Shown here: one piece after another, positions 1 to 64,000 of the stretch
Position numbering within the stretch: the first letter of the stretch is position 1
Layout of the letters: every line of letters starts with the position of its first letter
NCBI GenBank assembly: GCA_017550895.1
Contig: JAFZNN010000236.1
Location: 1,232-65,231 of the forward strand
From: Clostridia bacterium
Lineage (GTDB): Bacteria > Bacillota > Clostridia > Oscillospirales > Acutalibacteraceae
Direction of reading: 5' to 3'
DNA: 64,000 nt
Translations under genes and position numbers: made by a program
Notes under the pieces: model-generated
What the model was told of the DNA's origin: nothing
Database searches by the model: none
Seen by the model: only the letters and a program-made list of their open reading frames with translations

Positions 1-88
1 TTACGACCCCGACGGCGCGTTTCTCGGTCTGGGCGAATCGGACGGCGGGGAGCTGCTCGCGGTCAGACGCGTCTTTCAGGATCAATAA
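1..88 (+). CDS. 3' end of a CDS truncated by the window edge, possibly the TruB C-terminus
   Basis: The frame from nt 2 reads YDPDGAFLGLGESDGGELLAVRRVFQDQ* (TAA 86-88), resembling TruB C-terminal tails; too short to be sure. Confidence 0.4.
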   Translation, partial: YDPDGAFLGLGESDGGELLAVRRVFQDQ

Positions 89-102
89 ATGCATACGTTT
101 TC

Positions 103-135
103 AAGCTGCACGCTCCGTGCAGCTTTTCTTTTTTT
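103..135 (+). terminator. intrinsic terminator
   Basis: AAGCTGCAC-GCTCC-GTGCAGCTT followed by TTCTTTTTTT. Confidence 0.85.
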
Positions 136-145
136 GCGTCAAAAC

Positions 146-211
146 TGAAAATCATTCTCAAATTACTTGACAAACGGCGCCTTCTGCGCTAAAATTGATA
201 ACGCTTTTCAA
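146..211 (+). promoter_or_regulatory. sigma70 promoter of the fur-family operon with two Fur-type 7-1-7 boxes
   Basis: TTGACA(167-172)-17-TAAAAT(190-195); boxes TGAAAAT-C-ATTCTCA (146-160) and TGATAAC-G-CTTTTCA (196-210) resemble the Fur consensus TGATAAT-N-ATTATCA. Confidence 0.75.
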
Positions 212-225
212 ATTGGAGGTGCAAT

Positions 226-675
226 ATGGAAAAATCGAACTATAAAACCAAGCAGAACACGGCGCTGCTGGACTATCTGCGCACCGTGCCGGGCAAGCAT
301 GTGACGGTCAGCGACATCTGCAGCCACTTTGCGGCCTGCGGCGAGGCGATCAGCACAGCGACGGTCTACCGCCGGCTGGAGCGCATGGTGGACGACGGCG
401 TCGTCAACAAATACACCCTTGACCCGGGCAGCCCCGCCTGCTTCGAATATGTGCCCGCGCAGGATCACGGGGCCGCGGTCTGCTATCACTGCAAATGCGA
501 GCAATGCGGCCGGCTGATCCATCTGCATTGCGAAGAGGTGCGCGAAATCGGCGAGCACCTGCGCACGCACCACGCCTTTGTGCTCGATCCGCGGCGCACC
601 GTCTTCTACGGCCTGTGCGCCGACTGCGCAGCGCAATCGAACGCGGCCGCACAACAACCTGCATCGGAGGTCTGA
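226..675 (+). CDS. Fur/Zur-family metal-responsive transcriptional regulator
   Basis: GGAGG RBS; ATVYRRLERMVDDG helix-turn-helix; HCKCEQC and LCADC Zn motifs. Confidence 0.9.
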   Translation: MEKSNYKTKQNTALLDYLRTVPGKHVTVSDICSHFAACGEAISTATVYRRLERMVDDGVVNKYTLDPGSPACFEYVPAQDHGAAVCYHCKCEQCGRLIHLHCEEVREIGEHLRTHHAFVLDPRRTVFYGLCADCAAQSNAAAQQPASEV

Positions 676-677
676 TC

Positions 678-1382
678 ATGGCACAACTGATTTGCCGGGA
701 TCTCGCGCTCGGCTATGACGGCGGCGCGATCCTGGAGCATCTGAATTTTGAAGTGAACGCCGGCGAGTATCTTTGCATCCTCGGCGAAAACGGCTCGGGC
801 AAGAGCACGCTCATGCGCACGCTCCTCGGCCTGCAGCCCCCGCTCAGCGGCGAGATCCGCACGGGCGACGGTCTGGCGCACAATGAGATCGGCTATCTGC
901 CGCAGCAGACGGTGGTGCAGCGTGATTTTCCCGCCTCCGTCTGGGAAATCGTGCTCTCCGGCTGCCAGGGCGGCTGCGGCATGCGGCCGTTCTATACGAA
1001 AGAGGAAAAAGCGCGCGCCGCCGAGGCGATGGAAACGCTCAGCATCACGCCGCTGACGAAGCGCTGCTACCGGGAGCTTTCCGGCGGGCAGCAGCAGCGG
1101 GTGCTGCTCGCGCGCGCACTCTGCGCCACCCGCAAGCTCCTGCTGCTGGACGAGCCCGTGGCCGGACTGGATCCCCGGGTCACGCAGGAACTCTATGCCC
1201 TGATCCGCAAGCTCCACGCGCGCGGCATCACCATCATCATGATCTCGCACGATCTGCACGCGGCGCTGGAGGATGCGGACCACATCCTGCATATCGGCAG
1301 CACCGTGTTTTTCGGCACGAAGGCCGATTACCTGCAGAGTGACTGCTATCGCGGCTTTCTGAAGGGAGGCGACGCGCAATGA
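678..1382 (+). CDS. znuC: Zn/Mn ABC transporter ATP-binding protein (ZnuC-like)
   Basis: Walker A GENGSGKST, LSGGQQQR signature, LLLDEP; ATG at 678 after GGAGG. Confidence 0.85.
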   Translation: MAQLICRDLALGYDGGAILEHLNFEVNAGEYLCILGENGSGKSTLMRTLLGLQPPLSGEIRTGDGLAHNEIGYLPQQTVVQRDFPASVWEIVLSGCQGGCGMRPFYTKEEKARAAEAMETLSITPLTKRCYRELSGGQQQRVLLARALCATRKLLLLDEPVAGLDPRVTQELYALIRKLHARGITIIMISHDLHAALEDADHILHIGSTVFFGTKADYLQSDCYRGFLKGGDAQ

Positions 1383-2218
1383 CGCTGCTCGAGTATCTGC
1401 AATATCCGTTTGTGCGCTATGCGCTGATCGTCGGCGTGCTGATCGCGCTGTGCTCCTCCCTGCTGGGCGTGACGCTCGTGCTCAAGCGCTTCTCCTTCAT
1501 CGGCGACGGTCTGAGCCACGTCGCCTTCGGCGGTCTTGCGATCGCGGCCGTGATGAACCTGACAAATGAAATGCCGCTCGTGCTCGCCGTGACGGTCGTG
1601 AGCGCCGTCCTGCTGCTGCGCACGGGGCAGAACGCCAAAATCAAAGGCGACGCCGCCATCGCGATGATCTCCGTGGGCGCGCTGGCCATCGGCTATCTGC
1701 TGATGAACCTGTTCTCAACCTCCTCCAACCTCTCCGGCGACGTGTGCACCACGCTCTTCGGCTCCACCTCCATCCTGACGCTGACCAGGTCGGAGGTCTG
1801 GCTGAGCATCGTGCTTTCCGTGCTGGTGGTCGCCATCTTCATTTTCTTCTATCACAAAATTTTCGCCATCACCTTTGACGAAAGCTTTGCCAAGGCGACC
1901 GGCACGCACACCGGCCTTTACAACCTGCTGATCGCGATTGTGATCGCGGTGATCATCGTGCTTGCCATGAACCTGGTCGGCTCGCTCCTGATCTCGGCGC
2001 TGGTGATCTTCCCCGCGCTCTCCGCGATGCGGCTGTTCAAGAGCTTCAAGGCCGTCACGGTCTGCGCCGCGGTTTTCTCCGTGGTCTGCACCGTCACGGG
2101 TCTGCTGGTCTCCGTCATGTCCGGCACGCCGGTCGGCTCCACGATCGTCGCGGTCGACCTGGCCGCCTTCCTGCTTTGCTGGCTGGTCGGCAAGCTGACC
2201 GCAGGCAGAGCGGCCTGA
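1379..2218 (+). CDS. znuB: Zn/Mn ABC transporter permease (ZnuB-like)
   Basis: GDGLSHVAFGG and GSLLISAL motifs of ABC-3 permeases; ATGA overlap with the ATPase gene. Confidence 0.85.
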   Translation: MTLLEYLQYPFVRYALIVGVLIALCSSLLGVTLVLKRFSFIGDGLSHVAFGGLAIAAVMNLTNEMPLVLAVTVVSAVLLLRTGQNAKIKGDAAIAMISVGALAIGYLLMNLFSTSSNLSGDVCTTLFGSTSILTLTRSEVWLSIVLSVLVVAIFIFFYHKIFAITFDESFAKATGTHTGLYNLLIAIVIAVIIVLAMNLVGSLLISALVIFPALSAMRLFKSFKAVTVCAAVFSVVCTVTGLLVSVMSGTPVGSTIVAVDLAAFLLCWLVGKLTAGRAA

Positions 2219-2235
2219 CGAAGAAAAAACAGAAA

Positions 2236-2303
2236 AATGGCGTGCTGCCGAATGCAATCCGGTCCTTTCCGGATGACTGCGCATTCTGCAGCACGCTGTT
2301 TTC
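2236..2303. terminator. long hairpin terminator after the metal ABC operon
   Basis: AAAAATGGCGTGCTGC...GCAGCACGCTGTTTT with inner stems GAATGC/GCATTC and ATCCGG/CCGGAT. Confidence 0.65.
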
Positions 2304-2311
2304 ATTCTGGG

Positions 2312-2349
2312 TGATAATCATTGACTAGATCAAGCAGATGTGCTATAGT
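2312..2349 (+). promoter_or_regulatory. extended -10 promoter overlapped by a Fur-like box
   Basis: TTGACT(2321-2326)-17-TATAGT(2344-2349) with TG at 2341-2342; TGATAAT-C-ATTGACT at 2312-2326. Confidence 0.7.
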
Positions 2350-2355
2350 AATACT

Positions 2356-2422
2356 GGAACTGGGAGAGTTAGTAGAGCTTAGCTTGAAACCTTTGGGCGA
2401 GAAGCCACCCGGTTCTTTTTTT
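2356..2422 (+). ncRNA. candidate small regulatory RNA (family not recognised)
   Basis: Own promoter; no ATG-started ORF; closing stem GAACTGGG(2357-2364)/CCCGGTTC(2408-2415) followed by a T-run; no downstream gene on the same strand. Confidence 0.55.
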
Positions 2423-2495
2423 CTTTGCACTATACATTGTCGGCGCTGATCGCGTTGGTTTTGCGGATCGTCGTTGAGCGGAACCGGGCGCGCCG

Positions 2496-3116
2496 TTATC
2501 TGGAAATCCGCCGTTTGCCCAGATCGAGCAGGCTGCCCACGGCGATCGCGCCGATGACCGTGATCACGGTCTCAATCAGCATATAAGCGCCGTTATACGT
2601 CAGCGAATAAAGGATCACGGCCTTGATCGCGCTGCTCGGCGCATATCCGCTCCAGACCGTGACGCCGCTGATGAAATGGCAGGTAAAGCGCAGCAGGCAG
2701 ACGATCAGGCTGCCGATCGCCAGCGCCGGCACCTGCCGGGCGGCGAAGGTGTCTCTGTTTTCGAACGCCTTTTTCAGCATACCGCCCATGCCCAGCACGC
2801 CGTATGCGATCAGATAATCAAACAGCGCGACCATCAGCATCGCGCCAACGCCGGTCACATAAGAGAAATTCTTCAGCCCCATGATCAGCTCGAAAATCGC
2901 GAGCACCAGCGCCGCGGGGATCCCTGCCTTCAGGCCGTGGCGATAGCTGATGATGATGATCGGCACCTGGCCGAAAATCGTAAAGCCGCCGCCGTAGGCC
3001 CACGGCCAGGGGATCATCTCCGACACCGCGAACAGCGCGATCGACAGCGCGATCATGACTGCGCTTTCGGCGAGCACCTGCGTGGTGCTGACGGCGATTC
3101 CTGTTTTGTTTTTCAT
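2496..3116 (-). CDS. thiT: ECF-type thiamine transporter S component
   Basis: LAESAVMIAL..WAYGGGFTIFGQVP..RHGLKAG membrane protein directly downstream of a TPP riboswitch. Confidence 0.88.
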   Translation of the reverse strand: MKNKTGIAVSTTQVLAESAVMIALSIALFAVSEMIPWPWAYGGGFTIFGQVPIIIISYRHGLKAGIPAALVLAIFELIMGLKNFSYVTGVGAMLMVALFDYLIAYGVLGMGGMLKKAFENRDTFAARQVPALAIGSLIVCLLRFTCHFISGVTVWSGYAPSSAIKAVILYSLTYNGAYMLIETVITVIGAIAVGSLLDLGKRRISR

Positions 3117-3156
3117 TGTTCGTTCTCCTTCCTTCCGCTATGCGGAGATCATACTG

Positions 3157-3206
3157 TAAAAAATGCGCCCGACCGTGCAGATTTCCTGACCGTCGGGCGT
3201 TTTTTG
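3157..3206 (-). terminator. expression-platform terminator of the TPP riboswitch
   Basis: Minus strand CGCCCGACGGT...ACGGTCGGGCG followed by CATTTTTT. Confidence 0.75.
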
Positions 3207-3212
3207 CCGCTT

Positions 3213-3290
3213 GTTTCCTACGCCCGCATTACCGGGATCAGGTTCCGGGGTATTATCTCAGCCGAACGGATTCCGTTCAGCACCCCCTGT
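3213..3290 (-). ncRNA. TPP (THI-box) riboswitch
   Basis: Minus strand GGGGTGC...CTGAGA..ATACCC.GGAACCTGATCCCGGTAATGCGGGCGTAGGAA matches the TPP aptamer consensus. Confidence 0.93.
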
Positions 3291-3305
3291 TCAGTTTTTC
3301 GCTTC

Positions 3306-4739
3306 TCAGTCTTCCGCCGTCGCCGATCGGTTTGCCTTCCCCTCCGGCGTATCGCGGTAAAACTGCGTTTTCGGATTCGGATGCTTTGTGGTGTTCCACA
3401 GCTCGTCCGCCACCGGCTGCCAGGCCTTCGCGAAGGCGTCGCAGCGCGCGCAGAGCGTTTCCGCGCTCTCCGGCTCGATCAGATCCGTGGATTTCGCGCC
3501 GGTCTGCGCAATGATCGCCCGCAGGATCTCCGGATTCTCCAGCATCGGGCAGGGCCGCAGATGGTTGTCGTTGAACGGCTGGTTGTGATAATAGGCCTGG
3601 AACAGCGGATTCTTCAGCCCCTCCAGCAGCGTATGCGTGCGGATATTCGCGTCGGAATAATGCACGAACACGCAGGGCTCCATATCGCCCGAAGAGTTGA
3701 TGTGGAAATAATTCCGCCCGGCCGCGATGCAGCCGCCGACATATTCGCCGTCATTCTGGAAATCCATCACAAAGAGCGGCTGCCCGGTCTTGCCGTCGCG
3801 CACCTTGCGCAGCCATTTATACATGAACACCCGCTGCTCGGGCGTCGGGATCAGTTCTGGCACCGCCCCGCCGCCGACCGGCATATAGTTGAAGTAAAAC
3901 GCGAACCGCGCGCCCTTCTCCACAAGCAGACGCAGGAACGCGTCGCCTGTGACGTCGGGGATGTTCCTGCTCGTGTAGCAGACGGAAACGCCGTAGAAGA
4001 TGCCGTTGCGCTGCAGCAGCTCCATCGCCTTGATCGCGCGGCTGTAAGCGCCCGCGCCGCGGCGGTCGTCCGTGCTCTCCTGCGTGCCCTCGATGCTGAT
4101 CGCCAGCGTCAGGTTGCCCACCGCCTTCATGCGGGAGCAGAAGCTCTGATCGATCAGCGTGGCGTTGGTGTAGGCCAGGAAGGCGCAGTCCGGATGCTCG
4201 GCGCAAAGGGTCAGAATATCGTCCTTGCGCACAAGCGGCTCGCCGCCGGTCATCATATAGACATGCGTGCCCAGCGCCGTGCCCTGATCGACGATGCTGC
4301 GCATCTCATCGAGCGAAAGATTCGACTGGTGGCCGTATTCCGCCGACCAGCAGCCCTTGCAATGCATATTGCACGCGCTCGTGGGATCCATCAGCAGCAG
4401 GAACGGGATATTGCAGTGATATTTTTCGCGATTGGCGCGCACGGCCTTCGTGCCGTTGACGCCGGCGCCCAGGCCGACGGCCAGAAAAAGTTTTTTGATA
4501 TAGGCCGGGTCGCTCTCACGCACGATCCGCTCCGCATAATCGCGCCAGACGCTTTCCGGATCCTGCATGGCGCTGCGGAAGGCGTCGAAGTTCTTCGCGG
4601 GGAAGGTGCTGCCGCTGAGCTTCTGCGCCAGATTGATCAGCTGCACCAGGCGCGCGGCCGGCGCTTTGCGGATATAGGCATACAGCGCATCGAGCGTCAC
4701 GGACGCCGCTGCGCGCTGCAGACGTTCTTTTGTGGTCAC
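3306..4739 (-). CDS. radical SAM protein with SPASM/twitch-type C-terminus
   Basis: CNMHCKGC (CxxxCxxC), TGGEP, GCIAAG..HINSSGDMEPC; GTG start at 4739 after GGAGGTG. Confidence 0.88.
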   Translation of the reverse strand: MTTKERLQRAAASVTLDALYAYIRKAPAARLVQLINLAQKLSGSTFPAKNFDAFRSAMQDPESVWRDYAERIVRESDPAYIKKLFLAVGLGAGVNGTKAVRANREKYHCNIPFLLLMDPTSACNMHCKGCWSAEYGHQSNLSLDEMRSIVDQGTALGTHVYMMTGGEPLVRKDDILTLCAEHPDCAFLAYTNATLIDQSFCSRMKAVGNLTLAISIEGTQESTDDRRGAGAYSRAIKAMELLQRNGIFYGVSVCYTSRNIPDVTGDAFLRLLVEKGARFAFYFNYMPVGGGAVPELIPTPEQRVFMYKWLRKVRDGKTGQPLFVMDFQNDGEYVGGCIAAGRNYFHINSSGDMEPCVFVHYSDANIRTHTLLEGLKNPLFQAYYHNQPFNDNHLRPCPMLENPEILRAIIAQTGAKSTDLIEPESAETLCARCDAFAKAWQPVADELWNTTKHPNPKTQFYRDTPEGKANRSATAED

Positions 4740-4926
4740 GGCAATCACCTCCCGGATCGAGATATACGGATAGAGTATAGCACAATCTGCCGCCCTTGTC
4801 CACATATTTTTAAAAAAACAGGAGATATTTCTTGCTTTCCTCCTGAAATCAGCGTATAGTAAAGGAGGAAAACAAGCAGGGCGCGCCGCACTTCGCGCAA
4901 CGCCGCCCGAGGAATGAGGGAAAACT

Positions 4927-6630
4927 GTGAAGGAAAAATTCATGCGCGGCTCCCACGTGATCGGGCTGGTCGTGCGCATCATTATCGCCGCGGGCATCAT
5001 CGGACTGATTGTCTGGAAGTTCGACACGCTGCGCAATATCGATATTCCCGCGCTTGTGGCCGCCAAGGAAAACGTCTGGATCGCCATTCTGAGCATCTGG
5101 GGCGTTTATCTGCTCAAGGCCGTCACCTTCGTCGTGCCCGCTTCCGTGGTCTATATCGCCGTCGGCATGGCGTTCCGCCCGGTCATCGCGATCCTGGTCA
5201 ACAGCGCCGGCATCCTGCTGGAGGTCTGCGCGACTTATCTGCTCGGCATCCTGCTCGGCGGCCCGTATGTCACCCACAAGCTCGAGCAGGTGCGCTGGGG
5301 CGAAAAAATCCTTGCGCTGCAGAAGCGCGGCAAGCTCTCCGCCATCTTCCTGCTGCGGCTGATCCCGGTGTTCCCGATCGACATCACCGGCCTGCTGCTC
5401 GGCGCGGTGCGCATGCGCTTCCTGCCCTATCTCGGCCTTTCCCTTGCCGGCATCCTGCCGCGCGTGATCCTGTTCACGCTGCTCGGCGACCGGATTTATG
5501 ATTTGATCCCGCGGCAGCTGCTCACCCTGATCGCCGCCGTGCTCGTGGCGCTGGCGCTGGTCGTCTGGGTCGTGCGCTACGCGCTCAAATCCAAAAAGAA
5601 GGAGCGGAATTTCGGCAAATCCGCCTACACGCCGCTGTGTGAAAGCGATCGCAGCGTCATTTATGACACCGCGCTCGGCCAGGAGGCGGACGGCGCCGCT
5701 GCGCTCGCGCTGCTGGGCGTCCTGACGGAGCAATACGGCAACCGCCTGCTCTGCATCGGCAACAGCACCTCCGATCCCTATGCGAACGGCGCAATCCGCG
5801 CAATTGCCGAATACGCCCGGCTCGGCGCGCCGCAGCTCGCGTGGTACACCGGCGAGAGCCTGCTTGAGGACGGCTCCGTCTACAATCAGAAACTGACGAA
5901 AAAATACTGCAAATACGAAAACAGCGCCGTCGGCGCGGAAGACGCGGAGGACGTCTATCTCAAGCAGCTGCGCCGCGTGCAGGAGGACGGCGTCACCTTC
6001 ATTGTGACCGGGCCGCTGAATATTATCCGCCGCCTGCTGGAGGCGGATGAGGCGCTCTTCAACAAGAAGGTGCATTCCATCGTGCTGCAGGCCGGCGCCT
6101 ACCCGAAGGGGAAGGAATTCCACGCGCAATGCGACCCCGAATCGCTGGCCTATGTGCTTGCGCACTTCAAAAAGCGCATCGTCTGCGTGGGCTCGGAGGT
6201 CGGCAAAAACGTGCAGACCGGCTATCTGGATCCCCCGGCGGACGCCGAAACGAATCCGGTATTTGACGCCTACCGCCTCTCGACCGGCCGCAAGCAGCCG
6301 CCGTTCATGCAGCAGGCATGGGCGCTCACGGCGGTGCAGTATGCCTTTGAGGGCGACGGCGATTATTACCAGCTCTCCAAGCCCGTCAATATCCATGTGG
6401 AAGCGGACGGCGAAGTCCGCACGGAAAAGAATAAATACGCAAAGCAGCATTATCTGATCCGCACAGCGGATACGGCCGACCTGGCGGCGCATCTCAACGC
6501 GCTGCTGGCGCAATGCGGCAAGCCCGTCGCCGCGCCGCAAGCGGACGAAGCGCAGACGGAGGCGCCTGCCGCACCCGCGATTGCGGCGGAAGCGGCGCAG
6601 CCCGCGCAGGCGCCGTCGATCGACGGCTGA
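4927..6630 (+). CDS. DedA/TVP38 (VTT) membrane domain fused to a nucleoside-hydrolase-like domain
   Basis: N-half has FVVPAS..LLRLIPVFPIDIT (VTT); C-half has VIYDTALG, FIVTGPLNII, EFHAQCDP resembling IU-nucleoside hydrolases. Confidence 0.7.
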   Translation: MKEKFMRGSHVIGLVVRIIIAAGIIGLIVWKFDTLRNIDIPALVAAKENVWIAILSIWGVYLLKAVTFVVPASVVYIAVGMAFRPVIAILVNSAGILLEVCATYLLGILLGGPYVTHKLEQVRWGEKILALQKRGKLSAIFLLRLIPVFPIDITGLLLGAVRMRFLPYLGLSLAGILPRVILFTLLGDRIYDLIPRQLLTLIAAVLVALALVVWVVRYALKSKKKERNFGKSAYTPLCESDRSVIYDTALGQEADGAAALALLGVLTEQYGNRLLCIGNSTSDPYANGAIRAIAEYARLGAPQLAWYTGESLLEDGSVYNQKLTKKYCKYENSAVGAEDAEDVYLKQLRRVQEDGVTFIVTGPLNIIRRLLEADEALFNKKVHSIVLQAGAYPKGKEFHAQCDPESLAYVLAHFKKRIVCVGSEVGKNVQTGYLDPPADAETNPVFDAYRLSTGRKQPPFMQQAWALTAVQYAFEGDGDYYQLSKPVNIHVEADGEVRTEKNKYAKQHYLIRTADTADLAAHLNALLAQCGKPVAAPQADEAQTEAPAAPAIAAEAAQPAQAPSIDG

Positions 6631-6649
6631 CAATCCGGAATCATACGCA

Positions 6650-6707
6650 TCAAAAAAGATGGACTTCGGCAGGATTTCATTCTCCTGCTGAAGCCCATCC
6701 TTTTTAT
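6650..6707. terminator. bidirectional terminator
   Basis: AAAAAAGATGGACTTCGGCAGGA-loop-TCCTGCTGAAGCCCATCCTTTTT between convergent genes. Confidence 0.8.
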
Positions 6708-6744
6708 TGTTGAATTGCCGCCCGCCGCCGTTGCCCGCGCCCCG

Positions 6745-7740
6745 TCACGCCGAAACGATCGGGGATTTCAGCGCGTAGGTCGCCGCGCACGCGGTTTCTC
6801 CGTCCGGTTCATATTTCCATGTGCTGCGGTAGAAATCCCGGCCGCGGATCGCGACCTCGTTTTCATAGACCTCCACCACAAACCCGCCGCCCGTGTCGGG
6901 GACGGGCTGATGGCCGTCGTCGCCGCCGAGCTCCGTCAGCCGCGGCACATCGATTTCCGGAAAGCCGTTGTTCGTGCGGAACGAGCGCAGCGACAGCGGC
7001 GTGTGATAGTGGCCCACAAAGCAGAACAGATCGTGCGTGCGGTTGTATTCCGCCAGCATCGCTGCCAGCCGGCCGGAATGCGCGCCGGTTGCATCCGTCA
7101 TGCAGGAGATCGGAAAATGCGAAAACACAAACGCGGGTTTTCCGCTTGCGGCGGCCTGCGCGAGCACGTCTGCCAGCCACGCAAGCTGCGTTTCGCTCAT
7201 CTGCATTTCATAAACCGCCTGCGCCTCCATGCCCAGCACGATGCAGTAGAAGCCGTTGATCACCTCGTAATAATACGGATGCTCCAGGCGTCTGCCGAAA
7301 AAGGCGGCGGTGAAATTGAACCAGCGGTTCTGGATTTTATCAAAATCGCCCTCGCCGTTGCCGCAGTCGTGATTGCCCATGACCGGCAGCACGGTTTCGC
7401 CCCGCAGCATGCGCGCGACCGTGCCGTGAAAGATCAGATTCTCCGGCAGCTGCCCGTTCATGGTGCTGTCGCCGAGAAACAGCACGGCGTCGTTGCCGCT
7501 CCGGTTCCGCTTCACATCCTGCAGCGATTTGACGAAGATCTGATAGCACGGCAGGTTGTTGGTTTCGATGTGAACGTCCGAAAGCACGGTGAAGTGCAGC
7601 CTGCACGCCTCCGGCTGCCGGAGATCGTATTCCGTGCCGCCGGGGCCGACGCCGGCAATCAGCAGCATGACCGCGACCACCGCCGCAGCGCAGACGCGCA
7701 GAAACACGGACCTGACGCCCGCGCCGATAACATTGTTCAT
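6745..7740 (-). CDS. calcineurin-like metallophosphoesterase with N-terminal signal or anchor
   Basis: SDVH, LGD, GNHD, SHFP and GHYH motifs; ATG at 7740 after GGAGG. Confidence 0.85.
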   Translation of the reverse strand: MNNVIGAGVRSVFLRVCAAAVVAVMLLIAGVGPGGTEYDLRQPEACRLHFTVLSDVHIETNNLPCYQIFVKSLQDVKRNRSGNDAVLFLGDSTMNGQLPENLIFHGTVARMLRGETVLPVMGNHDCGNGEGDFDKIQNRWFNFTAAFFGRRLEHPYYYEVINGFYCIVLGMEAQAVYEMQMSETQLAWLADVLAQAAASGKPAFVFSHFPISCMTDATGAHSGRLAAMLAEYNRTHDLFCFVGHYHTPLSLRSFRTNNGFPEIDVPRLTELGGDDGHQPVPDTGGGFVVEVYENEVAIRGRDFYRSTWKYEPDGETACAATYALKSPIVSA

Positions 7741-7921
7741 AAAGCACCCTCCTTGCATCCGGATCGCTTCATTTTATCACAACCGCGCGAAAAATACAAG
7801 CCGCAACAAGTGGGTTCGGCAGAAACAAAAAGATGCTCTGATCTGATCCTGCAACAAACAATCCGACCCGGGCACAGCCAGATTGCTGCGTCCGGGTCGT
7901 TCGTTTCGTTTTTGCTGCGCG

Positions 7922-8293
7922 TCAGATCTCCGCCATCCAGAGCCCGTGCAGGTTGCAGTAGGCATACACAGCCGTCGGCTTGTCCCCCGCGAGGGCGAAA
8001 ACGGCCGTCGGCGCGCCGGTGGGATCCAGATCCTTTTTCTGGAAGCCCTGCGCCGTTTCCAGCACGATCCACGCAATGTGGTGCGCCTCGATCATCGGAT
8101 GCGCCGCCGCGCCGACCGTGACCGTCACCTTGTCTCCCTCGACCGCGGCGACCGGCACGTGCTTCTCCACGGACGCGTCCACGGAGCCGGGCACGATCTC
8201 CTGCATTTTCTGCCCGCAGCACATCACGGGCACCCCGTGATTCTCCATATAGGCAACGATGTTGCCGCAATGCGCGCACTGATAAAACTTCAT
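7922..8293 (-). CDS. dfx: desulfoferrodoxin / superoxide reductase
   Basis: CAHCGN..CCG desulforedoxin domain; EKHVP, HPM..H and CNLHGLW SOR ligands. Confidence 0.93.
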   Translation of the reverse strand: MKFYQCAHCGNIVAYMENHGVPVMCCGQKMQEIVPGSVDASVEKHVPVAAVEGDKVTVTVGAAAHPMIEAHHIAWIVLETAQGFQKKDLDPTGAPTAVFALAGDKPTAVYAYCNLHGLWMAEI

Positions 8294-8436
8294 TCCGAAA
8301 CCCTCCTGTCGTTATTTTTTTCATTATAGCATATCCGCCCGGAGAAAATCAAGTCCGGCCCGGCGGGTTTCCGCGCGCCATCAAAATCGCGCGGAAAGGC
8401 CGCCCGAAACCCGCTGAAAATTTTTAAAAAAAGGGC

Positions 8437-8465
8437 TTGACGCAAGCGGCGTTTTATGATATAGT
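8437..8465 (+). promoter_or_regulatory. tRNA operon promoter
   Basis: TTGACG-17-TATAGT with extended -10 TG. Confidence 0.8.
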
Positions 8466-8480
8466 TATTTAGCATTCCGT

Positions 8481-8556
8481 GCTGGTGTAGCTCAGTTGGT
8501 AGAGCAGCTGATTTGTAATCAGCAGGTCGGGGGTTCGAGTCCGTCCACCAGCTCCA
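8481..8556 (+). tRNA. tRNA-Thr(TGT)
   Basis: 76-nt cloverleaf; anticodon arm CTGAT-T-TGT-A-ATCAG; GTTCGAG T-loop; encoded CCA. Confidence 0.97.
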
Positions 8557-8587
8557 TGGCGGCTTTCGACCCCTTAAAATAGAATAT

Positions 8588-8672
8588 GGGAGAGTTCCCG
8601 AGCGGCCAAAGGGGGCAGACTGTAAATCTGTTGTCACTGACTTCGGTGGTTCGAATCCACCCTCTCCCACCA
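8588..8672 (+). tRNA. tRNA-Tyr(GTA)
   Basis: 85 nt; acceptor stem GGGAGAG/CTCTCCC+ACCA; CAGA-CT-GTA-AA-TCTG anticodon arm; long variable arm. Confidence 0.97.
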
Positions 8673-8674
8673 TG

Positions 8675-8704
8675 AAAAAACCTCGTCTTCGGACGAGGTT
8701 TTTT
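8675..8704. terminator. terminator at the head of repeat copy A
   Basis: AAAAAACCTCGTC-TTCG-GACGAGGTTTTTT. Confidence 0.85.
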
Positions 8705-8707
8705 CAA

Positions 8708-8884
8708 CGATGTGTTCCGCTCTCGCGGAACGTGATGTTTGCTTCGCAAGTGATGTGCCCTTCGGGCGTGATGTGTGCCTGCGGCACGTGTGCGGAACAC
8801 ATTACATCACTGCGACCAAAGGGAGCAACATCATTTTTGACGCTTGCGTCAAAAACATCACTTGCGCCGCAGGTGCATGCTTCA
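8708..8884. repeat. modular TGATGT/ACATCA+hairpin (REP/BIME-like) repeat, copy A
   Basis: Four (T/C)GATGT units then four (A/G)C(A/T)TCA units, each separated by a short hairpin. Confidence 0.85.
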
Positions 8885-8962
8885 CAAAAAGTGCCTTAAA
8901 GCCGCGTGCAACGGCGCGATTTCATTATTGATTACAGTTGCCATTCCGTTCGCGCGGCACAG

Positions 8963-8992
8963 AAAACGACGTGTTTCGACACGTCGTTTTTT
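8963..8992. terminator. terminator-like hairpin
   Basis: AAAACGACGTGT-TTCG-ACACGTCGTTTTTT. Confidence 0.8.
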
Positions 8993-8993
8993 C

Positions 8994-9095
8994 AATGAAG
9001 CCGACCCTTGCGGGGCGAATAAAGGATTGAAGGCGCTGCACGAACGAAGACGCTCTTTCGGAGCTGATTGTTTCTGTGGGCGGCTTCGCTTCATT
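8994..9095. repeat. inverted-repeat-bounded ~100-bp element (element D)
   Basis: Ends AATGAAGC/GCTTCATT; sub-terminal GAAGCCGACCC/GGGCGGCTTC. Confidence 0.55.
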
Positions 9096-9270
9096 CCAAC
9101 GTTTGATTTTTTGAGAAAACAGTATCATTCGCGTTCCATCCCTGTGTCCCGGCTTTTGTTCTGCATTTTATATTTAATAATAATCTTTCATTGCGACAAA
9201 ATATTTATATTGTTTAAAACAATTCGATGTGATATAATAACATTGCACTAAAAACAGGAGGGCAAACTCA

Positions 9271-10677
9271 ATGAAAAAAGCAACCAGAAAAGCGCTTGCA
9301 TTGACGCTCGCACTTGTGATGGCATTTTCCTGCCTTGCGTTAAATTCTTTTGCCGCTACAAAGGATAACATTACGTTCAAGGTGCAGGGCAAAGGCGGTT
9401 ATCTTGCCATCGGCGACAGTATCGGCATGGGCTGCGGTTCCGACGGTTACTATCTGGGGCATTACCATGGCGACTACCAATACCGCGACTGCGAGGGCTC
9501 CTATGTGACACAAATCGCAAACGCAGTCGGCTGCGACATTCCCACACACAGCATCACAGACCAGAATTCCAACTTCTATCCGTTCTGCTATCCCGGTATG
9601 ACCACTGCCGTCGCTCTTGACCTGTACGGCGTTGACGACGGGTATTCGGATTATGAGCTTGACTACCCATACTACCACGCAATGCTTACTTATTTCGGCA
9701 CGCCTGCTTCTCTTCCCTCAACGCGCGATGAAGATCCCCGCTATGAAGCAGAGGGCGAAGTGCAGCACTATGTGGAAGGCAACTGCGGAAAGTGCGGCGA
9801 CATCATTGAGCTTACAAAGAATGCGGAGCTTATCACGATAGAACTGGGCATGTGCGATATTTTCTACCGCGCTTACCGTATTCTTTCCGAGGGTACGCTA
9901 CTTGCAGATTTAAAGCTTGATGCTTCCATCGCAAGCAAAGCCGGAGATATTCTCACAAAGGCAATCAGCCTGATCAAAGACGGCTTCAACAACTGGAAAT
10001 CACAGTATCCACTTCTTCTGAAGACCGTGACAGAATTAAATCCCAATGCCACGATCCTTATCTGCGGCAGCTTTAACCTGATCGACGATATAACGCTTCT
10101 TGACGAAACCGTTTTCCCTCTCGGCGATATCATGACCAATATTACTGAGCAGATGAACATTCTGTATGAGCGGTGGGCAAAAGAGTACGGCGTTACTTAT
10201 GTTGATATTCAGAACTGTGAAACATACGCCACGGAAAACAACATGGCGCTTCTCGGCGATTATATGAATGATTCACTTACGTCCTCTCATCCCAGCCAGA
10301 CGGGTCACGACTATATCGCAAGACAGTTTCTTGCCGCGCTTGCACCCGTTGAAGAGCATCACAACATCTATGTTGACCTTGTAAGAAATACAAGTGTAAG
10401 CAAGGTTCTTATCAACGGCATACCCGTAACCAGCTACACGGTTAACGGCTACGACCTCAACGTTGACTACACCGGCAAGCTCGCAAAAAGCATGACGATC
10501 TTTATCGACAACGGCAACGGCACCACCCAGATGCAGTATTACGATCTGGAATACAAGGATGGCGGATATGTCGTTCATCGTGTTTACCAGAACAACGATT
10601 ATCGCGGACTCTTTACCCGTCCGTTCAAGCTTCTCAAAAAGCTGTTTGAACTCATCAAGGGACTTTTCAGCAAATAA
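9271..10677 (+). CDS. secreted SGNH/GDSL hydrolase-family protein
   Basis: Signal peptide MKKATRKALALTLAL..; YLAIGDSIG and DSLTSSHPSQTGH motifs; TTGTTT-17-TATAAT promoter; visibly less GC-rich than the flanks. Confidence 0.75.
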   Translation: MKKATRKALALTLALVMAFSCLALNSFAATKDNITFKVQGKGGYLAIGDSIGMGCGSDGYYLGHYHGDYQYRDCEGSYVTQIANAVGCDIPTHSITDQNSNFYPFCYPGMTTAVALDLYGVDDGYSDYELDYPYYHAMLTYFGTPASLPSTRDEDPRYEAEGEVQHYVEGNCGKCGDIIELTKNAELITIELGMCDIFYRAYRILSEGTLLADLKLDASIASKAGDILTKAISLIKDGFNNWKSQYPLLLKTVTELNPNATILICGSFNLIDDITLLDETVFPLGDIMTNITEQMNILYERWAKEYGVTYVDIQNCETYATENNMALLGDYMNDSLTSSHPSQTGHDYIARQFLAALAPVEEHHNIYVDLVRNTSVSKVLINGIPVTSYTVNGYDLNVDYTGKLAKSMTIFIDNGNGTTQMQYYDLEYKDGGYVVHRVYQNNDYRGLFTRPFKLLKKLFELIKGLFSK

Positions 10678-10735
10678 GCAAGAATCATAGATCAATCCAG
10701 AAACCAAGTGGATCTTTTTCGTAGGGAACAGCCAC

Positions 10736-10944
10736 AAAAAGCCTCGTCTTCGGACGAGGTTTTTTCAATGATGTGTTCCGCTATGCGGAACATGATGTTT
10801 GCTTCGCAAATGATGTGTCCTGCGCGCATGATGTGTGCCTGCGGCACATGAAGCGGAACGCATCGCATCATTTTGCGGCGAAGCCGCAATACATCATTGT
10901 GAGCAACGCGAACAACTTCATTTGCACCGCAGGCGCATACTTCA
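10736..10944. repeat. terminator plus modular TGATGT/ACATCA repeat, copy B
   Basis: AAAAAGCCTCGTCTTCGGACGAGGTTTTTTCAA then the element at 10769-10944, homologous to copy A. Confidence 0.88.
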
Positions 10945-11008
10945 CTATTCATGTAATTAAACATTCTCGTATAATCAAGATAGTTGCCAATCCGCTCGCG
11001 CATCACAG

Positions 11009-11190
11009 AAAAAGCCTCGTCTTTCGACGAGGTTTTTTCAATGATGTGTTCCGCTATGCGGAACATGATGTTTGCTTCGCAAATGATGTGCGCTGCGCGC
11101 ATGATGTGTGCCTGCGGCACATGAAGCGAAACGCATCGCATCATTGCAACCAGCGGAAGCAACATCATTTGCGCCATCGGCGCATACTTG
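11009..11190. repeat. terminator plus modular TGATGT/ACATCA repeat, copy C
   Basis: Left arm nearly identical to copy B; right arm one hairpin module shorter. Confidence 0.88.
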
Positions 11191-11327
11191 CCTATCATAT
11201 AATTAAACATCATTATTCTGCTGTTCTTCAGAACAAGGCAGCCGCATTCAACCAAAAGGTGTTTTTCTCTTCCTCATCGTTGATGCTTTTTGAACCTCCG
11301 GCATTGCCCGGGGGACACTGATCGACA

Positions 11328-11362
11328 GAAAAGCCGGGCAGTCATCAGCTGTCCGGCTTTTT
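11328..11362. terminator. terminator (GNAT gene, possibly bidirectional)
   Basis: AAAAGCCGGGCAG-TCATCAG-CTGTCCGGCTTTT. Confidence 0.8.
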
Positions 11363-11385
11363 GTTTGTGTTTGATTGGAAATCCA

Positions 11386-11955
11386 TCAGGTCTGAAAGCG
11401 ATACCGCGTCCGGTCTGCGGCGCCGGTCCGGATCCATTTGTCCGTCAGCGTCGGGAGGGCGAATCCCCAGTTTTCCGGCACGGCGTGCGCGATGTGGCGA
11501 AAGCCGTTCTTTTTCAGCACACGCGCAGACGCCTGATTCTCCAGCATCGTGCTTGCCGTGATGATCTCGACGTCCGTTTCCTCCAAAAGATAGCGGACCA
11601 TCAGGCCGAGCGTTTCCGTCGCGATCCCCTGCCCCCAGTACTCCTGCAGCAGCCGGTACCCGACGCTCGCTTTGTGAAGCGGGGCGCGATAGCCGTAGAT
11701 TTCCGCCAGGCCGCAGAACACATTTTCCAGATACACGCCGAGGATCAGGGACGTGCGCAGGCACTCGTCATACAAATGCCGGACGACGTCTTCTTTCTCC
11801 TCATATTTCAGTTCAAACAGAAAGGTCGGGAGATACCGGTACACCTCGGCATTTTCCGTCAGCGCGCGCAGATGCTGCGCGTCGGACAGCGGCACCCGGC
11901 GCAGCGCAACGCGCTCGCCTGTCAGGCAGGGGATCTCCGAAAACAGCTTTTTCAC
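11386..11955 (-). CDS. RimJ/RimL-type GNAT N-acetyltransferase
   Basis: VGYRLLQEYWGQGIATE and ENQASARVLKKNGF motifs; GTG start. Confidence 0.88.
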   Translation of the reverse strand: MKKLFSEIPCLTGERVALRRVPLSDAQHLRALTENAEVYRYLPTFLFELKYEEKEDVVRHLYDECLRTSLILGVYLENVFCGLAEIYGYRAPLHKASVGYRLLQEYWGQGIATETLGLMVRYLLEETDVEIITASTMLENQASARVLKKNGFRHIAHAVPENWGFALPTLTDKWIRTGAADRTRYRFQT

Positions 11956-12233
11956 GATCAGGCTTCCTTCCGAATAAAAATAATAGATCTCCTCGCCGCG
12001 TTCGGGACAACCGCGACGGGACTGTTCTGCTTCCGCAGCGCGTCAAAACTTGCCGTTTTTGACGGCTGCCGTATCAGAGGTAAAAGGAGTAACATTATTA
12101 TATAACAGATCCATCATGAATTTCAAGCCGGAAATGCGCGTATCGCATCGTATTTTGCAGGCGCGCTCCTGCGTAAAAACGCGGTTGAAAAGGCCTCTGA
12201 TTTATGATAGAATCATCTTGTATCTTCTGCCTT

Positions 12234-12248
12234 TGCGTTTCAAACGCA
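12234..12248. promoter_or_regulatory. perfect 7-1-7 palindrome, candidate operator of the glycan-catabolic gene pair
   Basis: TGCGTTT-C-AAACGCA between a TTGAAA..TAGAAT promoter and the RBS of the 12291 gene. Confidence 0.4.
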
Positions 12249-12290
12249 TTTCGGTCCGGAAGTGAATAAACCTGAGGAGAACGGTGGCAT

Positions 12291-13847
12291 ATGAGAAATA
12301 TCATCAACATCATCAATTTTGTCCGGAACTGCGAGCCCAGAGAGGATGACGATTCCTATCTGTTCCCGACGCTTTGCGAGGAGCTGAAGCTCTGCGACAA
12401 CTACGGTTTCCGTTCCACAGTGCTGTTTCAGTATGACGCGCTGATCGAGCCGCGGTATATCGACCTTGCGCGCGCCCACGCGGATCGCTGCGAATACGGC
12501 CTGTGGCTTGAAATCACGGAGCCGCACTGTCAGGATGCCGGCCTGCCCTGGAGAGGACGGTATCCGTGGGACTGGGAAAACAATGTCAACTATCTGCACG
12601 GCTATCTTCCCGAAGAAAGAAAACGCCTGATCGACACGGCCTTTGAGAAATTCCGCGAGATTTACGGGGCGTATCCCGCCGTGTTCGGCTGCTGGACCAT
12701 CGACGCCGTTTCTTATCGGTATATCGAAACGCGGTATCCCGTTGTTGCCGCCTGCATCTGCCGCGATCAGTACGGCACAGACGCAAACACCATGTGGGGC
12801 GGCTACTATAACGGCGGCTATTACCCCTGCTTCGGCAACATGCTCTGCCCCGCTTCCGGGCCGGAAGAGCAGATGAAAACGCCCGTGTTCCGCATGCTCG
12901 GGCCCGACCCGCTCCGACAATATGACTGGGGCCTCGGCGACCCCGAAGTCTGCCAGCAGGTCTCCACCATGGAGCCCGTATATACCGAGGGCGGCGGCAG
13001 CCGGAAGTTTGTGGAGTGGTATTTCCGCGAAAGCTTCAACGGCAAATGCCTTTCGCACGCCTACGCGCAGCTCGGGCAGGAGAATTCCTTCGGCTGGAAA
13101 AGCATCAAAAACGGCCTGCCGATGCAGTTTGAAATCCTTGACCGCGCGATCAAGGACGGCCGCGTGGAGCTGATGACGCTCGGCGAAACGGGAATGTGGT
13201 TTGCGGAAACCTTCCGCGAAACGCCGCCCGCCGCGATCTGCGTGGATTCCGACTATGAAAAGGACGGCTATCGGACCGTCTGGTACAGCTGCAAAAACTA
13301 CCGGATGAATATTCTTTATCAGGACGGCCGGGCGTGGATCCGGGATTTCCAGCTTTTCGACGGCAATTTCAAGGAAAAATGCCTGGAAAAAGCGGAAGAT
13401 CTGCGGGATTACGCGATCTTCAATCTGCCTGTGATGGACGGCTTCCGCTTCAGCAAGGACGAAATCCGCGCGGGCGTCTACGTCTGCAAAGACGGCGAAG
13501 TCGTCACCGGCAAGGAAGCATTTCTCACCGAAACACAGGAGCGCAGGCAGTCCGCCGCCGCCGAACTGCCGGGCACGGTGCGCTTTGAAATGTATGAAAA
13601 CCGGATCGAGATCACACTCGCCGATCCGGAATCCTATCTCGCCTTTGTTTACAGCCCCGCATGCAAAGTCCCCTATTCTGAAGTGGAAGAGAAGACGCTC
13701 TTTATGAAATTCAGAGGCAGACTTGACAGCGACTATTCGTATTCCGTCCGGCTCGCAAGCGGCAGATTTGCGCAGACGGACGGTACGATCCGGGTGTTGC
13801 CGGAAGCCGGGCGGATCACGTTTGAGGTTGCGCCGCTTTGCCTCTGA
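12291..13847 (+). CDS. uncharacterised protein, possible glycoside hydrolase/deacetylase fold
   Basis: 518-aa ORF with GAGGAG RBS and coherent codon usage; LFQYDAL..GLWLEI..WRGRYPWDWE; family not assigned. Confidence 0.6.
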   Translation: MRNIINIINFVRNCEPREDDDSYLFPTLCEELKLCDNYGFRSTVLFQYDALIEPRYIDLARAHADRCEYGLWLEITEPHCQDAGLPWRGRYPWDWENNVNYLHGYLPEERKRLIDTAFEKFREIYGAYPAVFGCWTIDAVSYRYIETRYPVVAACICRDQYGTDANTMWGGYYNGGYYPCFGNMLCPASGPEEQMKTPVFRMLGPDPLRQYDWGLGDPEVCQQVSTMEPVYTEGGGSRKFVEWYFRESFNGKCLSHAYAQLGQENSFGWKSIKNGLPMQFEILDRAIKDGRVELMTLGETGMWFAETFRETPPAAICVDSDYEKDGYRTVWYSCKNYRMNILYQDGRAWIRDFQLFDGNFKEKCLEKAEDLRDYAIFNLPVMDGFRFSKDEIRAGVYVCKDGEVVTGKEAFLTETQERRQSAAAELPGTVRFEMYENRIEITLADPESYLAFVYSPACKVPYSEVEEKTLFMKFRGRLDSDYSYSVRLASGRFAQTDGTIRVLPEAGRITFEVAPLCL

Positions 13848-13908
13848 GCGCGGACCGCTGTTTGCGCCGCCGGTTCGGCAATTCCGAAATCAGACGAGGT
13901 GGTTCTAA

Positions 13909-15288
13909 ATGAAATCCGTCAAGTGGAACTATGACTACGCGCAGACGCTGTGGATGAAAATGTATCTCGCCGAGCCGGATTTCCCGCATCACCGCTCGCG
14001 GGTGTTCATCACCTTCGCGCAGGCACTGGAGATCATCAAGGCCGTCGACGCGATGACGCAGGGAATCCAAAAGATCGTTTATCTTGTCGGCTGGCAGGGA
14101 CTCGGGCATGACGACTGCTATCCCGAAATGGAGATCGTGAACGAAGCGCTCAAGCGCCCCGAGGACAAGACCGCGCGCGACAGCCTCTGGTGGCTCTTTG
14201 AAGAAGCGAAGCGGTATCATACGGTCGTCAGCTTCTACGGCAATCTGGCGGACGCCTACAGCGACACGCCCTGCTTTCCCGCGCTTGTCCGCGGCAACGC
14301 GGTCGTGAAGGACGCGCAGGGCCGGCCCGCCGTCATTGAACGATTCAACGGCAGAGACGCCTATAAAGTTTCCTACAAGGGCTATTATGAAAGCGGCCTG
14401 TTCCGCAAGAACTGGGACCGCTTCTGCGAAGTGACGCCCGTGCGCGAGGCGGGCACCGTGCATCTGGATAACTTCTGCATCGCGCAGAGCCTGAACCCCT
14501 ATACCAGTGTGGACGATGAAGACGCGGCGCGCAACAAGATGCTGGATGAGATGCAGTCCATGGGCATCGACGTAACCACGGAATACACCTACCGCGAGCT
14601 GGAATGGCGCGCGGATTCGCCGGAGCATCCGATCCGCCGGTTCTATGAAACCGCGGTGGATCCCCTCCCTGTCGGCACGTTTGAAGACGCGCCGATCCGT
14701 TCGCTTGGCAGGATTCCGGCCTCCTGGTGGACGAGCGGCATGACCGCCGGCGACTGCATGCGCATCCCGCCCGCGGAATACAGCGGCCACCTGACTGATC
14801 CCGCGCTTCTGGCCGTGTTTTACGGCGCGATGCACGGCGAGGACATCTGGCGGGACCGCGGCATCGACCCGAAGGCCTGGGCGCCGGAATTCCTCCGGCA
14901 GTTCTGCCTGCTGCAGATGCCGTATTTCTATCTCAACCGGCTGCGGCGGCTGAAGCTTTCACAGGCGGACGGCGCATACACGGCCGAGTTCTCCGACGGC
15001 GTCGTCAGCAGCGGAGCAGACGGGCGCATCACGAAAAACGGCGCGGTGCTCAAGGACGGCGGCGACGTGCTCCTGCCGCTGGACGCCGCGGGCAAAACGC
15101 TGATCGCCTATTCCGAACACGGGAAAGACGGCGAATGGGAAATTCCCGACGCCGCGTTCGCCGAAGCGGATCTGTTTGCCGTCACGCCGGCGGGAAACGT
15201 CCCCTGCGGCAGCGCGGAAATCAGGGACGGCAGGCTCTGGCTTCATGTGCCCGCCGGAAAAGCGTTTGTGCTGAAGGAAGCACGGTAA
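13909..15288 (+). CDS. GH101/endo-alpha-N-acetylgalactosaminidase-like protein
   Basis: IVYLVGWQGLGHDDCYP and VHLDNF segments resemble the GH101-type barrel. Confidence 0.5.
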   Translation: MKSVKWNYDYAQTLWMKMYLAEPDFPHHRSRVFITFAQALEIIKAVDAMTQGIQKIVYLVGWQGLGHDDCYPEMEIVNEALKRPEDKTARDSLWWLFEEAKRYHTVVSFYGNLADAYSDTPCFPALVRGNAVVKDAQGRPAVIERFNGRDAYKVSYKGYYESGLFRKNWDRFCEVTPVREAGTVHLDNFCIAQSLNPYTSVDDEDAARNKMLDEMQSMGIDVTTEYTYRELEWRADSPEHPIRRFYETAVDPLPVGTFEDAPIRSLGRIPASWWTSGMTAGDCMRIPPAEYSGHLTDPALLAVFYGAMHGEDIWRDRGIDPKAWAPEFLRQFCLLQMPYFYLNRLRRLKLSQADGAYTAEFSDGVVSSGADGRITKNGAVLKDGGDVLLPLDAAGKTLIAYSEHGKDGEWEIPDAAFAEADLFAVTPAGNVPCGSAEIRDGRLWLHVPAGKAFVLKEAR

Positions 15289-15394
15289 CCGCATGGCATT
15301 TTTATTGAAACGGTTCCGCGGAAACCGGAATCGTTCCCGAAACAGCAAAGCCGCAGCGGCATCCCGGATGGATGTCGATGCGGCTTTGACGCAT

Positions 15395-16681
15395 TCAGTT
15401 GGCGCGGGAAAGCTTCATCGCGTAGATCGCGCAGGTTCCTGCGCCGTCGTCGGCAATCTCCAGCCGCAGTGCGGCCGTGCCGGATGCGGGCTGCAAGCGG
15501 ACCGTGAATTCGCTCTGCTCCCCGCTGCCGGGTATGCTTTCATCCGCCACGCAAACGGCGTCCAGCAGGATCTTTACGCGGAACTGCTCCGTGGCCCGGT
15601 ATCGCAGCGCAAGCGAATACGCCTCCCCGTCGAATAAAGCCGGGCTGAACGAAAAGCCCGCGCCGCTGCGCAGCCCCACACAGGGGAAGCCGCCGTCCGG
15701 CGTTTCGGTCACATAGGCGCCGCCGAAAAACCGGCAGGCATGCACGGGCGACGTGATCTGCTCCGGCCGCAGCGTCTGCAGGAAACCGTTGGTGGTCGGG
15801 ATCGCCTGCCCGATGAAGCCGGCGGCCACGTCCACCGACAGCCGCTCCGCCCGCGCGCGGCGGGAGAAGGCGCTGTTGTTTGAAGAGGCGTGATAAAAAA
15901 CGTACCACGCGCCCCCCGCGCTGATCACGGAACCGTGGTTGTTCCATGAGGCGGGATCGCAGCCCTCGTTGTCGATCACCGTGCCGCGGCGCTCATACGG
16001 ACCGTAAACGGCGTCGCTGACGGCATAATCCAGTTTTGTCGGCCTGGCGCCGTTATGCGGATCCGCCTGCGCGTATTCCGAGGCGTAGATCAGACAGTAT
16101 CGATCGCCGAGCTTCCGCAGCGAAGAGCCTTCGTGAAAGCCCTCCCGCCCGGGGGCGTTGGACAGCACGTCCGTGTGCACGCTTTCGGGCCGGATGCTGC
16201 ACAGATCGTCGCACAGCTCGCCCATATTCAGATGAAACTGCCCCCACGTATAGTAGACGCGGCCGCCGTCCTCCAGCACGGAGGGATCAATCCCCGTGAT
16301 CGGCTTTCCGTTCAGCGTGATCTGCCGCGCGTTCGTGAACGGCCCCTCGGGAGACGCGCTTTCGGCCACGCCCTCGGTGCCGTCCGACAGGCAGAAAAAC
16401 AGATAATATTTCCCGTTGCGGTACAGCGCGTCCGGCGCGTACAGATCGGCGTCCGACCACGGCACGGCCTTTGTTGAAAAGCTGACGCCGTGATCCGTCC
16501 AGTCCGTCAGGTCCGCAAGCGGCGCGGATACCGCGTGGTATTCCTTGCTGCAGTAGCCTTGCCCGAACCGGTCATAGGAGCCGTACAGATAAATCCGGTC
16601 GCCGAACACCTTCGGCTCGCCATCCGGGATATAGGTGCCGAAAGGAAGAAACGGGTTCAGTCCCGGGGTCTGATCATGCAT
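15395..16681 (-). CDS. family 43 glycoside hydrolase with C-terminal CBM-like domain
   Basis: PDGEPKVF, LYAPD, IDPSV, FHEG and NNHGS motifs; ATG at 16681 after AGGAG. Confidence 0.85.
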   Translation of the reverse strand: MHDQTPGLNPFLPFGTYIPDGEPKVFGDRIYLYGSYDRFGQGYCSKEYHAVSAPLADLTDWTDHGVSFSTKAVPWSDADLYAPDALYRNGKYYLFFCLSDGTEGVAESASPEGPFTNARQITLNGKPITGIDPSVLEDGGRVYYTWGQFHLNMGELCDDLCSIRPESVHTDVLSNAPGREGFHEGSSLRKLGDRYCLIYASEYAQADPHNGARPTKLDYAVSDAVYGPYERRGTVIDNEGCDPASWNNHGSVISAGGAWYVFYHASSNNSAFSRRARAERLSVDVAAGFIGQAIPTTNGFLQTLRPEQITSPVHACRFFGGAYVTETPDGGFPCVGLRSGAGFSFSPALFDGEAYSLALRYRATEQFRVKILLDAVCVADESIPGSGEQSEFTVRLQPASGTAALRLEIADDGAGTCAIYAMKLSRAN

Positions 16682-17066
16682 TTTCTGAATTCTCCTGTTC
16701 CGCATTCCGATGGAACGCGTTTTTTCAGCCGCATCGTCCGCTCCCTGCGCATCCTCTTGCGGAGCGGCGCCGCGGGAGAACGACTGCGGGCATCCTGTTT
16801 TGCAGAACTCATTATAGCATGGATTTCCCGCCGGTTCAACCGCGAATTGCCGGCCGGTCGCCCGTATGAACGGGAAGCGCGCGGTATTTCTTTTCGCCGG
16901 GCAGCGTGTTCGGGATCCGGTCGCCGCGTTCCGCGTCCGTCCCGCGCGGCGGTTTTTCGGAAATGTTTGTCCTTCCGGCCGAAATAATGCAACAACCTCT
17001 TGCAATTATTCCGCGCTTGTCCTATAATTGAATTGTGAAAAATCTGACAAGGAACGGAGGAATCTG

Positions 17067-17711
17067 ATGAATTACGTATTTTTGGCCGCCTTTGTTGTTT
17101 CGACCGCCATTCATCTCTACGCGTCCCTGAAGAAAAACGCCAAGCTGCGGAACGTGACCAAGCCGTTTATTCTGCTGTCTTTGTTCGGCTTCTATGCGCT
17201 GTCGGCCAACCCGCCGCACTGGGCGATCCTGCTTGCCCTGGCCTTCAGCTGGCTCGGCGACGTGCTGCTGATCCCCAAGGGCAACCAGTGGTTTACCGCC
17301 GGCGGCATCGCCTTCATGATCAGCCACGCGTTCTTCATCGTCGGCTACTGCAAGGACATCGTCTTTTCTTCAATCCCCATTGCGGTGATCGTGCTGCTGG
17401 GCGTGTTTTTCGCGGCCGCCGTCACATTCATATTCTCAAAGCTCAAGCCGCATCTGCCGAAGGCGCTGTTCTATCCGATGTTTCTCTATCTGCTGATCAA
17501 CGGCGCGATGAACTGCTTCGCCATTTTCCGCTGCATCAGCAACCCCACGCCCGCCACCGTCACCACGGCGATCGGCGCGGCCCTGTTCTTCGTTTCCGAC
17601 ACGTCGCTGTTCTTCGTGCGCTTCAAGAAGGACGGCCGTCTGCAGACCCATTTCCTTGTGATGCTCACCTACTCGATCGGGGAATTCCTGATCGTGCTGG
17701 GCTTATTATAA
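17067..17711 (+). CDS. YhhN/lysoplasmalogenase-family membrane protein
   Basis: TKP..ALAFSWLGDVLL..ALFFVSD..MLTY. Confidence 0.85.
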   Translation: MNYVFLAAFVVSTAIHLYASLKKNAKLRNVTKPFILLSLFGFYALSANPPHWAILLALAFSWLGDVLLIPKGNQWFTAGGIAFMISHAFFIVGYCKDIVFSSIPIAVIVLLGVFFAAAVTFIFSKLKPHLPKALFYPMFLYLLINGAMNCFAIFRCISNPTPATVTTAIGAALFFVSDTSLFFVRFKKDGRLQTHFLVMLTYSIGEFLIVLGLL

Positions 17712-17730
17712 TAACGGAGGTTGTTTTGAC

Positions 17731-18549
17731 ATGAAATACTATCTTTACAATTCCCTGGCAAACAACGGCATCCGGCCGGCGGTCGCCCCGGGCACGGAGC
17801 TGGTGGATGCGGTCGGCATGGATTATCCGGCGTATCTGGCAAAGCTCGCGCCTGAGGATGAGGTCGTCCTTGTTGGCGGCGACGGCACGGTCAACTACTT
17901 TGTCAACGCGGTCAAAGGCGTCGAGATCAAGAACAACATTTACCTGCTCGGAAGCGGAACCGGCAACGACTTCCTCAACGACATCGGCAAAAAGCCGGGC
18001 GAAGAGGTCCTGCTCAACCCCTATCTTACCAATCTGCCCACCGTGTATGTGAACGGCATGGAAAAGCTCTTCATCAACAACATGGGCTTCGGCATCGACG
18101 GCTACTGCTGCGAGGTCGCGGATCAGATCAAAGAAAAAAACCCGCAGGAGAAGATCGATTACACCGGCATCGCCATCAAGGGTCTGTTGTTCCACTTCAA
18201 GCCCTGCCGCGCGGAGGTCACGGTCGACGGCGTGAAGCACCTTTTTGAAAACGTGTGGATCGCGCCGACGATGAAGGGCAAGTTTTACGGCGGCGGCATG
18301 CAGATGGCGCCGGATCAGGATCGTTTTTCCGGCAAGGTGACCGCGGTGGTCTATCACTCCCGCTCGAAGCTCAAGGCGCTCATGACCTTCCCGTCCATCT
18401 TCAAGGGCGAGCACACGTCAAAGACCGATATGGTCAGCATCTTCACCGGCAATGAGATCCGGGTGCGCTTCGACCGCCCCTGCGCCGCGCAGATCGACGG
18501 CGAAACGGTTCTGAACGTGATGGAATACACCGCCGTTCAGCCGAAATAA
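17731..18549 (+). CDS. diacylglycerol/lipid kinase family protein
   Basis: GGDGTVN and GSGTGNDF motifs. Confidence 0.85.
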   Translation: MKYYLYNSLANNGIRPAVAPGTELVDAVGMDYPAYLAKLAPEDEVVLVGGDGTVNYFVNAVKGVEIKNNIYLLGSGTGNDFLNDIGKKPGEEVLLNPYLTNLPTVYVNGMEKLFINNMGFGIDGYCCEVADQIKEKNPQEKIDYTGIAIKGLLFHFKPCRAEVTVDGVKHLFENVWIAPTMKGKFYGGGMQMAPDQDRFSGKVTAVVYHSRSKLKALMTFPSIFKGEHTSKTDMVSIFTGNEIRVRFDRPCAAQIDGETVLNVMEYTAVQPK

Positions 18550-18567
18550 ACAACAGAATACAAACGA

Positions 18568-18612
18568 CGCCGGAGGCAACGCGTGCATGCGCCGCCTCCG
18601 GCTTTGTTTTTA
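18568..18612 (+). terminator. intrinsic terminator
   Basis: GCCGGAGGC...GCCTCCGGC followed by TTTGTTTTT. Confidence 0.7.
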
Positions 18613-18846
18613 TGGATTATTTACGTCCGGCAATGCGGCCGGGCGGGAAGCCGGCGCCTCTCAGGGCTCCATCTCCCCTTCTGCAAAATACGAGTACGCG
18701 ACTTCACTGAAAATGATCAGCGCCTTCGCCGACCGGGAACACGTAATCATTGAGCGTCTTGCCCTCGATCCGCGTTTCAATGATAGGGAAGCTTCTTGTT
18801 GACGACATGCCGTCGGCGGTTGTCGTTTCAGTCTGTTTTGCGCGGA

Positions 18847-19872
18847 TCAGAACAGCGCTTTGATCACGGGAATCCGTCTGAGCACAAACGTTGCGAGGAA
18901 GGAGATGGCTGCGACGGCGAGATAGAACCCCAGCAGCTTTCCGAACACCATGCCGCTCAGCAGATCGATCTTGAAAAACTTGATGGCCAGATTGATAAAA
19001 AACGGATGGATCAGGTAAACGCCCCAGGTGCAGACCGCAAGCTCTGTCATGCCTTTGGTCGCGGGAATGGGCAGCTCCAGGAACAGGACAAACAGGCCCG
19101 ACGCCAGGAAGCAGACAAACAGGTCGGTGTAGCTCTGCGGCGCGGCCCCGAGCAACGGCGCGAGGATGCCGGCGAGAATCAGCACCGCGGAAACGCCGAT
19201 GCGCGCGCGGCGGCTGATGCGTTCAAGCGAGCATGTGGAAAACAGCAAGCCGAAGCAGACGTAGAACAGATAGGCGCCCAGCGGGAAATTGATGTTGATC
19301 TTCACCGCCGTGTGTTCCCCGATCCACGGCAGAAGAATATTCAGCAGAAACAGGAGGAAAACCAGGATCCCCTGCTCGCGCGGCGCGCGCGCTTTCGTGA
19401 AAAACGCAAACAGAAGCGGCAGCACCAGATAGATGCCGATGATGTCATAGACAAACCACATGTGATCCCACAGGTTGCGGTTGAGCACATTCAGGAAGGC
19501 GGTCCTGATCTCCTGAAGCCCGAGGTGGTTTGACGCAAACACACATTCGAGCAATCCGTAAAACAGCCCGACCGTAAACAGGACGATGATAAACTTCCTG
19601 GCCTTCTTCCATGCAAACGCGTAGGTATAGGTCGCGTGCTTTCCGCAGAAATACCCTGTCAGGATGAAAAAGACGGGGACGGACCAGTCCATCAGATAAT
19701 GAATGGTTTCCAGCGTGTGCGTCAGATCCGCGCGCAGCGCGCCCTCATAGGCATGCACAGGCGCCGAAACCACATGAATGCACACCACGGCAAGCGCCGA
19801 CAGAAACCGCAGCACATCCAGGTTCCCCATCTGTTTTTTTTCGGTTTTCACCGCCGGTTCGTTCGTGCTCAT
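18847..19872 (-). CDS. acyltransferase family 3 (OafA-like) membrane protein
   Basis: LDVLRFLSALAVVCIH, VPVFFILTGY, HMWFV and TWGVYLIHP motifs. Confidence 0.88.
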   Translation of the reverse strand: MSTNEPAVKTEKKQMGNLDVLRFLSALAVVCIHVVSAPVHAYEGALRADLTHTLETIHYLMDWSVPVFFILTGYFCGKHATYTYAFAWKKARKFIIVLFTVGLFYGLLECVFASNHLGLQEIRTAFLNVLNRNLWDHMWFVYDIIGIYLVLPLLFAFFTKARAPREQGILVFLLFLLNILLPWIGEHTAVKININFPLGAYLFYVCFGLLFSTCSLERISRRARIGVSAVLILAGILAPLLGAAPQSYTDLFVCFLASGLFVLFLELPIPATKGMTELAVCTWGVYLIHPFFINLAIKFFKIDLLSGMVFGKLLGFYLAVAAISFLATFVLRRIPVIKALF

Positions 19873-20070
19873 AACAATCACCTGTCAATCGGATCCCCGC
19901 GTTTTGTTTCCGGCAATGCGCGGGGTGTATATTTTTGATTGCAAGAAAATATTAGAATATTTCCGGTAAAATGTCAATTGGAAATCTATAAATAGGAATT
20001 TCTTTTTGCATCCGGTCGCAAGGCGCGGCTGAAGTCGAACCGAAAACGGCATCTTTTTTGTCTGAAGCAA

Positions 20071-20250
20071 TTGATTTTTGCCGATATAAAGAGTATAATA
20101 CACAAAAGAGTTAGCGAGCACTAATCGCGCGGGGCTTTTCGCCGGAAGCGCGGGCAACTGCGGCGCCGCCAACAGCGTCGATTCACAGACGCTCCCCCGC
20201 CCGCGAAAAACGCGGGAACGCCTTGCATTTTTTGATAAAATATGTATAAT
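20071..20250 (+). promoter_or_regulatory. two tandem sigma70-type promoters upstream of the GT2/TagF operon
   Basis: TTGATT-17-TATAAT (20071-20099) and TTGCAT-16-TATAAT (20223-20250). Confidence 0.55.
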
Positions 20251-20419
20251 AAAGTAGAATCACAGTATCCGCGACCTCCCGTTCGGCGCACCCCGCGCCC
20301 GAGCGCTGTGCAGCAATCATTCTCCCAATTACAGTCAACAGGGGATCGTGGTGCGATCTTCTTTGTTTTTTGTCGGATGTTTTTCCCGAATCGATCGGAC
20401 CGCCTGTGGGGGTGCTCGT

Positions 20420-21529
20420 ATGTCTGTCAAGCTGACAATCGGCTCCGCCGTATATAATGTGGATCCGCGGCTGCTCCGCGCGCATGTCGAGGGGATTCTC
20501 CGGCAGCTGACCGATGAGACGGAGCTGCTGCTGATTGACGACGGCTCCGCCGACGCCTGCGGCGCGCTCTGCCGGGCATACGCCGCGCGCAGCAGCCGCG
20601 TCAGATATATCCCGATGGGCGAAAACCGCGGGCTGAGCAGCGTGCGGAACCGCACGATTGACGAAGCGCGGGGGGAATGGATCTTTTTTGCGGACGGCGA
20701 CGACCTGCTCTCGGATCATTTCGTCGAAACCGCGTTGACCTTTTCCGGCTGCGACTGCGAAATCCTTCTGCACGACCGGCTGAAATTTCTCGACGACAAG
20801 GGCGCGGATCCGGCTTGCGCGGTCGACGCGCCGATCCCGCTGCCGGCGGACGCCGGACGGGCGCTCAGCTTATCCATCCTGTGCCTGGCGCCGTTCGACC
20901 CCGCGGCATACGGTCTTGGCAAGCACGCGTTTTATCACGCCGCGTGGGGCGCGCTCTACCGGAAATCGTTCCTCGAACGCCACGCGCTGCGGTTTCCGCC
21001 GGAGGTCAAAAAGGCGCAGGACAGCGTCTTCAACGGCGAAGCCTATTTCCGCGCGGAAAAGATCGCCTATCTCCCCTACGTCATGTATTACTACAGAAAC
21101 AACCCGCAGGGCATCACAAAGCGCTTCAGCCCCGACTATGAAAGCCTTATCCGGCCGCTGATCGCGGCGCAGCGCGCGTGCCTGCAGCGCCTGTTCCCCG
21201 GGGATCCGCAGGTCGAGGCCCTGTATGCCGACAACCGGATCATCTCCTTCGTGCTGGACGCCGTGCGGCTGAATTTCTGCCACCCGGACAACAAAAAGCC
21301 GCGGCGGCAGCGCAAAAAAGAGCTGTATGCTTTTGTAGATACCGCGCCGTTCCGGCGTGCCGTGGAGGCGTTCGATCTCACCCGGCGCGACCGGCCGGCC
21401 TGGGTCGTTCTGATCCGGCTGCTGCGGCGCCGGTGGTTCGCCGCGCTGGATCTTTCTCAGAAAAGCGCGCGCGCTTTCGCCTTTTTTCGCAAGGTGGACC
21501 GCAGGCTGAACAGCCGCCGGTCCGTTTGA
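20420..21529 (+). CDS. GT2 family glycosyltransferase
   Basis: LLLIDDGSAD, NRGLSSVRN and FFADGDD (DxD) motifs. Confidence 0.88.
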   Translation: MSVKLTIGSAVYNVDPRLLRAHVEGILRQLTDETELLLIDDGSADACGALCRAYAARSSRVRYIPMGENRGLSSVRNRTIDEARGEWIFFADGDDLLSDHFVETALTFSGCDCEILLHDRLKFLDDKGADPACAVDAPIPLPADAGRALSLSILCLAPFDPAAYGLGKHAFYHAAWGALYRKSFLERHALRFPPEVKKAQDSVFNGEAYFRAEKIAYLPYVMYYYRNNPQGITKRFSPDYESLIRPLIAAQRACLQRLFPGDPQVEALYADNRIISFVLDAVRLNFCHPDNKKPRRQRKKELYAFVDTAPFRRAVEAFDLTRRDRPAWVVLIRLLRRRWFAALDLSQKSARAFAFFRKVDRRLNSRRSV

Positions 21530-21605
21530 TCCACGCCGCAAAAGAAGCCTTGGCGGCGAGCCTCGGTTCGCTTTGCGCCGCGCCGCCGCACCGGAGGAAT
21601 GCGCC

Positions 21606-22808
21606 ATGACGATCAACAGGATAATAAACGGCGTCCGTTGGCGGATCGGATTCCTCGTGAAAACGTGCGCGGACTGCATGGAGTTTCTGAAGTATTATTT
21701 GCTTTATCCGTTCGCCGCTCTTTACCGGAACCGCGATATCTGGATTGTCTCCGAGCGCGGCACAGACGCCAGGGACAACGGCTTTCATATGTTCAGATAT
21801 CTGCGTGAAAACGATCCTTCCGGCGCGGTTTATTATATCATTTCCAAGGATTCCGCAGACAGAAAAAACGTGGCGCCTTACGGGAACATCATCAACTACG
21901 GCTCGCTGAAGCACTACCTGTTTTTCATCGCGGCAAAAGTGCGCATCAGCTCCCATTTCATGGGCACTTCGCCCGACAGAAGCTTTTACACGCGCAAGCG
22001 GGATTGGATCCGCTTGCCGGGAAAAACGGTTTTTCTGCAGCACGGGGTCATACAGTGTGATCTGAAGCAGCTGCACGCAGACAAAACCCGCCTGGATCTT
22101 TTTATCTGCGGCGCAGCGCCGGAATATGAATACGTCAAAGCGACGTTCGGCTACCGAAACAACGAGGTGCGCTACACCGGCCTTGCAAGATACGATCAGC
22201 TGCACGATTTCGAAACGAAAAAGCAGATCCTGATCATGCCGACCTGGCGAAAGACCCTGCACGCGCGCCGCGCCCGCGGCGAAGCCCTTGCCGACAGCGC
22301 CTTTGTCAAACGCTGGAATTCCCTGCTGAAGAATGAAAAGCTGCTGAACGCGGCGAAACGCGCGGGCGTCACGATCCTCTTTTACCCGCACGTCGAGCTG
22401 CAGCGGAATCCGGGTCTGTTCGTTTCGACCGACCCCCGCGTGATCCTCGCGGATTTCGCGCACTACGACGTTCAGACGCTGCTGAAGGAATCCGCGCTGC
22501 TGATTACCGATTATTCCAGCGTGCATTTTGATTTCGGCTATATGAAAAAGCCGGTGGTCTATTATCAGTTCGACGCGGAAGAATTCTTCTCCCTGCATTA
22601 TGCGCCCGGCTATTTCGACCACAAGACCATGGGCTTCGGCGAAGTGACCGACGATGAAGCCGCCCTGGTCGATTTCGTCATTGACTATATCGAAAACGGT
22701 TTTTCCGCAAAGGAACCGTACAGGCAAAGAAGCACGGCGTTCTTCCCTTTGCATGACAGAAACAACTGCAGCCGGATCTATCAGGAGATCCTGCGTCTTG
22801 AATCCTGA
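21606..22808 (+). CDS. CDP-glycerol glycerophosphotransferase (TagF/EpsJ-like), paralog 1
   Basis: DNGFHMFRY, FLQHG, ILIMPTWR and LITDYSSVHFDF motifs. Confidence 0.88.
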   Translation: MTINRIINGVRWRIGFLVKTCADCMEFLKYYLLYPFAALYRNRDIWIVSERGTDARDNGFHMFRYLRENDPSGAVYYIISKDSADRKNVAPYGNIINYGSLKHYLFFIAAKVRISSHFMGTSPDRSFYTRKRDWIRLPGKTVFLQHGVIQCDLKQLHADKTRLDLFICGAAPEYEYVKATFGYRNNEVRYTGLARYDQLHDFETKKQILIMPTWRKTLHARRARGEALADSAFVKRWNSLLKNEKLLNAAKRAGVTILFYPHVELQRNPGLFVSTDPRVILADFAHYDVQTLLKESALLITDYSSVHFDFGYMKKPVVYYQFDAEEFFSLHYAPGYFDHKTMGFGEVTDDEAALVDFVIDYIENGFSAKEPYRQRSTAFFPLHDRNNCSRIYQEILRLES

Positions 22809-22860
22809 GCGCCCGGCCGCCCGCCGTGCGCGGACAACACTCGGAATGGACAGATCTGAC

Positions 22861-24033
22861 ATGGTGAAAAAAACGATCAATTGCATGCATTATCTGTGGC
22901 TGCTCGTGCAGTACGGATTTTTCTTCGTGCTCAGCAGGTTCACGAAAAAATACCGGGATCTCTGGCTGTTTTCGGAACGCACGCTCGACGCGCGCGACAA
23001 CGCCTGGCTGCTTTTCCGGCATCTGCGCACCGCGCACCCCGAGATCCCCTGCGCCTTCGTCATTGACCGCGAAAGCCCGGATTATGAAAAGGTCCGCGCG
23101 ATCGGAAAAACCATTCAGCCGGGGTCCTTTGAGCACAACCTGGCGTTTGCCGCCGCCGGCGTCAAGATCAGCACCCACATCATGGGGTTCGCGCCGGACC
23201 GCTACCGTTTTGCCATCCTCGACAGGTATCTTTCGCTTGTCAAAGGAAAAAAGGTCATGCTCCAGCACGGCGTGACCGGCAATCTGCCCGCGGAGCTTCG
23301 CTTCCCCCGCGCCCGGCTCGATCTGCTCGTGTGCAGCACCGTGCCGGAATATGAAATGGTCTGCCGGGACTTCGGGCATCCCGCCGGCGTCGCGCAGCTG
23401 ATCGGCATGTGCCGGTTTGATCAGCTGTTTTCCCCGCATGAGATCAAGCGGCAGGTGCTCATCATGCCCACCTGGCGAAAGACGCTGAAAGACCTCGACG
23501 CAGAAGCGTTTTTGCAGACGGATTACTATCGCTGCATCAACGGCCTGCTCTCCGACGCGCGCTTGCTGTCGATCCTGGAAACATACGATCTGAAAGCCGT
23601 CCTCTATCTTCATTTTGCGCTGCAGCACAGGTCTTCGCTTTTCCGCGCGGGCAGCGACCGGGTCGAGATCCGGACGATCCACGACGCGGACATTCAGGGC
23701 CTTCTGAAGGAGTCGCAGCTTCTGATCACCGATTATTCCAGCGTGCAGTTTGATTTTGCGTATATGGAGAAGCCCCTGCTCTACTGGCAGTTTGATGAGG
23801 AGGCGTTCTTCTCCACACAGTACGGGCGCGGGCAGTTCGACTACCGGCGCGACGGGTTCGGGCCGGTGATTGACACGGCGGACACGGCCCCGGTGCTGGA
23901 TTTCGTCGAGGCAGAGGCGCGCAATCAGATGCAGATGCTGCCCGAATACAAAGAAAGATCGAAAATCTGCTTCGCCGAAAAGCGCGGCGACCACTGTGAA
24001 CAGACCTTCCGCGCCATCCGGTCCCTGCTTTAA
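22861..24033 (+). CDS. CDP-glycerol glycerophosphotransferase (TagF/EpsJ-like), paralog 2
   Basis: DNAWLLFRH, MLQHG, VLIMPTWR and LITDYSSVQFDF motifs. Confidence 0.88.
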   Translation: MVKKTINCMHYLWLLVQYGFFFVLSRFTKKYRDLWLFSERTLDARDNAWLLFRHLRTAHPEIPCAFVIDRESPDYEKVRAIGKTIQPGSFEHNLAFAAAGVKISTHIMGFAPDRYRFAILDRYLSLVKGKKVMLQHGVTGNLPAELRFPRARLDLLVCSTVPEYEMVCRDFGHPAGVAQLIGMCRFDQLFSPHEIKRQVLIMPTWRKTLKDLDAEAFLQTDYYRCINGLLSDARLLSILETYDLKAVLYLHFALQHRSSLFRAGSDRVEIRTIHDADIQGLLKESQLLITDYSSVQFDFAYMEKPLLYWQFDEEAFFSTQYGRGQFDYRRDGFGPVIDTADTAPVLDFVEAEARNQMQMLPEYKERSKICFAEKRGDHCEQTFRAIRSLL

Positions 24034-24061
24034 TCGCAACTGTTTGTCATGGAGAACCGAA

Positions 24062-25242
24062 ATGATTTTCAAACGGATTTCAAACAGCATTCATCGGAAA
24101 CTTGTCATCGTCGATGAGTTGCTGAAATACTATCTTCTGTATCCGCTGGCAGCGATCTATCGCAAGCGCGACATCTGGATCATCGCGGAGCGCGGCATGG
24201 ACGCAAGAGACAACGGGTTCCATCTGTTCAGATACATCCGGGAAACGGATCCTTCGCGCGAGGTCTATTATATCATTTCCAAAAAATCCCCGGACAGGAA
24301 ACACGTGGAGCCCTACGGAAACGTCGTCGACTACAGATCGCTGAAGCATTATCTGCTGTTCATTGCCGCAAAGGTCAAGATCAGCACGCATATCATGGGC
24401 TTCTCGCCCCACAGAGGGTTTTATTCGCGCATGATCAACCGGCTCCGCCTGCCGGGCAAAACGGTTTTCCTGCAGCACGGCGTCACGCAGTCCGACATCC
24501 GGCAGCTGTACGCAAAAAGGGCAAGGCGGATCTTTTCATCTGCGGCGCAAAGCCGGAATACGAGTTTATCCGCGCCCATTACGGCTACCGGAAGGGCGTG
24601 GTCAGATACACGGGGTTTGCAAGATACGATCATCTGCACGACCTGCAGACAAAAAAGCAGATCCTGATCATGCCCACCTGGAGGAAATCGCTCGCGCGCA
24701 TGGCCTACAGCGGCAAGTCCATTGCGGACACGGAATTTATCCGCCGCTGGAACAGTCTGCTGAACAACCGGACCTTGCTGGACGCCGCGGAGCAGGCGGG
24801 CGTCGACATCCTGTTTTATCCGCATTATGAGCTGCAGAAATTCCTGGGCCTGTTCTCCTCCGCCGGCAAAAACGTGACGATCGCGGACGCTCTGCATTAC
24901 GACGTGCAGCCGCTTCTCAAAGAATCCGCGCTGCTGGTCACGGATTACTCCAGCGTGCACTTTGATTTTGCCTATATGAAAAAGCCCTGCGTTTACTATC
25001 AGTTCGATCCCGACGCGTTTTTCACGCAGCAGTACAGAAAGGGCTATTTTGATTTTGAAACCATGGGCTTCGGGGAAGTCACGGATTCCGAAGACGCGCT
25101 GTGCGGCATCCTGATTGATTATATCAGGAACGGATTTGCGGAAAACGAAAAATTCAAGCAGCGCTGCGCGGCCTTTTTCCCGCTGCATGACAAAAACAAC
25201 TGCCGCCGGATCTATGAGGAGATCCTCCGGCTGGATCCCTGA
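24062..25242 (+). pseudogene. CDP-glycerol glycerophosphotransferase paralog 3, frameshifted
   Basis: Homology to paralog 1 switches frame at about 24513-24528; 1181 nt is one base short of a 393-aa ORF. Confidence 0.8.
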
Positions 25243-25294
25243 GCCGCTCCCGTAAGAAACGACCCGTGTTCCGCGCTGCAAAGGAGGCGCTTTT

Positions 25295-26617
25295 ATGGCG
25301 ACCAATCTGTTTCATCAAATCCTGTTTCGGCTGATCACGGCGGTGTTCGCCGCGGTCTTTGCGCTCACCTCCGGCGTGTCCGCGCGCCCGCGCGCGCTGC
25401 CGCAGACGCCCGACGATTTCACGCCGGTGCTGCGGTTTGCCGTGACGAGCGACGTGCATCTGAACGGCGACCCCGACCAGCCCGCAGCGCAGCGGCTGGC
25501 CGTGCTGCTGCAGGACAGCTACGCCTACGCCGCAGGCGAGCGCTATTCTGCGCTCGACGCGCTGATCGTGGCGGGCGATTTCGCCACCACCGGCGACGAA
25601 GCGGAATATCAGCTCTTCAACAGCATCATCGCGCGCGAACTCCGCCCGGAAACACAGCTGCTGACCGTGCTGGGCAACCATGAATTCATCAAATACCGGG
25701 ATGAGGATCCTTCTGTCGCCTACGACGTCTACCGGGCGCTCGTGCATGAGGATGTGGACCGGCATCTCGTGATCAACGGCTATCATTTCATCGCCTGCTC
25801 CTATACGCCGGACGGCAAGACCTTCAAGGAGAAAAAGCCGTGGCTCACCGAGCAGCTGGACGCCGCCTGCGCCGACACGCCGGACCGTCCCGTCTTCGTG
25901 ATTCAGCATCCGCATCCCTTCGCGACGGTTTACGGCAGCGTGAACTGGAGCGATTTCACCATCCGCACCGTGCTCGAGCGCTATCCGCAGGCGGTGGATT
26001 TCTCCGGCCATTCCCATTATGCGCCCTGTGATCCGCGCTGCATCTGGCAGGGCGCTTTCACCGCGGTCAACACCGGCTCGCTCAGCGCGCTGATGGGCAA
26101 CCTCGATTATATTTCCGGCGATGAAGACGCCCCCGGCGACTCCGCCGCCTTCTGGATCTGCGAGGCGGACGCGCAGGGCAACGTCCGGCTGAAGCTCTAT
26201 GACGCCGTCAGCCGCCGCTTCTTTGACAAGACCGACTACTATCTGCCGAATCCCGCAGAAAAAAGCAATCACTGCTACACCTGGTCCGCCCTGCAGGCGC
26301 TGGACACGGCCCCGGCCTTCCCCGCCGGTGCGCAGATCGCTGCGGAGCAGACGGACGGGAACACCGTGCTGGTCTTCCCGAACGCAGAGGGGTACTGGGG
26401 CGCCGAGGACTATAAAATCACCGTCAGAAACGGCGCGCAGGAAGCGTTTGCCGCCACCGTGATCTCGAACTACGTCCGCGCGGACGCCACGGAGATGCGC
26501 GTGGACGTCGGCGCGCTCGACGCGGGGACCTATACGGTCACGATCCGGCCGTACAGCCCCTACGCGAAGGGCGGCAAGGCGCTGACCGGCAGCATAACGA
26601 TACCGGCAACATCCTGA
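25295..26617 (+). CDS. secreted calcineurin-like metallophosphoesterase
   Basis: SDVH, AGD, GNHE, QHPH and GHSH motifs; hydrophobic N-terminus. Confidence 0.85.
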   Translation: MATNLFHQILFRLITAVFAAVFALTSGVSARPRALPQTPDDFTPVLRFAVTSDVHLNGDPDQPAAQRLAVLLQDSYAYAAGERYSALDALIVAGDFATTGDEAEYQLFNSIIARELRPETQLLTVLGNHEFIKYRDEDPSVAYDVYRALVHEDVDRHLVINGYHFIACSYTPDGKTFKEKKPWLTEQLDAACADTPDRPVFVIQHPHPFATVYGSVNWSDFTIRTVLERYPQAVDFSGHSHYAPCDPRCIWQGAFTAVNTGSLSALMGNLDYISGDEDAPGDSAAFWICEADAQGNVRLKLYDAVSRRFFDKTDYYLPNPAEKSNHCYTWSALQALDTAPAFPAGAQIAAEQTDGNTVLVFPNAEGYWGAEDYKITVRNGAQEAFAATVISNYVRADATEMRVDVGALDAGTYTVTIRPYSPYAKGGKALTGSITIPATS

Positions 26618-26633
26618 ATGATGACTGATATTG

Positions 26634-26668
26634 CACCGCAGGTCACCCCTTGCGGTGCGTTTTTTTCA
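26634..26668 (+). terminator. intrinsic terminator
   Basis: GCACCGCA-loop-TGCGGTGC-GTTTTTTT. Confidence 0.75.
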
Positions 26669-26764
26669 CTGTGCGGCACACTTTCGCACTTGCGGTTGCA
26701 CGCGCGGCGGAAATATGCTATACTCTGTTTATTCCATTTGAAAGCCGGAAAGGAGGACGTCGGC

Positions 26765-27541
26765 ATGGAATCGCGCGCCATCGATCACGGGCAGACCTTT
26801 GATTTCGGCAAAACAGCGGCCGCCTACGCCGCCTATCGGGATATTTATCCGCCTGTGCTGTACGATCGGCTGCGGGCGCTCGGCGTCGCCGCCGACGGCA
26901 CGGCCTGGCTCGATCTCGGCACGGGCACCGGCGTGCTGCCGAAAAATCTATATAACCCCGCAGCCCGCATCACCGGCGCGGACATTTCGGCGGAGCAGAT
27001 CGCCTTCGCCCGGCAGGATGCTGCGGAAAACGGGCGGCAGATCACCTATCTCGTTTCGCCGGCCGAATCCACCGGCCTGCCGGCGCACAGCTTTGACGCG
27101 ATCACCGCCGCGCAGTGCTTTTGGTATTTTGACCGGGAAACGATGCGCACGGAGCTCCTGCGCCTGCTCAAGCCGGGCGGGCTGTTTCTCAAAATCTATC
27201 TGACTTATACCATTGACGATCCGATCGCGCGGGAGAGCCACGCGCTGGTGAAAAAGCTGAACCGGAACTGGACGCCCGGCGCCTCCGGCGCAAAAGACGT
27301 CTATGACGACCTGTTTCCCGGTCGGCAGACGGAGACTTTTTTCGCGGACCTGCCCTTCACGCGCGAAAGCTGGCACGGCCGCATGTGCGCCTGCCGCGGC
27401 ACGCTCGCCTCAATGGACGCGGCGACGTTTCAGGCGTGGGAGGCGGCGCATCAGGCCTTTCTGGCGCAGTGCCCGGCGGCCTTCACCGTGCGGCACAAGC
27501 TCTATCTGACCTGGTTCAAGGTCGACGGAATGGACGCATAA
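26765..27541 (+). CDS. class I SAM-dependent methyltransferase
   Basis: LDLGTGTG, FDAITAAQCFWYF, LLKPGG. Confidence 0.88.
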   Translation: MESRAIDHGQTFDFGKTAAAYAAYRDIYPPVLYDRLRALGVAADGTAWLDLGTGTGVLPKNLYNPAARITGADISAEQIAFARQDAAENGRQITYLVSPAESTGLPAHSFDAITAAQCFWYFDRETMRTELLRLLKPGGLFLKIYLTYTIDDPIARESHALVKKLNRNWTPGASGAKDVYDDLFPGRQTETFFADLPFTRESWHGRMCACRGTLASMDAATFQAWEAAHQAFLAQCPAAFTVRHKLYLTWFKVDGMDA

Positions 27542-27707
27542 GATGCGACCTGCGTTGGACGGGATACTGAATATCGAAAAAATTTCCGGCGTCCGCACGA
27601 AGCGTCTGATGATGGCGCGCGCCTGTTTGACGGCGATCCGGGCTGGCCGGGCGGATGCGCGGCTCCCCTGCCCGACCGGGCGCCGATGATTGAGAAGAGG
27701 GACCCCT

Positions 27708-28499
27708 ATGGATGTGTTTGAAATTCTGAATCGGCATTATCATTCCCATGACGAGGAAAGCCGCCTGCTGTCAAGGCATGGGCAGGTGGAGTATCTCACG
27801 ACGCAGCACTATATCCGCGCCTACGCGGATGCCATAAATGCAAAACGGATCCTCGAAATCGGGGCGGGCACGGGCAGATACAGCGTGCCGCTGGCAAAAG
27901 CCGGCTACGACGTCACCGCCGTGGAACTTGTGGAGCACAACCTCGCTCTGCTGCGCGAAAAGCTCGACGGCAGCGAACCGCTCACGGCCCTGCAGGGCAA
28001 TGCGCTGGATCTTTCGCGTTTTCCCGACGGCGATTTTGATCTGACGCTGCTGCTGGGGCCGATGTATCATCTGTTCACGTTTGAGGATCAGCAGCAGGCG
28101 CTGTCCGAAGCGGTGCGCGTCACAAGGCCGGGCGGTTATATTCTGGTTTCCTATTGCATGAATGAGCCGACGGTGATCGACTACATTTTCCGGCGCGGGA
28201 ATCTCGGCAGCGTGCTTGAAAACAAGATGCTGACCGAGGACTGGCACTGCAAAAGCGAGCCGAAAGAAATCTTTGAGCTTTACCGCACCGAAGATATTGC
28301 CGCTCTGAATGCAGCCGTCAACGTCACGCGTGAAAAGCTGGTGGCCACCGACGGCGCGACGAATTATTTGAAAGAAATGATTGACGAAATGGATGATTTC
28401 ACCTTTGCGAAATGGGTGGAATATCATTTCGCCGTCTGCGAGCGGCAGGATCTGATCGGCGCGTCGCACCATACGCTGGATATTTTGAGGAAGCGATGA
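27708..28499 (+). CDS. class I SAM-dependent methyltransferase
   Basis: ILEIGAGTGRY, FDLTLLLGPMYHL, VTRPGG. Confidence 0.88.
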   Translation: MDVFEILNRHYHSHDEESRLLSRHGQVEYLTTQHYIRAYADAINAKRILEIGAGTGRYSVPLAKAGYDVTAVELVEHNLALLREKLDGSEPLTALQGNALDLSRFPDGDFDLTLLLGPMYHLFTFEDQQQALSEAVRVTRPGGYILVSYCMNEPTVIDYIFRRGNLGSVLENKMLTEDWHCKSEPKEIFELYRTEDIAALNAAVNVTREKLVATDGATNYLKEMIDEMDDFTFAKWVEYHFAVCERQDLIGASHHTLDILRKR

Positions 28500-28512
28500 G
28501 AAAACACCCGTT

Positions 28513-28998
28513 ATGATTTATGAAATCGAAGAAAAATCCATATTGCCGGTTTGTTTGAATATGATTCATAAGAGTTTTGCTACGGTTGCAGATGAATTCC
28601 ATTTGACAAAAGAAACCTGTCCCGGGTATACTGCGTTTATGGCTCTTGATAAGTTGCAAAAATCATTTGAGTCGAGCAATCGGATGTTTTTGTATTACTC
28701 GGATTCAATCCCGGTCGGTTTTTTCTTATTAAAACAGCTTGACGGTGAAACATGGGAATTGGATCACCTTGCCGTGCTCCCGGAATACCGTCACCGCGGA
28801 ATCGGGAAAGAATTATTGAATTATGCCGAAAAAACTGTTCGTGAGCAAAACGGAAAGTTGCTGAAAATCGGAATTATGGAAGAAAATGTGAGGTTAAAAC
28901 AGTGGTATCTCAAGAATGGGTTTGCATCAACCGGAACAAGACGCTTTGAACATCTGCCGTTTGCGGTAGGTTTTATGGAAAAGGATGTTGAAAAATGA
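28513..28998 (+). CDS. GNAT N-acetyltransferase (low GC)
   Basis: LAVLPEYRHRGIGKELL..WYLKNGF. Confidence 0.85.
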   Translation: MIYEIEEKSILPVCLNMIHKSFATVADEFHLTKETCPGYTAFMALDKLQKSFESSNRMFLYYSDSIPVGFFLLKQLDGETWELDHLAVLPEYRHRGIGKELLNYAEKTVREQNGKLLKIGIMEENVRLKQWYLKNGFASTGTRRFEHLPFAVGFMEKDVEK

Positions 28999-29801
28999 AT
29001 TTTCGTTTCAAAGTCAGCAGGTCTAAGGTCTTGCTTTTCTCCGGGAAAAAACTTGTTTCTTCAGAAGAAGACTACGTTGCTTATATGAAAAAAACTGCTG
29101 CGGATTACACACCGAAGCAGATTGTTATAAATGATGAATCCGTGAAAAATGATGTTGCCGTCGATGCTTTGTTTTGCGTTATTCCCGAACACAGAGATTT
29201 AAATAAAAAATATGACTTCCCATATTCACCCGATTTGTCGGATAAAGAGAATGTCTTGGCAATTATGAATCACCTGACAGAGCACACTTATTACTGCGGC
29301 GCAACAAGAAACATCCTGCCGGATGACGGCGCTGAAATACTGGAGAACGCTTTTGATTTGCCCTTTGACAAAGCTCTGAATTGCAGATCAAAAGCTATCG
29401 TTTTAACCGATATTCTTAATTCTTGCGGAATAAAATCACTGCCTGTATGCTGTATGTTAAATGAGGGCGGCTGTCATTTTCTTGTAAATGTTTGGCTGAA
29501 AGAGGAAAACAGATTTATCGTTGTTGACCCTTCGTTCAACTGCTTTTTCACAGATGAAACAGGCAGAGAATTGTCGGTTTGTGAACTTAGAGACAGCATT
29601 ATTAAGAATAAAGCCGTAACGGTAAACGGGTATTCTTTTCTCAGCACAGATGAATTCAAGAACTATTATTTCTCCGCGTTTATCTGTGACTTAATGGCGA
29701 ATTTATCAACATGGAAGACAAATATACGCGGCAAAAAGGAACTGTCAAAAGTATGCGGTGTTAATTTTGACGCAAAAGTACCGGAAACATTGGATTACTG
29801 A
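28995..29801 (+). CDS. transglutaminase-like (Cys-His-Asp) protein (low GC)
   Basis: LNCRSKA, CHFLVNVW and VVDPSFN triad-like motifs. Confidence 0.65.
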   Translation: MNFRFKVSRSKVLLFSGKKLVSSEEDYVAYMKKTAADYTPKQIVINDESVKNDVAVDALFCVIPEHRDLNKKYDFPYSPDLSDKENVLAIMNHLTEHTYYCGATRNILPDDGAEILENAFDLPFDKALNCRSKAIVLTDILNSCGIKSLPVCCMLNEGGCHFLVNVWLKEENRFIVVDPSFNCFFTDETGRELSVCELRDSIIKNKAVTVNGYSFLSTDEFKNYYFSAFICDLMANLSTWKTNIRGKKELSKVCGVNFDAKVPETLDY

Positions 29802-29805
29802 TTAT

Positions 29806-30345
29806 ATGGATATAAAAGAGATTACAGACTTTATTTTTATCGGTTCTGCTCCATGCAAAGCGGATGCAATTTTTGTTGTAGGCGGCTCGCTGCCGGAAGC
29901 AGCCGAGCTTGCGGCAGAGTTGTATCACAAAGGGTATGCGAAAACCGTTCTCATCGGCGGAAAGTACAGCGTCAAGCGTGATTGCTTCCCGGTTCCCGGC
30001 TATGAAACGGAATATGATTTTTACAAAGATATTCTGTTGAAAAACGGAGTTGCGGCAAGCGATATTTACGGCGAAAATGAATCGGGCTATACCAAACAAA
30101 ATGCAGAATTTGCAAAACGGGTCGTTAATGAGAACGGGCTGCGTGTCAAAAAGGCAATCATTGTTTGCAAATCCTTTCATGCCAAGCGTTGTTTATTGCT
30201 CTATCAGACGTCTTTTCCCGATGTTCAATTTACGGTTGTTACCTTTGACGGTTTTAATATAAGTAAGGATCATTGGTATCAGACCGAATACGGCAGAAGG
30301 CGCGTCATGGGCGAACTTCGACGAATTGAGGAACAGTGCAAATGA
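29806..30345 (+). CDS. YdcF/DUF218-family protein (low GC)
   Basis: DAIFVVGG, LIGG, TKQNAEF and IVCKSFHAKR motifs. Confidence 0.8.
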   Translation: MDIKEITDFIFIGSAPCKADAIFVVGGSLPEAAELAAELYHKGYAKTVLIGGKYSVKRDCFPVPGYETEYDFYKDILLKNGVAASDIYGENESGYTKQNAEFAKRVVNENGLRVKKAIIVCKSFHAKRCLLLYQTSFPDVQFTVVTFDGFNISKDHWYQTEYGRRRVMGELRRIEEQCK

Positions 30346-31295
30346 GCAAATTATTCTTAAAACCGGCGAACATTGAAGATGCTGAGAAAGAATGGCGGTT
30401 CGTCGCCGCGATGCCTGCGAATGAAAACGGGCTGACGAATAAATGGCATGGTGTCTCGCATGAAAAATTCATATCCGAAGTGCTGCCGAGAATGATAAAC
30501 AATTCAAAAGGAATTGATCTGCCCGAGGGCTTCGTTCCCGATACCACTTTGTTTCTTTGGAACGAAACGGAGATCGTCGGGCAATTCAGATTGCGTCATT
30601 ATCTTCCGGAAACAAAGATACCGGGACATATCGGTTATTATATCGCAAAAGAACACAGGGGAAAAGGCTTTGCCACGGAAGGGCTGCGCCTGACGCTTGC
30701 ATACGGCGCCGGCATCATCCCGGAAGATGAATTTTATATGCGCCTGAATAAAGACAATCCCGCATCCCTGTGCGTGATGCTCAAAAACGGCGGACGGATC
30801 GTCGGCGAAACAGAAGATAAGTTGATTGTAAAGATTCCGAAGGTCGGCTGTCCTGTTTCTCAGATCAAGCAAATCAGCCCTGACGATTATCCCGCGTGCG
30901 CGGCGGCATTCGGCGGCGGTTGTTCCTTTGCCGAAACCTGCCTTGCGCAGCAGCAGGCGGGGAACCGCGAAGCGTACGCGCTGTTTGTCAACGGGGAGAT
31001 CGCCGCAGAGTGTCATCTCGTCTACGATAACCCGGACTACGGCACGGTCCCCGGCAGACGGCTGTATTTTTCGCGCCTGATCGTCAAAAAGGGAGAACGC
31101 GGCAAAGGATACGGCGAGGCGCTCTCCCGCGCGCTGCTCGACATCGCCAAAGAAAAAGGCTATCGGGAAATCGCGCTCGGCGTGAACCGGGACAACACCG
31201 CCGCCGTGCGGCTGTATCGGAAGCTCGGCTTCACTGTGTATGAGGAAGCCGCGGACGCCGACGGCGAATTTTACAGAATGGAGAAACTGCTGTGA
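30342..31295 (+). CDS. tandem two-domain GNAT acetyltransferase
   Basis: HIGYYIAKEHRGKGFATE (domain 1) and LIVKKGERGKGYGE (domain 2). Confidence 0.82.
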   Translation: MSKLFLKPANIEDAEKEWRFVAAMPANENGLTNKWHGVSHEKFISEVLPRMINNSKGIDLPEGFVPDTTLFLWNETEIVGQFRLRHYLPETKIPGHIGYYIAKEHRGKGFATEGLRLTLAYGAGIIPEDEFYMRLNKDNPASLCVMLKNGGRIVGETEDKLIVKIPKVGCPVSQIKQISPDDYPACAAAFGGGCSFAETCLAQQQAGNREAYALFVNGEIAAECHLVYDNPDYGTVPGRRLYFSRLIVKKGERGKGYGEALSRALLDIAKEKGYREIALGVNRDNTAAVRLYRKLGFTVYEEAADADGEFYRMEKLL

Positions 31296-32257
31296 CTCGA
31301 GAAGACCTGATCCTTCGTCGCCCGACGGCAGATGATGTGCCGGAGCTCCTTTCCTACCGGCAGGCGTTTCTGGACTCCGGCGGTTCTATGGACGGCGCCG
31401 GTCCGCTGCGCCGCTTTGAAAATCCGCTGGACTGGCTGCGCGAAGTCGAGGCATATGCGCGGCCGGAAACCGTACCGGCAGGCCTGGTGCAGGCAACGCA
31501 GTTCGTCTGCGTGCGCAAGCGCGACGGGCGGATCGTCGGCATGCTGCAGGTGCGCCATCGGTTTAACGACTATCTTGAAAAATACGGCGGGCACATCGGC
31601 TATTCCGTGCGGCCCGACGAGCGCCGGAAGGGCTACGCAAAACAGATGCTGCGGCAGGGGCTGGATTTCTGCCGGACGCTCGGCCTGCCGCGCGTGCTGA
31701 TTGCCTGCAATACGGAAAACGAAGCCAGCCGGCGGACCATTCTCGCCAACGGCGGCGTTTATGACGGCACGGTGTTCGAGCCGGAAAAAGGCGAAACGCT
31801 GGAGCGCTACTGGATCGATCTGCGTCTGCCGCAGAAGGACGCGCCCGGCCGCTCCGGCGCGCAATCAAATGAAACGATCTCGGAGGAAAAACCCATGCTG
31901 TTTATCTGCTATCCCAAATGCACGACCTGTCAGAAGGCGCAGAAGTGGCTGGACGCGCAGGGCGTGTCGTATGAATTCAGAAACATCAAAGAGCATCGCC
32001 CGACCGAGGCGGAGCTGCGCGACTGGCACGCGCGCAGCGGGCTGCCGCTCAAGCGCTTTTTCAACACGAGCGGCCTGCAATACAAGGCGCTGCAGCTGAA
32101 AGACCGCCTGCCGGAAATGAGCGAGGATGAACAGTTCGCCCTGCTCGCTTCCGACGGCATGCTGGTCAAGCGCCCGCTTTTAATTTCGGACAACCTGGTC
32201 CTCGTCGGCTTCCGGGAAGCGGAGTACGCACGCGCCGCGCAGACGGAAAACGCATGA
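31292..32257 (+). CDS. GNAT acetyltransferase in frame with an ArsC/Spx-family protein (internal start 31895)
   Basis: HIGYSVRPDERRKGYA GNAT ending YWIDL, then a linker, then MLFICYPKCTTCQKA..LVKRPLL with its own GGAGG RBS. Confidence 0.8.
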   Translation: MTREDLILRRPTADDVPELLSYRQAFLDSGGSMDGAGPLRRFENPLDWLREVEAYARPETVPAGLVQATQFVCVRKRDGRIVGMLQVRHRFNDYLEKYGGHIGYSVRPDERRKGYAKQMLRQGLDFCRTLGLPRVLIACNTENEASRRTILANGGVYDGTVFEPEKGETLERYWIDLRLPQKDAPGRSGAQSNETISEEKPMLFICYPKCTTCQKAQKWLDAQGVSYEFRNIKEHRPTEAELRDWHARSGLPLKRFFNTSGLQYKALQLKDRLPEMSEDEQFALLASDGMLVKRPLLISDNLVLVGFREAEYARAAQTENA

Positions 32258-32781
32258 AAAAAGTCATCGTGATCGGCTGTCCCGGCAGCGGAAAAAGCGT
32301 CTTTTCCCGCGCGCTGCATGAGATCACCGGCCTGCCGCTGTATCCGCTGGATCTGCTCCGCTGGCGGGCGGACCGGTCCTTCATCTCACGGGAAGAACTG
32401 ATCGAAAAGATTCTGGAGATCGGCGCGACCGACGCGTGGATCATGGACGGCAACTACGGCGCGACGATGGAGCTGCGTATGTCGCTGTGCGACACGATCA
32501 TCTTTCTGGATTACCCGACCGAGGTCTGTCTGGAAGGCGTCCTTGCCCGGCGCGGCACGGCGCGGGCGGATCTGCCCTGGGTGGAGCCTGCCGACGAGAT
32601 CGACGCGGAGTTTCTGGATTCCGTGCGGAATTACAACGCCGTCAACCGTCCGACCGTGCTGAAACGGATCGCTGAATATCCCGATAAAACGACGTTCATT
32701 TTTCATTCCCGCACCGAAGCCGACCGCTTTCTCGAAACGCTCAGAGAGCGACAATCCGCCGGGCCGCCGTCCGGCGACTGA
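32254..32781 (+). CDS. adenylate-kinase-like P-loop protein (FlaR/topology-modulation family)
   Basis: IGCPGSGKS, WIMDGNY, IIFLDYP. Confidence 0.8.
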   Translation: MKKVIVIGCPGSGKSVFSRALHEITGLPLYPLDLLRWRADRSFISREELIEKILEIGATDAWIMDGNYGATMELRMSLCDTIIFLDYPTEVCLEGVLARRGTARADLPWVEPADEIDAEFLDSVRNYNAVNRPTVLKRIAEYPDKTTFIFHSRTEADRFLETLRERQSAGPPSGD

Positions 32782-32785
32782 TGCA

Positions 32786-32823
32786 GAAAAACGCGCGCTG
32801 CAGCCGGACTGCAGCGCGCGTTT
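32786..32823. terminator. bidirectional terminator
   Basis: AAAAACGCGCGCTGCAG-CCGGA-CTGCAGCGCGCGTTT. Confidence 0.8.
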
Positions 32824-32840
32824 GCTGTTCTTATTCGCTT

Positions 32841-33527
32841 TTACGGGTGCGGGAGGCCCTTGCGGTAGGCGTCCATGATGCCCCGGAAGATCTCGCCGTT
32901 GCTCGGCGGGGTCCAGGTGACGGCGTTTGCGCCGGCGGCGATGGTGCGCGCCACGGTTTCGCCCGTCTGCCCGCCGGTCGCGATGATGGGAATCTCCGGG
33001 TGCTTTGCGCGCACGGCCGCGACCACGGCCGGCGTTTCGGCCGCGGCGGAGACGTTGAGGATGTCCGCGCCGGCGGCGATGCGCGCCTCGATATCCTCCA
33101 GCGCGGAAACGACCGTGACCACCACCGGAATATCGATCGACGCCTTGAGCGCCCGCACGATATCGTTGCTCGTCGGCGCGTTGACCACGACGCCCAGCGC
33201 GCCCTGGTATTCCGCGTGGAGCGCGAGATTCACCACGCGCATCCCCTGCGTGCGTCCCCCGCCGACCCCGACGAATACCGGCACCTCCGCGGCGGTCATG
33301 ATCGCCTGCGTGATGATCGGCTGCGGGGTGAAGGGATAAACGGCAATGATCGCGTCGGCGTTCGTGTTGCGGATGATGCTCACATCCGTGGAAAACAGAA
33401 CGGAACGGATGCGGCGGCCGTGGATGCGGATGCCCGAGCAGGCTTCGATCTCCCGCGGCACCGTCACCATGAAATCGCGCAGAAAACCGCCGACCTCCGG
33501 AACCCCGTTTGCTTCATTCTTTTTCAT
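32841..33527 (-). CDS. TIM-barrel 'hydrolase' of unknown function
   Basis: VYPFTPQ, VGVGGG and IIATGG phosphate-binding-like motifs. Confidence 0.6.
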   Translation of the reverse strand: MKKNEANGVPEVGGFLRDFMVTVPREIEACSGIRIHGRRIRSVLFSTDVSIIRNTNADAIIAVYPFTPQPIITQAIMTAAEVPVFVGVGGGRTQGMRVVNLALHAEYQGALGVVVNAPTSNDIVRALKASIDIPVVVTVVSALEDIEARIAAGADILNVSAAAETPAVVAAVRAKHPEIPIIATGGQTGETVARTIAAGANAVTWTPPSNGEIFRGIMDAYRKGLPHP

Positions 33528-33701
33528 GCTGTGCTCCTTTCGTTTTTCTTCCCCTTTTTTCGCGCAGAAAATTTCATTCGCTCCTGTACAAATATAAAAA
33601 ACTATGGTATACTATTCTAAACACGTCTGCTTTTCTCTATAATTCTAGCATAAAACTATCAAGAATTCAATTCTATTTTGACGAATGGGGAGGGACCCGG
33701 G

Positions 33702-34196
33702 ATGAAAGCCATCGATATCCGTGCGGTCAAAGAGAATGTTGTGCAGCTGATCGGCGACGGCTGGGGCCTGCTGACCGCCGGCACGGCCGGCAGCTTCAAC
33801 ACCATGACGGTCAGCTGGGGCGCGCTCGGCGAGCTGTGGGGCAAGGACGTCGCGATCGTCTTCGTGCGCCCGCAGCGCTATACGCTGGAATTCCTGGAGC
33901 GGGAAGATCGCTTCACGCTCAGCTTTTATGATCCGGCCTATCGCCCGGCGCTCGCGCTCTGCGGCTCAAAAAGCGGCCGCGATCTCGACAAGGCGGCGGC
34001 GGCCGGGCTCACCCCCGCGGAGACGGACGGCACGATCACCTTCGCCCAGGCGAAGCTGACGCTGGTCTGCCGCAAGATCGCCGTGCAGGCGCTGGATCCG
34101 GCGGGTTTCCTGGATCCGGCCATCGAATCGAACTATGACGGCGGCGATTATCACAAGGTCTTTATCGGTGAAATTCTGAAGGTTTACGAGGCATAA
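33702..34196 (+). CDS. flavin reductase-like FMN-binding protein
   Basis: NTMTVSWG, GSKSGRDLDK, HKVFIGEI. Confidence 0.85.
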   Translation: MKAIDIRAVKENVVQLIGDGWGLLTAGTAGSFNTMTVSWGALGELWGKDVAIVFVRPQRYTLEFLEREDRFTLSFYDPAYRPALALCGSKSGRDLDKAAAAGLTPAETDGTITFAQAKLTLVCRKIAVQALDPAGFLDPAIESNYDGGDYHKVFIGEILKVYEA

Positions 34197-34197
34197 C

Positions 34198-36372
34198 ATG
34201 GCAAAAGCATTGGTGCTGGCGGAGAAGCCCTCCGTCGCGCGGGATCTGGCGCGGGTGCTCGGCTGCAAGCGCGGCGGCAACGGCTGCCTGATCGGCGACA
34301 AATACATCGTCACCTGGGCGCTGGGGCATCTGGTCACGCTGGCGGACCCCGAGGCGTATGACGATAAATATCAGCAGTGGCGCATGGAGGATCTGCCGAT
34401 GCTGCCAAAGCGCATGAAGCTGGTCACGATCCCGCAGACCGGCAAGCAGTTCCGCGCCGTGAGCAGCCTGCTGAACAGCAGCGAGGTCTCCTCCGTCATC
34501 ATCGCGACCGACGCCGGGCGCGAGGGCGAGCTGGTCGCGCGCTGGATCCTGCAGAAAGCCGGCTGCCGCAAGCCGCTGCAGCGCCTCTGGATCTCCTCGC
34601 AGACGGACAAGGCCATCCGCGAGGGCTTCGCAAACCTCAAGCCCGGCGCGCAGTATGAAAATCTGTATCACAGCGCGCAGAGCCGCGCCGAAGCGGACTG
34701 GCTGGTCGGCCTGAACGTCACGCGCGCGCTCACCTGCAAGCACGGCGCGCAGCTCTCCGCCGGCCGGGTGCAGACGCCGACGCTGGCCATGATCGTGCGG
34801 CGGGAGGAAGAGATCCAGCAGTTCCGCCCGAAGGAGTATTTTACGGTCAAGGCGTCCTTCGGCAGCTTTCAGGCGCTTTATAAAGACGCGAAACAGCAGG
34901 CGCGGATGTTCGACCCCGCCGACGCCCAGCGCATCGCCGAGGCCGTGCGCGGCAAACGAGCGACCGTGACCGAGATCAAAAAGAATTATAAATTTCAGGC
35001 GCCGCCCGCCGCTTACGACCTGACGGAGCTGCAGCGCGACGCAAACAAAAAATACGGCTATTCCGCGAAACAGACCCTTTCGCTCATGCAGGCGCTGTAT
35101 GAAACGCACAAGCTGCTGACCTATCCGCGCACGGATTCGCGCTACATCACGAAGGACGTCGCCGCCACGCTCGGCGAGCGGCTGCGCGCGATCGCGGTCG
35201 GCCCTTATAAAGAGCGGGCAAACGCCCTGCTGCGGCAGCGCCCGCTGCAGACGAAATATATCGTCAAGGATGCGGCGGTGACCGATCACCACGCGATCAT
35301 TCCGACCGAGCAATATGTCGATCTGAACAAACTGACCAACGACGAGCGCCACATCTATGACCTGGTTGTGCGGCGCTTCCTGGCCGTGCTCAGCGCGCCG
35401 TTTGAATATGACGAGGTGCAGATGACGCTGGCCGTTGGCCCGCATCGGTTCTATACCAAAGGCAAAACCGTGCGCGTGCCGGGCTGGAAGGCGCTGTATG
35501 ACGCGTCGCTCGAGGAGGACGACGCCGAGGAGGATCTCGGCGCGCAGACGCTCCCCGCTCTCACGCAGGGCACGACGCTGCCGGTGGAGGCCGTGCGGAT
35601 CGTTGCGGGCAAGACCGCGCCGCCCGCGCGCTACACCGAAGCGACGCTGCTCACCGCCATGGAGCATCCGACGGGCGAGGTGGGCAACGCCGCCGAGCGC
35701 AGCGCCCTGCAGTCCGCCGGCGGGCTCGGCACCCCCGCCACCCGCGCGGATATCATCGAAAAACTGTTTGACGCTTTCTATATCGAACGCCGCGGCAAGG
35801 AGATCCATCCGACCTCCAAGGGCAAGCAGCTCGTGCGCATCGTGCCGGAGGATCTGCGCGCCGCCGCGCTGACCGCCCGCTGGGAGCAGCAGCTCGCGCT
35901 GATCGCCGCCGGCAAGGCCGACAGCGGCAAATTCATCGAAGAAATGCGGCGCTACGCCGCTTCACTCGTGCAGGATGTGCGCGCCGGCACGGTGGAATAT
36001 CAGCATGACAACGTCACGCGCACGCCCTGCCCGCAATGCGGGAAATACCTGCTCGAGGTCAACGGCAAAAAGGGCCGCATGCTCGTTTGCCGCGACCGCG
36101 AATGCGGCTACCGCAAATCCCTGAGCGTGATCACCAACGCCCGCTGCCCGAACTGCCACAAGAAGCTGGAGCTGCGCGGCGAGGGCGAAAAACGCGCGTT
36201 TTACTGCGCCTGCGGCTACCGGGAAAAACTCTCCGATTTTGAAAAGCGCAGGCAGACGGCCGGCGGCGGCAAACGCGATGTTGCAAACTATCTGCAGCAG
36301 CAGCAAAAGCAAAAGCCGGTCAGCAATCCGCTGGCGGATCAGCTTGCCAAATGGATGGAGGAGAATCAATGA
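34198..36372 (+). CDS. topB: DNA topoisomerase III
   Basis: LAEKPS, ATDAGREGE, SAGRVQTP and LLTYPRTDS motifs; C-terminal Zn ribbons. Confidence 0.95.
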   Translation: MAKALVLAEKPSVARDLARVLGCKRGGNGCLIGDKYIVTWALGHLVTLADPEAYDDKYQQWRMEDLPMLPKRMKLVTIPQTGKQFRAVSSLLNSSEVSSVIIATDAGREGELVARWILQKAGCRKPLQRLWISSQTDKAIREGFANLKPGAQYENLYHSAQSRAEADWLVGLNVTRALTCKHGAQLSAGRVQTPTLAMIVRREEEIQQFRPKEYFTVKASFGSFQALYKDAKQQARMFDPADAQRIAEAVRGKRATVTEIKKNYKFQAPPAAYDLTELQRDANKKYGYSAKQTLSLMQALYETHKLLTYPRTDSRYITKDVAATLGERLRAIAVGPYKERANALLRQRPLQTKYIVKDAAVTDHHAIIPTEQYVDLNKLTNDERHIYDLVVRRFLAVLSAPFEYDEVQMTLAVGPHRFYTKGKTVRVPGWKALYDASLEEDDAEEDLGAQTLPALTQGTTLPVEAVRIVAGKTAPPARYTEATLLTAMEHPTGEVGNAAERSALQSAGGLGTPATRADIIEKLFDAFYIERRGKEIHPTSKGKQLVRIVPEDLRAAALTARWEQQLALIAAGKADSGKFIEEMRRYAASLVQDVRAGTVEYQHDNVTRTPCPQCGKYLLEVNGKKGRMLVCRDRECGYRKSLSVITNARCPNCHKKLELRGEGEKRAFYCACGYREKLSDFEKRRQTAGGGKRDVANYLQQQQKQKPVSNPLADQLAKWMEENQ

Positions 36373-37988
36373 AGCGCTCGCTCTCTATATTGCTGATCGC
36401 GGCGCTGCTGCTGAGTCTGGCAGCCTGCGCCGGGCACGGCGCGGGCAAAACGGTCTATTACCCGCTCGCCGCCTCGCCCGCTACGCTGGACCCGCAGTTC
36501 GCGGGGGAATCCGGCGCGCAGCTGGTCATCAACAACGTCTTTGAAGGTCTGACCCGTCTGCAGCCCGACGGCACGGCCGCCTCCGGGCTGGCCGAGCGCT
36601 GGGAAGTGTCCGACGATGAACTGACCTATACGTTCTATCTGCAGCCCGGCACGGAATGGTACTGCCCGGTCGTGCTGAAAAACGAATACGGCGAAGATTT
36701 CTATAAACGCTTTTCCGAAGAAAAGGTGACGGCGCGGGACTTCGTGTTTGCGCTGCGCCGCGCGGCGAATCCCGCAACGGACGCGCCCTGCGCGCACCGG
36801 CTGGCCGTGATCGAAAACGCAACCGCCGTTCTGCAGGGCACGCTGCCGCCGGAGCAGCTCGGCGTTTCCGCTCCGGATGACAACACGCTGGTCATCCGGC
36901 TGGCCGCCCCCTGCCCGGATCTGCCCGTGCGCCTGACCGAAAGCGTCTTCATGCCCTGCAATGAGGATTTCTTCAACGCCACCAACGGCCGCTACGGTCT
37001 GAGCAACCGGCACATCCTGTGCAACGGCCCGTTTTACGTGAGCGCCTGGGATCCCGAAAGCGGCCTGACCATTAAGAGAAACCGCTATTATTCCGGCAGC
37101 AAGGCGCTGCCGGCCACGGTGGCGTTCTCCTTTGACGGCGATCCCGATTCCGTGCTCCAGAAGCTGGCGGGCGGCTCGCTGAGCGCCGCCATGCTGCCGC
37201 CGGAGGCCGCGGTGCCGGAGGACTGCACCGTCGCCGCGCGGCGCGAAAACGGGTTTTACGGCCTGGTCTTCAACTGCAGCGACGCGCTGATGCAGAACAG
37301 CGATCTGCGCGTCGCGCTGTGCAATTCCATCGACCGCGATCTGTTCCTGACGGAAGAAGACGGCTTTACGCCGGAACGCGGCTTTATCCCCGCTTCCTGC
37401 GAGGCCGGCGGCGTATCGTTCCGCGCGGCTGCCGGCACGCAGACCGCCGGGCTCGGCCGCAACACATCGGCCGCTGTGCGCCATTTCTCCGACGCGCTGC
37501 AGACGCTGAACCTCGAGCGCATCACCGTCACGCTCCTGAGTCCGGACTTCCTGGAGGCGCAGGCGCTGCGGCAGGTGCAGCTCTGGCAGAAAACGCTGGG
37601 TCTGAACCTGACGCTCAATCTGGAAATCCTGCCGCCTGCGGAGATTTCCTCCGCCGTGGCAAAGGGCAATTATCAGTTTGCGATCACGGGCCTGACGGCC
37701 GACACGGCGGACGCCGGCGAATTCCTCGCGCAGTTTGCGGACGGCGCGGTCTTCCGCCTGCAGGATGACGCATTCCGGCAGCTGACAAAGAAGCTGCTCG
37801 CGGATGTGGACGACGACGCGGCGCTGCGGGACTGCTTCGACGCGGAATCCTACCTGCTGCAGCAGGGCGTCTGCTATCCGCTCTACAGCCGGGCCAGCAG
37901 CTTCGTCATCGGCAAGGACGTGGCGGATATCACCATCGCCGGCGCGGAAAACACCGTCAGCTTCCTGAATGCGAAACGCTTTGACTGA
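36369..37988 (+). CDS. peptide/nickel ABC transporter substrate-binding lipoprotein (OppA-like)
   Basis: Lipobox LAAC; TLDP, VFEGL, VTARDFVFA and NGPF motifs of SBP family 5. Confidence 0.85.
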   Translation: MKRSLSILLIAALLLSLAACAGHGAGKTVYYPLAASPATLDPQFAGESGAQLVINNVFEGLTRLQPDGTAASGLAERWEVSDDELTYTFYLQPGTEWYCPVVLKNEYGEDFYKRFSEEKVTARDFVFALRRAANPATDAPCAHRLAVIENATAVLQGTLPPEQLGVSAPDDNTLVIRLAAPCPDLPVRLTESVFMPCNEDFFNATNGRYGLSNRHILCNGPFYVSAWDPESGLTIKRNRYYSGSKALPATVAFSFDGDPDSVLQKLAGGSLSAAMLPPEAAVPEDCTVAARRENGFYGLVFNCSDALMQNSDLRVALCNSIDRDLFLTEEDGFTPERGFIPASCEAGGVSFRAAAGTQTAGLGRNTSAAVRHFSDALQTLNLERITVTLLSPDFLEAQALRQVQLWQKTLGLNLTLNLEILPPAEISSAVAKGNYQFAITGLTADTADAGEFLAQFADGAVFRLQDDAFRQLTKKLLADVDDDAALRDCFDAESYLLQQGVCYPLYSRASSFVIGKDVADITIAGAENTVSFLNAKRFD

Positions 37989-38009
37989 TCAATAAAGGGG
38001 AACCGAATC

Positions 38010-39203
38010 ATGACCGAGGAACGAAAAATCCTGACGCTGAGTCTGACCGCTGCCGCTGCCTCGGCGGCCGTGCCCGCCGTGCTCGGCGTGCTGAAAAATC
38101 TGCGTCCGAAGCCGCTGGCGGCGTCCGACCGGCTGCACGCGGACGGCGCGGGCTTTGCCGACACCGCCGGCAGCCCCGTGACGCTGCACGCCGTCGAGCT
38201 GCCGACCGCGCCCACCGTCTTTTTGCGGGACGGCGAAGACTGCCCGCCGGAGGACGTGGAGCCGGCGCTGACCGAGCGCTTCGGCGCCTACGGCGCAAAG
38301 CAGCTGCTGCAGGCGGAGCGTTTCGGCGCGCTGACCGCCGCGGATCTGAAAACGCTCAAGGGCCTGGGCGTCAACTGCTTGCAGGTGCCGCTGCGCAGCA
38401 ACCGCCTTTGCAAGAAGCCGAGCGGGCGCGATGAGATCGATTTTTCCGCCGTCGACGCGCTGGTCGACCGCTGCCGCGCCGCGGGCGTTTATGTGCTGCC
38501 CCTGCTCACGGCGCTGCCCGACGCCCTGCTGCAAAACAGCAAGGCGGGCTTCGACGCGCGCAACGCGGTGCTGCGCCAGTGGCTGCAGATCGCCGCGCAT
38601 TATAAAGACGAACCCGCAATCGCGGGCTTTTCGCTGTTGGACGGCGCCGCGCTGAACGGCGCGGACGGAAGCGGCGCGCAGGCGCTGCAGAAATTCGGCC
38701 GCAGGCTGGTCAAAGCGCTGCGCGACGCGGGCGCCGACTGTCCGCTGTTCCTGCCTGCCGCGGGCGACACGCTGCCCGATCCGGCCGGCTGCGGCGAAAA
38801 CCTGGCCGTTTCTCTGGATTGCCGCGCCCTCTCCCCCGCCGTGCGCGAAGCGCTGCGCCGGCGGCTGCCGGCAAATCTGCCCTGCCTGGTCACCGTCAGC
38901 GATACGGATGATCCCGTCGGCGCGCTGGCGGAATTTGCCGATCTGGGCGGTCTGTGCTTCGCCGGCTTTTTCGGCGCGCGCGGCTGCCTGTTCGCCGCCT
39001 TCACCGGGGACGCTCCGGATCTGGTCCGGGACGATTACAAAACGCTGACCGAGAAATGCGGCGCGGTTCTGGACATGAGCAATCTGAAGGCAAACGCCGC
39101 CCTGTGCGATATGGTGAAGGACGTCTTCGGCGGCGCCGTCGAGGATCCGAAGCCGAAAACCACCGTGCGCTTCGGTCTGAACGATCCGCCTGCGGATGCA
39201 TAA
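38010..39203 (+). CDS. GH5-like protein with degenerate catalytic motifs
   Basis: LHADG..DTAGSPVTLHAV, GVNCLQVP, YKDEPAIAGFSLLDG (NEP expected). Confidence 0.65.
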   Translation: MTEERKILTLSLTAAAASAAVPAVLGVLKNLRPKPLAASDRLHADGAGFADTAGSPVTLHAVELPTAPTVFLRDGEDCPPEDVEPALTERFGAYGAKQLLQAERFGALTAADLKTLKGLGVNCLQVPLRSNRLCKKPSGRDEIDFSAVDALVDRCRAAGVYVLPLLTALPDALLQNSKAGFDARNAVLRQWLQIAAHYKDEPAIAGFSLLDGAALNGADGSGAQALQKFGRRLVKALRDAGADCPLFLPAAGDTLPDPAGCGENLAVSLDCRALSPAVREALRRRLPANLPCLVTVSDTDDPVGALAEFADLGGLCFAGFFGARGCLFAAFTGDAPDLVRDDYKTLTEKCGAVLDMSNLKANAALCDMVKDVFGGAVEDPKPKTTVRFGLNDPPADA

Positions 39204-39219
39204 CACATCTCGTTTTTTC

Positions 39220-39250
39220 AGCAAGGAGCCGCCCGCTCCTTGCTTTTTTT
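39220..39250 (+). terminator. intrinsic terminator
   Basis: AGCAAGGAGC-CGCCC-GCTCCTTGCT-TTTTTT. Confidence 0.85.
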
Positions 39251-39401
39251 GCGCCGTCGGGCGAATTTGTGAATTTTTTTGTTTCGCCCGTTTTCCTCTT
39301 GTAATTCCGGCAGAAAGCGTATATAATGTTTTTATATTGGATTAGTGTCCCGCAGTCCCGCTGCGCCACCGGTCCGCCTGCAAAAAACGAGGAGGGTTCC
39401 C

Positions 39402-40997
39402 ATGAGTAAATATGTGATTTCCTATGACATCGGCACCACGGGCGTCAAATCCTGTCTGTTTGAAATCGATAAAACGATCACCCTGGTCAGCGCGGCCATG
39501 CAGGGCTACAACCTCTATATTCTGCCGGACGGCGGCGCGGAGCAGGATCCCGACGAATGGTGGGACGCCATCTGCGCCACGACCAAGCAGATTTTCCTGC
39601 AGTGCGCCGTCAAGCCCGCGCAGGTGGAGGGCATTTCCTTCTGCTCCCAGATGCAGGGCCTGGTGCTCGTCGACAAGGAAGGCAAGCCCGTGCGCCGCGC
39701 CTTCAGTTACATGGACCAGCGCGCGAAAAAGCAGATCAAGGAGGGCATGGCATACGGCCCGCAGATCGCCGGCGCGAACATCAAAAAACTGATCCCCTCC
39801 CTCATCATCACCGGCGCGGTCTCCGCGAGCGTGAAGGACCCGGTCTGGAAATACAACTGGGTCAAGGAAAACGAACCCGAAAACTTCAAGCGCATCTATA
39901 AATGGCTGGACGTCAAGGAGTCCATCATCTGCCGCATGACCGGCAAATGCATCATGACGCCCGATTCCGCCTTCGGCGCGCTGATCTATGATATCCGCGA
40001 CGGCAAGCGCTGCTGGAGCGAAACGGTCTGCAAGCTGCTGGGTGTGGATATGCAGCATCTGGCCGAGATCGTGCCCTGCACGGCGAAGGTCGGCGGCCTG
40101 ACCGCGCAGGCGGCATCCGAGCTGGGCCTGCCGGAGGGCACGGCCGTCTTCGGCGGCGGCGGCGACGCTTCCCTGATCGGCGTGGGCGCGGGCGCGGTCG
40201 AAATGGGCGACACGCACATGTACAGCGGCACGAGCGGCTGGTGCTCCACCGTGGTGGACAGAAGCATCGTCGACACCTCCGCGATGATCGCCGCGATCGT
40301 CGGCGCGCAGCCGGATTCCTTCAACTACTTTGCCGAGCTGGAAACCGCCGGCAAATGTCTGGAATGGGTCAAGGATCACCTGGCGCTCGATGAGATCGGC
40401 ATCTTCCTTGAGAAAACCCATGTGGCGGAATCCAAAGAGTCCGTTTACACCAATCTTTACGACTATCTCTCCAAGGTGGTCAACGAAATCCCCGCCGGCA
40501 GCGGCGGCGTCATCTTCACCCCGTGGCTCCACGGCAACCGCTGCCCGTTTGAGGATCCGAACGCGCGCGGCATGTTCTTCAACATCAGCCTCGACACCGG
40601 CAAGACCGAGCTGATCCGCGCGGTGCTCGAGGGCGTTTGCTACCACCTGCGCTGGTTTATGGAAACGCAGGATAAGAAGATCAAGACCTCCGACACCATC
40701 CGCTTCGTCGGCGGCGGCGCGCTTTCCGACGTCACCTGCCAGATCCTCGCGGACGTCACCGGCCGCACGATCGAAACCGTGGACAGCCCCCAGAACGTCG
40801 GCGCGGTCGGCGCGGCGGTCATCATGGCCGTCGGCCTGGGCGTGATCGACAAGATCTCCGACGCAAAGAAGCTGATCCCCGCAAGCAAGACCTTCCGCCC
40901 CAATCCGGAAAACAAAGCGGTGTATGACCGCAATTTCGCGGTGTATAAAACGCTGTATAAGAACAACAAAGCGGCCTTTGCCGCGCTGAACGGCTGA
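39402..40997 (+). CDS. FGGY-family carbohydrate kinase (xylulokinase-like)
   Basis: YDIGTTGVKS, GGGDA, AVLEGV and GGGALS motifs; TTGTAA-17-TATAAT promoter upstream. Confidence 0.9.
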   Translation: MSKYVISYDIGTTGVKSCLFEIDKTITLVSAAMQGYNLYILPDGGAEQDPDEWWDAICATTKQIFLQCAVKPAQVEGISFCSQMQGLVLVDKEGKPVRRAFSYMDQRAKKQIKEGMAYGPQIAGANIKKLIPSLIITGAVSASVKDPVWKYNWVKENEPENFKRIYKWLDVKESIICRMTGKCIMTPDSAFGALIYDIRDGKRCWSETVCKLLGVDMQHLAEIVPCTAKVGGLTAQAASELGLPEGTAVFGGGGDASLIGVGAGAVEMGDTHMYSGTSGWCSTVVDRSIVDTSAMIAAIVGAQPDSFNYFAELETAGKCLEWVKDHLALDEIGIFLEKTHVAESKESVYTNLYDYLSKVVNEIPAGSGGVIFTPWLHGNRCPFEDPNARGMFFNISLDTGKTELIRAVLEGVCYHLRWFMETQDKKIKTSDTIRFVGGGALSDVTCQILADVTGRTIETVDSPQNVGAVGAAVIMAVGLGVIDKISDAKKLIPASKTFRPNPENKAVYDRNFAVYKTLYKNNKAAFAALNG

Positions 40998-41030
40998 GCC
41001 GTTCCGATGCTGAAGAAAGGATCGATTCAT

Positions 41031-41717
41031 ATGAAAAAAATCACAGCGATTCTGATTTGTATGGTTGTGGCGCTGACCTGCCTGACCGCCTGCAAGGCGA
41101 AGCTGAAAAACGGCGCCGTGCTCTCCGGCGGCGGCCATGACTACGCGGCCGTCACTAACGAGGACGGCGGCATCCAGCGCGACGACGCCGGCAACATCGT
41201 CGTGCTCGTGACCAATGACAAGGGCAAGAACGTCAAGGATGAAAACGGCGAATACGCGACGCAGGCCGTGGCGCTGCGCGGCGCGCTTGTGGTCGGCAAC
41301 CGCATTGAATGCCCCGACTACCGCATGGAGATTCCCAACGGCTGGAGCGACTATCTGAGCGGCGCCGATCTGATGATCCAGCGCGACGGCACAAAGGATA
41401 TCATCAAGATCATCGCCACGCGCGACGGCGATCTCGTCGCCTCCATGAAGCAGGCCAGCGAACTGATCGACAAGATGAAGTCCTTCTCCGCGGATACGGA
41501 TTATGTCAACCGCAGCGTGAAGCTGCTGGATCAGGATGCGCAGATCTTTGCCGTCTATGTGCCGGATAACGGTTCCGGCGCCGCCTCCTACCTCGGCTAC
41601 ATCTTCTTTGAGCATAACGGCGTGGTCTATTCCTGCATGCTCACCTCCGACCGCAACATGAACGAAAGCCTCGATGAGATCCTTTCCATTCTCAACACCA
41701 TTGAATTTGTACATTAA
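41031..41717 (+). CDS. hypothetical lipoprotein
   Basis: MKK..hydrophobic..LTAC lipobox; family not recognised. Confidence 0.7.
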
Positions 41718-41731
41718 TAGGAGCGCTGGTT

Positions 41732-42748
41732 ATGTTATTCACCCAGGATATCGGCATTGATCTCGGCACGGCGAACACGCTGGTGTTCGTCAAGGGCAAG
41801 GGCATCGTGATCCGCGAGCCCTCTGTCGTGGCAGTGGACCAGAAAAGCAATCCGCCGCGCGTGGTTGCCGTCGGCAGTGAAGCGAAGGAGATGATCGGGC
41901 GCACGCCCGGCTCCATCGTTGCCGTGCGTCCGCTGAAGGAGGGCGTGATCGCGGATTTTGAGATCACGGCCGAAATGATCGAATCGTTCATCAAGCGCAC
42001 GGCGCACCGCCGGCCGTTTTCCCGCACGCGGGTGCTCATCTGCGTGCCCTCGGGCGTGACCGAAGTGGAAATGAAGGCCGTGCATGACGCAGCCAAAAGC
42101 GCGGGCGCCAATTTCGTGAGCCTGATCGAAGAGCCGATGGCGGCGGCGGTCGGCGCGGGTCTGCCCGTCACCGAGGCCACCGGCAGCATGGTGGTGGATA
42201 GCGGCGGCGGCACCTCCGAGGTGGCGGTCATTTCGCTGGGCGGCGTTGTGACCTCCTTCTCCTCCCGCATCGCCGGCGACGATCTGGACGAGGCCATCAT
42301 TTCCTACATCAAGAAAAAATACAATCTGCTCATCGGCGAACGCACCGCCGAGGATATCAAGGTCAAGATCGGCTCCGCCTATCCCTATGACGGCGAGGGC
42401 ACGGTCAATATCAAGGGCCGCAACCTGATGGACGGTCTGCCCAAAAACGTGGACATCACCTCCGAGGAGGTGCGCGAAGCGCTGGCGGACCCCGTCCGGC
42501 AGATCGTGGACGCCGTGAAATCCACGCTCGAGCGCACCCCGCCCGAGCTGGCGGCGGATATCATTGACCGCGGTATCATGCTCACCGGCGGCGGCGCGCT
42601 GCTGCGCGGGCTGGACAAGCTGATTGCCGCCGAAACGAAGATCCCCGTCCATGTGGCGGACAATCCCCTGGATTGCGTCGTGGACGGCTGCGGCATCTGC
42701 CTTGAAAACGAATCCCTTTCTGAGGTGCGCAACAAGAAATACATGTGA
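41732..42748 (+). CDS. mreB: rod shape-determining actin homolog
   Basis: [35 protein letters not shown]. Confidence 0.96.
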
Positions 42749-42793
42749 CGCGCACGCTGCTGACATTCCCTGCCGGATATCGGAGATCTGCCT

Positions 42794-43639
42794 ATGACTC
42801 ACCTGTTTAAAAGCACCGCCTTCAAAATCTTTGCCGTGATCGCCGCCGCGTTGCTGGCGGGCTCGGCGTTTGCGCTCGTTTCCCGCAGCGGCTCTTCGCC
42901 GGTCACGTCGGTCACGGGCGTGATTTTCAGTCCCCTTTCGCGGCTGGCCACCCGCACGGCGTCGGCGCTTTCCAACCTGCCGATCTCCTTCCGCTCCTCC
43001 TCCGTGCTGGCCGCCGAGGTGGATGCGCTGCAGGCGGAGGTCGACCGGCTGAACGGGCAGCTTGTGGACTACGAAGAAGCCAAGCATAAGAATGAATTCT
43101 ATCAGGAATTCCTTGCGCTGAAGGAAGCGCACAATGACTATACGTTTGTGGAGGCTGCCGTTATCGGCCGCGACGCGGCCGGCTATTTCGGCTCCTTCAC
43201 GCTCAACAAAGGGTCCCTGCAGGACGTCGCGGTCAACGACCCCGTGATCTACGGCCAGTATCTGGTCGGCGTGGTCGCCTCCGTGACGCCGACGCAGTGC
43301 ACCGTGCACACCATCCTCAACCCGCATGTCAACGTGAGCGCCTATGAGGTGCGCACGCGCGACCTCGGCTACGTCACCTCCACCACCGCGCTCGCGCAGG
43401 AGGGGCAGTGCCACATGCCGGGGCTTGCGGCCGAAACGAGCATTTCCGTGGGTGGCATCGTCTGCACCTCGGGCGTGGGCGGCATCTATCCGCGCGATCT
43501 GATCATCGGCACGATCGTGGACGTCGTGGACGGCACGGCGGATATATCCGCGAGCGCCATCATCAACCCCGGCGCCAGACTGGACAAGCTGACCGATGTG
43601 TGCGTGATCACCTCCTTCAACGGGCAGCACGCACAGTAA
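42794..43639 (+). CDS. mreC: rod shape-determining protein MreC
   Basis: TM, coiled coil, then LNKGS..GDIVCTSG-like TSGVGGIYPRDLIIG; follows mreB. Confidence 0.92.
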   Translation: MTHLFKSTAFKIFAVIAAALLAGSAFALVSRSGSSPVTSVTGVIFSPLSRLATRTASALSNLPISFRSSSVLAAEVDALQAEVDRLNGQLVDYEEAKHKNEFYQEFLALKEAHNDYTFVEAAVIGRDAAGYFGSFTLNKGSLQDVAVNDPVIYGQYLVGVVASVTPTQCTVHTILNPHVNVSAYEVRTRDLGYVTSTTALAQEGQCHMPGLAAETSISVGGIVCTSGVGGIYPRDLIIGTIVDVVDGTADISASAIINPGARLDKLTDVCVITSFNGQHAQ

Positions 43640-43645
43640 CCGATC

Positions 43646-44188
43646 ATGATGACTTTGAAGAAGCAACGAAAAATCCTGTTGTTGCGCAGGCTGATCCTTG
43701 CGCTGATGCTGCTCGTGCTGTCCCTGCTGCAAAACACGGACGGCTTTTTTCCGCAGATCTTCGGCGTGCGCGCGCTGCTGCTGATTCCGGCCGTGGTGTG
43801 CATCGCCGTGTTTGAACGGGATTTCGCGGGCCTGTTTTTCGGTCTGCTGGCCGGCGCGCTCTGGGATGCCGCCGCCGGAGGCGCAAGCATCCGGGCGCTG
43901 TATCTGATGGCGGTCGGCTATCTTTGCGGCGTGCTGATCAACACGCTCATGCGCTGCAATATCATGACCGCAACGCTTCTTTCCGCCGGCGCCGTGCTGC
44001 TCTATGAGCTTGCGGCCTGGCTGATCGCCTATCCCCTGGCCGGTCTGGACCGCGCGGTTTTCATGCTGCTGCGCTACTATCTGCCCGGCGCCGTTTATTC
44101 CCTGGTGTTCGCGCCGGTGCTCTTTATTCTCGTGCGCGCCATTCAGAAGAAATTCTCCGTGAATCCGACCGTCCACAGCACCGACTGA
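43646..44188 (+). CDS. mreD: rod shape-determining protein MreD
   Basis: Multi-TM protein with GLFFGLLAGALWD, in mreBCD order. Confidence 0.85.
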   Translation: MMTLKKQRKILLLRRLILALMLLVLSLLQNTDGFFPQIFGVRALLLIPAVVCIAVFERDFAGLFFGLLAGALWDAAAGGASIRALYLMAVGYLCGVLINTLMRCNIMTATLLSAGAVLLYELAAWLIAYPLAGLDRAVFMLLRYYLPGAVYSLVFAPVLFILVRAIQKKFSVNPTVHSTD

Positions 44189-44234
44189 CGGCAGCCGGCA
44201 TTCCGTTTATTACATTTTTCAGGAGTCAATACAT

Positions 44235-46286
44235 ATGCGTCCGAAAATTCCAACCGGCCGCCGCATCGCGGCCGTCTGCATATTAATGGCGTTTTTCGTC
44301 TTCTTCGCCTTTGATCTGATCAAGCTGCAGCTTGTCGAGGGCGAGGAGTTCAACGCAGTCATCTCCTCCGTGGCGGAGCATACCGCGCCGGTGGCCGCCG
44401 CCCGCGGCGAGATCGTGGACTGCAACGGCGTGCCGCTGGTGTATTACGGGCAGACTTATGCCCTGATCCTGGACGCCGCCTATTTCCCCTCCGCCAAGGA
44501 GCAGGCGCAGCGCAATGAGATCCTGCTCGCGCTGATCCGCCTGTTTGAGCGGCGCGGGCTCGCGTGGATCGATCCCCTCCCCCTCGTCTTTGACGCCGCG
44601 GGCACCGTCGCCTTCCGGCCGGACAGCGACAAGGAGATCGCCGAAATGAAGAGCGCCTCCCTGCTCAATCTGAATGATTACGCCACGGCGCAGAACTGTC
44701 TGGACGCCGTTGTCAAAATGTTTGACCTGGAGGAATACAGCCCCGCCGACGCGCGCAAGATCGCCTCGGTCTGCTACGGTCTCAAGCGGGACGGCTTTAA
44801 TGTTTCGCGCCCCTACACCTTTGCGCAGGATGTGCCCGCCGAGGTTGTTTCCATCGTTAAGGAAAACAGCGACTTTTACCGCGGCGTGGATGTGGACATC
44901 GTGCCGGTGCGTCAGTATTCGGACGGCACGCTCGCGCCGCATATCCTCGGCCGCGTGGCGGTGATCAACGCCGAGGAATACGCCGAAAAGAAGGATCTGG
45001 GCTATCAGATGGACGACCTGATCGGCAAAAGCGGTCTCGAGCTCGCCATGGAAGACACCCTGCGCGGCACAGCCGGCGAAAAAACCATCTATACCGACCC
45101 GAACGGCAGCAACACCTCCGTGATCACCAAGCAGCCGCAGCCGGGCAACACCGTTGTGACAACCATTGACGCAGGGCTGCAGGCCGTCGCCGTGCAGAGC
45201 CTGGCCGACACGCTGGAAAACTATGCCGATGTGAACGGCAACATCGTGGACAGCGCCGGCGCGGTCGTGGTGCTGGACTGCAACAGCGCCGCCGTGCTTG
45301 CCTGCGCCTCCTATCCGACCTATGATATCACGACTTATGCCGAAGACGCGGCGGCGCTCAACGAAGCGCCGGGCTCGCCTCTCTGGAACCGCGCGCTGCT
45401 CTCCGCCTACGCGACCGGTTCCACAATGAAACCCTCCGTCGCCATCGGCGCGCTGGAGGAGGGCGTGATCGACGAGAATTTCACGGTCTACTGCAGCGGC
45501 TCCTATGAATTCCTGGGGCAGCACTTCAAATGCGAACAGCAGCATAAAAACCCCTACGTCAACGTCGTTGCCGCCATTGATGAATCCTGCAATATCTTCT
45601 TCTATGAGGTCGGGCAGATGCTCGGCATCGAAAAGATGAATGAATACCGCACACTGCTCGGCTTCGGCGCAAAAACCGGCTGCGAGCTGGGCGAATCCGC
45701 CGGCGTGCTGGACAGCCCGGAATACCGCGCCTCCCTGAATCAGGAATGGCTGCCGGGCTTTACCGTGCAGTCCGCCATCGGCCAGGCCGGCAACCTCTTT
45801 ACGCCGATCCAGCTGGCCAATTACGTCGCGACGATCGCGAACGGCGGCACCCGCTACCGCACGCATTTCGTCAAGAGCATCAAAAGCCACGATTATTCCC
45901 GCACGATCGAGGAAACGCCGGTCACCATCGCCTGCGAAACCGGCATTTCCGCCAAGACGCTGGATACCGTCAAGCGCGGCATGCTCGCCGTGGGCACCAC
46001 CGGCTACTGCGCCGACGCCTTTGCAGACCTGCCCGTGAAGGTGGCGGCCAAAACCGGCACCTCGCAGGAATACCGCATGATCAAGAATGTATCCACCAAG
46101 ATCAACAACGGCTTCCTGATCGCCTTCGCGCCGTATGAGGCGCCGGAGATCGCGATTGCCGCCGTCGGCGAAGGCATGGTTTCCGGCGCAAATGTCGCCC
46201 CGGTGATCGCCGCGATCGTCGACTACTATTTCGGCAAAAACAGCACACTTTCTCCCGTGCCGGAGACCGGCGTGCTGATTCCCTGA
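44235..46286 (+). CDS. mrdA: class B penicillin-binding protein (PBP2)
   Basis: RGEIVD, GKSGLE, GSTMK (SxxK), SCN (SxN) and KTGT motifs. Confidence 0.9.
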   Translation: MRPKIPTGRRIAAVCILMAFFVFFAFDLIKLQLVEGEEFNAVISSVAEHTAPVAAARGEIVDCNGVPLVYYGQTYALILDAAYFPSAKEQAQRNEILLALIRLFERRGLAWIDPLPLVFDAAGTVAFRPDSDKEIAEMKSASLLNLNDYATAQNCLDAVVKMFDLEEYSPADARKIASVCYGLKRDGFNVSRPYTFAQDVPAEVVSIVKENSDFYRGVDVDIVPVRQYSDGTLAPHILGRVAVINAEEYAEKKDLGYQMDDLIGKSGLELAMEDTLRGTAGEKTIYTDPNGSNTSVITKQPQPGNTVVTTIDAGLQAVAVQSLADTLENYADVNGNIVDSAGAVVVLDCNSAAVLACASYPTYDITTYAEDAAALNEAPGSPLWNRALLSAYATGSTMKPSVAIGALEEGVIDENFTVYCSGSYEFLGQHFKCEQQHKNPYVNVVAAIDESCNIFFYEVGQMLGIEKMNEYRTLLGFGAKTGCELGESAGVLDSPEYRASLNQEWLPGFTVQSAIGQAGNLFTPIQLANYVATIANGGTRYRTHFVKSIKSHDYSRTIEETPVTIACETGISAKTLDTVKRGMLAVGTTGYCADAFADLPVKVAAKTGTSQEYRMIKNVSTKINNGFLIAFAPYEAPEIAIAAVGEGMVSGANVAPVIAAIVDYYFGKNSTLSPVPETGVLIP

Positions 46287-46320
46287 TGGATTTCGGACGA
46301 CGCAGAAAGGAGGCGGCTCC

Positions 46321-47043
46321 ATGGCGCAAACGATTCTGATCTTTTCCGGCAAGGGCGGCACGGGGAAATCCTCCGTCACCGTCGGCCTCGGGCGCGCGCT
46401 CGCGGCCATGGACAAGCGCGTGCTGCTTGTGGACTGCGATATCGGTCTGCGCTGCCTGGATCTGCTGCTCGGCGCTGCGCAGGACGTGGTCTTTGACTGG
46501 GGTGATCTGCTGCTGGACCGCTGCAGCGCCGCGGATGCGATCCTGCCCGGCGAGGTCGATCTGCTTGCCGCGCCGCGGAGATTCGATCCGGGCTTTGACG
46601 CCGCCGGATTTGCCGCCATGCTGCAGCCGCTGCGGGCGGACTATGATTATATTCTGCTCGACGCGCCGGCCGGCATCGGCAGCGGACTGCTGCTCGCTGC
46701 CGCGGGTGCGGACAGCGCCGTCGGCGTCACAACGCCCGACGCGGTCTGCGTGCGCAGCTGCTGCGCGGCCTATTCCGCCCTGCGCGCGCAGGGGCTGACC
46801 GACGCGCGGCTGATCATCAATCTGTTTGAGGTGCGCCCCGTGCTCCACGGCCGGCTGCTGAATGTGGATCAGTGCATCGATGAAACGGGCATTCGCCTGC
46901 TCGGCGCCGTGCCCCGCGACCCCGCCGTGAGCTTCTGCTCCGTGACCGGCAAAGCGCCGGATGAATTCTCCCCCGCCTCGCTGGCCTATGAGCGCATCGC
47001 CCGCCGCCTCTGCGGCGAAAAAGTCCCGCTGGTTTGCGATTGA
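46321..47043 (+). CDS. minD: MinD-like ATPase
   Basis: SGKGGTGKS, DCDIGLRCLD, LLDAPAG; follows mrdA. Confidence 0.8.
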   Translation: MAQTILIFSGKGGTGKSSVTVGLGRALAAMDKRVLLVDCDIGLRCLDLLLGAAQDVVFDWGDLLLDRCSAADAILPGEVDLLAAPRRFDPGFDAAGFAAMLQPLRADYDYILLDAPAGIGSGLLLAAAGADSAVGVTTPDAVCVRSCCAAYSALRAQGLTDARLIINLFEVRPVLHGRLLNVDQCIDETGIRLLGAVPRDPAVSFCSVTGKAPDEFSPASLAYERIARRLCGEKVPLVCD

Positions 47044-47055
47044 TGAGGTGCTGTA

Positions 47056-47841
47056 ATGAAACTCAAACAAATAACACGCACAATAGTCAGCCTGTTTTTG
47101 ACGCTGGTTCTCGTGGCGCTTTCTCTTCCTGTTTTTGCTGCGGATTACCCGGGAACGATTGCTTCAGGCGAATCAATTATGACCGCTGTCAAAGCAAATG
47201 ATGCGGATTCTCTTGCGGCAATGTTCAGCGAATATGTTCAAACCAAACTACCGGACTTGCGCGAAAAAACCGGTCGTCTCGTTCAAATGATTGATAAAGG
47301 CATCGATGAGTATCGTGTGGTTTCGACGTATTACAGCGATACAGAAATAGATAAGGATTATTACACGGACTATTTTGAAATTGAAATCTTTGCCGGCAAT
47401 CGGAAGTATTTGCTTTCTGTGGAATGGATCACGACGTGGAAAGCGGATTCCAAAAGAGTCGGGCTGACCTCCCTTTATTTAAATCTTTTTGATTTGGACG
47501 GTTCTTTAGTTGAGTATCTGGACATGATTCGTCCTCCTCAAGAAATCTCTATGCATTATAAAGAGATACGAGATGTCGAGCCATGCGGCTGGTATAGCAA
47601 GGGTTTGTGTTCAAAGCTTGGTTATCATAAGCAGGTTCTTCTTTCTTCTGACCCGTCCGTTGCGACCATCAATACCAATGGGATTATTGCCGCAAATGGC
47701 CGAGGGACTGCTCATATAACAGAGAAATATGTTAATGAAGAAACCAGAAAAGAGCTTGTTTTTGAGACAGATGTTACCGTCACCTTCACCACCTGGCAAA
47801 CGATCATCTGGTATCTGTTCCTCGGTTTCCTGTGGTATTAA
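47056..47841 (+). CDS. secreted low-GC protein with Ig-like (Big_2) domain and aromatic C-terminal tail
   Basis: Signal peptide; SSDPSVATINTNGIIAANGRGTAHIT; ends TWQTIIWYLFLGFLWY. Confidence 0.7.
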   Translation: MKLKQITRTIVSLFLTLVLVALSLPVFAADYPGTIASGESIMTAVKANDADSLAAMFSEYVQTKLPDLREKTGRLVQMIDKGIDEYRVVSTYYSDTEIDKDYYTDYFEIEIFAGNRKYLLSVEWITTWKADSKRVGLTSLYLNLFDLDGSLVEYLDMIRPPQEISMHYKEIRDVEPCGWYSKGLCSKLGYHKQVLLSSDPSVATINTNGIIAANGRGTAHITEKYVNEETRKELVFETDVTVTFTTWQTIIWYLFLGFLWY

Positions 47842-47894
47842 TAGGAACGTGTTGCCAATTTCGTTGTGCTATGCCCTGTGTCTCCGGCACAGTC

Positions 47895-47918
47895 GGAACA
47901 CATGTATGTGTGCCCTAC
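47895..47918 (-). repeat. single GTAG-type REP-like palindrome
   Basis: Minus strand GTAG-GGCACACA-TACA-TGTGTTCC. Confidence 0.5.
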
Positions 47919-47956
47919 GGTTCGCTGCAAGCCTTTTATAATTCTGGCGTGGGCCT

Positions 47957-47991
47957 TAACTCCTAACTCCTAATTCCTAATTCCTAATTTC
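47957..47991. repeat. 5x heptamer tandem repeat TAA(C/T)T(C/T)C
   Basis: taactcc taactcc taattcc taattcc taatttc, immediately before the mnmE RBS. Confidence 0.9.
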
Positions 47992-48004
47992 GGAGGTATC
48001 CGCC

Positions 48005-49369
48005 TTGTCCACCACCATCGCCGCAATTGCCACCCCGCAAGCGCCGGGCGGCATCGGCATTATCCGCATTTCCGGCAACGACGCGCTGCCCGTGGCCGCC
48101 CGCGTTTTTCGCGCGGCCGGCAGCCGCGATCTGACGGGAAGCCCCGGCTACCGCGCCTATTTCGGCGCGGTTTATTCTGATCATGAAAAAATCGACGAGG
48201 CCATCTGCCTCGTTTTTCGTGCGCCTAAAAGCTACACCGGCGAGGATGTGGCCGAGCTGCACTGCCACGGCGGCCTGTTCCTGACGCAGCAGACGCTGCG
48301 CGCCGTGCTCGCCGCCGGCGCCGTCCCCGCAGAACCGGGGGAATTCACCAAACGCGCGTTCCTGAACGGCAAACGGGATCTGGCAGCCGCCGAAAGCGTC
48401 ATGGCGCTCATCGGCGCCGCCGGGCAGCAGGCGGCCGCCGCCGCGCTGCAAACGCTGGACGGCACGCTCAGCAAGGAGATCCGCGCCTGCGCGGATCGCA
48501 TCCTTTCGGTCACCGCCGCACTGGCGGCCTGGGTCGATTATCCGGATGAGGATCTGCCGCAGACCGATACGGCCTCAATTCTTTCCGTTTTCCGCGCCGT
48601 GCGCGCGGACCTGCAGGCGCTGCTGCGCCGCTATGACTGCGGCAAGGTGCTCACCGCCGGCGTGGATACCGCCATCGTCGGGCGGCCGAACGTCGGCAAA
48701 TCGACGCTGATGAATCTGCTCAGCGGTTTCGACCGCTCCATCGTCACCGCGGTCGCCGGCACCACCCGCGACGTGGTGGAAGAAACCGTCCGCCTGGGCG
48801 ACCTGCTCCTGCGCGTGGCGGATACCGCCGGCATCCGGGATACCGCGGACGCCATCGAGCATCTCGGCGTGGACCGCGCGAAACGTCGGCTGGCCGGCGC
48901 TGCGCTCGCGCTCGCGGTCTTTGATGGAAGCGCGCCGCTGACTGCGGACGACCGCGCCGTGATCGCCGCCTGTGCGGAAAAACCCGCCGTTGCCGTGCTG
49001 AACAAAGCGGACCTCCCCCCTGCCGCCGACTGCGCCGAACTGGAAGCCGCGTTCGACCGCGTGGTGACGCTCTCGGCCGCCACCGGCGAAGGGCTGGAAA
49101 CGCTGGAAAAAGCGATCGCCGACCTGCTCGGCGCGGATGCGTTCGACCCCGCCGCGGCCTGCCTGGTCAACGAGCGCCAGCGGCAATGCTGCCAGCGCGC
49201 GGCGGACCATCTGTCAGAGGCGATCTCCGCGCTGGAAACCGGCGTCACGCTCGACGCCGTCACGGTGTGCGCCGACTGCGCCGTGGATGCGCTGCTGGAG
49301 CTGACCGGCGAGCGTGCAACGTCCGCCACCGTGGACGCGGTCTTCAAAAACTTCTGCGTCGGAAAATAG
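48005..49369 (+). CDS. mnmE: tRNA modification GTPase
   Basis: TIAAIAT, SYTGED, GRPNVGKS, GTTRD, DTAG and terminal FCVGK; TTG start. Confidence 0.97.
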   Translation: MSTTIAAIATPQAPGGIGIIRISGNDALPVAARVFRAAGSRDLTGSPGYRAYFGAVYSDHEKIDEAICLVFRAPKSYTGEDVAELHCHGGLFLTQQTLRAVLAAGAVPAEPGEFTKRAFLNGKRDLAAAESVMALIGAAGQQAAAAALQTLDGTLSKEIRACADRILSVTAALAAWVDYPDEDLPQTDTASILSVFRAVRADLQALLRRYDCGKVLTAGVDTAIVGRPNVGKSTLMNLLSGFDRSIVTAVAGTTRDVVEETVRLGDLLLRVADTAGIRDTADAIEHLGVDRAKRRLAGAALALAVFDGSAPLTADDRAVIAACAEKPAVAVLNKADLPPAADCAELEAAFDRVVTLSAATGEGLETLEKAIADLLGADAFDPAAACLVNERQRQCCQRAADHLSEAISALETGVTLDAVTVCADCAVDALLELTGERATSATVDAVFKNFCVGK

Positions 49370-49401
49370 ATGTTAGATTCCAGATATTAGATTTTAGATG
49401 T
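49367..49401. repeat. 5x heptamer tandem repeat (T/C)AGATN(T/C)
   Basis: tagatgt tagattc cagatat tagattt tagatgt, beginning at the mnmE stop codon. Confidence 0.8.
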
Positions 49402-49474
49402 GCGGCGCCGCTGGTGTGCTGCGGTTTTCGATTTTTGTATTTTTTGCAATTATTTTCTTGTTGGGAATATTCAT

Positions 49475-51352
49475 ATGAACTATCTCGCTGAATCCTATGA
49501 TATCGCCGTCATCGGCGCGGGGCACGCCGGCATTGAAGCCGGGCTGGCCGCCGCCCGGCTCGGCTGCAAAACCGCCCTGTTCACGATCAATCTGGACTGG
49601 GTGGGCAATATGCCCTGCAATCCGTCGATCGGCGGCTCCTCCAAGGGCCACCTTGTGCGTGAAATCGACGCGCTCGGCGGCGAAATGGGCATTGCCGCGG
49701 ACCGCAACACCCTGCAGAGCCGGATGCTGAATCTCGGCAAGGGCCCGGCCGTCCATTCCCTGCGCGCGCAGATCGACCGCCGCGCCTACTCCGAAACGAT
49801 GAAGCACGCGGTGGAGCGTCAGCCGAACCTGTTTCTGCAGCAGGCGGAGATCGTTGATCTGACCCGCGATGGCACGGACTGGCTGCTGACCACCCGGCTG
49901 GAGGCGGTGCACCGCGCCAAGGCCGTCATCCTCGCCACGGGCACCTTTCTGGGCGGGCGCGTCTATATCGGCGACGTTTCTTATGAAAGCGGCCCGGACG
50001 GCATGTTTCCCGCCGCCGCGCTGGCCGATGCGCTCAAACGGCTCAGTCTGCCGATCCGGCGGTTCAAAACCGGCACGCCGCCGCGCGTCAACCGCAGAAG
50101 TGTCAATTTTTCCCAGTTAGAACCGCAGTACGGCGACGACCACATCGTTCCGTTCGCGTTTGACGCCGGCATCCCGGTCGAAAACAAGGAACCTTGCTAC
50201 ATCACCTACACCGGCGCGGAAACAAAACGCATCATTTCGGAGAATCTGCACCGCTCTCCCCTCTTTTCCGGCAAGATCGACGGCGTCGGGCCGCGCTATT
50301 GCCCGAGCATTGAGGATAAAATCGTCCGTTTCTCCGAAAAAGAGCGGCATCAAATCTTTATCGAGCCCTGCGGCGCGCACACGGATGAAATGTATCTGCA
50401 GGGTCTGTCCTCCTCCCTGCCGGAAGACGTGCAGCTGCAGATCGTGCACAGCATCCCCGGCCTGGAGCAGGCGGAATTCCTGCGCACGGCCTACGCCATC
50501 GAATATGACTGCATCGATCCCCGTGCGCTGCGGCAGACGCTGGAATTCAAGGATCACCCCGGCCTGTACGGCGCCGGGCAGTTCAACGGCTCGAGCGGCT
50601 ACGAGGAGGCCGCCGCCCAGGGGCTGATCGCCGGCGTCAACGCCGCCTGCAAGCTGCTGGACCGGCCGCCGGTCATTCTGGACCGCACCACCTCCTACAT
50701 CGGCACGCTGATCGACGATCTGGTCACAAAGGGCTGCACGGATCCCTACCGCATGATGACCTCCCGCTCGGAATACCGTCTGGTGCTGCGGCAGGACAAC
50801 GCCGACCGCCGCCTGACGCCGATCGGCTATGCGGCAGGCCTGATCTCCGAGGATCGCTGGCAGCGGTTTCAGACCAAGCTTGCGCAGATCGCGCAGGAAC
50901 GTGCGCGCGTGGAGGCGCTTTCCATCCCGAAAACCGACGCGCTGGACGCGATGCTTGTTTCACGTGAAACATCCCCGCTGGAAAAGGGCGTCAAAATGAT
51001 CGAACTTCTGCGCCGTCCGCAGGTGGATTATGCCGCGCTCGCGCCGTTTGATCCGGACCGTCCTCCCCTGCCCCCCGAGATTTTTGAGCAGGTTGAGATC
51101 GATATCAAATATGAAGGCTATATCCGGCGGCAGGAGCAGCAGATCAAAGAGCTGCGCCGCCTGGAGGTCCGGCGGCTGCCCGCCGACCTCGATTACAGCG
51201 CCATCACCGGCCTGCGGCTGGAAGCGATCGAAAAACTCGGCAAGGTGCGCCCGGAAACCGTCGGTCAGGCCTCTCGCATTTCCGGCGTCTCCCCCGCCGA
51301 CATTTCCGTTTTGTTGATTTATCTGAGCAACCAAGGAGCCGCCCATGATTGA
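49475..51352 (+). CDS. mnmG: tRNA uridine 5-carboxymethylaminomethyl modification enzyme
   Basis: [43 protein letters not shown]. Confidence 0.97.
50956..50971. promoter_or_regulatory. parS site (inside mnmG)
   Basis: Perfect palindrome TGTTTCACGTGAAACA. Confidence 0.92.
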
Positions 51353-52055
51353 TAAAACCCAATTGCAAACCGAAGCAGCCGCGCTCGGCCTGCAGCTGAG
51401 CGACGCGCAGCTGGCGCAGTTTGACCGGCTGGCGCAGGCGCTGGTCGCGCAGAACCGCGTGATGAACCTGACCGCCATTACCGAGCCGTCGGAAATCGTC
51501 ACTCGGCATTTTGCGGATTCCCTGACCGTCGCGGCCGCCGTGCCGCTGCAGGAAGCCGCCGTTGTGCTCGATCTCGGCACCGGCGCGGGCTTCCCCGGTC
51601 TGCCGCTGATGATCCTGCGCCCGGATCTGCAGATGACGCTGCTGGACAGCACGGCAAAAAAGCTGGCCTTTGTTGCCGATACAGCGGACGCCCTCGGTCT
51701 GCACGTGCAAACCCTGCATCAACGCGCGGAGATCGCCGGGCAGGATCCCGCGTTTCGCGCGCGCTATGATCTTGTCTGTTCCCGCGCCGTCGCGCCGCTG
51801 CCCGTGCTCAGCGAATACGCGCTCCCGCTGCTGCGCATCGGCGGCCGGCTGGTCGCAATGAAGAGCCTGCGCGCGGCCGAAGAACTGGCGCAGGCCAAGG
51901 ACGCGATCCGGCTGCTCGGCGGCGCCGTTGCGGGCGTCAGCTCGTTCACACTGGCCGACGGCAGCAGCCGCGTGCTGATTCTGATTGAAAAGAAATCGCA
52001 AACGCCGGCAAAATATCCCCGTTCCGGCACACAAATCGCCAAAAAGCCCCTTTAG
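51345..52055 (+). CDS. rsmG: 16S rRNA m7G527 methyltransferase
   Basis: [28 protein letters not shown]. Confidence 0.96.
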
Positions 52056-52183
52056 TTTTATAAGAAACGGCAGATTTCCGTCGAATCCGCCCGACCGAAA
52101 CAGGTGGACAAACTCCCGCTGCGGTGCTATGATAAAGGCAGTCAAACGGATTGCCGCATTCGCATCCGCACGGGGGTGTTTTT

Positions 52184-53023
52184 TTGAAAACCGCCAAATA
52201 CAAGGTCGGCGGGCAGATTCTTCTTCTCCCGCAGGAAGAAATCTATCCGAATCCGCATCAGCCGCGTCAGCGCTTTGATTTCGACGCGCTCGAGGGTCTG
52301 GCGCAGAGCATTCGTCAAAACGGCATCCTGCAGCCGATCGCCGTTCGCATGAACGAAAACGGCGCCTATGAACTGATCACGGGCGAACGCCGCCTGCGCG
52401 CAGCCCGGCTGGTCGGGGTCAAACAGATCCCGTGCATCGTCATGGAAGCGTCGGACGAAAAATCCGCGCTGTTTGCGCTGATTGAGAATATGCAGCGTTG
52501 CGACCTCGGCTTTTTTGAGGAAGCCGCCGCGATTCAGCGGCTGATCACCGATCACGGCATGAGCCGGGACGACGTCTGCCGCAAGCTCGGCAAAGCGCCG
52601 CCGACGATTTCCAACAAACTGCGGCTGCTGCGCCTGCCGGAGGATCTGCGGCTGAAAATCACGCAGGAGAACCTGACCGAGCGCCACGCCCGCGCGCTGC
52701 TGCGCCTGACCTCCTTCAGCCAGATGGAGCGCGCGCTGGCCATCATCGCGGAGAAACGGCTGAATGTGCAGGAAACCGAGCGTCTGATCTCGCAGATGCT
52801 GCAGAATGACGCGCGCCCGCGCACGCCGCCGATGTAGCTCTTCAAGGATGTGCGCATCTTTGTCAACACGCTCAACCACGCTGTGGATACCATGCGCCGC
52901 GCCGGCATCGCCGCGGATTCGGCAAAAAGCGAAACCGAGGAATATATCGAATATATCGTCCGCATCCCGAAAAGCCGGGGCTGCGTCATCAAGGCCGCAA
53001 AGGCGCCGGCCAAGGGCGCCTGA
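52184..53023 (+). pseudogene. noc: ParB-family nucleoid occlusion protein interrupted by an in-frame TAG (52835-52837)
   Basis: PNPHQPR and GERRLRAA motifs; the conserved tail LFKDVRIFVNTLNHAVDTMRRAGI..EYIVRIPK continues in frame after the TAG to TGA at 53021-53023. Confidence 0.8.
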
Positions 53024-53035
53024 CCGCATTCGACC

Positions 53036-53051
53036 TGTTTCACGTGAAACA
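53036..53051. promoter_or_regulatory. parS site
   Basis: Perfect palindrome TGTTTCACGTGAAACA between noc and parA. Confidence 0.93.
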
Positions 53052-53259
53052 CAGGGCAGGGGACTGCCCGCTGAAGCAACCCACTCCGACGGCGGCAAGG
53101 GGCAACCCCGGCTGCCGACCATATCTTTCTCTTTCACACCCACATCCGCGGAAAGGGCAGGCAAATCGCCTGTCCTTTTCGCGTTTTTTGATTTTTCTCT
53201 TCCAATTTGCGCAAAATTGTGCTATACTGAGGGAGAAATCCCGCACAGGAGGCGCCAAA

Positions 53260-54036
53260 ATGGGTAAAACCGTTGCGATCGTCAATCAAAAAGGCGGCGT
53301 CAGCAAAACGACAACCGCCGTCAACCTGACCGCCGCGCTCGGCGCGAAGGGCAAAAAAGTGCTGCTGGTCGATATCGACCCGCAGGGCAATTCCACCAGC
53401 GGCTTCGGGGTCAATAAACGCGACCTGCCGCGCACGAGCTACGATGTGCTGCTCGGCGGCTGCGGGGCAGGGGAGGCCATCCTCGACACGGACTGTGAAA
53501 ACGTCCGGCTGCTGCCCTCGAGCATGAATCTGGCCGGCGCGGAACTGGAGCTCATTGAGCTGCCGCATCGCGAATCGCGTCTGAAGCAGGCGCTGGCGCT
53601 CGTGAACGAGGAGTATGACTATATTCTGCTGGACTGTCCGCCTTCCCTCGGCCTGGTCACGCTGAACGCCCTTTGCGCGGCGGATACGCTGATGGTGCCG
53701 ATCCAGTGCGAATTCTACGCGCTGGAGGGCCTGAGCCAGCTGATCTCCACCGTGCGCACCGTCAAACGGATGTATAATCCGTATCTGGAAATCGAAGGCG
53801 TCCTGCTCACCATGTATGACGGGCGGCTGAATCTGACGCAGCAGGTCGTGGACGAGGTCAAACGCTGCTTCCCGAAGAAAGTCTACGCGACCTTCATCCC
53901 GCGCAATGTGCGCCTGTCGGAGGCGCCGAGCTACGGCCTGCCGGTGATGTATTATGATAAGCATTCCAAGGGCAGCAAGGCATATGAGAAGCTGGCGGAC
54001 GAATTTTTGAGCAAAAACGACGCGGAATCGCGTTGA
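53260..54036 (+). CDS. parA: chromosome partitioning ATPase Soj/ParA
   Basis: NQKGGVSKTTT, DIDPQGN, DCPPSLG, EFYALEG, IPRNVRLSEAPSYG. Confidence 0.95.
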   Translation: MGKTVAIVNQKGGVSKTTTAVNLTAALGAKGKKVLLVDIDPQGNSTSGFGVNKRDLPRTSYDVLLGGCGAGEAILDTDCENVRLLPSSMNLAGAELELIELPHRESRLKQALALVNEEYDYILLDCPPSLGLVTLNALCAADTLMVPIQCEFYALEGLSQLISTVRTVKRMYNPYLEIEGVLLTMYDGRLNLTQQVVDEVKRCFPKKVYATFIPRNVRLSEAPSYGLPVMYYDKHSKGSKAYEKLADEFLSKNDAESR

Positions 54037-54055
54037 GCAGAGAGGGGAGAGCATC

Positions 54056-54925
54056 GTGGCAGTGAAAAAAACCGGTCTCGGGCGCGGCATCAACGCCCTG
54101 TTTTCAGATAATTCGATCGAAGATACCGGCAGCGCGCAGCCGGTAGAATTGCCAATTATTGACATAGAACCGAACAAAAACCAGGCCCGGCGGCAGTTTG
54201 ACGAGGCCGCGCTGGCAGAGCTGGCGGATTCTATCGCGAAGCACGGCGTCCTGCAGCCTCTGCTGGTGCGTCCGATGCTCGGCGGCGGCTATCAGCTGAT
54301 CGCCGGCGAACGGCGCTGGCGCGCGAGCCGCATGGCAGGACTTGCGACCGTGCCGGTCATCATCAAAAACCTGAGCGACACGGACGCCGCGGTCATTTCA
54401 CTGATTGAAAACCTGCAGCGCGAGGACCTGGGGCCGATCGAAGAGGCCTGCGGCTATGAAACGCTGATCGAGGACTTCCATCTGACCCAGGCGGCCGCGG
54501 CCGAAGCGGTCGGCAAATCCCGCGCGGCAGTGGCAAATACCATGCGCCTGCTCAAGCTTCCGCCGTCCGTGCGCGAGCTGGTGCAGAGCGGGCAGCTTTC
54601 CGCCGGTCACGCGCGGGCGCTGCTGGCGCTCGAAGGGGAAGGGGAGATCGAAGCGGCCGCGCAGACCGTGCTGGCGCGCCGGCTCTCGGTGCGGCAGACG
54701 GAGGCCTATGTCAAGCTGCTGCGCAAGCCGAAAAAAGAAGCGCCCAAAAAAGAAGGCCGCGCCGCCTTCTTTGACGAGGTGGAGCTTTCGCTCAATCAGG
54801 CGCTCGGCCGCAAGGCGCGGGTCGTCACCCGCCGCGGCAAGGAGGACGGCGTGCTGGAATTGGCATTTTATGACAAAGACGATCTCGCCCGGATCGCGCA
54901 GGCGCTCGCCGCGCTGGAGGGCTGA
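54056..54925 (+). CDS. parB: chromosome partitioning protein Spo0J/ParB
   Basis: GLGRG, IAGERRWRAS, ENLQREDL, LSAGHARALL. Confidence 0.95.
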   Translation: MAVKKTGLGRGINALFSDNSIEDTGSAQPVELPIIDIEPNKNQARRQFDEAALAELADSIAKHGVLQPLLVRPMLGGGYQLIAGERRWRASRMAGLATVPVIIKNLSDTDAAVISLIENLQREDLGPIEEACGYETLIEDFHLTQAAAAEAVGKSRAAVANTMRLLKLPPSVRELVQSGQLSAGHARALLALEGEGEIEAAAQTVLARRLSVRQTEAYVKLLRKPKKEAPKKEGRAAFFDEVELSLNQALGRKARVVTRRGKEDGVLELAFYDKDDLARIAQALAALEG

Positions 54926-55007
54926 TTTCCGAAAACGAAAAAAGCGGAGACTTGCGTCTGCAGGTCTCCGTTGTTTTATAATACCTTTATTATACTATAC
55001 TATTATA

Positions 55008-56867
55008 TCATTTGATACGCAGCGTGCGCATGGCGTTCAGGATGGCGAGCACCGAAACGCCGACGTCCGCAAACACGGCCATCCACATGTTTGCAATCCC
55101 CAGTGCGCCGAGCAGCATCACCAGCAGCTTGACGCCGAGGGCAAACCAGATGTTTTCCCGCACGATGCGCATGGTTTTGCGCGCGATGCGCACCACGGTC
55201 GGCAGCCGGCGCAGATCATCGTCCATGATCACGATATCGGCCGCCTCGATTGCGGCGTCCGAGCCGAGGCTGCCCATGGCGAAGCCGAGATCCGCGCGCA
55301 TGAGCACCGGCGCGTCGTTGATGCCGTCGCCGACATAGCCGAGAATATCTTTCGGCCCTTTCTCCGCCAGCAGCATCTCCACCCGGCCGACCTTTTCCGC
55401 CGGCAGCAGCTCCGCGTGCACGGCGTCGAGCCCGAGCTGCGCGCCGACCGCCTGGGCCGCCGCCTGCCGGTCGCCGGAAAGCATCACGCATTGCCGCACG
55501 CCCGCTGCCCGCAGGTCCGCAATCGCCTGCGCGGCGCCGTCCTTGATCGCGTCTTCGATGACGATCGCCCCGCGATACTGCCCGTCTGCGGCAAGATACA
55601 CGACCGTGCCCGCCGTTTCAACCTGCGGCGGTGCGATCACGAGGCGCGCCATCAGCTTCGCGTTGCCCGCTGCCAGCCGCTGCCCGGCAGCCAGCGCCTC
55701 CACGCCTTCACCCGGCGTTTCCGTCCATTCGCTGACCGCTCCGGCCTGCGGCGTTTCCCCGCAGGCGGCAAGAATGCTGCGGGCGACCGGATGGTCGGAG
55801 CCGCTTTCCGCCAGCGCCGCCAGCCGCAGGAGCGTCTCTTCGTCGCCGTCCGCAGGCAGCAGCCGGGTCACGCGGAATTCGCCCTGCGTGAGCGTGCCGG
55901 TTTTGTCGAAGACCAGCGTCGTCACGCCGGCTGCGGCCTCCAGAAAATTGCCGCCCTTGACGAGCACGCCGCGCCGCGAGGCTGCGCCGATGCCGCCGAA
56001 AAAGCCGAGCGGCACGGAGATCACCAGCGCGCAGGGGCAGGAAATCACAAGAAAAATGCAGGCGCGCTGCAGCCATTCGCGCCAGTCGCCCGTCACGATC
56101 GACGGAATCACGGCGATCAGCAGGGCGCAGGCCGTCACAAACGGCGTATAAATTTTTGCAAACCGGGTAATGAACTGCTCGGTTTTTGCTTTTTTGCTGC
56201 TCGCGGTCTCCACGAGCTCCAGGATCTTGGAAACCGCGCTGTCCTCAAACGCCCTGGTCACGCGCACGGTCAGCGCGCCGCTGCCGTTGATGCAGCCGCT
56301 GACGATCGCATCGCCCGGCGACACGCGGCGGGGGACGGATTCACCCGTGAGCGCCGCCGTGTCGAGCAGGGAGGTGCCGGTCAGCACCTCGCCGTCGAGC
56401 GGCACACGTTCGCCGGCCTTGATCAGAATCACGTCGCCGACCGCAACGTCGTCCGGATCCACCTGCGTCACCGCGTCGCCCTGCACCAGATTCGCATAGG
56501 CGGGCACGATTTCCATCAGATCGGAGATCGAGCGGCGCGAACGGCCGACGGCCACGCTCTGAAACAGCTCACCGATCTGATAAAACAGCATCACCGCCAC
56601 CGCCTCGGCATATTCGCCGATGCAGAACGCGGCAATCGTCGCAATGAGCATGAGCAGGTTTTCATCAAAAACGATGCCCTGCCGGATCCGCCTTGCCGCC
56701 GCAAACAGGACGTCATAGGCGATCAGCCCGTAGGGGAGCAGGAACAGCAGCGCCTGCCGGCGCCCAAGCGGTTCCAGCCGCCCTGTTTTTTCCAGAATCA
56801 GCAGCGCCGCGAACAGCCCCGCCGTCACGAGGATGCGCGCGAGCGTCTGCTTCTGACGCTTCGTCAT
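55008..56867 (-). CDS. cadA: P1B-type Zn/Cd-translocating ATPase
   Basis: LTGES, SCPCAL, DKTGTLT, HP and GDGINDAP motifs. Confidence 0.92.
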   Translation of the reverse strand: MTKRQKQTLARILVTAGLFAALLILEKTGRLEPLGRRQALLFLLPYGLIAYDVLFAAARRIRQGIVFDENLLMLIATIAAFCIGEYAEAVAVMLFYQIGELFQSVAVGRSRRSISDLMEIVPAYANLVQGDAVTQVDPDDVAVGDVILIKAGERVPLDGEVLTGTSLLDTAALTGESVPRRVSPGDAIVSGCINGSGALTVRVTRAFEDSAVSKILELVETASSKKAKTEQFITRFAKIYTPFVTACALLIAVIPSIVTGDWREWLQRACIFLVISCPCALVISVPLGFFGGIGAASRRGVLVKGGNFLEAAAGVTTLVFDKTGTLTQGEFRVTRLLPADGDEETLLRLAALAESGSDHPVARSILAACGETPQAGAVSEWTETPGEGVEALAAGQRLAAGNAKLMARLVIAPPQVETAGTVVYLAADGQYRGAIVIEDAIKDGAAQAIADLRAAGVRQCVMLSGDRQAAAQAVGAQLGLDAVHAELLPAEKVGRVEMLLAEKGPKDILGYVGDGINDAPVLMRADLGFAMGSLGSDAAIEAADIVIMDDDLRRLPTVVRIARKTMRIVRENIWFALGVKLLVMLLGALGIANMWMAVFADVGVSVLAILNAMRTLRIK

Positions 56868-56877
56868 CGCCGCGGCC

Positions 56878-57096
56878 TCAAAGCAGAATGCGGGCGCCTT
56901 TATCGATCCGGCCGACAGCCTTCTGCGCCGCGGCAAGGATCGCCTCGAGCTGCGCCTCCTCGGCCTCGAGAATCAGTTTCTGCGTCAGGAAATTGACCGA
57001 AGCGTTCTGCACGCCGGGCAGCTTGCGGATCTGCTCCGCCATGCGCTCCGCGCAGACCGCGCAGTCCACGCCTTCCATTGCAAATTTCTTTTTCAT
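56878..57096 (-). CDS. stand-alone heavy-metal-associated (HMA) domain protein
   Basis: GVDCAVCA metal-binding loop; lies between the repressor and the ATPase. Confidence 0.88.
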   Translation of the reverse strand: MKKKFAMEGVDCAVCAERMAEQIRKLPGVQNASVNFLTQKLILEAEEAQLEAILAAAQKAVGRIDKGARILL

Positions 57097-57114
57097 TGTA
57101 TTCCGCCTCCTGTT

Positions 57115-57486
57115 TCAGTCTTCCATCACATGTTCCATGCAGGCGCTGAAGATCGTTTTCACATGCTCGTCGGCCAGGGAGTAATAAACCACACGGCCGA
57201 CCTTGCGGTATTTGACCAGATTCACCTGCTTGAGGATCCGCAGCTGATGCGACACGGCGGATTTCGTCATGCCGAGCAGCACGGAAATATCGCACACGCA
57301 CATTTCATGCGCCTTGAGGGCGAAGAGGATGCGCACCCGCGTCGAATCGCCGAAAATGCGGAAGGCCTCCGCCATATCGATCATCAGATCTTCCTCCGGC
57401 AGCTGCCCGCGCACGGCGGCAACCACGTCCTCGTGAATGCTCTCGCAATCGCAGACCGCGATCTCCGGCATAAATGACTGCTGCAT
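57115..57486 (-). CDS. cadC: ArsR/SmtB-family repressor (CadC-like)
   Basis: CDCESIH, FGDSTRVRIL, EMCVCDI, SAVSHQLRIL, DEHV. Confidence 0.9.
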   Translation of the reverse strand: MQQSFMPEIAVCDCESIHEDVVAAVRGQLPEEDLMIDMAEAFRIFGDSTRVRILFALKAHEMCVCDISVLLGMTKSAVSHQLRILKQVNLVKYRKVGRVVYYSLADEHVKTIFSACMEHVMED

Positions 57487-57512
57487 ATCTGCTCTCCTGT
57501 TCGTTGTTTATG

Positions 57513-57563
57513 GTTGAACAACTGTTCAACTGTTAGTGTACACACGCTCCCTGCTTTTGTCAA
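57513..57563 (-). promoter_or_regulatory. cad operon promoter and ArsR/SmtB-type operator
   Basis: Minus strand TTGACA-17-TACACT (57563-57535); 8-2-8 inverted repeat GTTGAACA-AC-TGTTCAAC (57513-57530). Confidence 0.85.
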
Positions 57564-57588
57564 GTGGTTTTCTCAAAATTGAATAGTT

Positions 57589-57654
57589 TTGCAGACATTT
57601 AATTAAAATTGTCTGCAACAAAGGATTGACATTCGGTTTTCTCTGCTTTATAAT
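57589..57654 (+). promoter_or_regulatory. consensus sigma70 promoter with upstream inverted repeat
   Basis: TTGACA(57626)-17-TATAAT(57649); TTGCAGACA-N12-TGTCTGCAA at 57589-57618. Confidence 0.85.
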
Positions 57655-57702
57655 ATTTGCCAGACGGGCTGAATCCCGCCAATCTAAACGGGAGGTAAGA
57701 TC

Positions 57703-57867
57703 ATGGAATTCGTCACCAACATCATTGCTCAGGTCAAGGATCTGGTTGCAGGTCTCGGCGAGTTCGATGCCGCTGGCGTTCTTGGTCAGGTGAAGGATAT
57801 GCTTGCAAACCTGAATCTGGACAGCATCAAGGCGTTCATCGAGAGCATCATCGCTATGTTTGCGTAA
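57703..57867 (+). CDS. 54-aa acidic amphipathic small protein (not in the ORF track)
   Basis: GGAGGT RBS; MEFVTNIIAQVKDLVAGLGEFDAAGVLGQVKDMLANLNLDSIKAFIESIIAMFA*; own promoter and terminator. Confidence 0.85.
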   Translation: MEFVTNIIAQVKDLVAGLGEFDAAGVLGQVKDMLANLNLDSIKAFIESIIAMFA

Positions 57868-57889
57868 TCTTGATTTTCGCATCCCACAG

Positions 57890-64000: not shown

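Follow-up and report, generated by a model that had tools for sequence, protein, structure and literature searches.

A putative orphan small transcription unit in lineage-specific DNA between a metal ABC transporter operon and thiT of a gut Clostridia bacterium

Comparison of syntenic loci shows that a 270-nt AT-richer segment has replaced the short spacer between an ABC-3 permease gene and thiT in one lineage only, that of the 64,000-nt stretch of Clostridia bacterium DNA analyzed here (hereafter the window). The segment carries a promoter, a stem that joins the two ends of a short non-coding stretch, and a T-run (2312-2422), which an initial annotation based on the same DNA had interpreted as a metal-sparing sRNA controlled by the neighboring regulator. 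We favor, at about even confidence, a different reading of the sequence: the element would be an orphan transcription unit that this strain or species gained recently, probably transcribed and perhaps without function, and not a conserved metal-responsive sRNA.

The element and the genes upstream of it are arranged as follows.

226-675, + strand: Fur-family regulator gene (Pfam FUR)
678-1382, + strand: ABC ATPase gene (Pfam ABC_tran)
1379-2218, + strand: ABC-3 permease gene (Pfam ABC-3)
2198-2467, not stranded: lineage-specific spacer segment of 270 nt, which includes the last 7 permease codons
2312-2326, + strand: Fur-like 7-1-7 match TGATAAT-C-ATTGACT, overlapping the -35 element and at chance level
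2321-2349, + strand: promoter of the sigma-A/sigma-70 type, TTGACT, 17 nt, TGnTATAGT (consensus scan)
2356-2422, + strand: putative RNA of ~60-67 nt in which a 9-bp closing stem surrounds two small hairpins and is followed by a U7 tail

The Pfam assignments bear out the Fur-family/metal ABC operon that had been placed upstream of the element (226-2218). The best NCBIfam similarities of the transporter were to zinc (AztA/AztB, ZnuBC) and Mn systems, all below cut-off, and the regulator fell below the NCBIfam cut-offs for Fur and PerR alike. The operon contained no gene for a substrate-binding protein, and the same was true of all syntenic relatives.

The promoter that the initial annotation described (TTGACT-17-TATAGT with an extended -10 TG) was present and strongly non-random, with the -35 at 2321-2326, the TGn motif (TGC) at 2341-2343, and the -10 at 2344-2349. 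It scored 10/12 with TGn and a 17-nt spacer, and a consensus scan of the first 3.4 kb returned only one other promoter-like site, that of the Fur-family gene. The whole window had 22 promoter-like sites scoring at least 10/12, seven of them with TG, compared to 4.1 +/- 1.8 and 0.33, respectively, after shuffling inside 100-nt blocks, a null that preserves local composition. About 95% of the TG-extended sites in the window exceed chance expectation, and most of the real promoter-like sites were directly upstream of a gene or tRNA on the same strand. When the insert (2305-2470) was shuffled, a site of at least 10/12 appeared in 3.2% of cases and one with TG in 0.08% (p ~0.0008).

The pairing of the ends and the T-run that had been reported for the element were also found. 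The closing stem is formed by GGAACTGGG (2356-2364), which begins seven bases past the -10, and CCCGGTTC(T) (2408-2416), with 2 G-U pairs. The T7 run occupies 2416-2422 and was matched in 3% of insert shuffles (p ~0.03). A stem of at least 8 bp abutting the T-run had p ~0.03 in shuffles of the preceding 66 nt, and the same stem with its 5' arm no more than 3 nt from the predicted start had p ~0.004 (0.4% of shuffles). The promoter, stem and T-run statistics are post hoc tests; with the tests combined, the promoter-stem-U-tract arrangement is not accidental, despite an unremarkable total folding energy. In agreement with the earlier description, no gene follows the candidate on the + strand before 4927; thiT and a radical-SAM gene come next, both on the minus strand. 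With its non-random promoter, 5'/3' stem, U-tract and lack of a downstream gene, the sequence fits the small stand-alone unit that had been proposed.

The putative RNA had a predicted folding energy of -19.8 kcal/mol, compared to -16.8 +/- 2.8 for shuffles (z -1.07), and the reverse strand folded no better. We rejected an extended palindrome at 2339-2439, as the fold over 2330-2445 gave z +0.13. The candidate terminator consists of an 8-9-bp stem that abuts U7 (p ~0.03) and closes a 43-nt branched interior; it was not called in a standard terminator scan because the stem encloses a 43-nt "loop".

The element was without a match in Rfam, both in a search of the whole window at the gathering threshold and in a search of 2200-2520 on both strands with Rfam 15 at E<=10, where the sole match was unrelated, weak, and located on the upstream terminator. 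This agrees with the earlier statement that the element belongs to no described family. A tRNA-like or pseudo-tRNA identity was rejected, since ARAGORN with its standard -ps setting was silent and the Rfam tRNA model had no match at E<=10. The very permissive -ps50 setting of ARAGORN gave one untyped "tRNA-???" call that we did not count as evidence, and the element contains two resemblances to tRNA, GTTAGTAGAGC, which is like a D-loop, and GGGAGAGTT, which matches the start of tRNA-Tyr. A covariance model of the candidate, built on a single sequence, found only the candidate itself in 600 kb of related loci.

Small ORFs of 21 and 42 aa on the + strand and 42 aa on the - strand were rejected by inspection for want of a ribosome-binding site. 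Their products would be neither hydrophobic nor strongly basic, and the + frame is interrupted by the T-run. They were also unlike the description of ZinP, the peptide encoded by the S. aureus sRNA ZinS. Judged by these features, the putative RNA is without coding potential.

Five related lineages were located via homologues of ThiT and ZnuB. Wherever a contig of theirs covers the region, the genes stand in the order TruB - Fur - ABC - ABC-3 > < ThiT - radical SAM; for the four of the five lineages that could be aligned, nucleotide identity to the window was 87-96%. Spacer lengths, defined as the distance between the stop codons of the permease gene and thiT, were as follows.

Window: spacer of 277 nt
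L083: 93-96% nucleotide identity to the window, spacer of 86 nt
L087: 86-87% nucleotide identity to the window, spacer of 36 nt
L089: ~86-88% nucleotide identity to the window, spacer of 61 nt
L095: ZnuB 92% amino acid identity to the window, spacer of 61 nt
L096/L090: ZnuB 95% and ThiT 86% amino acid identity to the window, unrelated spacer on two contigs that do not join

Nothing in the spacers of the five syntenic relatives could be aligned to 2305-2470. The segment 2198-2467 was the sole part of the first 7 kb that did not align with the closest relative. In blastn of the window against L083, the alignment broke exactly at 2197/2468, with 93-96% identity on either side, and the segment stands in place of a stretch of ~77 nt. 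All that the segment shares with L083 is a diverged form of a long hairpin at 2234-2302. The C-terminus of the permease differs between the two (...GKLTAGRAA in the window vs ...GKLRRTNA in L083) because the lineage-specific segment begins 21 nt before the stop codon (2198-2218 vs L083 4708-4730). Contigs L081 and L082, which carry the same permease, had intergenic sequence identical to that of the window, and their identity to it of 99.96-99.98% over 5.2 kb places all three in the same strain-level lineage, so they are uninformative on constraint.

Among more distant ThiT relatives synteny was lost, and 80 GTDB loci with ZnuB at 70-82% identity had no similar sequence in blastn-short and nhmmer searches. 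Absence from relatives, which the initial annotation had named as counting against its reading, is what we observed: the element was missing from the 5 syntenic relatives and from the 80 distant ZnuB loci. A conserved element behind ZnuB was rejected, since these 80 loci and the covariance model returned the element alone. The convergent permease/thiT spacer is hypervariable in this clade, with unrelated sequences in most lineages. The genes flanking it stay 86-96% identical. That the polarity of the change was insertion here and not losses elsewhere rests on parsimony across this hypervariable spacer. The adjacency of the element to the metal operon would then be due to a recent lineage-specific insertion into the spacer. 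In L085, a locus of the L083 type, the ABC ATPase/permease region (4726-6184) was 90.2% identical to the window vs 95.9% in sibling contigs, and its Fur-gene region was unaligned to the window; this divergence may reflect recombination or a chimeric assembly.

The GC content of 2312-2422 was 41% and that of 2305-2470 was 45%, compared to 59.4% for the window. No second copy was found in the window or in the related loci. Reads and contigs of four gut metagenomes were placed on 2000-2700 at >=80% likeness, and 2216-2480 was covered by the native contig only. In metagenome X4 a related organism with a depth of 41 skips 2197-2483 and no other copy was found. The segment had no terminal inverted repeats, and with a single copy and no such repeats a mobile or repeated element (MITE/REP-like) was rejected. 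A phage or plasmid origin was likewise rejected, as blastn was empty save for a 39-nt chance match in a Shinella record. No exact 20-24-mer was present in IMG/VR, where four word scans gave one 18-mer chance match (L094) with no similarity beyond the word, or in JGI metagenomes, where a 21-mer and a 24-mer taken from the RNA body had 0 matches; the homologue searches beyond the related loci used exact words or >=65-80% identity, which a diverged donor could escape. A search of public RNA runs for the element and for the first 10 kb of the window likewise returned none.

The proposed link to metals depends in part on the Fur-like box, which we compared with the sites at the promoter of the regulator gene.

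146-160, + strand: operator-like box TGAAAATCATTCTCA, immediately ahead of the -35, with 1 mismatch to the palindrome
167-195, + strand: promoter of the Fur-family gene, TTGACA-17-TAAAAT, bracketed by the two operator-like boxes
196-210, + strand: operator-like box TGATAACGCTTTTCA, immediately past the -10, with 1 mismatch to the palindrome

The two boxes, to which the initial annotation had compared that of the element, are real. Together with their flanks they do not vary among the window, L083, L087 and L089, although the DNA around them diverges, so they are very probably true operators of the regulator, and they likely constitute an autoregulatory double operator. Upstream of the Fur-family gene in L089 there is a third operator copy, ATGAGAAGGATTCTCA. 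The putative double operator resembles a Fur/PerR box more than the Bacillus Zur box.

The candidate box fared differently when scored against TGAWAAYNRTTWTCA, the palindrome defined by the two invariant operators of the regulator. Its reported 11/14 match to the Fur consensus stands as a count, but the box has 3 mismatches to TGAWAAYNRTTWTCA, which is chance level. The left half-site TGATAAT is perfect, the right half is no more than the -35 hexamer, and the box has none of the AAAn/AATT flanks that are conserved at both true operators. The window contained 34 sites with at most 3 mismatches to TGAWAAYNRTTWTCA, compared to 10.7 in shuffles, and 13 of the 34 fell in the 8.6 kb of AT-richer DNA (local GC <50%). 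A comparable box occurs at three other promoter-like sites at two loci, tRNA-Thr (8437) and a divergent pair (57563/57626). At the first of these, TGAAAATTTTTAAAA is a Fur-like box with 3 mismatches just upstream of the -35 of the tRNA promoter and served as a control for unrelated promoters. The chance of such a box is roughly 0.1-0.15 per promoter. We therefore treated the candidate box as a chance resemblance of AT-rich promoter DNA to an AT-rich operator, and the suggested control by the neighboring regulator loses its support from a box at chance level whose right half is the -35 and whose flanks are missing. Mimicry of Fur-type boxes by AT-rich promoter DNA is a lesson of this comparison. 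The tRNA locus itself comprises tRNA-Thr(TGT) and tRNA-Tyr(GTA) at 8415-8672 behind the promoter TTGACG-17-TGaTATAGT. The only other match to the palindrome with 1 mismatch, TGAAGATCGTTTTCA at 57147-57161, was inside an ORF (57115-57486, -) near its 3' end.

Predicted duplexes of the putative RNA with the 45 translation-initiation regions of the 64-kb window, dfx included, were no better than those of shuffled RNAs. Within these 64 kb of genome the best duplex had an energy of -42.3 kcal/mol, compared to a shuffled-RNA minimum of -44.1 +/- 3.5, and dfx had -34.7. The metal-sparing function that had been suggested, with dfx as a possible target, thus found no support in the target scan of the window.

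Downstream of the element, the convergent thiT gene and the signals around it are as follows.

2225-2495, - strand: predicted thiT 3' UTR, lengthened by the insert and complementary to the whole putative RNA
2234-2302, not stranded: long bidirectional terminator hairpin (inverted repeat I1, 22-nt arms, 86% complementary)
2496-3116, - strand: thiT, S component of an ECF thiamine transporter (Pfam Thia_YuaJ, E 3e-27; homologues named ThiT)
3197-3297, - strand: TPP riboswitch in the thiT leader (RF00059, 50.3 bits, E 2.6e-9)

The TPP riboswitch was the positive control for the Rfam search. It scored under the Rfam gathering score of 54.3, so that the default threshold misses it and an E-value search finds it, and about 10 model positions are absent in one of its stems. 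thiT is convergent with the metal ABC operon, and the hairpin at 2234-2302 is followed by a T-tract on the + strand for the operon and by TTTTTCTGTTTTTT on the - strand for thiT. The + strand T-tract is TGTTTTCATT in the window, weaker than CTTTTTTATT in L083. A sequence scan found no minus-strand terminator-like site between the thiT stop codon (2496) and the hairpin (2302-2234), so the thiT 3' UTR probably extends through the insert. The candidate RNA would for that reason be its perfect antisense partner. The fold of the minus-strand 3' UTR had z -3.2 and was dominated by the hairpin.

These features suggest the following model for the orphan unit. RNA polymerase with the housekeeping sigma factor would start at G2356 or G2357 and mostly stop at the U-tract, and the stem would lock the two ends of the resulting RNA of ~60-65 nt to each other. 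Probably the promoter is constitutive; a half box at chance level is its sole regulator-like site. Perfect complementarity of the RNA to the lengthened thiT 3' UTR is predicted, and an effect would most plausibly be exerted in cis on the thiT mRNA, through duplex-dependent processing or transcriptional interference. The hairpin and U-tract would also prevent antisense transcription from this promoter through thiT. In selective terms the unit is most likely young or neutral.

Several other explanations account for part of these observations. The segment could be relic DNA, an imported or rearranged fragment, for instance the promoter plus leader from a gene that was lost or is foreign, in which the signals survive, no discrete or stable RNA is made, and any transcript is unstable noise without effect. 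We consider this possible but doubtful. It is consistent with the absence of the element from every relative, with the hypervariable spacer (36, 61, 61, 86 and 277 nt, plus the unrelated spacer of L096/L090), and with a fold no better than shuffles, the lack of a canonical terminator call, and the lack of a target signal. However, a promoter of this quality is very unlikely to arise by chance in DNA of the insert's composition (0.08%), and the 5'/3' stem abutting T7 fits a unit with a clean start and stop. Another explanation takes the hairpin and T7 as a back-up terminator or insulator, which would mainly stop read-through from the zur-ABC operon where the operon's own T-tract has decayed to TGTTTTCATT, and would either keep convergent transcription out of thiT or yield a 3'-UTR-derived RNA co-regulated with the operon, with the promoter being incidental. 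The weaker + strand T-tract after 2234-2302 compared to CTTTTTTATT of L083 points in this direction, as does the position of T7 (2416-2422) 114 nt further on the same strand. Yet the highly non-random promoter and the 5' arm of the stem at the predicted start are left unexplained, and the relatives manage with a single bidirectional hairpin; we regard a back-up terminator as unlikely.

We give similarly little credence to the birth or acquisition of an sRNA gene that is expressed and already wired into a circuit. Under that scenario a promoter-RNA-terminator module of ~110 nt could have been gained within less than ~7% nucleotide divergence, between the metal-uptake operon and thiT, and could either be repressed via the half Fur-like box or act in cis on the thiamine-transporter mRNA. 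If true, a riboregulator of very recent origin would be tied to metal or thiamine uptake. Least probable of all, and in our view very improbable, is the reading with which the analysis began, a trans-acting metal-sparing sRNA repressed by the Fur-family (Zur-like) regulator via 2312-2326, in the manner of RyhB, FsrA or ZinS. Its position directly behind the regulator and metal ABC operon is suggestive, as are the perfect left half-site and the overlap of the box with the -35, a place from which a repressor would block the promoter, and lineage-restricted Zur-repressed sRNAs such as ZinS do exist (PMC13586535). Against this, the box is at chance level and the flanks of the true operators are absent, the adjacency is accidental given that syntenic relatives have the same operon without the element, no similarity to an Rfam sRNA was found, and pairing within the window, including dfx, was not above chance. 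We retain the orphan transcription unit as the preferred reading.

RyhB of Enterobacteria and FsrA of Bacillus are Fur-repressed iron-sparing sRNAs that show cross-genus conservation and possess C-rich or defined seed regions. What the candidate shares with them is only the proposed logic, in which a short RNA ending in a terminator has a repressor box across its promoter; unlike RyhB and FsrA, it has no Rfam match, significant box, conservation or identifiable seed. The candidate resembles the generic class of cis-antisense RNAs to 3' UTRs of convergent genes and orphan strain-specific sRNAs in that its promoter faces a convergent gene, in its full complementarity to the predicted thiT 3' UTR, and in being strain-specific and located in AT-richer, recently gained DNA. 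This class is defined by observed transcripts, whereas the candidate is known from sequence and its overlap with thiT depends on the predicted thiT termination site. At best, the candidate would act in the manner of a generic orphan or cis-antisense sRNA.

The closest described parallel is ZinS (RsaX20) of S. aureus, a Zur-repressed sRNA confined to S. aureus and close species and thought to stem from horizontal transfer and neofunctionalisation (PMC13586535). Its 3' end overlaps the transcript of a convergent gene at a bidirectional terminator (PMC13586535). ZinS is 274 nt long and its Zur box is validated; it codes for ZinP, a basic peptide of 34 aa, and adh is among its demonstrated targets (PMC13586535). 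Like ZinS, the candidate would be a stand-alone sRNA gene of a Firmicute, and it is confined to a narrow lineage. In contrast to ZinS, its RNA would be ~65 nt, it has no credible ORF, it carries a box at chance level, and we found no target for it; the two have no sequence similarity.

Should the RNA be made, this uncultured gut Clostridia bacterium would supply a further lineage-specific orphan sRNA, useful mainly as a dated case of complete small transcription units arising in the fast-evolving spacers of convergent genes. It would raise no new question in metal homeostasis, because the link to metals consists of an adjacency created by insertion and a box at chance level.

Two other regions of the window had promoters of note. 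At 57563-58032, a promoter of perfect consensus (TTGACA-17-TATAAT) at 57626 (+) precedes the next + strand ORF (58032) by ~370 nt and is divergent from the promoter-like site at 57563 (-); this long leader had no Rfam match at E<=0.1. The radical-SAM gene beyond thiT (3306-5096, -) was a mechanical ORF of 596 aa, compared to 473-499 aa called in relatives, and a promoter-like site at 4802 (-) fits a shorter start for this gene.

Follow-up and report, generated by a model that had tools for sequence, protein, structure and literature searches.

Three repeats behind a tRNA-Thr/tRNA-Tyr operon (A, B and C) and, remotely, a fourth (D) all represent one modular intergenic element, which belongs to the superfamily of the Gut-1 RNA motif (RF01706) and constitutes its UGAUGU-linker variant. 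The best explanation of the locus, to which we give about an even chance, is a Gut-1-type element that sits behind tRNA terminators and acts as a single strand, with the copies in the window (the whole 64-kb stretch of DNA analysed) arising by local duplication and the SGNH gene between them being a separate unit. The orphan motif Gut-1 thus gains hosts (Oscillospirales), a rule of position and orientation (directly behind tRNA-operon terminators) and a complete architecture of two arms whose linkers are complementary, and in addition an outward promoter and a recurrent PF05635 neighbour. A bare motif is thereby turned into testable hypotheses, namely a read-through insulator RNA, a protein scaffold or a terminator-targeting repeat. 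In practical terms, metagenome assemblies are interrupted at tRNA loci by these elements, which also cause spurious ORF calls.

Repeat blocks behind the tRNA operon

The locus contains the following features, given with position, strand and the basis of the assignment.

8437-8465: promoter-like TTGACG-17-TATAGT upstream of tRNA-Thr
8481-8556, + strand: tRNA-Thr (TGT), first gene of the operon (ARAGORN; Rfam tRNA, 67.8 bits)
8588-8672, + strand: tRNA-Tyr (GTA), the 3'-most gene of the operon, CCA encoded (ARAGORN, Rfam)
8675-8704, + strand: terminator T1, A6 + CCTCGTC-TTCG-GACGAGG + T6 (sequence, inverted repeat)
8704-8885, + strand: element A (sequence, repeat alignment)
8886-8935, + strand: AT-rich spacer 3' of element A (sequence reading)
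8936-8966, + strand: linker copy 1, 31 nt (repeat comparison)
8963-8992, + strand: terminator T2, AAAA + CGACGTG-TTTCGA-CACGTCG + T6 (sequence, inverted repeat)
8993-9097, + strand: element D (sequence; fold z -1.3)
9200-10680, + strand: SGNH/GDSL hydrolase unit with its own promoter (Pfam PF13472; ORF 9271-10677)
10736-10765, + strand: terminator T3, stem as in T1 (repeat comparison, 96%; terminator search)
10765-10947, + strand: element B (repeat alignment)
10970-10975, + strand: TATAAT, a -10 hexamer 3' of element B, 6 nt upstream of linker copy 2 (sequence)
10982-11012, + strand: linker copy 2, 31 nt (repeat comparison)
11009-11038, + strand: terminator T4, CCTCGTC-TTTC-GACGAGG (repeat comparison, terminator search)
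11038-11193, + strand: element C, one 3' hairpin unit fewer than B (repeat alignment)
11198-11203: TATAAT 3' of element C
11328-11362, strand unassigned: strong terminator hairpin of 15 pairs, closing the region (terminator search)
11386-11955, - strand: convergent GNAT gene (Pfam)

An earlier note on this DNA had described four elements that each start at a terminator, and the sequence bears this out. The string TTTTTTCAAYGA occurs exactly four times in the 64 kb (8699, 8987, 10760 and 11033; shuffles expect 0.03), and an intrinsic-terminator hairpin lies immediately upstream of all four sites. Three of the terminators have the stem CCTCGTC/GACGAGG in common, as had been stated (8681-8698, 10742-10759 and 11015-11032), while the fourth reads CGACGTG..CACGTCG. 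T1 begins 3 nt past the CCA of tRNA-Tyr and is apparently bidirectional; its stem is also found behind other tRNAs in other MAGs, and a stem similar to that of T2 stands behind tRNA-Val in locus L079.

The reported duplication of a 31-nt linker was likewise reproduced, with 27/31 positions identical between 8936-8966 and 10982-11012 at a chance expectation of 0. The first nucleotide of copy 1 is the predicted +1 of an outward -10, a weak -10-like CATTAT being located 7 nt upstream (8923-8928), and its 3' end runs into T2. The TATAAT at 10970-10975 is the predicted outward promoter of the module. Transcription from the outward promoter would be predicted to give a ~55-nt RNA consisting of the linker and terminator T2/T4. 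A derivation of the linker from a decayed tRNA 3' end was considered and rejected: although the two agree in geometry, their similarity score of 8 falls within the shuffled null (6.8 +/- 1.4). GC content across 8.7-11.3 kb is 0.42-0.55 versus ~0.6 in the flanks, in agreement with the lower GC noted before for the SGNH gene. The hairpin at 11328-11362 separates the convergent GNAT gene from element C, and a spurious 172-aa ORF is called over elements B and C.

Elements A, B and C are ~180-nt homologous copies of one modular element and flank the SGNH gene; the duplicated blocks postulated before are genuine. The 5' half of the element consists of a T-run with CAAYGATGT, followed by four small hairpins spaced by RTGATGT; a centre that repeats the 3' strand of hairpin 1 comes next, and three to four hairpins spaced by the complementary ACATCAY complete the plan. 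In element A, the order of the 5' half is TCAACGATGT, H1 (GTTCCGC/GCGGAAC), GTGATGT, H2 (TTGC/GCAA), GTGATGT, H3 (GCCC/GGGC), GTGATGT and H4 (GTGCC/GGCAC), and that of the centre and 3' half is GCGGAACACAT, ACATCAC, H5 (with a tandem G.A), ACATCAT, H6, ACATCAC, H7 and GCTTCAC. Compared with shuffles, its fold reaches z -3.4 as RNA and z -4.8 as DNA. With GCTTCAC, ACTTCAC and ACTTGCC as the 3' ends of the window copies, their 3' repeat is degenerate. Identity between B and C amounts to 96% over 140 nt, terminator included, with a period of 273 nt, and judging from sequence these two look like a local tandem duplication. A matches B/C at 89-96% over shared segments.

Element D is a short inverted-repeat element, CAATGAAGCCGACCC ... 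GGGCGGCTTCGCTTCATT, with the spacers AATGAAG, AATAAAG and ATTGAAG. With A, B and C it has in common only the TTTTTTCAATGA start and the closing inverted repeat, and no homologue of it was present in the other fetched loci. D as a full family member was rejected on this ground and because its fold is no better than shuffles (z -1.3); by its letters, it is a remote copy, presumably a decayed or different-linker relative of the other three. A D-like start was met once, at the end of a contig from an RNA run.

Gut-1 relatives in other genomes

The Gut-1 motif was published in 2010 by Weinberg et al., with its source given solely as 'human gut environmental sequences' and with a description that covers the first three hairpins only and names no host, context or function (PMC2864571). 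No later report on its host, context or function was found in the literature searched. Scored with the Rfam/Infernal model, A reaches 37.0 bits (over 8705-8779), C 31.3 and B 25.9, all below the gathering threshold of 50. These sub-threshold matches lie on the + strand and span the model end to end (1-77/77), and all three model stems form in the window match, with the linker GUGAUGU replacing GUGAAAU. Relatives with the same linker type as the window score 36-45 bits, and at locus L103 a GAAAU-type true Gut-1 member (74.5 bits) adjoins a GAUGU-type element. Read together with its flanks, the Gut-1 seed alignment opens with the end of a tRNA, a predicted terminator or both, followed by the array, the centre and the complementary linkers. 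Both groups share the CAAUGA... start, tandem short hairpins spaced by a conserved 7-nt R-UGA-NNU linker, the centre with its complementary 3' linkers, and a tRNA or terminator upstream, a setting of the seed members that recurs in the window and in about 40 loci. They differ in the linker itself, which is UGAUGU in the window but UGAAAU or UGAUAU in Gut-1, and in that the window elements, at 26-37 bits, stay short of the gathering score.

A pattern scan of genome contigs returned at least 115 loci versus about 16 expected by chance. Among the matches listed, about 70-85 are genuine elements from gut and rumen MAGs of Oscillospirales (Clostridia), and in these relatives the element start directly follows a terminator T-run. 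A tRNA gene with its terminator stands immediately upstream of 38/68 elements with a recognisable centre, and many tRNA types are involved. The association with terminator T-tails is consequently a family-wide rule and not an accident of this locus. With the centre as marker, orientation relative to the upstream tRNA is 38:0. Between 40 and 44 elements sit 28-36 nt past tRNA genes, which together represent 14 or more amino-acid identities, and in the tRNA-linked cases the terminator is always placed between the CCA end and the element. Approximately 22 nt past the 3' end of the element, an outward extended -10 is found in 19/62 cases on the + strand versus 2/62 on the minus strand, compared with 2.8% of random windows. 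The genes further downstream vary widely between loci.

The linker subfamilies GAUGU/ACAUC, GAAAU/AUUUC and GAUAU/AUAUC occur together in the same contigs, and in every subfamily the 5' linkers are always accompanied by complementary 3' linkers. Several MAGs among the matches listed carry two to three copies each. Hairpin modules are shuffled between copies and tandem arrays are present, which, together with the 273-nt tandem unit of B and C, upholds the suggestion that the repeats serve as recombination substrates. The same terminator stems recur behind different tRNAs and in different species, and at other loci several non-tRNA copies have T-loop-like remnants upstream of them; both observations may be traces of some dispersal mechanism.

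The SGNH gene and the gene-capture question

The arrangement around the SGNH gene had been read as a cassette-like capture hotspot, in which the blocks would be recombination sites that bracket and exchange cargo such as this gene. The gene does lie between directly oriented copies, its GC is below that of the flanks, and homologues with 76-90% identity occur in four other genomes, each time with different neighbours, from which it follows that SGNH does relocate. The wide differences among downstream genes would also suit a hotspot. However, elements flank none of the four relocated homologues (0/4), and homology to the window is limited to 9200-10680, which is the SGNH gene with its promoter (an extended -10, TGTGATATAAT, about 40 nt 5' of the ATG), and stops short of the element borders. 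The other arrays do not fit either, as the copies at L053 enclose no gene and those at L099 only PF05635 genes and pseudogenes. As had been remarked before, no recombinase is visible: among the precomputed Pfam families of called genes in window 1-18.3 kb (within about 9 kb), neither a recombinase nor a transposase was present. By reading, the element ends are unlike attC core sites, and A x B or B x C joints of the expected 273, 2060 or 2333 nt were seen in none of four DNA runs, represented by short Logan contigs only. Taken together, capture of this kind is highly improbable, and the earlier proposal is not supported. From its sequence and surroundings, SGNH would rather be an independent accessory unit of promoter and ORF that lies within the array by chance and is not the cargo of a dedicated capture machinery.

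A recurrence of the linker elsewhere, which the hotspot proposal had suggested searching for, was not found in context. It is absent from the other fetched loci, and 89 matches of its 19-nt core in metagenome contigs, all from GC-rich environmental DNA and none continuing into a terminator or element, were dismissed as chance. Exact-protein look-ups of the locus returned the window's own contig, short contigs ending inside tRNAs, and L117, which departs immediately 3' of tRNA-Thr/Tyr and may be an assembly chimera. In relatives with an 87-89% identical Dfx (the desulfoferrodoxin gene adjoining the tRNA operon), contigs end exactly at tRNA-Tyr or in tRNA-Thr.

Fold, mechanism and comparison with known systems

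Watson-Crick pairs account for 783/807 and 677/~775 pairs in the stems, across many different sequences. The consensus structure is 95.7% paired versus 80.1% in shuffles, covariation is 0.383 versus 0.132 (slid controls <=0.076), and an alternative helix between element start and centre is 94.6% paired. Because stems and linker pairs covary, a single-stranded fold is supported. The tandem G.A in H5 is strand-specific, with 71 A/G mismatches versus 3 C/T. G:T versus A:C counts are 21 versus 14 in the element stems and 4 versus 4 in the terminators; this is no strand asymmetry, and the test does not discriminate. Most loops of the array are triloops, which read TNC in its 5' half and, complementary to this, GNA in its 3' half; the neighbouring terminators mostly have GNRA or UUCG-type tetraloops. 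These loop types and the near two-fold symmetry fit a constraint at the level of DNA or ssDNA better than a typical RNA. Gut metatranscriptome contigs span elements and continue into the terminator and tRNA end, although these contigs are unstranded and may include DNA. Since the element lacks its own promoter and a strong terminator stands before it, + strand RNA could be made only by read-through. On balance, we lean slightly towards RNA rather than ssDNA as the functional single strand.

The opposite strand was considered as well. Minus-strand small-RNA genes that start in the AT-rich spacer, run towards the tRNA and stop at a bidirectional terminator would have the classical layout of promoter, structured RNA and terminator. 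An A5-7 run is conserved upstream of nearly every terminator stem, so that termination would be expected on the minus strand too, yet element-free tRNA terminators have the same A-runs. A weak minus-strand promoter match exists at 10990-10963, but no conserved promoter was found on this strand (extended -10 in 2/62 on the minus versus 19/62 on the + strand), and in many loci just 20-25 nt separate the element from the + strand promoter and gene. On this strand, moreover, the tandem G.A of H5 would turn into destabilising C/U mismatches. We regard this reading as scarcely credible.

A doubtful though possible alternative is non-autonomous mobile or mosaic repetitive DNA (BIME/REP, MITE or an element moved as ssDNA), with hairpins and 7-nt linkers as recognition structures for a trans-acting enzyme, strand-specific insertion behind terminator hairpins, and RNA as an incidental product. 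The near two-fold symmetry would be in line with this, as would the terminal inverted repeat of 10 bp (TCAATGATGT/ACATCATTGA) that roughly one A-type relative in four carries and the complementary triloops of the two halves, a type stable in DNA (C-GNA-G). A target-site duplication, on the other hand, was not seen, as there is no direct repeat and the flanks are the T-run on the 5' side and A-rich or unrelated sequence on the 3' side. Module shuffling and tandem arrays, the missing G:U excess and the frequent contig breaks at elements, where DNA depth is about 10x that of the flanks, again suit mobile DNA, and so do identical terminator stems that accompany the element behind different tRNAs and the T-loop-like remnants before non-tRNA copies. 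The loci examined have no linked transposase or HUH gene, with no RAYT (Y1 HUH) in the 8-kb loci, and the 38:0 orientation rules out that an inverted-repeat transposase moves the element by ordinary double-strand cut-and-paste. Within one genome the copies have diverged while their stems were compensated (A versus B 85-89%), and there is conservation across families; this has the look of long-term structural selection rather than of recent bursts. A phage origin was rejected, as 2.9 million viral contigs contained just 2 pattern matches.

A PF05635 four-helix-bundle gene with its own promoter follows about a quarter of the elements, and none is present in this window. Members of the family (PF05635/TIGR02436) include Avd, an accessory protein of DGRs, and the product of the ORF in intervening sequences of 23S rRNA; a role of the protein as a known defence component was discarded, as PADLOC gave no match. 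It is conceivable, although unlikely, that the Gut-1 superfamily is a strand-specific, terminator-seeking non-autonomous element with an ssDNA or RNA intermediate, whose Avd-like, pentameric PF05635 partner binds four to five linker-hairpin units. By settling behind tRNA-operon terminators with its own terminator hairpin and outward promoter, such an element would create portable terminator-insulator-promoter junctions, at which foreign genes such as SGNH could establish. The 38:0 orientation, recurring terminator stems, T-loop-like remnants and the link to PF05635 are compatible with this idea.

According to the preferred reading of a single-strand-acting Gut-1-type element, the element would form the middle of a three-part junction behind Oscillospirales tRNA operons, consisting of intrinsic terminator, hairpin array and outward promoter. 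The strand in the sense of the tRNA would act as a single strand, in which 5' and 3' linkers may pair to a rod of 5-7-bp helices with side hairpins, effectively stacked four-way junctions, and a long-range helix between element start and centre may provide an alternative fold. In the RNA version, read-through of the tRNA terminator would yield an array RNA that could serve as an insulator or processing module between the following gene and the very strong promoter of the tRNAs. Within the window, element A behind tRNA-Tyr would have been duplicated along with its terminator, B/C being a probably recent tandem unit of 273 nt that comprises the array, the -10 hexamer, a leader of 31 nt and the terminator. 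The duplication most likely came about when the repeated linkers and terminators recombined with one another, unequally or ectopically.

Among known systems, REP/BIME sequences resemble the present elements in their short palindromic units with conserved short linkers, their extragenic position 3' of transcription units, and a variable number and order of modules whose stems are kept by compensatory change. However, REP is one hairpin sequence per genome in alternating orientation and is linked to RAYT, whereas the hairpins here differ internally, the whole element has a single orientation and no RAYT is known. The Correia elements of Neisseria (CREE/NEMIS) and BOX of Streptococcus pneumoniae are also small non-coding repeats with inverted ends and long hairpins that can supply outward promoters or terminators, and BOX shares the modular design (boxA-(boxB)n-boxC). 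In contrast to Correia elements, which occur genome-wide in either orientation with inverted repeats of 26 bp and a duplicated TA, the present elements have no duplication, lie nearly all behind terminators (mostly of tRNA operons) and are fixed in orientation.

Integron attC sites are likewise strand-specific folded sites with variable sequence, conserved structure and complementary 7-nt ends, and their arrays, too, stand beside promoterless or accessory genes. Here, though, the precomputed Pfam families of window 1-18.3 kb include no IntI-like integrase, and R''/L''-L'/R' core sites are missing. By reading, the attC ends RYYYAAC ... GTTRRRY differ from the T-run with CAAYGATGT and the ACWTCAY of the elements, each of which has 4-5 linker pairs as opposed to the two core sites (one pair) of attC, and the SGNH cargo has its own promoter and is without sites in other genomes. 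The intervening sequences in 23S rRNA of Leptospira and Coxiella share a PF05635 gene tied to an inverted-repeat element on a stable-RNA gene. They interrupt 23S rRNA, whereas the present element follows tRNA operons and its PF05635 gene has a promoter of its own and is missing from the window. Finally, the tRNA 3'ETS RNA (3'ETS-leuZ of E. coli) is similarly non-coding and attached 3' of a tRNA operon, whose very strong promoter could in both cases give rise to a stable RNA, but 3'ETS is situated upstream of the operon terminator and the present arrays downstream of it.

Repeated blocks behind the tRNA genes

The repeated blocks downstream of the tRNA-Tyr gene are a real feature and represent a Gut-1-type module of terminator, hairpin array, and promoter that is coupled to tRNA operons, locally triplicated here, and more general than the local picture of the earlier note. 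The locus comprises the following features.

8481–8556, + strand: tRNA-Thr gene
8588–8672, + strand: tRNA-Tyr gene
8704–8885, + strand: hairpin-array element A
8936–8966: 31-nt linker, first copy
8993–9097: element D, a short, remote relative of A, B, and C
9271–10677: SGNH/GDSL hydrolase gene (SGNH)
10765–10947, + strand: hairpin-array element B
10982–11012: 31-nt linker, second copy
11038–11193, + strand: hairpin-array element C

The placement of all four blocks directly after terminator hairpins was confirmed, as TTTTTTCAAYGA occurs four times in the 64 kb (8699, 8987, 10760, and 11033) compared to an expectation of 0.03; at each site, it supplies the T-tail of a terminator hairpin, with CAAYGA next. 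The stem CCTCGTC/GACGAGG common to three of these terminators and the duplication of the 31-nt linker at 8936 and 10982 (27/31 identical) were likewise borne out. Between B and C, identity is 96% over 140 nt, terminator included, and the period is 273 nt; A shares 89–96% identity with both across the common 5′ segments. D has only the start and the closing inverted repeat in common with the others, and its fold was no better than that of shuffled sequences. The GC content between 8.7 and 11.3 kb is lower than in the flanks.

In the public annotation, a 172-aa 'gene' without a Pfam family covers B and C (10773–11321, + strand) and overlaps the hairpin array; in the loci L116 (7084–7602), L120, and L121, the call lies on the minus strand. 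This 'gene' is very likely a spurious ORF generated by the repeats. Elsewhere in the window, a TPP riboswitch-like match (3197–3297, minus strand; 50.3 bits, gathering score 54.3) lies upstream of a same-contig gene annotated as PF09515 (Thia_YuaJ thiamine transporter).

Architecture, distribution, and functional level

Elements A, B, and C follow a common plan, starting with a T-run and CAAYGATGT, continuing with a 5′ half in which RTGATGT follows each of four short hairpins, passing a centre in which the 3′ strand of hairpin 1 is repeated before CATC (GCGGAACACAT in A), and ending with a 3′ half of three or four more hairpins separated by ACATCAY. Since ACATCAY is the reverse complement of RTGATGT, the two halves mirror each other, and only the loops, the centre, and the tandem G.A of hairpin 5 depart from this symmetry. 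Despite widely differing sequences, 783 of 807 pairs in the 5′-half stems are Watson–Crick. Within a 39-sequence alignment, the consensus structure was 95.7% paired (80.1% in shuffles), and the covariation score reached 0.383, compared to 0.132 in shuffles and at most 0.076 with partners slid; covariation also links the purine position in RTGATGT to the pyrimidine position in ACATCAY. Throughout the superfamily, every 5′ hairpin linker type is paired with its own complementary 3′ type (GAUGU/ACAUC, GAAAU/AUUUC, and GAUAU/AUAUC), and different types are found together within one contig. Base pairing is a simpler explanation of these matched types than multiple binding proteins that co-evolve, and in the predicted fold, short linker helices form a rod from which side hairpins project. 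An alternative helix between element start and centre was 94.6% paired.

Scanning a species-representative genome collection with a 5′-half pattern returned at least 115 loci, compared to a chance expectation of approximately 16. Among the matches listed, approximately 70–85 were real elements, the hosts were nearly all Oscillospirales MAGs from animal and human guts, and 40–44 elements began 28–36 nt downstream of a tRNA gene's CCA, with nothing but the terminator between tRNA and element. The upstream tRNAs cover at least 14 amino-acid identities; at nine more tRNA ends, the same element is present with TGAATGATGT as its start, and other linker subfamilies are found at three. With orientation defined by the asymmetric centre, the tRNA was located upstream on the same strand in 38 cases and in no other arrangement among the matches listed. 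Pattern matches that seemed to form a second class turned out to be reverse complements whose tRNA lies on the opposite strand. As the terminator likewise begins 1–2 nt after CCA in element-free tRNA operons, the tight junction is a local style and not an insertion mark.

With regard to the functional level, the fixed orientation, the strand-specific tandem G.A (71 A/G vs. 3 C/T mismatches), and the rating of Gut-1 as likely RNA by Weinberg and colleagues (PMC2864571) argue for RNA of the tRNA-sense strand, which would be made by terminator read-through. Metatranscriptome contigs that span the array and continue through the terminator to the end of the tRNA fit this reading as well, but they are unstranded and may contain DNA. 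A constraint at the DNA level would instead fit G:T pairs being no commoner than A:C (21 vs. 14), array hairpins with mostly triloops (TNC for the 5′ half and its complement GNA for the 3′ half) next to terminators with mostly GNRA or UUCG-type tetraloops, and the location of an element without its own promoter past a strong terminator. Overall, we see about an even chance that the tRNA-sense strand works as a single-stranded fold, slightly more likely as read-through RNA, and that local duplication produced the pattern in the window.

Downstream promoters, spread, and the SGNH gene

In 19 of 62 elements, the + strand carries an extended −10 (TGnTATAAT-like) no more than 70 nt from the 3′ end, most often at +22; the opposite strand does so in 2 of 62, and the rate in random windows is 2.8%. 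That the elements represent small-RNA genes read from the minus strand appears the most improbable of the readings. At approximately 22 loci (about a quarter), an outward TGATATAAT promoter serves a gene for a four-helix-bundle protein of approximately 120 aa (L019, L024, L027, L053, L062, L075, L077, L101, L107, and others; e.g., L053:6457–6813, minus strand), which matches PF05635 (23S rRNA intervening sequence protein), TIGR02436, and PDB 2RLD, deposited with five chains. PF05635/TIGR02436 is the Avd/23S-rRNA-IVS protein family. The protein is approximately 80–85% identical between species, and the DNA beyond the gene differs per locus; in L002 and L061, the gene directly follows the 5′ half of the array.

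The window is without a PF05635 gene and has TATAAT hexamers at 10970–10975 (after B) and 11198–11203 (after C). At both 31-nt linker copies, a −10-like hexamer precedes the linker start by 6–7 nt and the linker runs directly into the terminator (8923–8992 and 10970–11038 from hexamer to terminator), so that linker and next terminator would make a promoter-leader-terminator unit of approximately 55 nt, possibly a tiny RNA. This leader is conserved at 27 of 31 positions, and the spacer before it is not conserved.

Across 71 element-associated terminators (L001–L115 and the window), the stems GCACTTGC (11 times), CCTCGTC (eight times), and GCACGC (eight times) recur with the element behind different tRNAs in different MAGs. 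Further recurring stems are GACCAA and GCCTAACGC, with varying, mostly GNRA-type loops; element-free tRNA terminators seem more diverse and have longer stems. In many non-tRNA copies, the approximately 27 nt before the element resemble a degenerate tRNA T-loop-to-CCA segment; the resemblance of the window linker to such a segment was not statistically significant. Recurring stems and T-loop-like remnants suggest that element and terminator, sometimes with the tRNA end, may spread as a unit, which could occur by ectopic recombination, strand-specific insertion, or an RNA intermediate. That the element is essentially mobile or mosaic DNA is possible and rather unlikely; only two pattern matches were found in 2.9 million viral contigs.

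The earlier note had read the blocks bracketing SGNH (PF13472) as a cassette-like gene-capture hotspot. Four other genomes have homologues with 76–90% identity; their neighbourhoods all differ, elements flank none of them (0/4), and homology to the window is confined to 9200–10680 (promoter and ORF). These varied, element-free contexts and homology limits indicate that SGNH is a relocating accessory unit, which does not travel together with the blocks. Among other arrays, L053 contains three tandem copies with nothing between, and L099 has PF05635 pseudogenes between copies. A cassette-type capture system is not supported and is highly improbable. No recombinase family is recorded within approximately 9 kb, and the 31-nt linker was found nowhere else in the same context.

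Relatives' contigs end at the tRNAs of this locus, a sign that the sequence beyond is repeated. One contig from another sample, L117, is 99.65% identical to window positions 1–8678 and then diverges (L117:4079–4260 vs. 8480–8678), in that its Thr–Tyr spacer is different, its tRNA-Tyr is a variant, and a plain terminator and an SH3-domain gene follow; its sample also contains window-type sequence. L117 is either a strain-level replacement from the tRNAs onwards or an assembly chimera joined at tRNA-Thr, and because of the latter it was not counted as an empty site.

Upstream of one SGNH homologue (L122:4200–4700), TGGTGGAGATGACGGGAGTCGAACCC resembles a tmRNA 3′ end encoded on the opposite strand, which suggests another putative stable-RNA-linked hotspot. 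The AT-rich SGNH promoter with TGTGATATAAT is conserved in three genomes with differing neighbours (window 9200–9270, L122, and L126) and is of the same extended −10 type as after the hairpin arrays.

Relationship to Gut-1

The Rfam family Gut-1 (RF01706) matches end-to-end but below threshold, with 37.0, 31.3, and 25.9 bits for A, C, and B, respectively, at a gathering score of 50. Its seed with flanks has the layout of the window, namely tRNA 3′ end, AGAAAAA, terminator, T-run, hairpins, centre, and AUAUCAC units, whereas its hairpin linkers are GUGAUAU or GUGAAAU instead of the RTGATGT of A, B, and C. Furthermore, a true Gut-1 element in L103 (74.5 bits; 51.2 on the other strand) adjoins an element of the GAUGU type, the linker subfamily of A, B, and C. 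Judged by these matches, the window blocks are a linker variant of the Gut-1 superfamily, and the published model ends after the third hairpin of an element that is longer and two-armed. Elements of this architecture from other linker subfamilies (GUGAUAU, GUGAAAU, and GUUAUAUU; L005:2448–2700, L028:478–740 on the minus strand, L069:2757–3010, and L103) sit behind other tRNAs in contigs also carrying GAUGU-type elements, and therefore one genome can hold several subfamilies.

Apart from the 2010 discovery paper (PMC2864571), which describes the motif as detected only in human-gut environmental sequences, no text on Gut-1 was found in the literature searched. The Gut-1 kind itself is thus known but uncharacterised, and it is the linker variant that is new here.

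Follow-up and report, generated by a model that had tools for sequence, protein, structure and literature searches.

The three repeats described here, copies A, B and C of a 64,000-nucleotide stretch of Clostridia DNA (hereafter the window), are, as sequence comparison firmly indicates, orphans that belong to a family of modular hairpin arrays, of the Gut-1 class, spread across the Clostridia. The genes of one PF05635 clade, the same comparison shows, constantly have an array of this family as their neighbour upstream, the linker of the array changing with the protein clade. The explanation favoured here, to which we give a probability of roughly 40%, is that these orphan Gut-1-class arrays are putative nucleic-acid partners of an oligomeric PF05635 protein.

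Copies A, B and C share a common plan, composed of a boundary hairpin (P0), four (C/T)GATGT linkers (L1 being the first) spaced by small hairpins, a centre and an inverted arm of the ACATCA type (Table 1). The preliminary description had recognised three copies with four-linker left arms and inverted right arms, and these are present: the three-linker pattern (spacing 8-24 nt) has six matches in the window against 0.00 expected from 100 shuffles, and a covariance model of the left arm finds only three places in the 64 kb, at 100, 91 and 88 bits (E 1e-22 to 7e-19). The same model weakly matches the right arms of the copies on the minus strand (27, 20 and 18 bits). The stem covariation already listed for the copies (CCC/GGG versus CGC/GCG; TGCGCC/GGTGCA versus TGCACC/GGCGCA) is found in the sequence, and the module reported missing from the right arm of copy C is a gap in alignments A1 and A2. 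As to extent, the arms stand as described and the start does not, since the repeated unit begins 33 nt earlier, with P0. The P0 hairpins of A, B and C are mutually 91-96% alike (repeat search within the window) and have the make-up of an intrinsic terminator, in copy A CCTCGTC-N4-GACGAGG followed by T6; this hairpin of copy A, which belongs to the repeated unit, can be read as a terminator on either strand, and the minus-strand equivalents of those of B and C appear in the terminator scan.

Copies B and C form a tandem duplication of 273 nt, 96% alike in the repeat search. The promoter-like stretch in the junction between them aligns by eye with the promoter that precedes four-helix-bundle (FHB) genes in two relatives (L037 and L150); a promoter scan found in the window only a weak minus-strand site (10990-10963). 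The decayed fourth copy, which follows copy A, matches 10982-11044 at 76% in the repeat search, its remainder being read by eye, and was missed by covariance model R1 in the scan of the 64-kb window. Spurious ORFs (8672-8899, 10692-11255 and 10773-11321) overlie the window arrays.

Table 1. Features of the array-bearing part of the window (positions counted from its first nucleotide).
Feature	Position	Strand	Composition or source
tRNA-Thr	8481-8556	+	ARAGORN, Rfam tRNA
tRNA-Tyr	8588-8672	+	ARAGORN, Rfam tRNA; CCA end 2 nt before copy A start
Copy A, whole element	8675-8884	+	
Copy A, P0	8675-8704	+	A-tract, stem CCTCGTC/GACGAGG, loop TTCG, T-run
Copy A, left arm	8708-8787	+	L1 CGATGT, H1 GTTCCGC/GCGGAAC, then three times R+TGATGT and a hairpin (H2, H3, H4); linkers CGATGT at 8708, TGATGT at 8733, 8751 and 8769
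Copy A, centre	8788-8809	+	GTGT, GCGGAAC (the H1 3' half copied), ACATT+ACATCA (8799-8809)
Copy A, right arm	8810-8884	+	H5 (UGCGA..GAGCA, tandem G.A/A.G), ACATCA, H6, ACATCA, H7, GCTTCA; linkers after the centre ACATCA at 8828 and 8855, GCTTCA at 8879
Decayed fourth copy	~8936-9110	+	Junction motif AGTTGCCATTCCG.., second terminator hairpin (stem ACGACGTG/CACGTCGT), CAATGAAGC.. with degenerate linkers
GDSL lipase gene	9271-10677		Stop precedes copy B P0
Copy B, whole element	10736-10944	+	
Copy B, P0	10736-10765	+	Terminator-like hairpin; repeat search, terminator scan
Copy B, left arm	10769-10847	+	TGATGT four times, H1-H4; covariance model 88 bits
Copy B, centre	10848-10870	+	ATGAA, GCGGAAC, GCATCG+CATCA
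Copy B, right arm	10871-10944	+	H5, ACATCA, H6, ACTTCA, H7, ACTTCA
B-C junction	10945-11008	+	Promoter-like TTCATG..TATAAT, then AGTTGCCAATCCGCTCGCGCATCACAG
Copy C, whole element	11009-11190	+	
Copy C, P0	11009-11038	+	Terminator-like hairpin; repeat search, terminator scan
Copy C, left arm and centre	11042-11143	+	96% identical to B over 140 nt; model 91 bits
Copy C, right arm, one module short	11144-11190	+	H5, ACATCA, H7, ACTTGC; alignments A1, A2

That the copies belong to a genuine modular multi-copy family, as had been proposed, is borne out by the roughly 190 relatives gathered, all of them in Clostridia. They comprise about 105 arrays of the G type (UGAUGU) and 86 of the A type (UGAUAU), hosted by Clostridia metagenome-assembled genomes (MAGs) and by Faecalibacterium langellae and Faecousia intestinalis; a single MAG, JAFRXS01, carries at least nine loci and CAKQKW01 seven (exact 19-mer search), the window holding three and one decayed. 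In the family alignment, each of the seven hairpins occurs in 33-47 different sequences and shows several kinds of Watson-Crick pair at every depth, hairpins H1-H3 covary, and hairpin cells are 93-94% paired, against 68-76% when shuffled and 28-44% with the partner slid. The linker and the centre are the only sequence conserved across copies. Because the structure has been kept by compensatory change, the alignment strongly indicates an element that works in folded, single-stranded form.

The two arms are of opposite module polarity, as the preliminary description had it. Across the family, T..C accounts for 68% of left-arm loops and G..A for 0%, and in the right arm G..A makes up 53% and T..C 2%, so that the contrast of TTC/TGC on the left with GAA/GCA on the right extends well beyond the window. 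The opposed GA/GA reported earlier is also real and is confined to the right arm, whose stems hold 78 purine-purine and no pyrimidine-pyrimidine oppositions, and C-GNA-G triloops lie on the ACATCA strand in both arms. Modules are gained and lost as units, as had been suggested from copy C and as unit-level tandem runs at two further loci (L250 and L281) illustrate. The 78-to-0 purine bias, the co-orientation of neighbouring ORFs and the side on which tRNA genes lie may be counted as plus-strand signals, as may the terminators after the last linker, the era-recO array and the arrays in cDNA-derived contigs described below; against plus-strand RNA alone, the mirrored loop polarity is left unexplained. 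Stems are almost purely Watson-Crick, with 40 G.T against 24 A.C wobbles overall (11 and 8 among ~600 pairs of the internal stems, 29 and 16 in P0), and assignment of the strand by wobble pairs was dropped because this excess is too weak. Kissing between complementary left and right loops was rejected as well (34 loop matches within elements observed, 37 expected), as was a K-turn or box C/D reading of GUGAUGU, for which inspection by eye found no partner strand with the required GA beside a stem.

The centre is complementary to linker 1 and the 5' half of H1, as is seen in copy A, and the resulting long-range helix, P1, competes with H1 and covaries. P1 is 96.8% paired, and in three of its pairs both partners have changed. 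All four bases occur at the third position of linker 1, and the centre matches every one of them (15, 8, 3 and 1 cases in the UGAUAU family); one locus (L282) has a pair that is unrelated in sequence yet complementary. In copy B, the centre and L1+H1a would form a 13-bp duplex of -23.4 kcal/mol, and P1 duplex energies were compared for matched versus mismatched strands. The branched RNA with TGATGT-ACATCA pairing, offered earlier as an alternative, finds support for linker 1 and the H1 5' half, whose pairing with the centre shows four-state covariation, and none for the other linkers, which lack compensating changes within elements. RNAalifold does predict a ladder of four-way junctions joining all left to all right linkers, and its energy is favourable (-75 kcal/mol, against -56 when local hairpins alone form); this ladder was rejected because the variant linkers TGATGC, TGAAGT, TTATAT, ACTTCA and ATATAA, in a motif otherwise invariant, are uncompensated in their presumed partners.

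The suggestion that the repeat was a candidate new family gives way to a known class: the window family is not new in kind, and by sequence it is to be ranked as sister to Gut-1, an orphan motif of Rfam. The preliminary description had itself named a match of this sort among the outcomes that would speak against it. Matches to RF01706 span the full model length and score 37.0 (A), 31.3 (C) and 25.9 bits (B), with E values of 1e-4 to 0.07 and a gathering score of 50; they fall below this threshold because the linker of the window copies, UGAUGU/ACAUCA, differs from the UGA(A/U)AU/AUAUCA of Gut-1. The layout is that of Gut-1, with a CAAYGA start (CAA-YGA..) and at least three small hairpins spaced by an invariant (G)UGAnnU linker, in which UGAUGU replaces UGA(A/U)AU; tandem copies, gut metagenome and Clostridia hosts, and an H4 (UGCCUGCGGCA) nearly identical to that of the window are further points of likeness. 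The Rfam model takes in three left-arm hairpins only, and the two-armed design is present in its seed alignment: BAAZ01025322.1 and BAAZ01000095.1 likewise have the boundary hairpin, the centre and the inverted arm, in the order tRNA, terminator (P0), UGAUAU arm, centre and AUAUCA arm, one of the seeds lying directly 3' of a tRNA gene. In the literature searched, Gut-1 is mentioned by its describing paper only (Weinberg et al. 2010, PMC2864571), which judges it likely to be an RNA, and one without a cis-regulatory role, and whose text and Gut-1 supplementary entries, as far as covered here, describe neither the right arm and P1 nor any link to tRNA genes or PF05635.

The arrays occupy characteristic genomic positions. 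Many directly follow the terminator of a tRNA gene: a tRNA 3' end lies within 120 nt upstream of 23 G-type arrays, the tRNA always being on the P0 side, and 34 of the 61 FHB-anchored loci have one within 420 nt upstream. ORFs that precede an array share its orientation 99 times versus 48. Some subfamilies carry intrinsic terminators after the last linker and others a P0 that lacks the T-run; one array sits in the era-recO spacer, and some lie inside operons or just before a ribosome-binding site. Single-arm arrays between co-oriented genes offer too few cases in which to compare polarity (L098 versus L105). Four copies of one genome, in unrelated contexts, have a sharp left end at P0 and a ragged right end; at these four copies there is neither the target-site duplication nor the terminal inverted repeats of a MITE, and no conserved promoter upstream of P0, the upstream sequence being unrelated.

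The preliminary description had read the repeat as a REP/BIME/REPIN-like single-stranded DNA element, whose unit, ACATCA plus a hairpin, would lie on opposite strands in the two arms and be processed by a trans-acting HUH nuclease of the Y1/RAYT type. Like the REP elements of Enterobacteria and Pseudomonas, the arrays are extragenic, multi-copy and palindromic, with inverted units sited at the 3' ends of, or between, transcription units, and in both cases copies flank a small protein gene (at L233, L192 and L179 among the arrays), the majority nevertheless being orphans. The mirrored polarity, the many dispersed copies in JAFRXS01 and CAKQKW01, tandem amplification at the unit level, the sharp P0 boundary in four unrelated contexts, and a metagenome depth 5-25 times that of the flanks, with contigs breaking inside arrays, all favour such a reading. 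Yet when the ORFs up to 3.5 kb from ~180 loci were clustered all against all, no HUH/RAYT, IS200 or other transposase or integrase recurred, the co-occurrence that had been put forward for testing; PF05635 alone recurs, a 12-locus cluster of neighbour genes having been discarded as generic ABC ATPase paralogy at 25-29% identity. The arrays share neither one palindrome nor GTAG, their conserved part being the single-stranded linker, and because each hairpin in an element differs in sequence, an enzyme of the REP type that reads one specific hairpin does not fit. The usual copied unit is the whole composite element of ~200 nt and not the single hairpin first assumed, and the arrays are far from randomly oriented with respect to the genes and tRNAs upstream. 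No match was found on plasmids, a single weak one (71%) in phages and three chance matches, in coding DNA, in viral contigs. The comparison of orthologous loci that had been proposed turned up no presence/absence polymorphism among near-identical strains: the locus is identical in other samples (99.97-100%), and short contigs simply stop within arrays. Taken with the missing terminal repeats and target duplications, this makes a REP-like element distinctly unlikely. Joints between A and B/C in metagenome contigs were set aside as possible assembly artefacts, their short side being 24-35 nt.

BOX elements of Streptococcus pneumoniae (boxA-boxB(n)-boxC) are modular intergenic repeats of a Gram-positive host, with variable inner modules, pairable ends and no transposase of their own. 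The arrays resemble them in being modular repeats with a variable number of internal modules, but there is no sequence relation, and BOX modules are 45-59 nt long and conserved in sequence, whereas array modules measure 18-27 nt and conserve the linker alone. A selfish or neutral repeat, devoid of cellular function and structured only for the sake of some copying mechanism, would agree with the dispersed copies, the tandem duplication of B and C, the decay at 8936-9110 and the variable module numbers; it is nevertheless highly improbable, given that compensatory change maintains seven hairpins and P1 across hosts annotated to several families and that position is fixed relative to tRNA terminators and FHB promoters.

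The recurrent neighbour is PF05635, a small four-helix bundle (Pfam E = 2e-29), encoded co-oriented within 130 nt downstream of the array at 13 G-type and 11 A-type loci. In the reciprocal test, an array stands immediately upstream in 59 of 61 loci found by the protein alone, which gives a strongly positive answer to the proposed search for co-occurrence with four-helix-bundle (Avd-like) genes. Protein clade and linker type are concordant in 22 of 22 cases (9/9 and 13/13), a figure to be read in the knowledge that physical linkage alone would make the two co-diverge anyway. In these FHB modules the array lies between the terminator and the FHB promoter, its last linker being separated by 0-1 nt from the start of the -35 hexamer in 29 of 33 cases, and would therefore be transcribed there by read-through only. 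Most arrays have no FHB gene nearby, and the 64-kb window contains no PF05635 gene or remnant, which makes A, B and C orphans.

PF05635 is also the family of Avd, the accessory protein of diversity-generating retroelements (DGRs), and of the proteins encoded in 23S rRNA intervening sequences; the entry of the nearest relative with a solved structure, 2RLD, contains five chains. Avd is a basic pentamer that works with structured RNA, and we know of no role for PF05635 outside DGRs, literature matches being sparse. In contrast to DGRs, the arrays are unaccompanied by a reverse transcriptase, template repeat or variable repeat, ORF clustering brought out no second recurring protein family around arrays or FHB genes, and unlike the intervening sequences, the arrays do not lie within rRNA genes.

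Transcription was assessed on unstranded contigs from ruminant gut metatranscriptomes. Arrays are found in cDNA-derived bovine gut contigs, at a depth similar to, and no higher than, that of flanking genes, and these unstranded data give no sign of a highly abundant small RNA. This bears on the reading implied by the Gut-1 annotation, that of an autonomous structured RNA acting independently of PF05635, either as a sponge or scaffold for another RNA-binding protein or as a 3'-end or processing element by which transcripts of tRNA and other operons would be protected or separated at their ends, with the PF05635 gene as a frequent neighbour only. It accords with the rating of Gut-1 by Weinberg et al., with the strong covariation, with the terminators that follow the element in some subfamilies and with the majority of arrays that have no FHB gene within reach. 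Such a reading is unlikely, however, since it has to do without a conserved promoter before P0 and without any trace of an abundant transcript, leaves the mirrored loops unexplained, and must credit to chance neighbourhood an array at 97% of clade-G FHB genes.

That no abundant RNA was seen could be taken to favour an element acting at the DNA level. Double-stranded or locally extruded, the array would occupy the untranscribed gap that separates a strong terminator from the promoter after it, and would serve as an operator or insulator platform for PF05635 or a nucleoid protein, or as a BIME-like supercoiling site at the ends of heavily transcribed tRNA operons. The position of the array between P0 and a promoter whose -35 hexamer its last linker abuts, a linker that is present in both orientations and varies in the two arms together without pairwise compensation, and the near-purity of Watson-Crick stems would all suit this view. 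So would the triloops on the ACATCA strand of each arm, C-GNA-G triloops being unusually stable in DNA, and the example of Avd-dependent DGRs, whose target needs a GC-rich DNA hairpin or cruciform with a GRNA loop. Palindromes of 11-21 bp, however, seldom extrude, and a cruciform, which holds both versions of each loop, would not account for a fixed loop polarity that goes with the linker. A folded single strand is the better match for P1, whose four-state covariation spans ~75 nt, and for tandem G.A pairs restricted to one strand, and some arrays lie inside operons or directly before a ribosome-binding site, so that a DNA-level element is rather doubtful.

As the comparison shows it, an element has P0 as its boundary hairpin, which often also terminates the unit upstream, typically a tRNA operon. 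The left arm presents small, very stable hairpins joined by the invariant 6-7-nt linker; the centre, by pairing with linker 1 and the 5' strand of H1, creates a bistable H1/P1 arrangement for which linker 1 is a possible toehold; and the inverted right arm has hairpins with tandem G.A pairs and GNA/GNRA loops. In the favoured explanation, that of arrays as partners of a PF05635 oligomer, the whole array would form a multivalent binding platform, the cognate partner of the oligomer, with the linker that recurs at the base of every hairpin as the putative determinant of specificity. Scattered copies such as those of the window would be extra binding sites, by analogy with REP and RAYT or with CsrB and CsrA. 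The folded form is slightly more likely to be RNA, which read-through or co-transcription would supply from the unit upstream, with single-stranded DNA as the alternative.

A more pointed version, which we put forward tentatively, would make the arrays the specific ligand of non-DGR PF05635 ('23S rRNA intervening-sequence') proteins, with clade and linker (UGAUGU versus UGAUAU) co-evolving, the orphans A, B and C as further sites of action, possibly as both single-stranded DNA and RNA, and the module either homing to tRNA operon ends or selected there. Siting at tRNA operon ends may be likened to the residence of PF05635 proteins within rRNA intervening sequences.

For genome annotation, the arrays matter because they break metagenome assemblies and can be miscalled as ORFs. 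The mirrored module polarity and the bistable H1/P1 are unusual structural features in want of explanation. For Gut-1, an orphan motif since 2010, the near-obligate pairing of PF05635 gene and array, with protein clade matched to linker, provides a testable hypothesis for both partners, as does the constancy with which arrays follow tRNA terminators and abut the FHB promoter, and cultured hosts exist in which it could be tested, namely Faecousia intestinalis CLA-AA-H192 and Faecalibacterium langellae CNCM I-4541.

Between nucleotides 8400 and 11500 of the window, three copies of one composite element (A, B and C) can be read. A three-linker pattern occurs six times in the window versus 0.00 expected by chance, and a left-arm covariance model matches only these copies in the 64 kb, at 100, 91 and 88 bits, and gives weak minus-strand scores for their right arms (27, 20 and 18 bits). 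The preliminary description of three modular copies is therefore correct in number and design, but the unit reaches about 33 nt further left than it had placed it. Copy C lies in tandem behind B with a period of 273 nt and 96% identity over 140 nt. A fourth, decayed copy (repeat family D14) follows A and comprises, in order, the junction motif AGTTGCCATTCCGTTCGCGCGGCACAG, another terminator hairpin whose stem differs (ACGACGTG/CACGTCGT) and CAATGAAGC with the degenerate linkers TGAAGC, TGAAGG and TGATTG; the junction motif recurs, 76% alike, between B and C. Directly behind B, a promoter-like sequence aligns by eye with the promoter of the PF05635 genes at two collected loci, L037 and L150; only about 60 nt before the copy C terminator, it may be a relic, or else drive a short transcript. 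The lipase stretch, with direct array copies at both sides and an adjoining tRNA gene, may be an acquired cassette. Mechanically called ORFs of 75-187 aa traverse the arrays, and array-derived "proteins" made up a 20-locus cluster in all-against-all ORF clustering, so that they could be miscalled as genes.

Table. The composite element, its parts and other features of the window.
Feature	Position	Strand	Description
tRNA-Thr	8481-8556		upstream of copy A
tRNA-Tyr	8588-8672		copy A begins 2 nt after its end
Copy A	8675-8884
Decayed copy	~8936-9110		after A
GDSL-type lipase gene	9271-10677		468 aa, Pfam PF13472; signal-peptide-like N-terminus; between A and B/C; copy B starts past its stop
Copy B	10736-10944
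Promoter-like sequence	10945-10975		TTCATG-(16/17)-TATAAT
Recurring junction motif	10982-11044
Copy C	11009-11190
GNAT acetyltransferase gene	11386-11955	minus	convergent from right side of arrays
Part 1 of each copy (P0, boundary hairpin)			A-tract, stem CCTCGTC/GACGAGG, T-run; terminator-like by consensus scan
Part 2 of each copy			CAA, linker L1 (C/T)GATGT, hairpin H1
Part 3 of each copy			R-TGATGT + hairpin, three modules (H2-H4)
Part 4 of each copy (centre)			GCGGAAC, then doubled ACATYA/CATCA
Part 5 of each copy			hairpin + ACATCA or ACTTCA, 2 or 3 modules
ORF across array	8672-8899
ORF across arrays	10692-11255	minus
ORF across arrays	10773-11321	plus
Low-GC stretch	8001-12000		GC 0.51 vs ~0.60 in surroundings
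Tandem coding units	21680-25250		three paralogues, period ~1220 nt, 63-77% alike; repeat families D1-D4, D7, D11, D12
Second low-GC stretch	28001-32000		GC 0.49, GC skew +0.09; window otherwise 0.58-0.64

The element is a conserved, folded and modular array of the Gut-1 class, composed of P0, the competing helices H1 and P1, and hairpins H2-H7. Apart from tRNAs, Gut-1 (RF01706) was the sole family returned by a permissive Rfam scan, with scores of 37, 31 and 26 bits that cover the whole model and do not reach the gathering score of 50 bits. The Gut-1 consensus, CAAUGAAAU-hairpin-GUGAAAU-hairpin-GUGAAAU-hairpin-UGAAAU, shares the layout of the window copies but differs in the linker. In the original publication, Gut-1 comes from human-gut sequences and is termed probably a non-cis-regulatory RNA, with nothing more said (Weinberg et al. 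2010, PMC2864571); no further mention was found in the literature searched. The seed alignment (supplementary file 95 of PMC2864571) includes flanks, which display the whole two-armed design. Seed BAAZ01025322.1 runs from a tRNA 3' end and terminator through UUAUAU-H1 and three GUGAUAU-hairpin modules closing with UGCCUGCGGCA to the centre GCGAAUAUAAUAUCA and hairpins with AUAUCA between them, and BAAZ01000095.1 has the same construction. The window family, earlier put forward as a candidate new family, is a Gut-1 linker variant scoring under the Rfam threshold and is not new in kind.

Each hairpin position presents 33-47 distinct sequences with several Watson-Crick pair types per depth, and this abundant compensatory change supports the hairpins; paired cells in a 20-sequence alignment amount to 93-94%, versus 68-76% when shuffled and 28-44% with the partner slid. 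The centre is complementary to linker 1 and the 5' strand of H1, forming the long-range helix P1, which in the UGAUGU family is 96.8% paired with three pairs changed on both sides, support equal to that for local H1. In the UGAUAU family, any of the four bases can stand at position 3 of linker 1, and the centre always matches (TTTTAT/ATAAAA 15, TTATAT/ATATAA 8, TTCTAT/ATAGAA 3, TTGTAT/ATACAA 1), while one locus, L282, has a pair unrelated in sequence yet complementary, CTAAATAAATCC/GGATTTATTTA. Since the local-H1 fold leaves linker 1 unpaired, such matched changes support P1 specifically. H1 and P1 are mutually exclusive and P1 is the longer helix; P1 could displace H1, beginning at linker 1, and we infer a bistable arrangement. 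As a class, linkers 2-4 complement those of the right arm, and both sets shift jointly between subfamilies (UGAUGU/ACAUCA, or G-type, versus UGAUAU/AUAUCA, or A-type), and no compensation of individual variants was found among them. A ladder of four-way junctions, predicted by RNAalifold and energetically favourable, was rejected, as covariation gives it no support. The two-armed architecture and covarying P1 switch appear undescribed in the literature searched.

Module polarity is mirrored between the arms, which are not plain mirror images of each other. Of the plus-strand loops in the left arm, 68% are T..C and 0% G..A, versus 2% and 53% (GAA, GTA, GCA, GNRA) in the right; this asymmetry bears out the earlier proposal that one unit, ACATCA plus a G..A-loop hairpin, is carried by one strand in the left arm and by the other in the right. 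Pairwise loop matching between left and right arms was not found. Tandem G.A/A.G pairs are conserved in right-arm stems H5 (UGCGA..GAGCA) and H6 (UAUGA..GAAUA), and in right-arm stems purine faces purine 78 times and pyrimidine faces pyrimidine 0 times; such pairs are nearly absent from the left arm. Stems are almost purely Watson-Crick, and plus-strand G.T barely exceeds A.C (40 vs 24 overall), so that wobble pairs do not identify the transcribed strand.

The family is dispersed in multiple copies. A generic three-linker search gave about 25 true relatives amid chance matches, a search with the conserved centre AMACATCACATCAYTGCG at least 120 loci (about 85 of those listed being real), and a complete scan with the 19-mer of UGAUAU-type L4+H4 103 loci with 86 arrays. 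By record titles, hosts of real matches are gut and rumen Clostridia (Oscillospiraceae, Acutalibacteraceae, Ruminococcaceae, "Eubacteriales"), two of them cultured: Faecalibacterium langellae CNCM I-4541 and Faecousia intestinalis CLA-AA-H192. A single genome may carry many copies, spread over contigs: JAFRXS01 has at least 9 loci, CAKQKW01 7, JAZNCE01 5 and SVTT01 4. In metagenomes containing the window's organism, read depth at the copies is 5-25x that of unique flanks and short contigs terminate within arrays; the identical window locus is present in other samples. Plasmids gave no match, phages one weak match and viral contigs only chance coding matches. Two-armed elements occur with either the TGATGT or the ACATCA arm first; there are also single arms, whole arms in tandem (L268), tandem amplifications of a single linker-plus-hairpin unit (L250, L281) and an array of both linker types, with TGATAT/TTATAT modules before TGATGT modules (L261:1693-1790). 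In one subfamily (L131, L133, L129, L136, L143, L145, L171), a conserved extended -10-like TGGTATAAC, then hairpin CACACTATACCTTGCAGGCAAGGT.GTGTG, an intrinsic terminator, follow ~30-140 nt past the last ACATCA; this segment could be a ~55-nt small RNA attached to the array.

Arrays take up fixed positions, behind tRNA terminators and abutting the promoters of PF05635 genes. A tRNA 3' end lies just upstream of 23 G-type and 5 A-type arrays, usually 36-47 nt off; the gap consists of P0 alone, beginning 1-3 nt past CCA, and the tRNAs, of at least 11 species, are on the P0 side in all. Upstream protein-coding ORFs are co-oriented in 99 cases versus 48, an orientation that is biased, not absolute. 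One single-arm array lies UGAUGU-sense within the era-recO intercistronic spacer, and another immediately 5' of the ribosome-binding site of a PF05635 gene. An apparent ABC-ATPase neighbour cluster reduced to generic paralogy. No transposase, integrase or HUH family was found to recur within 3.5 kb of about 180 loci; the REP/RAYT reading of the preliminary description fails its defining tests.

The search for four-helix-bundle genes, suggested at the outset, revealed a strong association with PF05635 ("23S rRNA intervening-sequence protein", four-helix bundle; E = 2e-29), whose nearest solved relative here is the uncharacterised 2RLD, five chains in the entry; a PADLOC search with the protein gave no match. 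The gene lies within 130 nt downstream, co-oriented, at 13 G-type and 11 A-type loci, and has arrays on both sides at three (L233, L192, L179). Reciprocally, 80 metagenome loci were fetched by protein alone, and 59 of the 61 distinct ones with enough upstream DNA carry a UGAUGU/ACAUCA array directly upstream; 34 of the protein-anchored loci have, in addition, a tRNA gene no more than 420 nt away. Linker type co-varies with protein clade, without exception in this sample: clade-G proteins (at least 73% identical to the query) stand behind UGAUGU arrays (9/9), and distant ones (46-55% identical, N-terminus MxxSILR in most) behind UGAUAU arrays (13/13), a correlation that physical linkage alone could produce. 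In 29 of 33 scored cases, the gene's sigma-70-like promoter starts 0-1 nt past the last linker, so that the array sits between terminator and promoter. Genes past PF05635 vary by locus (L185, L190, L192, L169): a P-loop-like GENGTGKS motif marks the L185 ORF, and L190 and L192 have unrelated unidentified ORFs. Such tRNA-adjacent sites may be variable-gene hotspots. No PF05635 gene or remnant was found in the window; copies A, B and C are orphans.

Related arrays are present in ruminant gut metatranscriptome contigs, and in bovine gut cDNA libraries one exact 151-nt piece spans positions 1402-1552 of locus L251. The cDNA depth over arrays (2-30, unstranded) is similar to that of neighbouring genes, which is compatible with low-level read-through or DNA carry-over and speaks against a small RNA of very high abundance, though such an RNA could have escaped through size selection. 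This lack of an abundant transcript, the silent position of PF05635-linked arrays and the ACATCA-strand C-GNA-G triloops of both arms would suit DNA as the acting form, either duplex or extruded, which we consider unlikely, or an HUH/REP-like ssDNA element, which is less probable still; we lean slightly towards RNA from read-through, because of the G.A motifs confined to one strand, the bias in orientation, the terminators that follow some elements and the arrays within operons. Altogether, our tentative reading, at a probability of about 0.4, is that the array would be the nucleic-acid partner of a PF05635 oligomer, with the linker setting specificity and orphan arrays such as A, B and C serving as additional sites. 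The tRNA-terminator position and the near-obligate, clade-matched PF05635 partnership appear undescribed in the literature searched, and this partnership offers an experimental way into Gut-1, an orphan motif, and PF05635, an orphan protein family.
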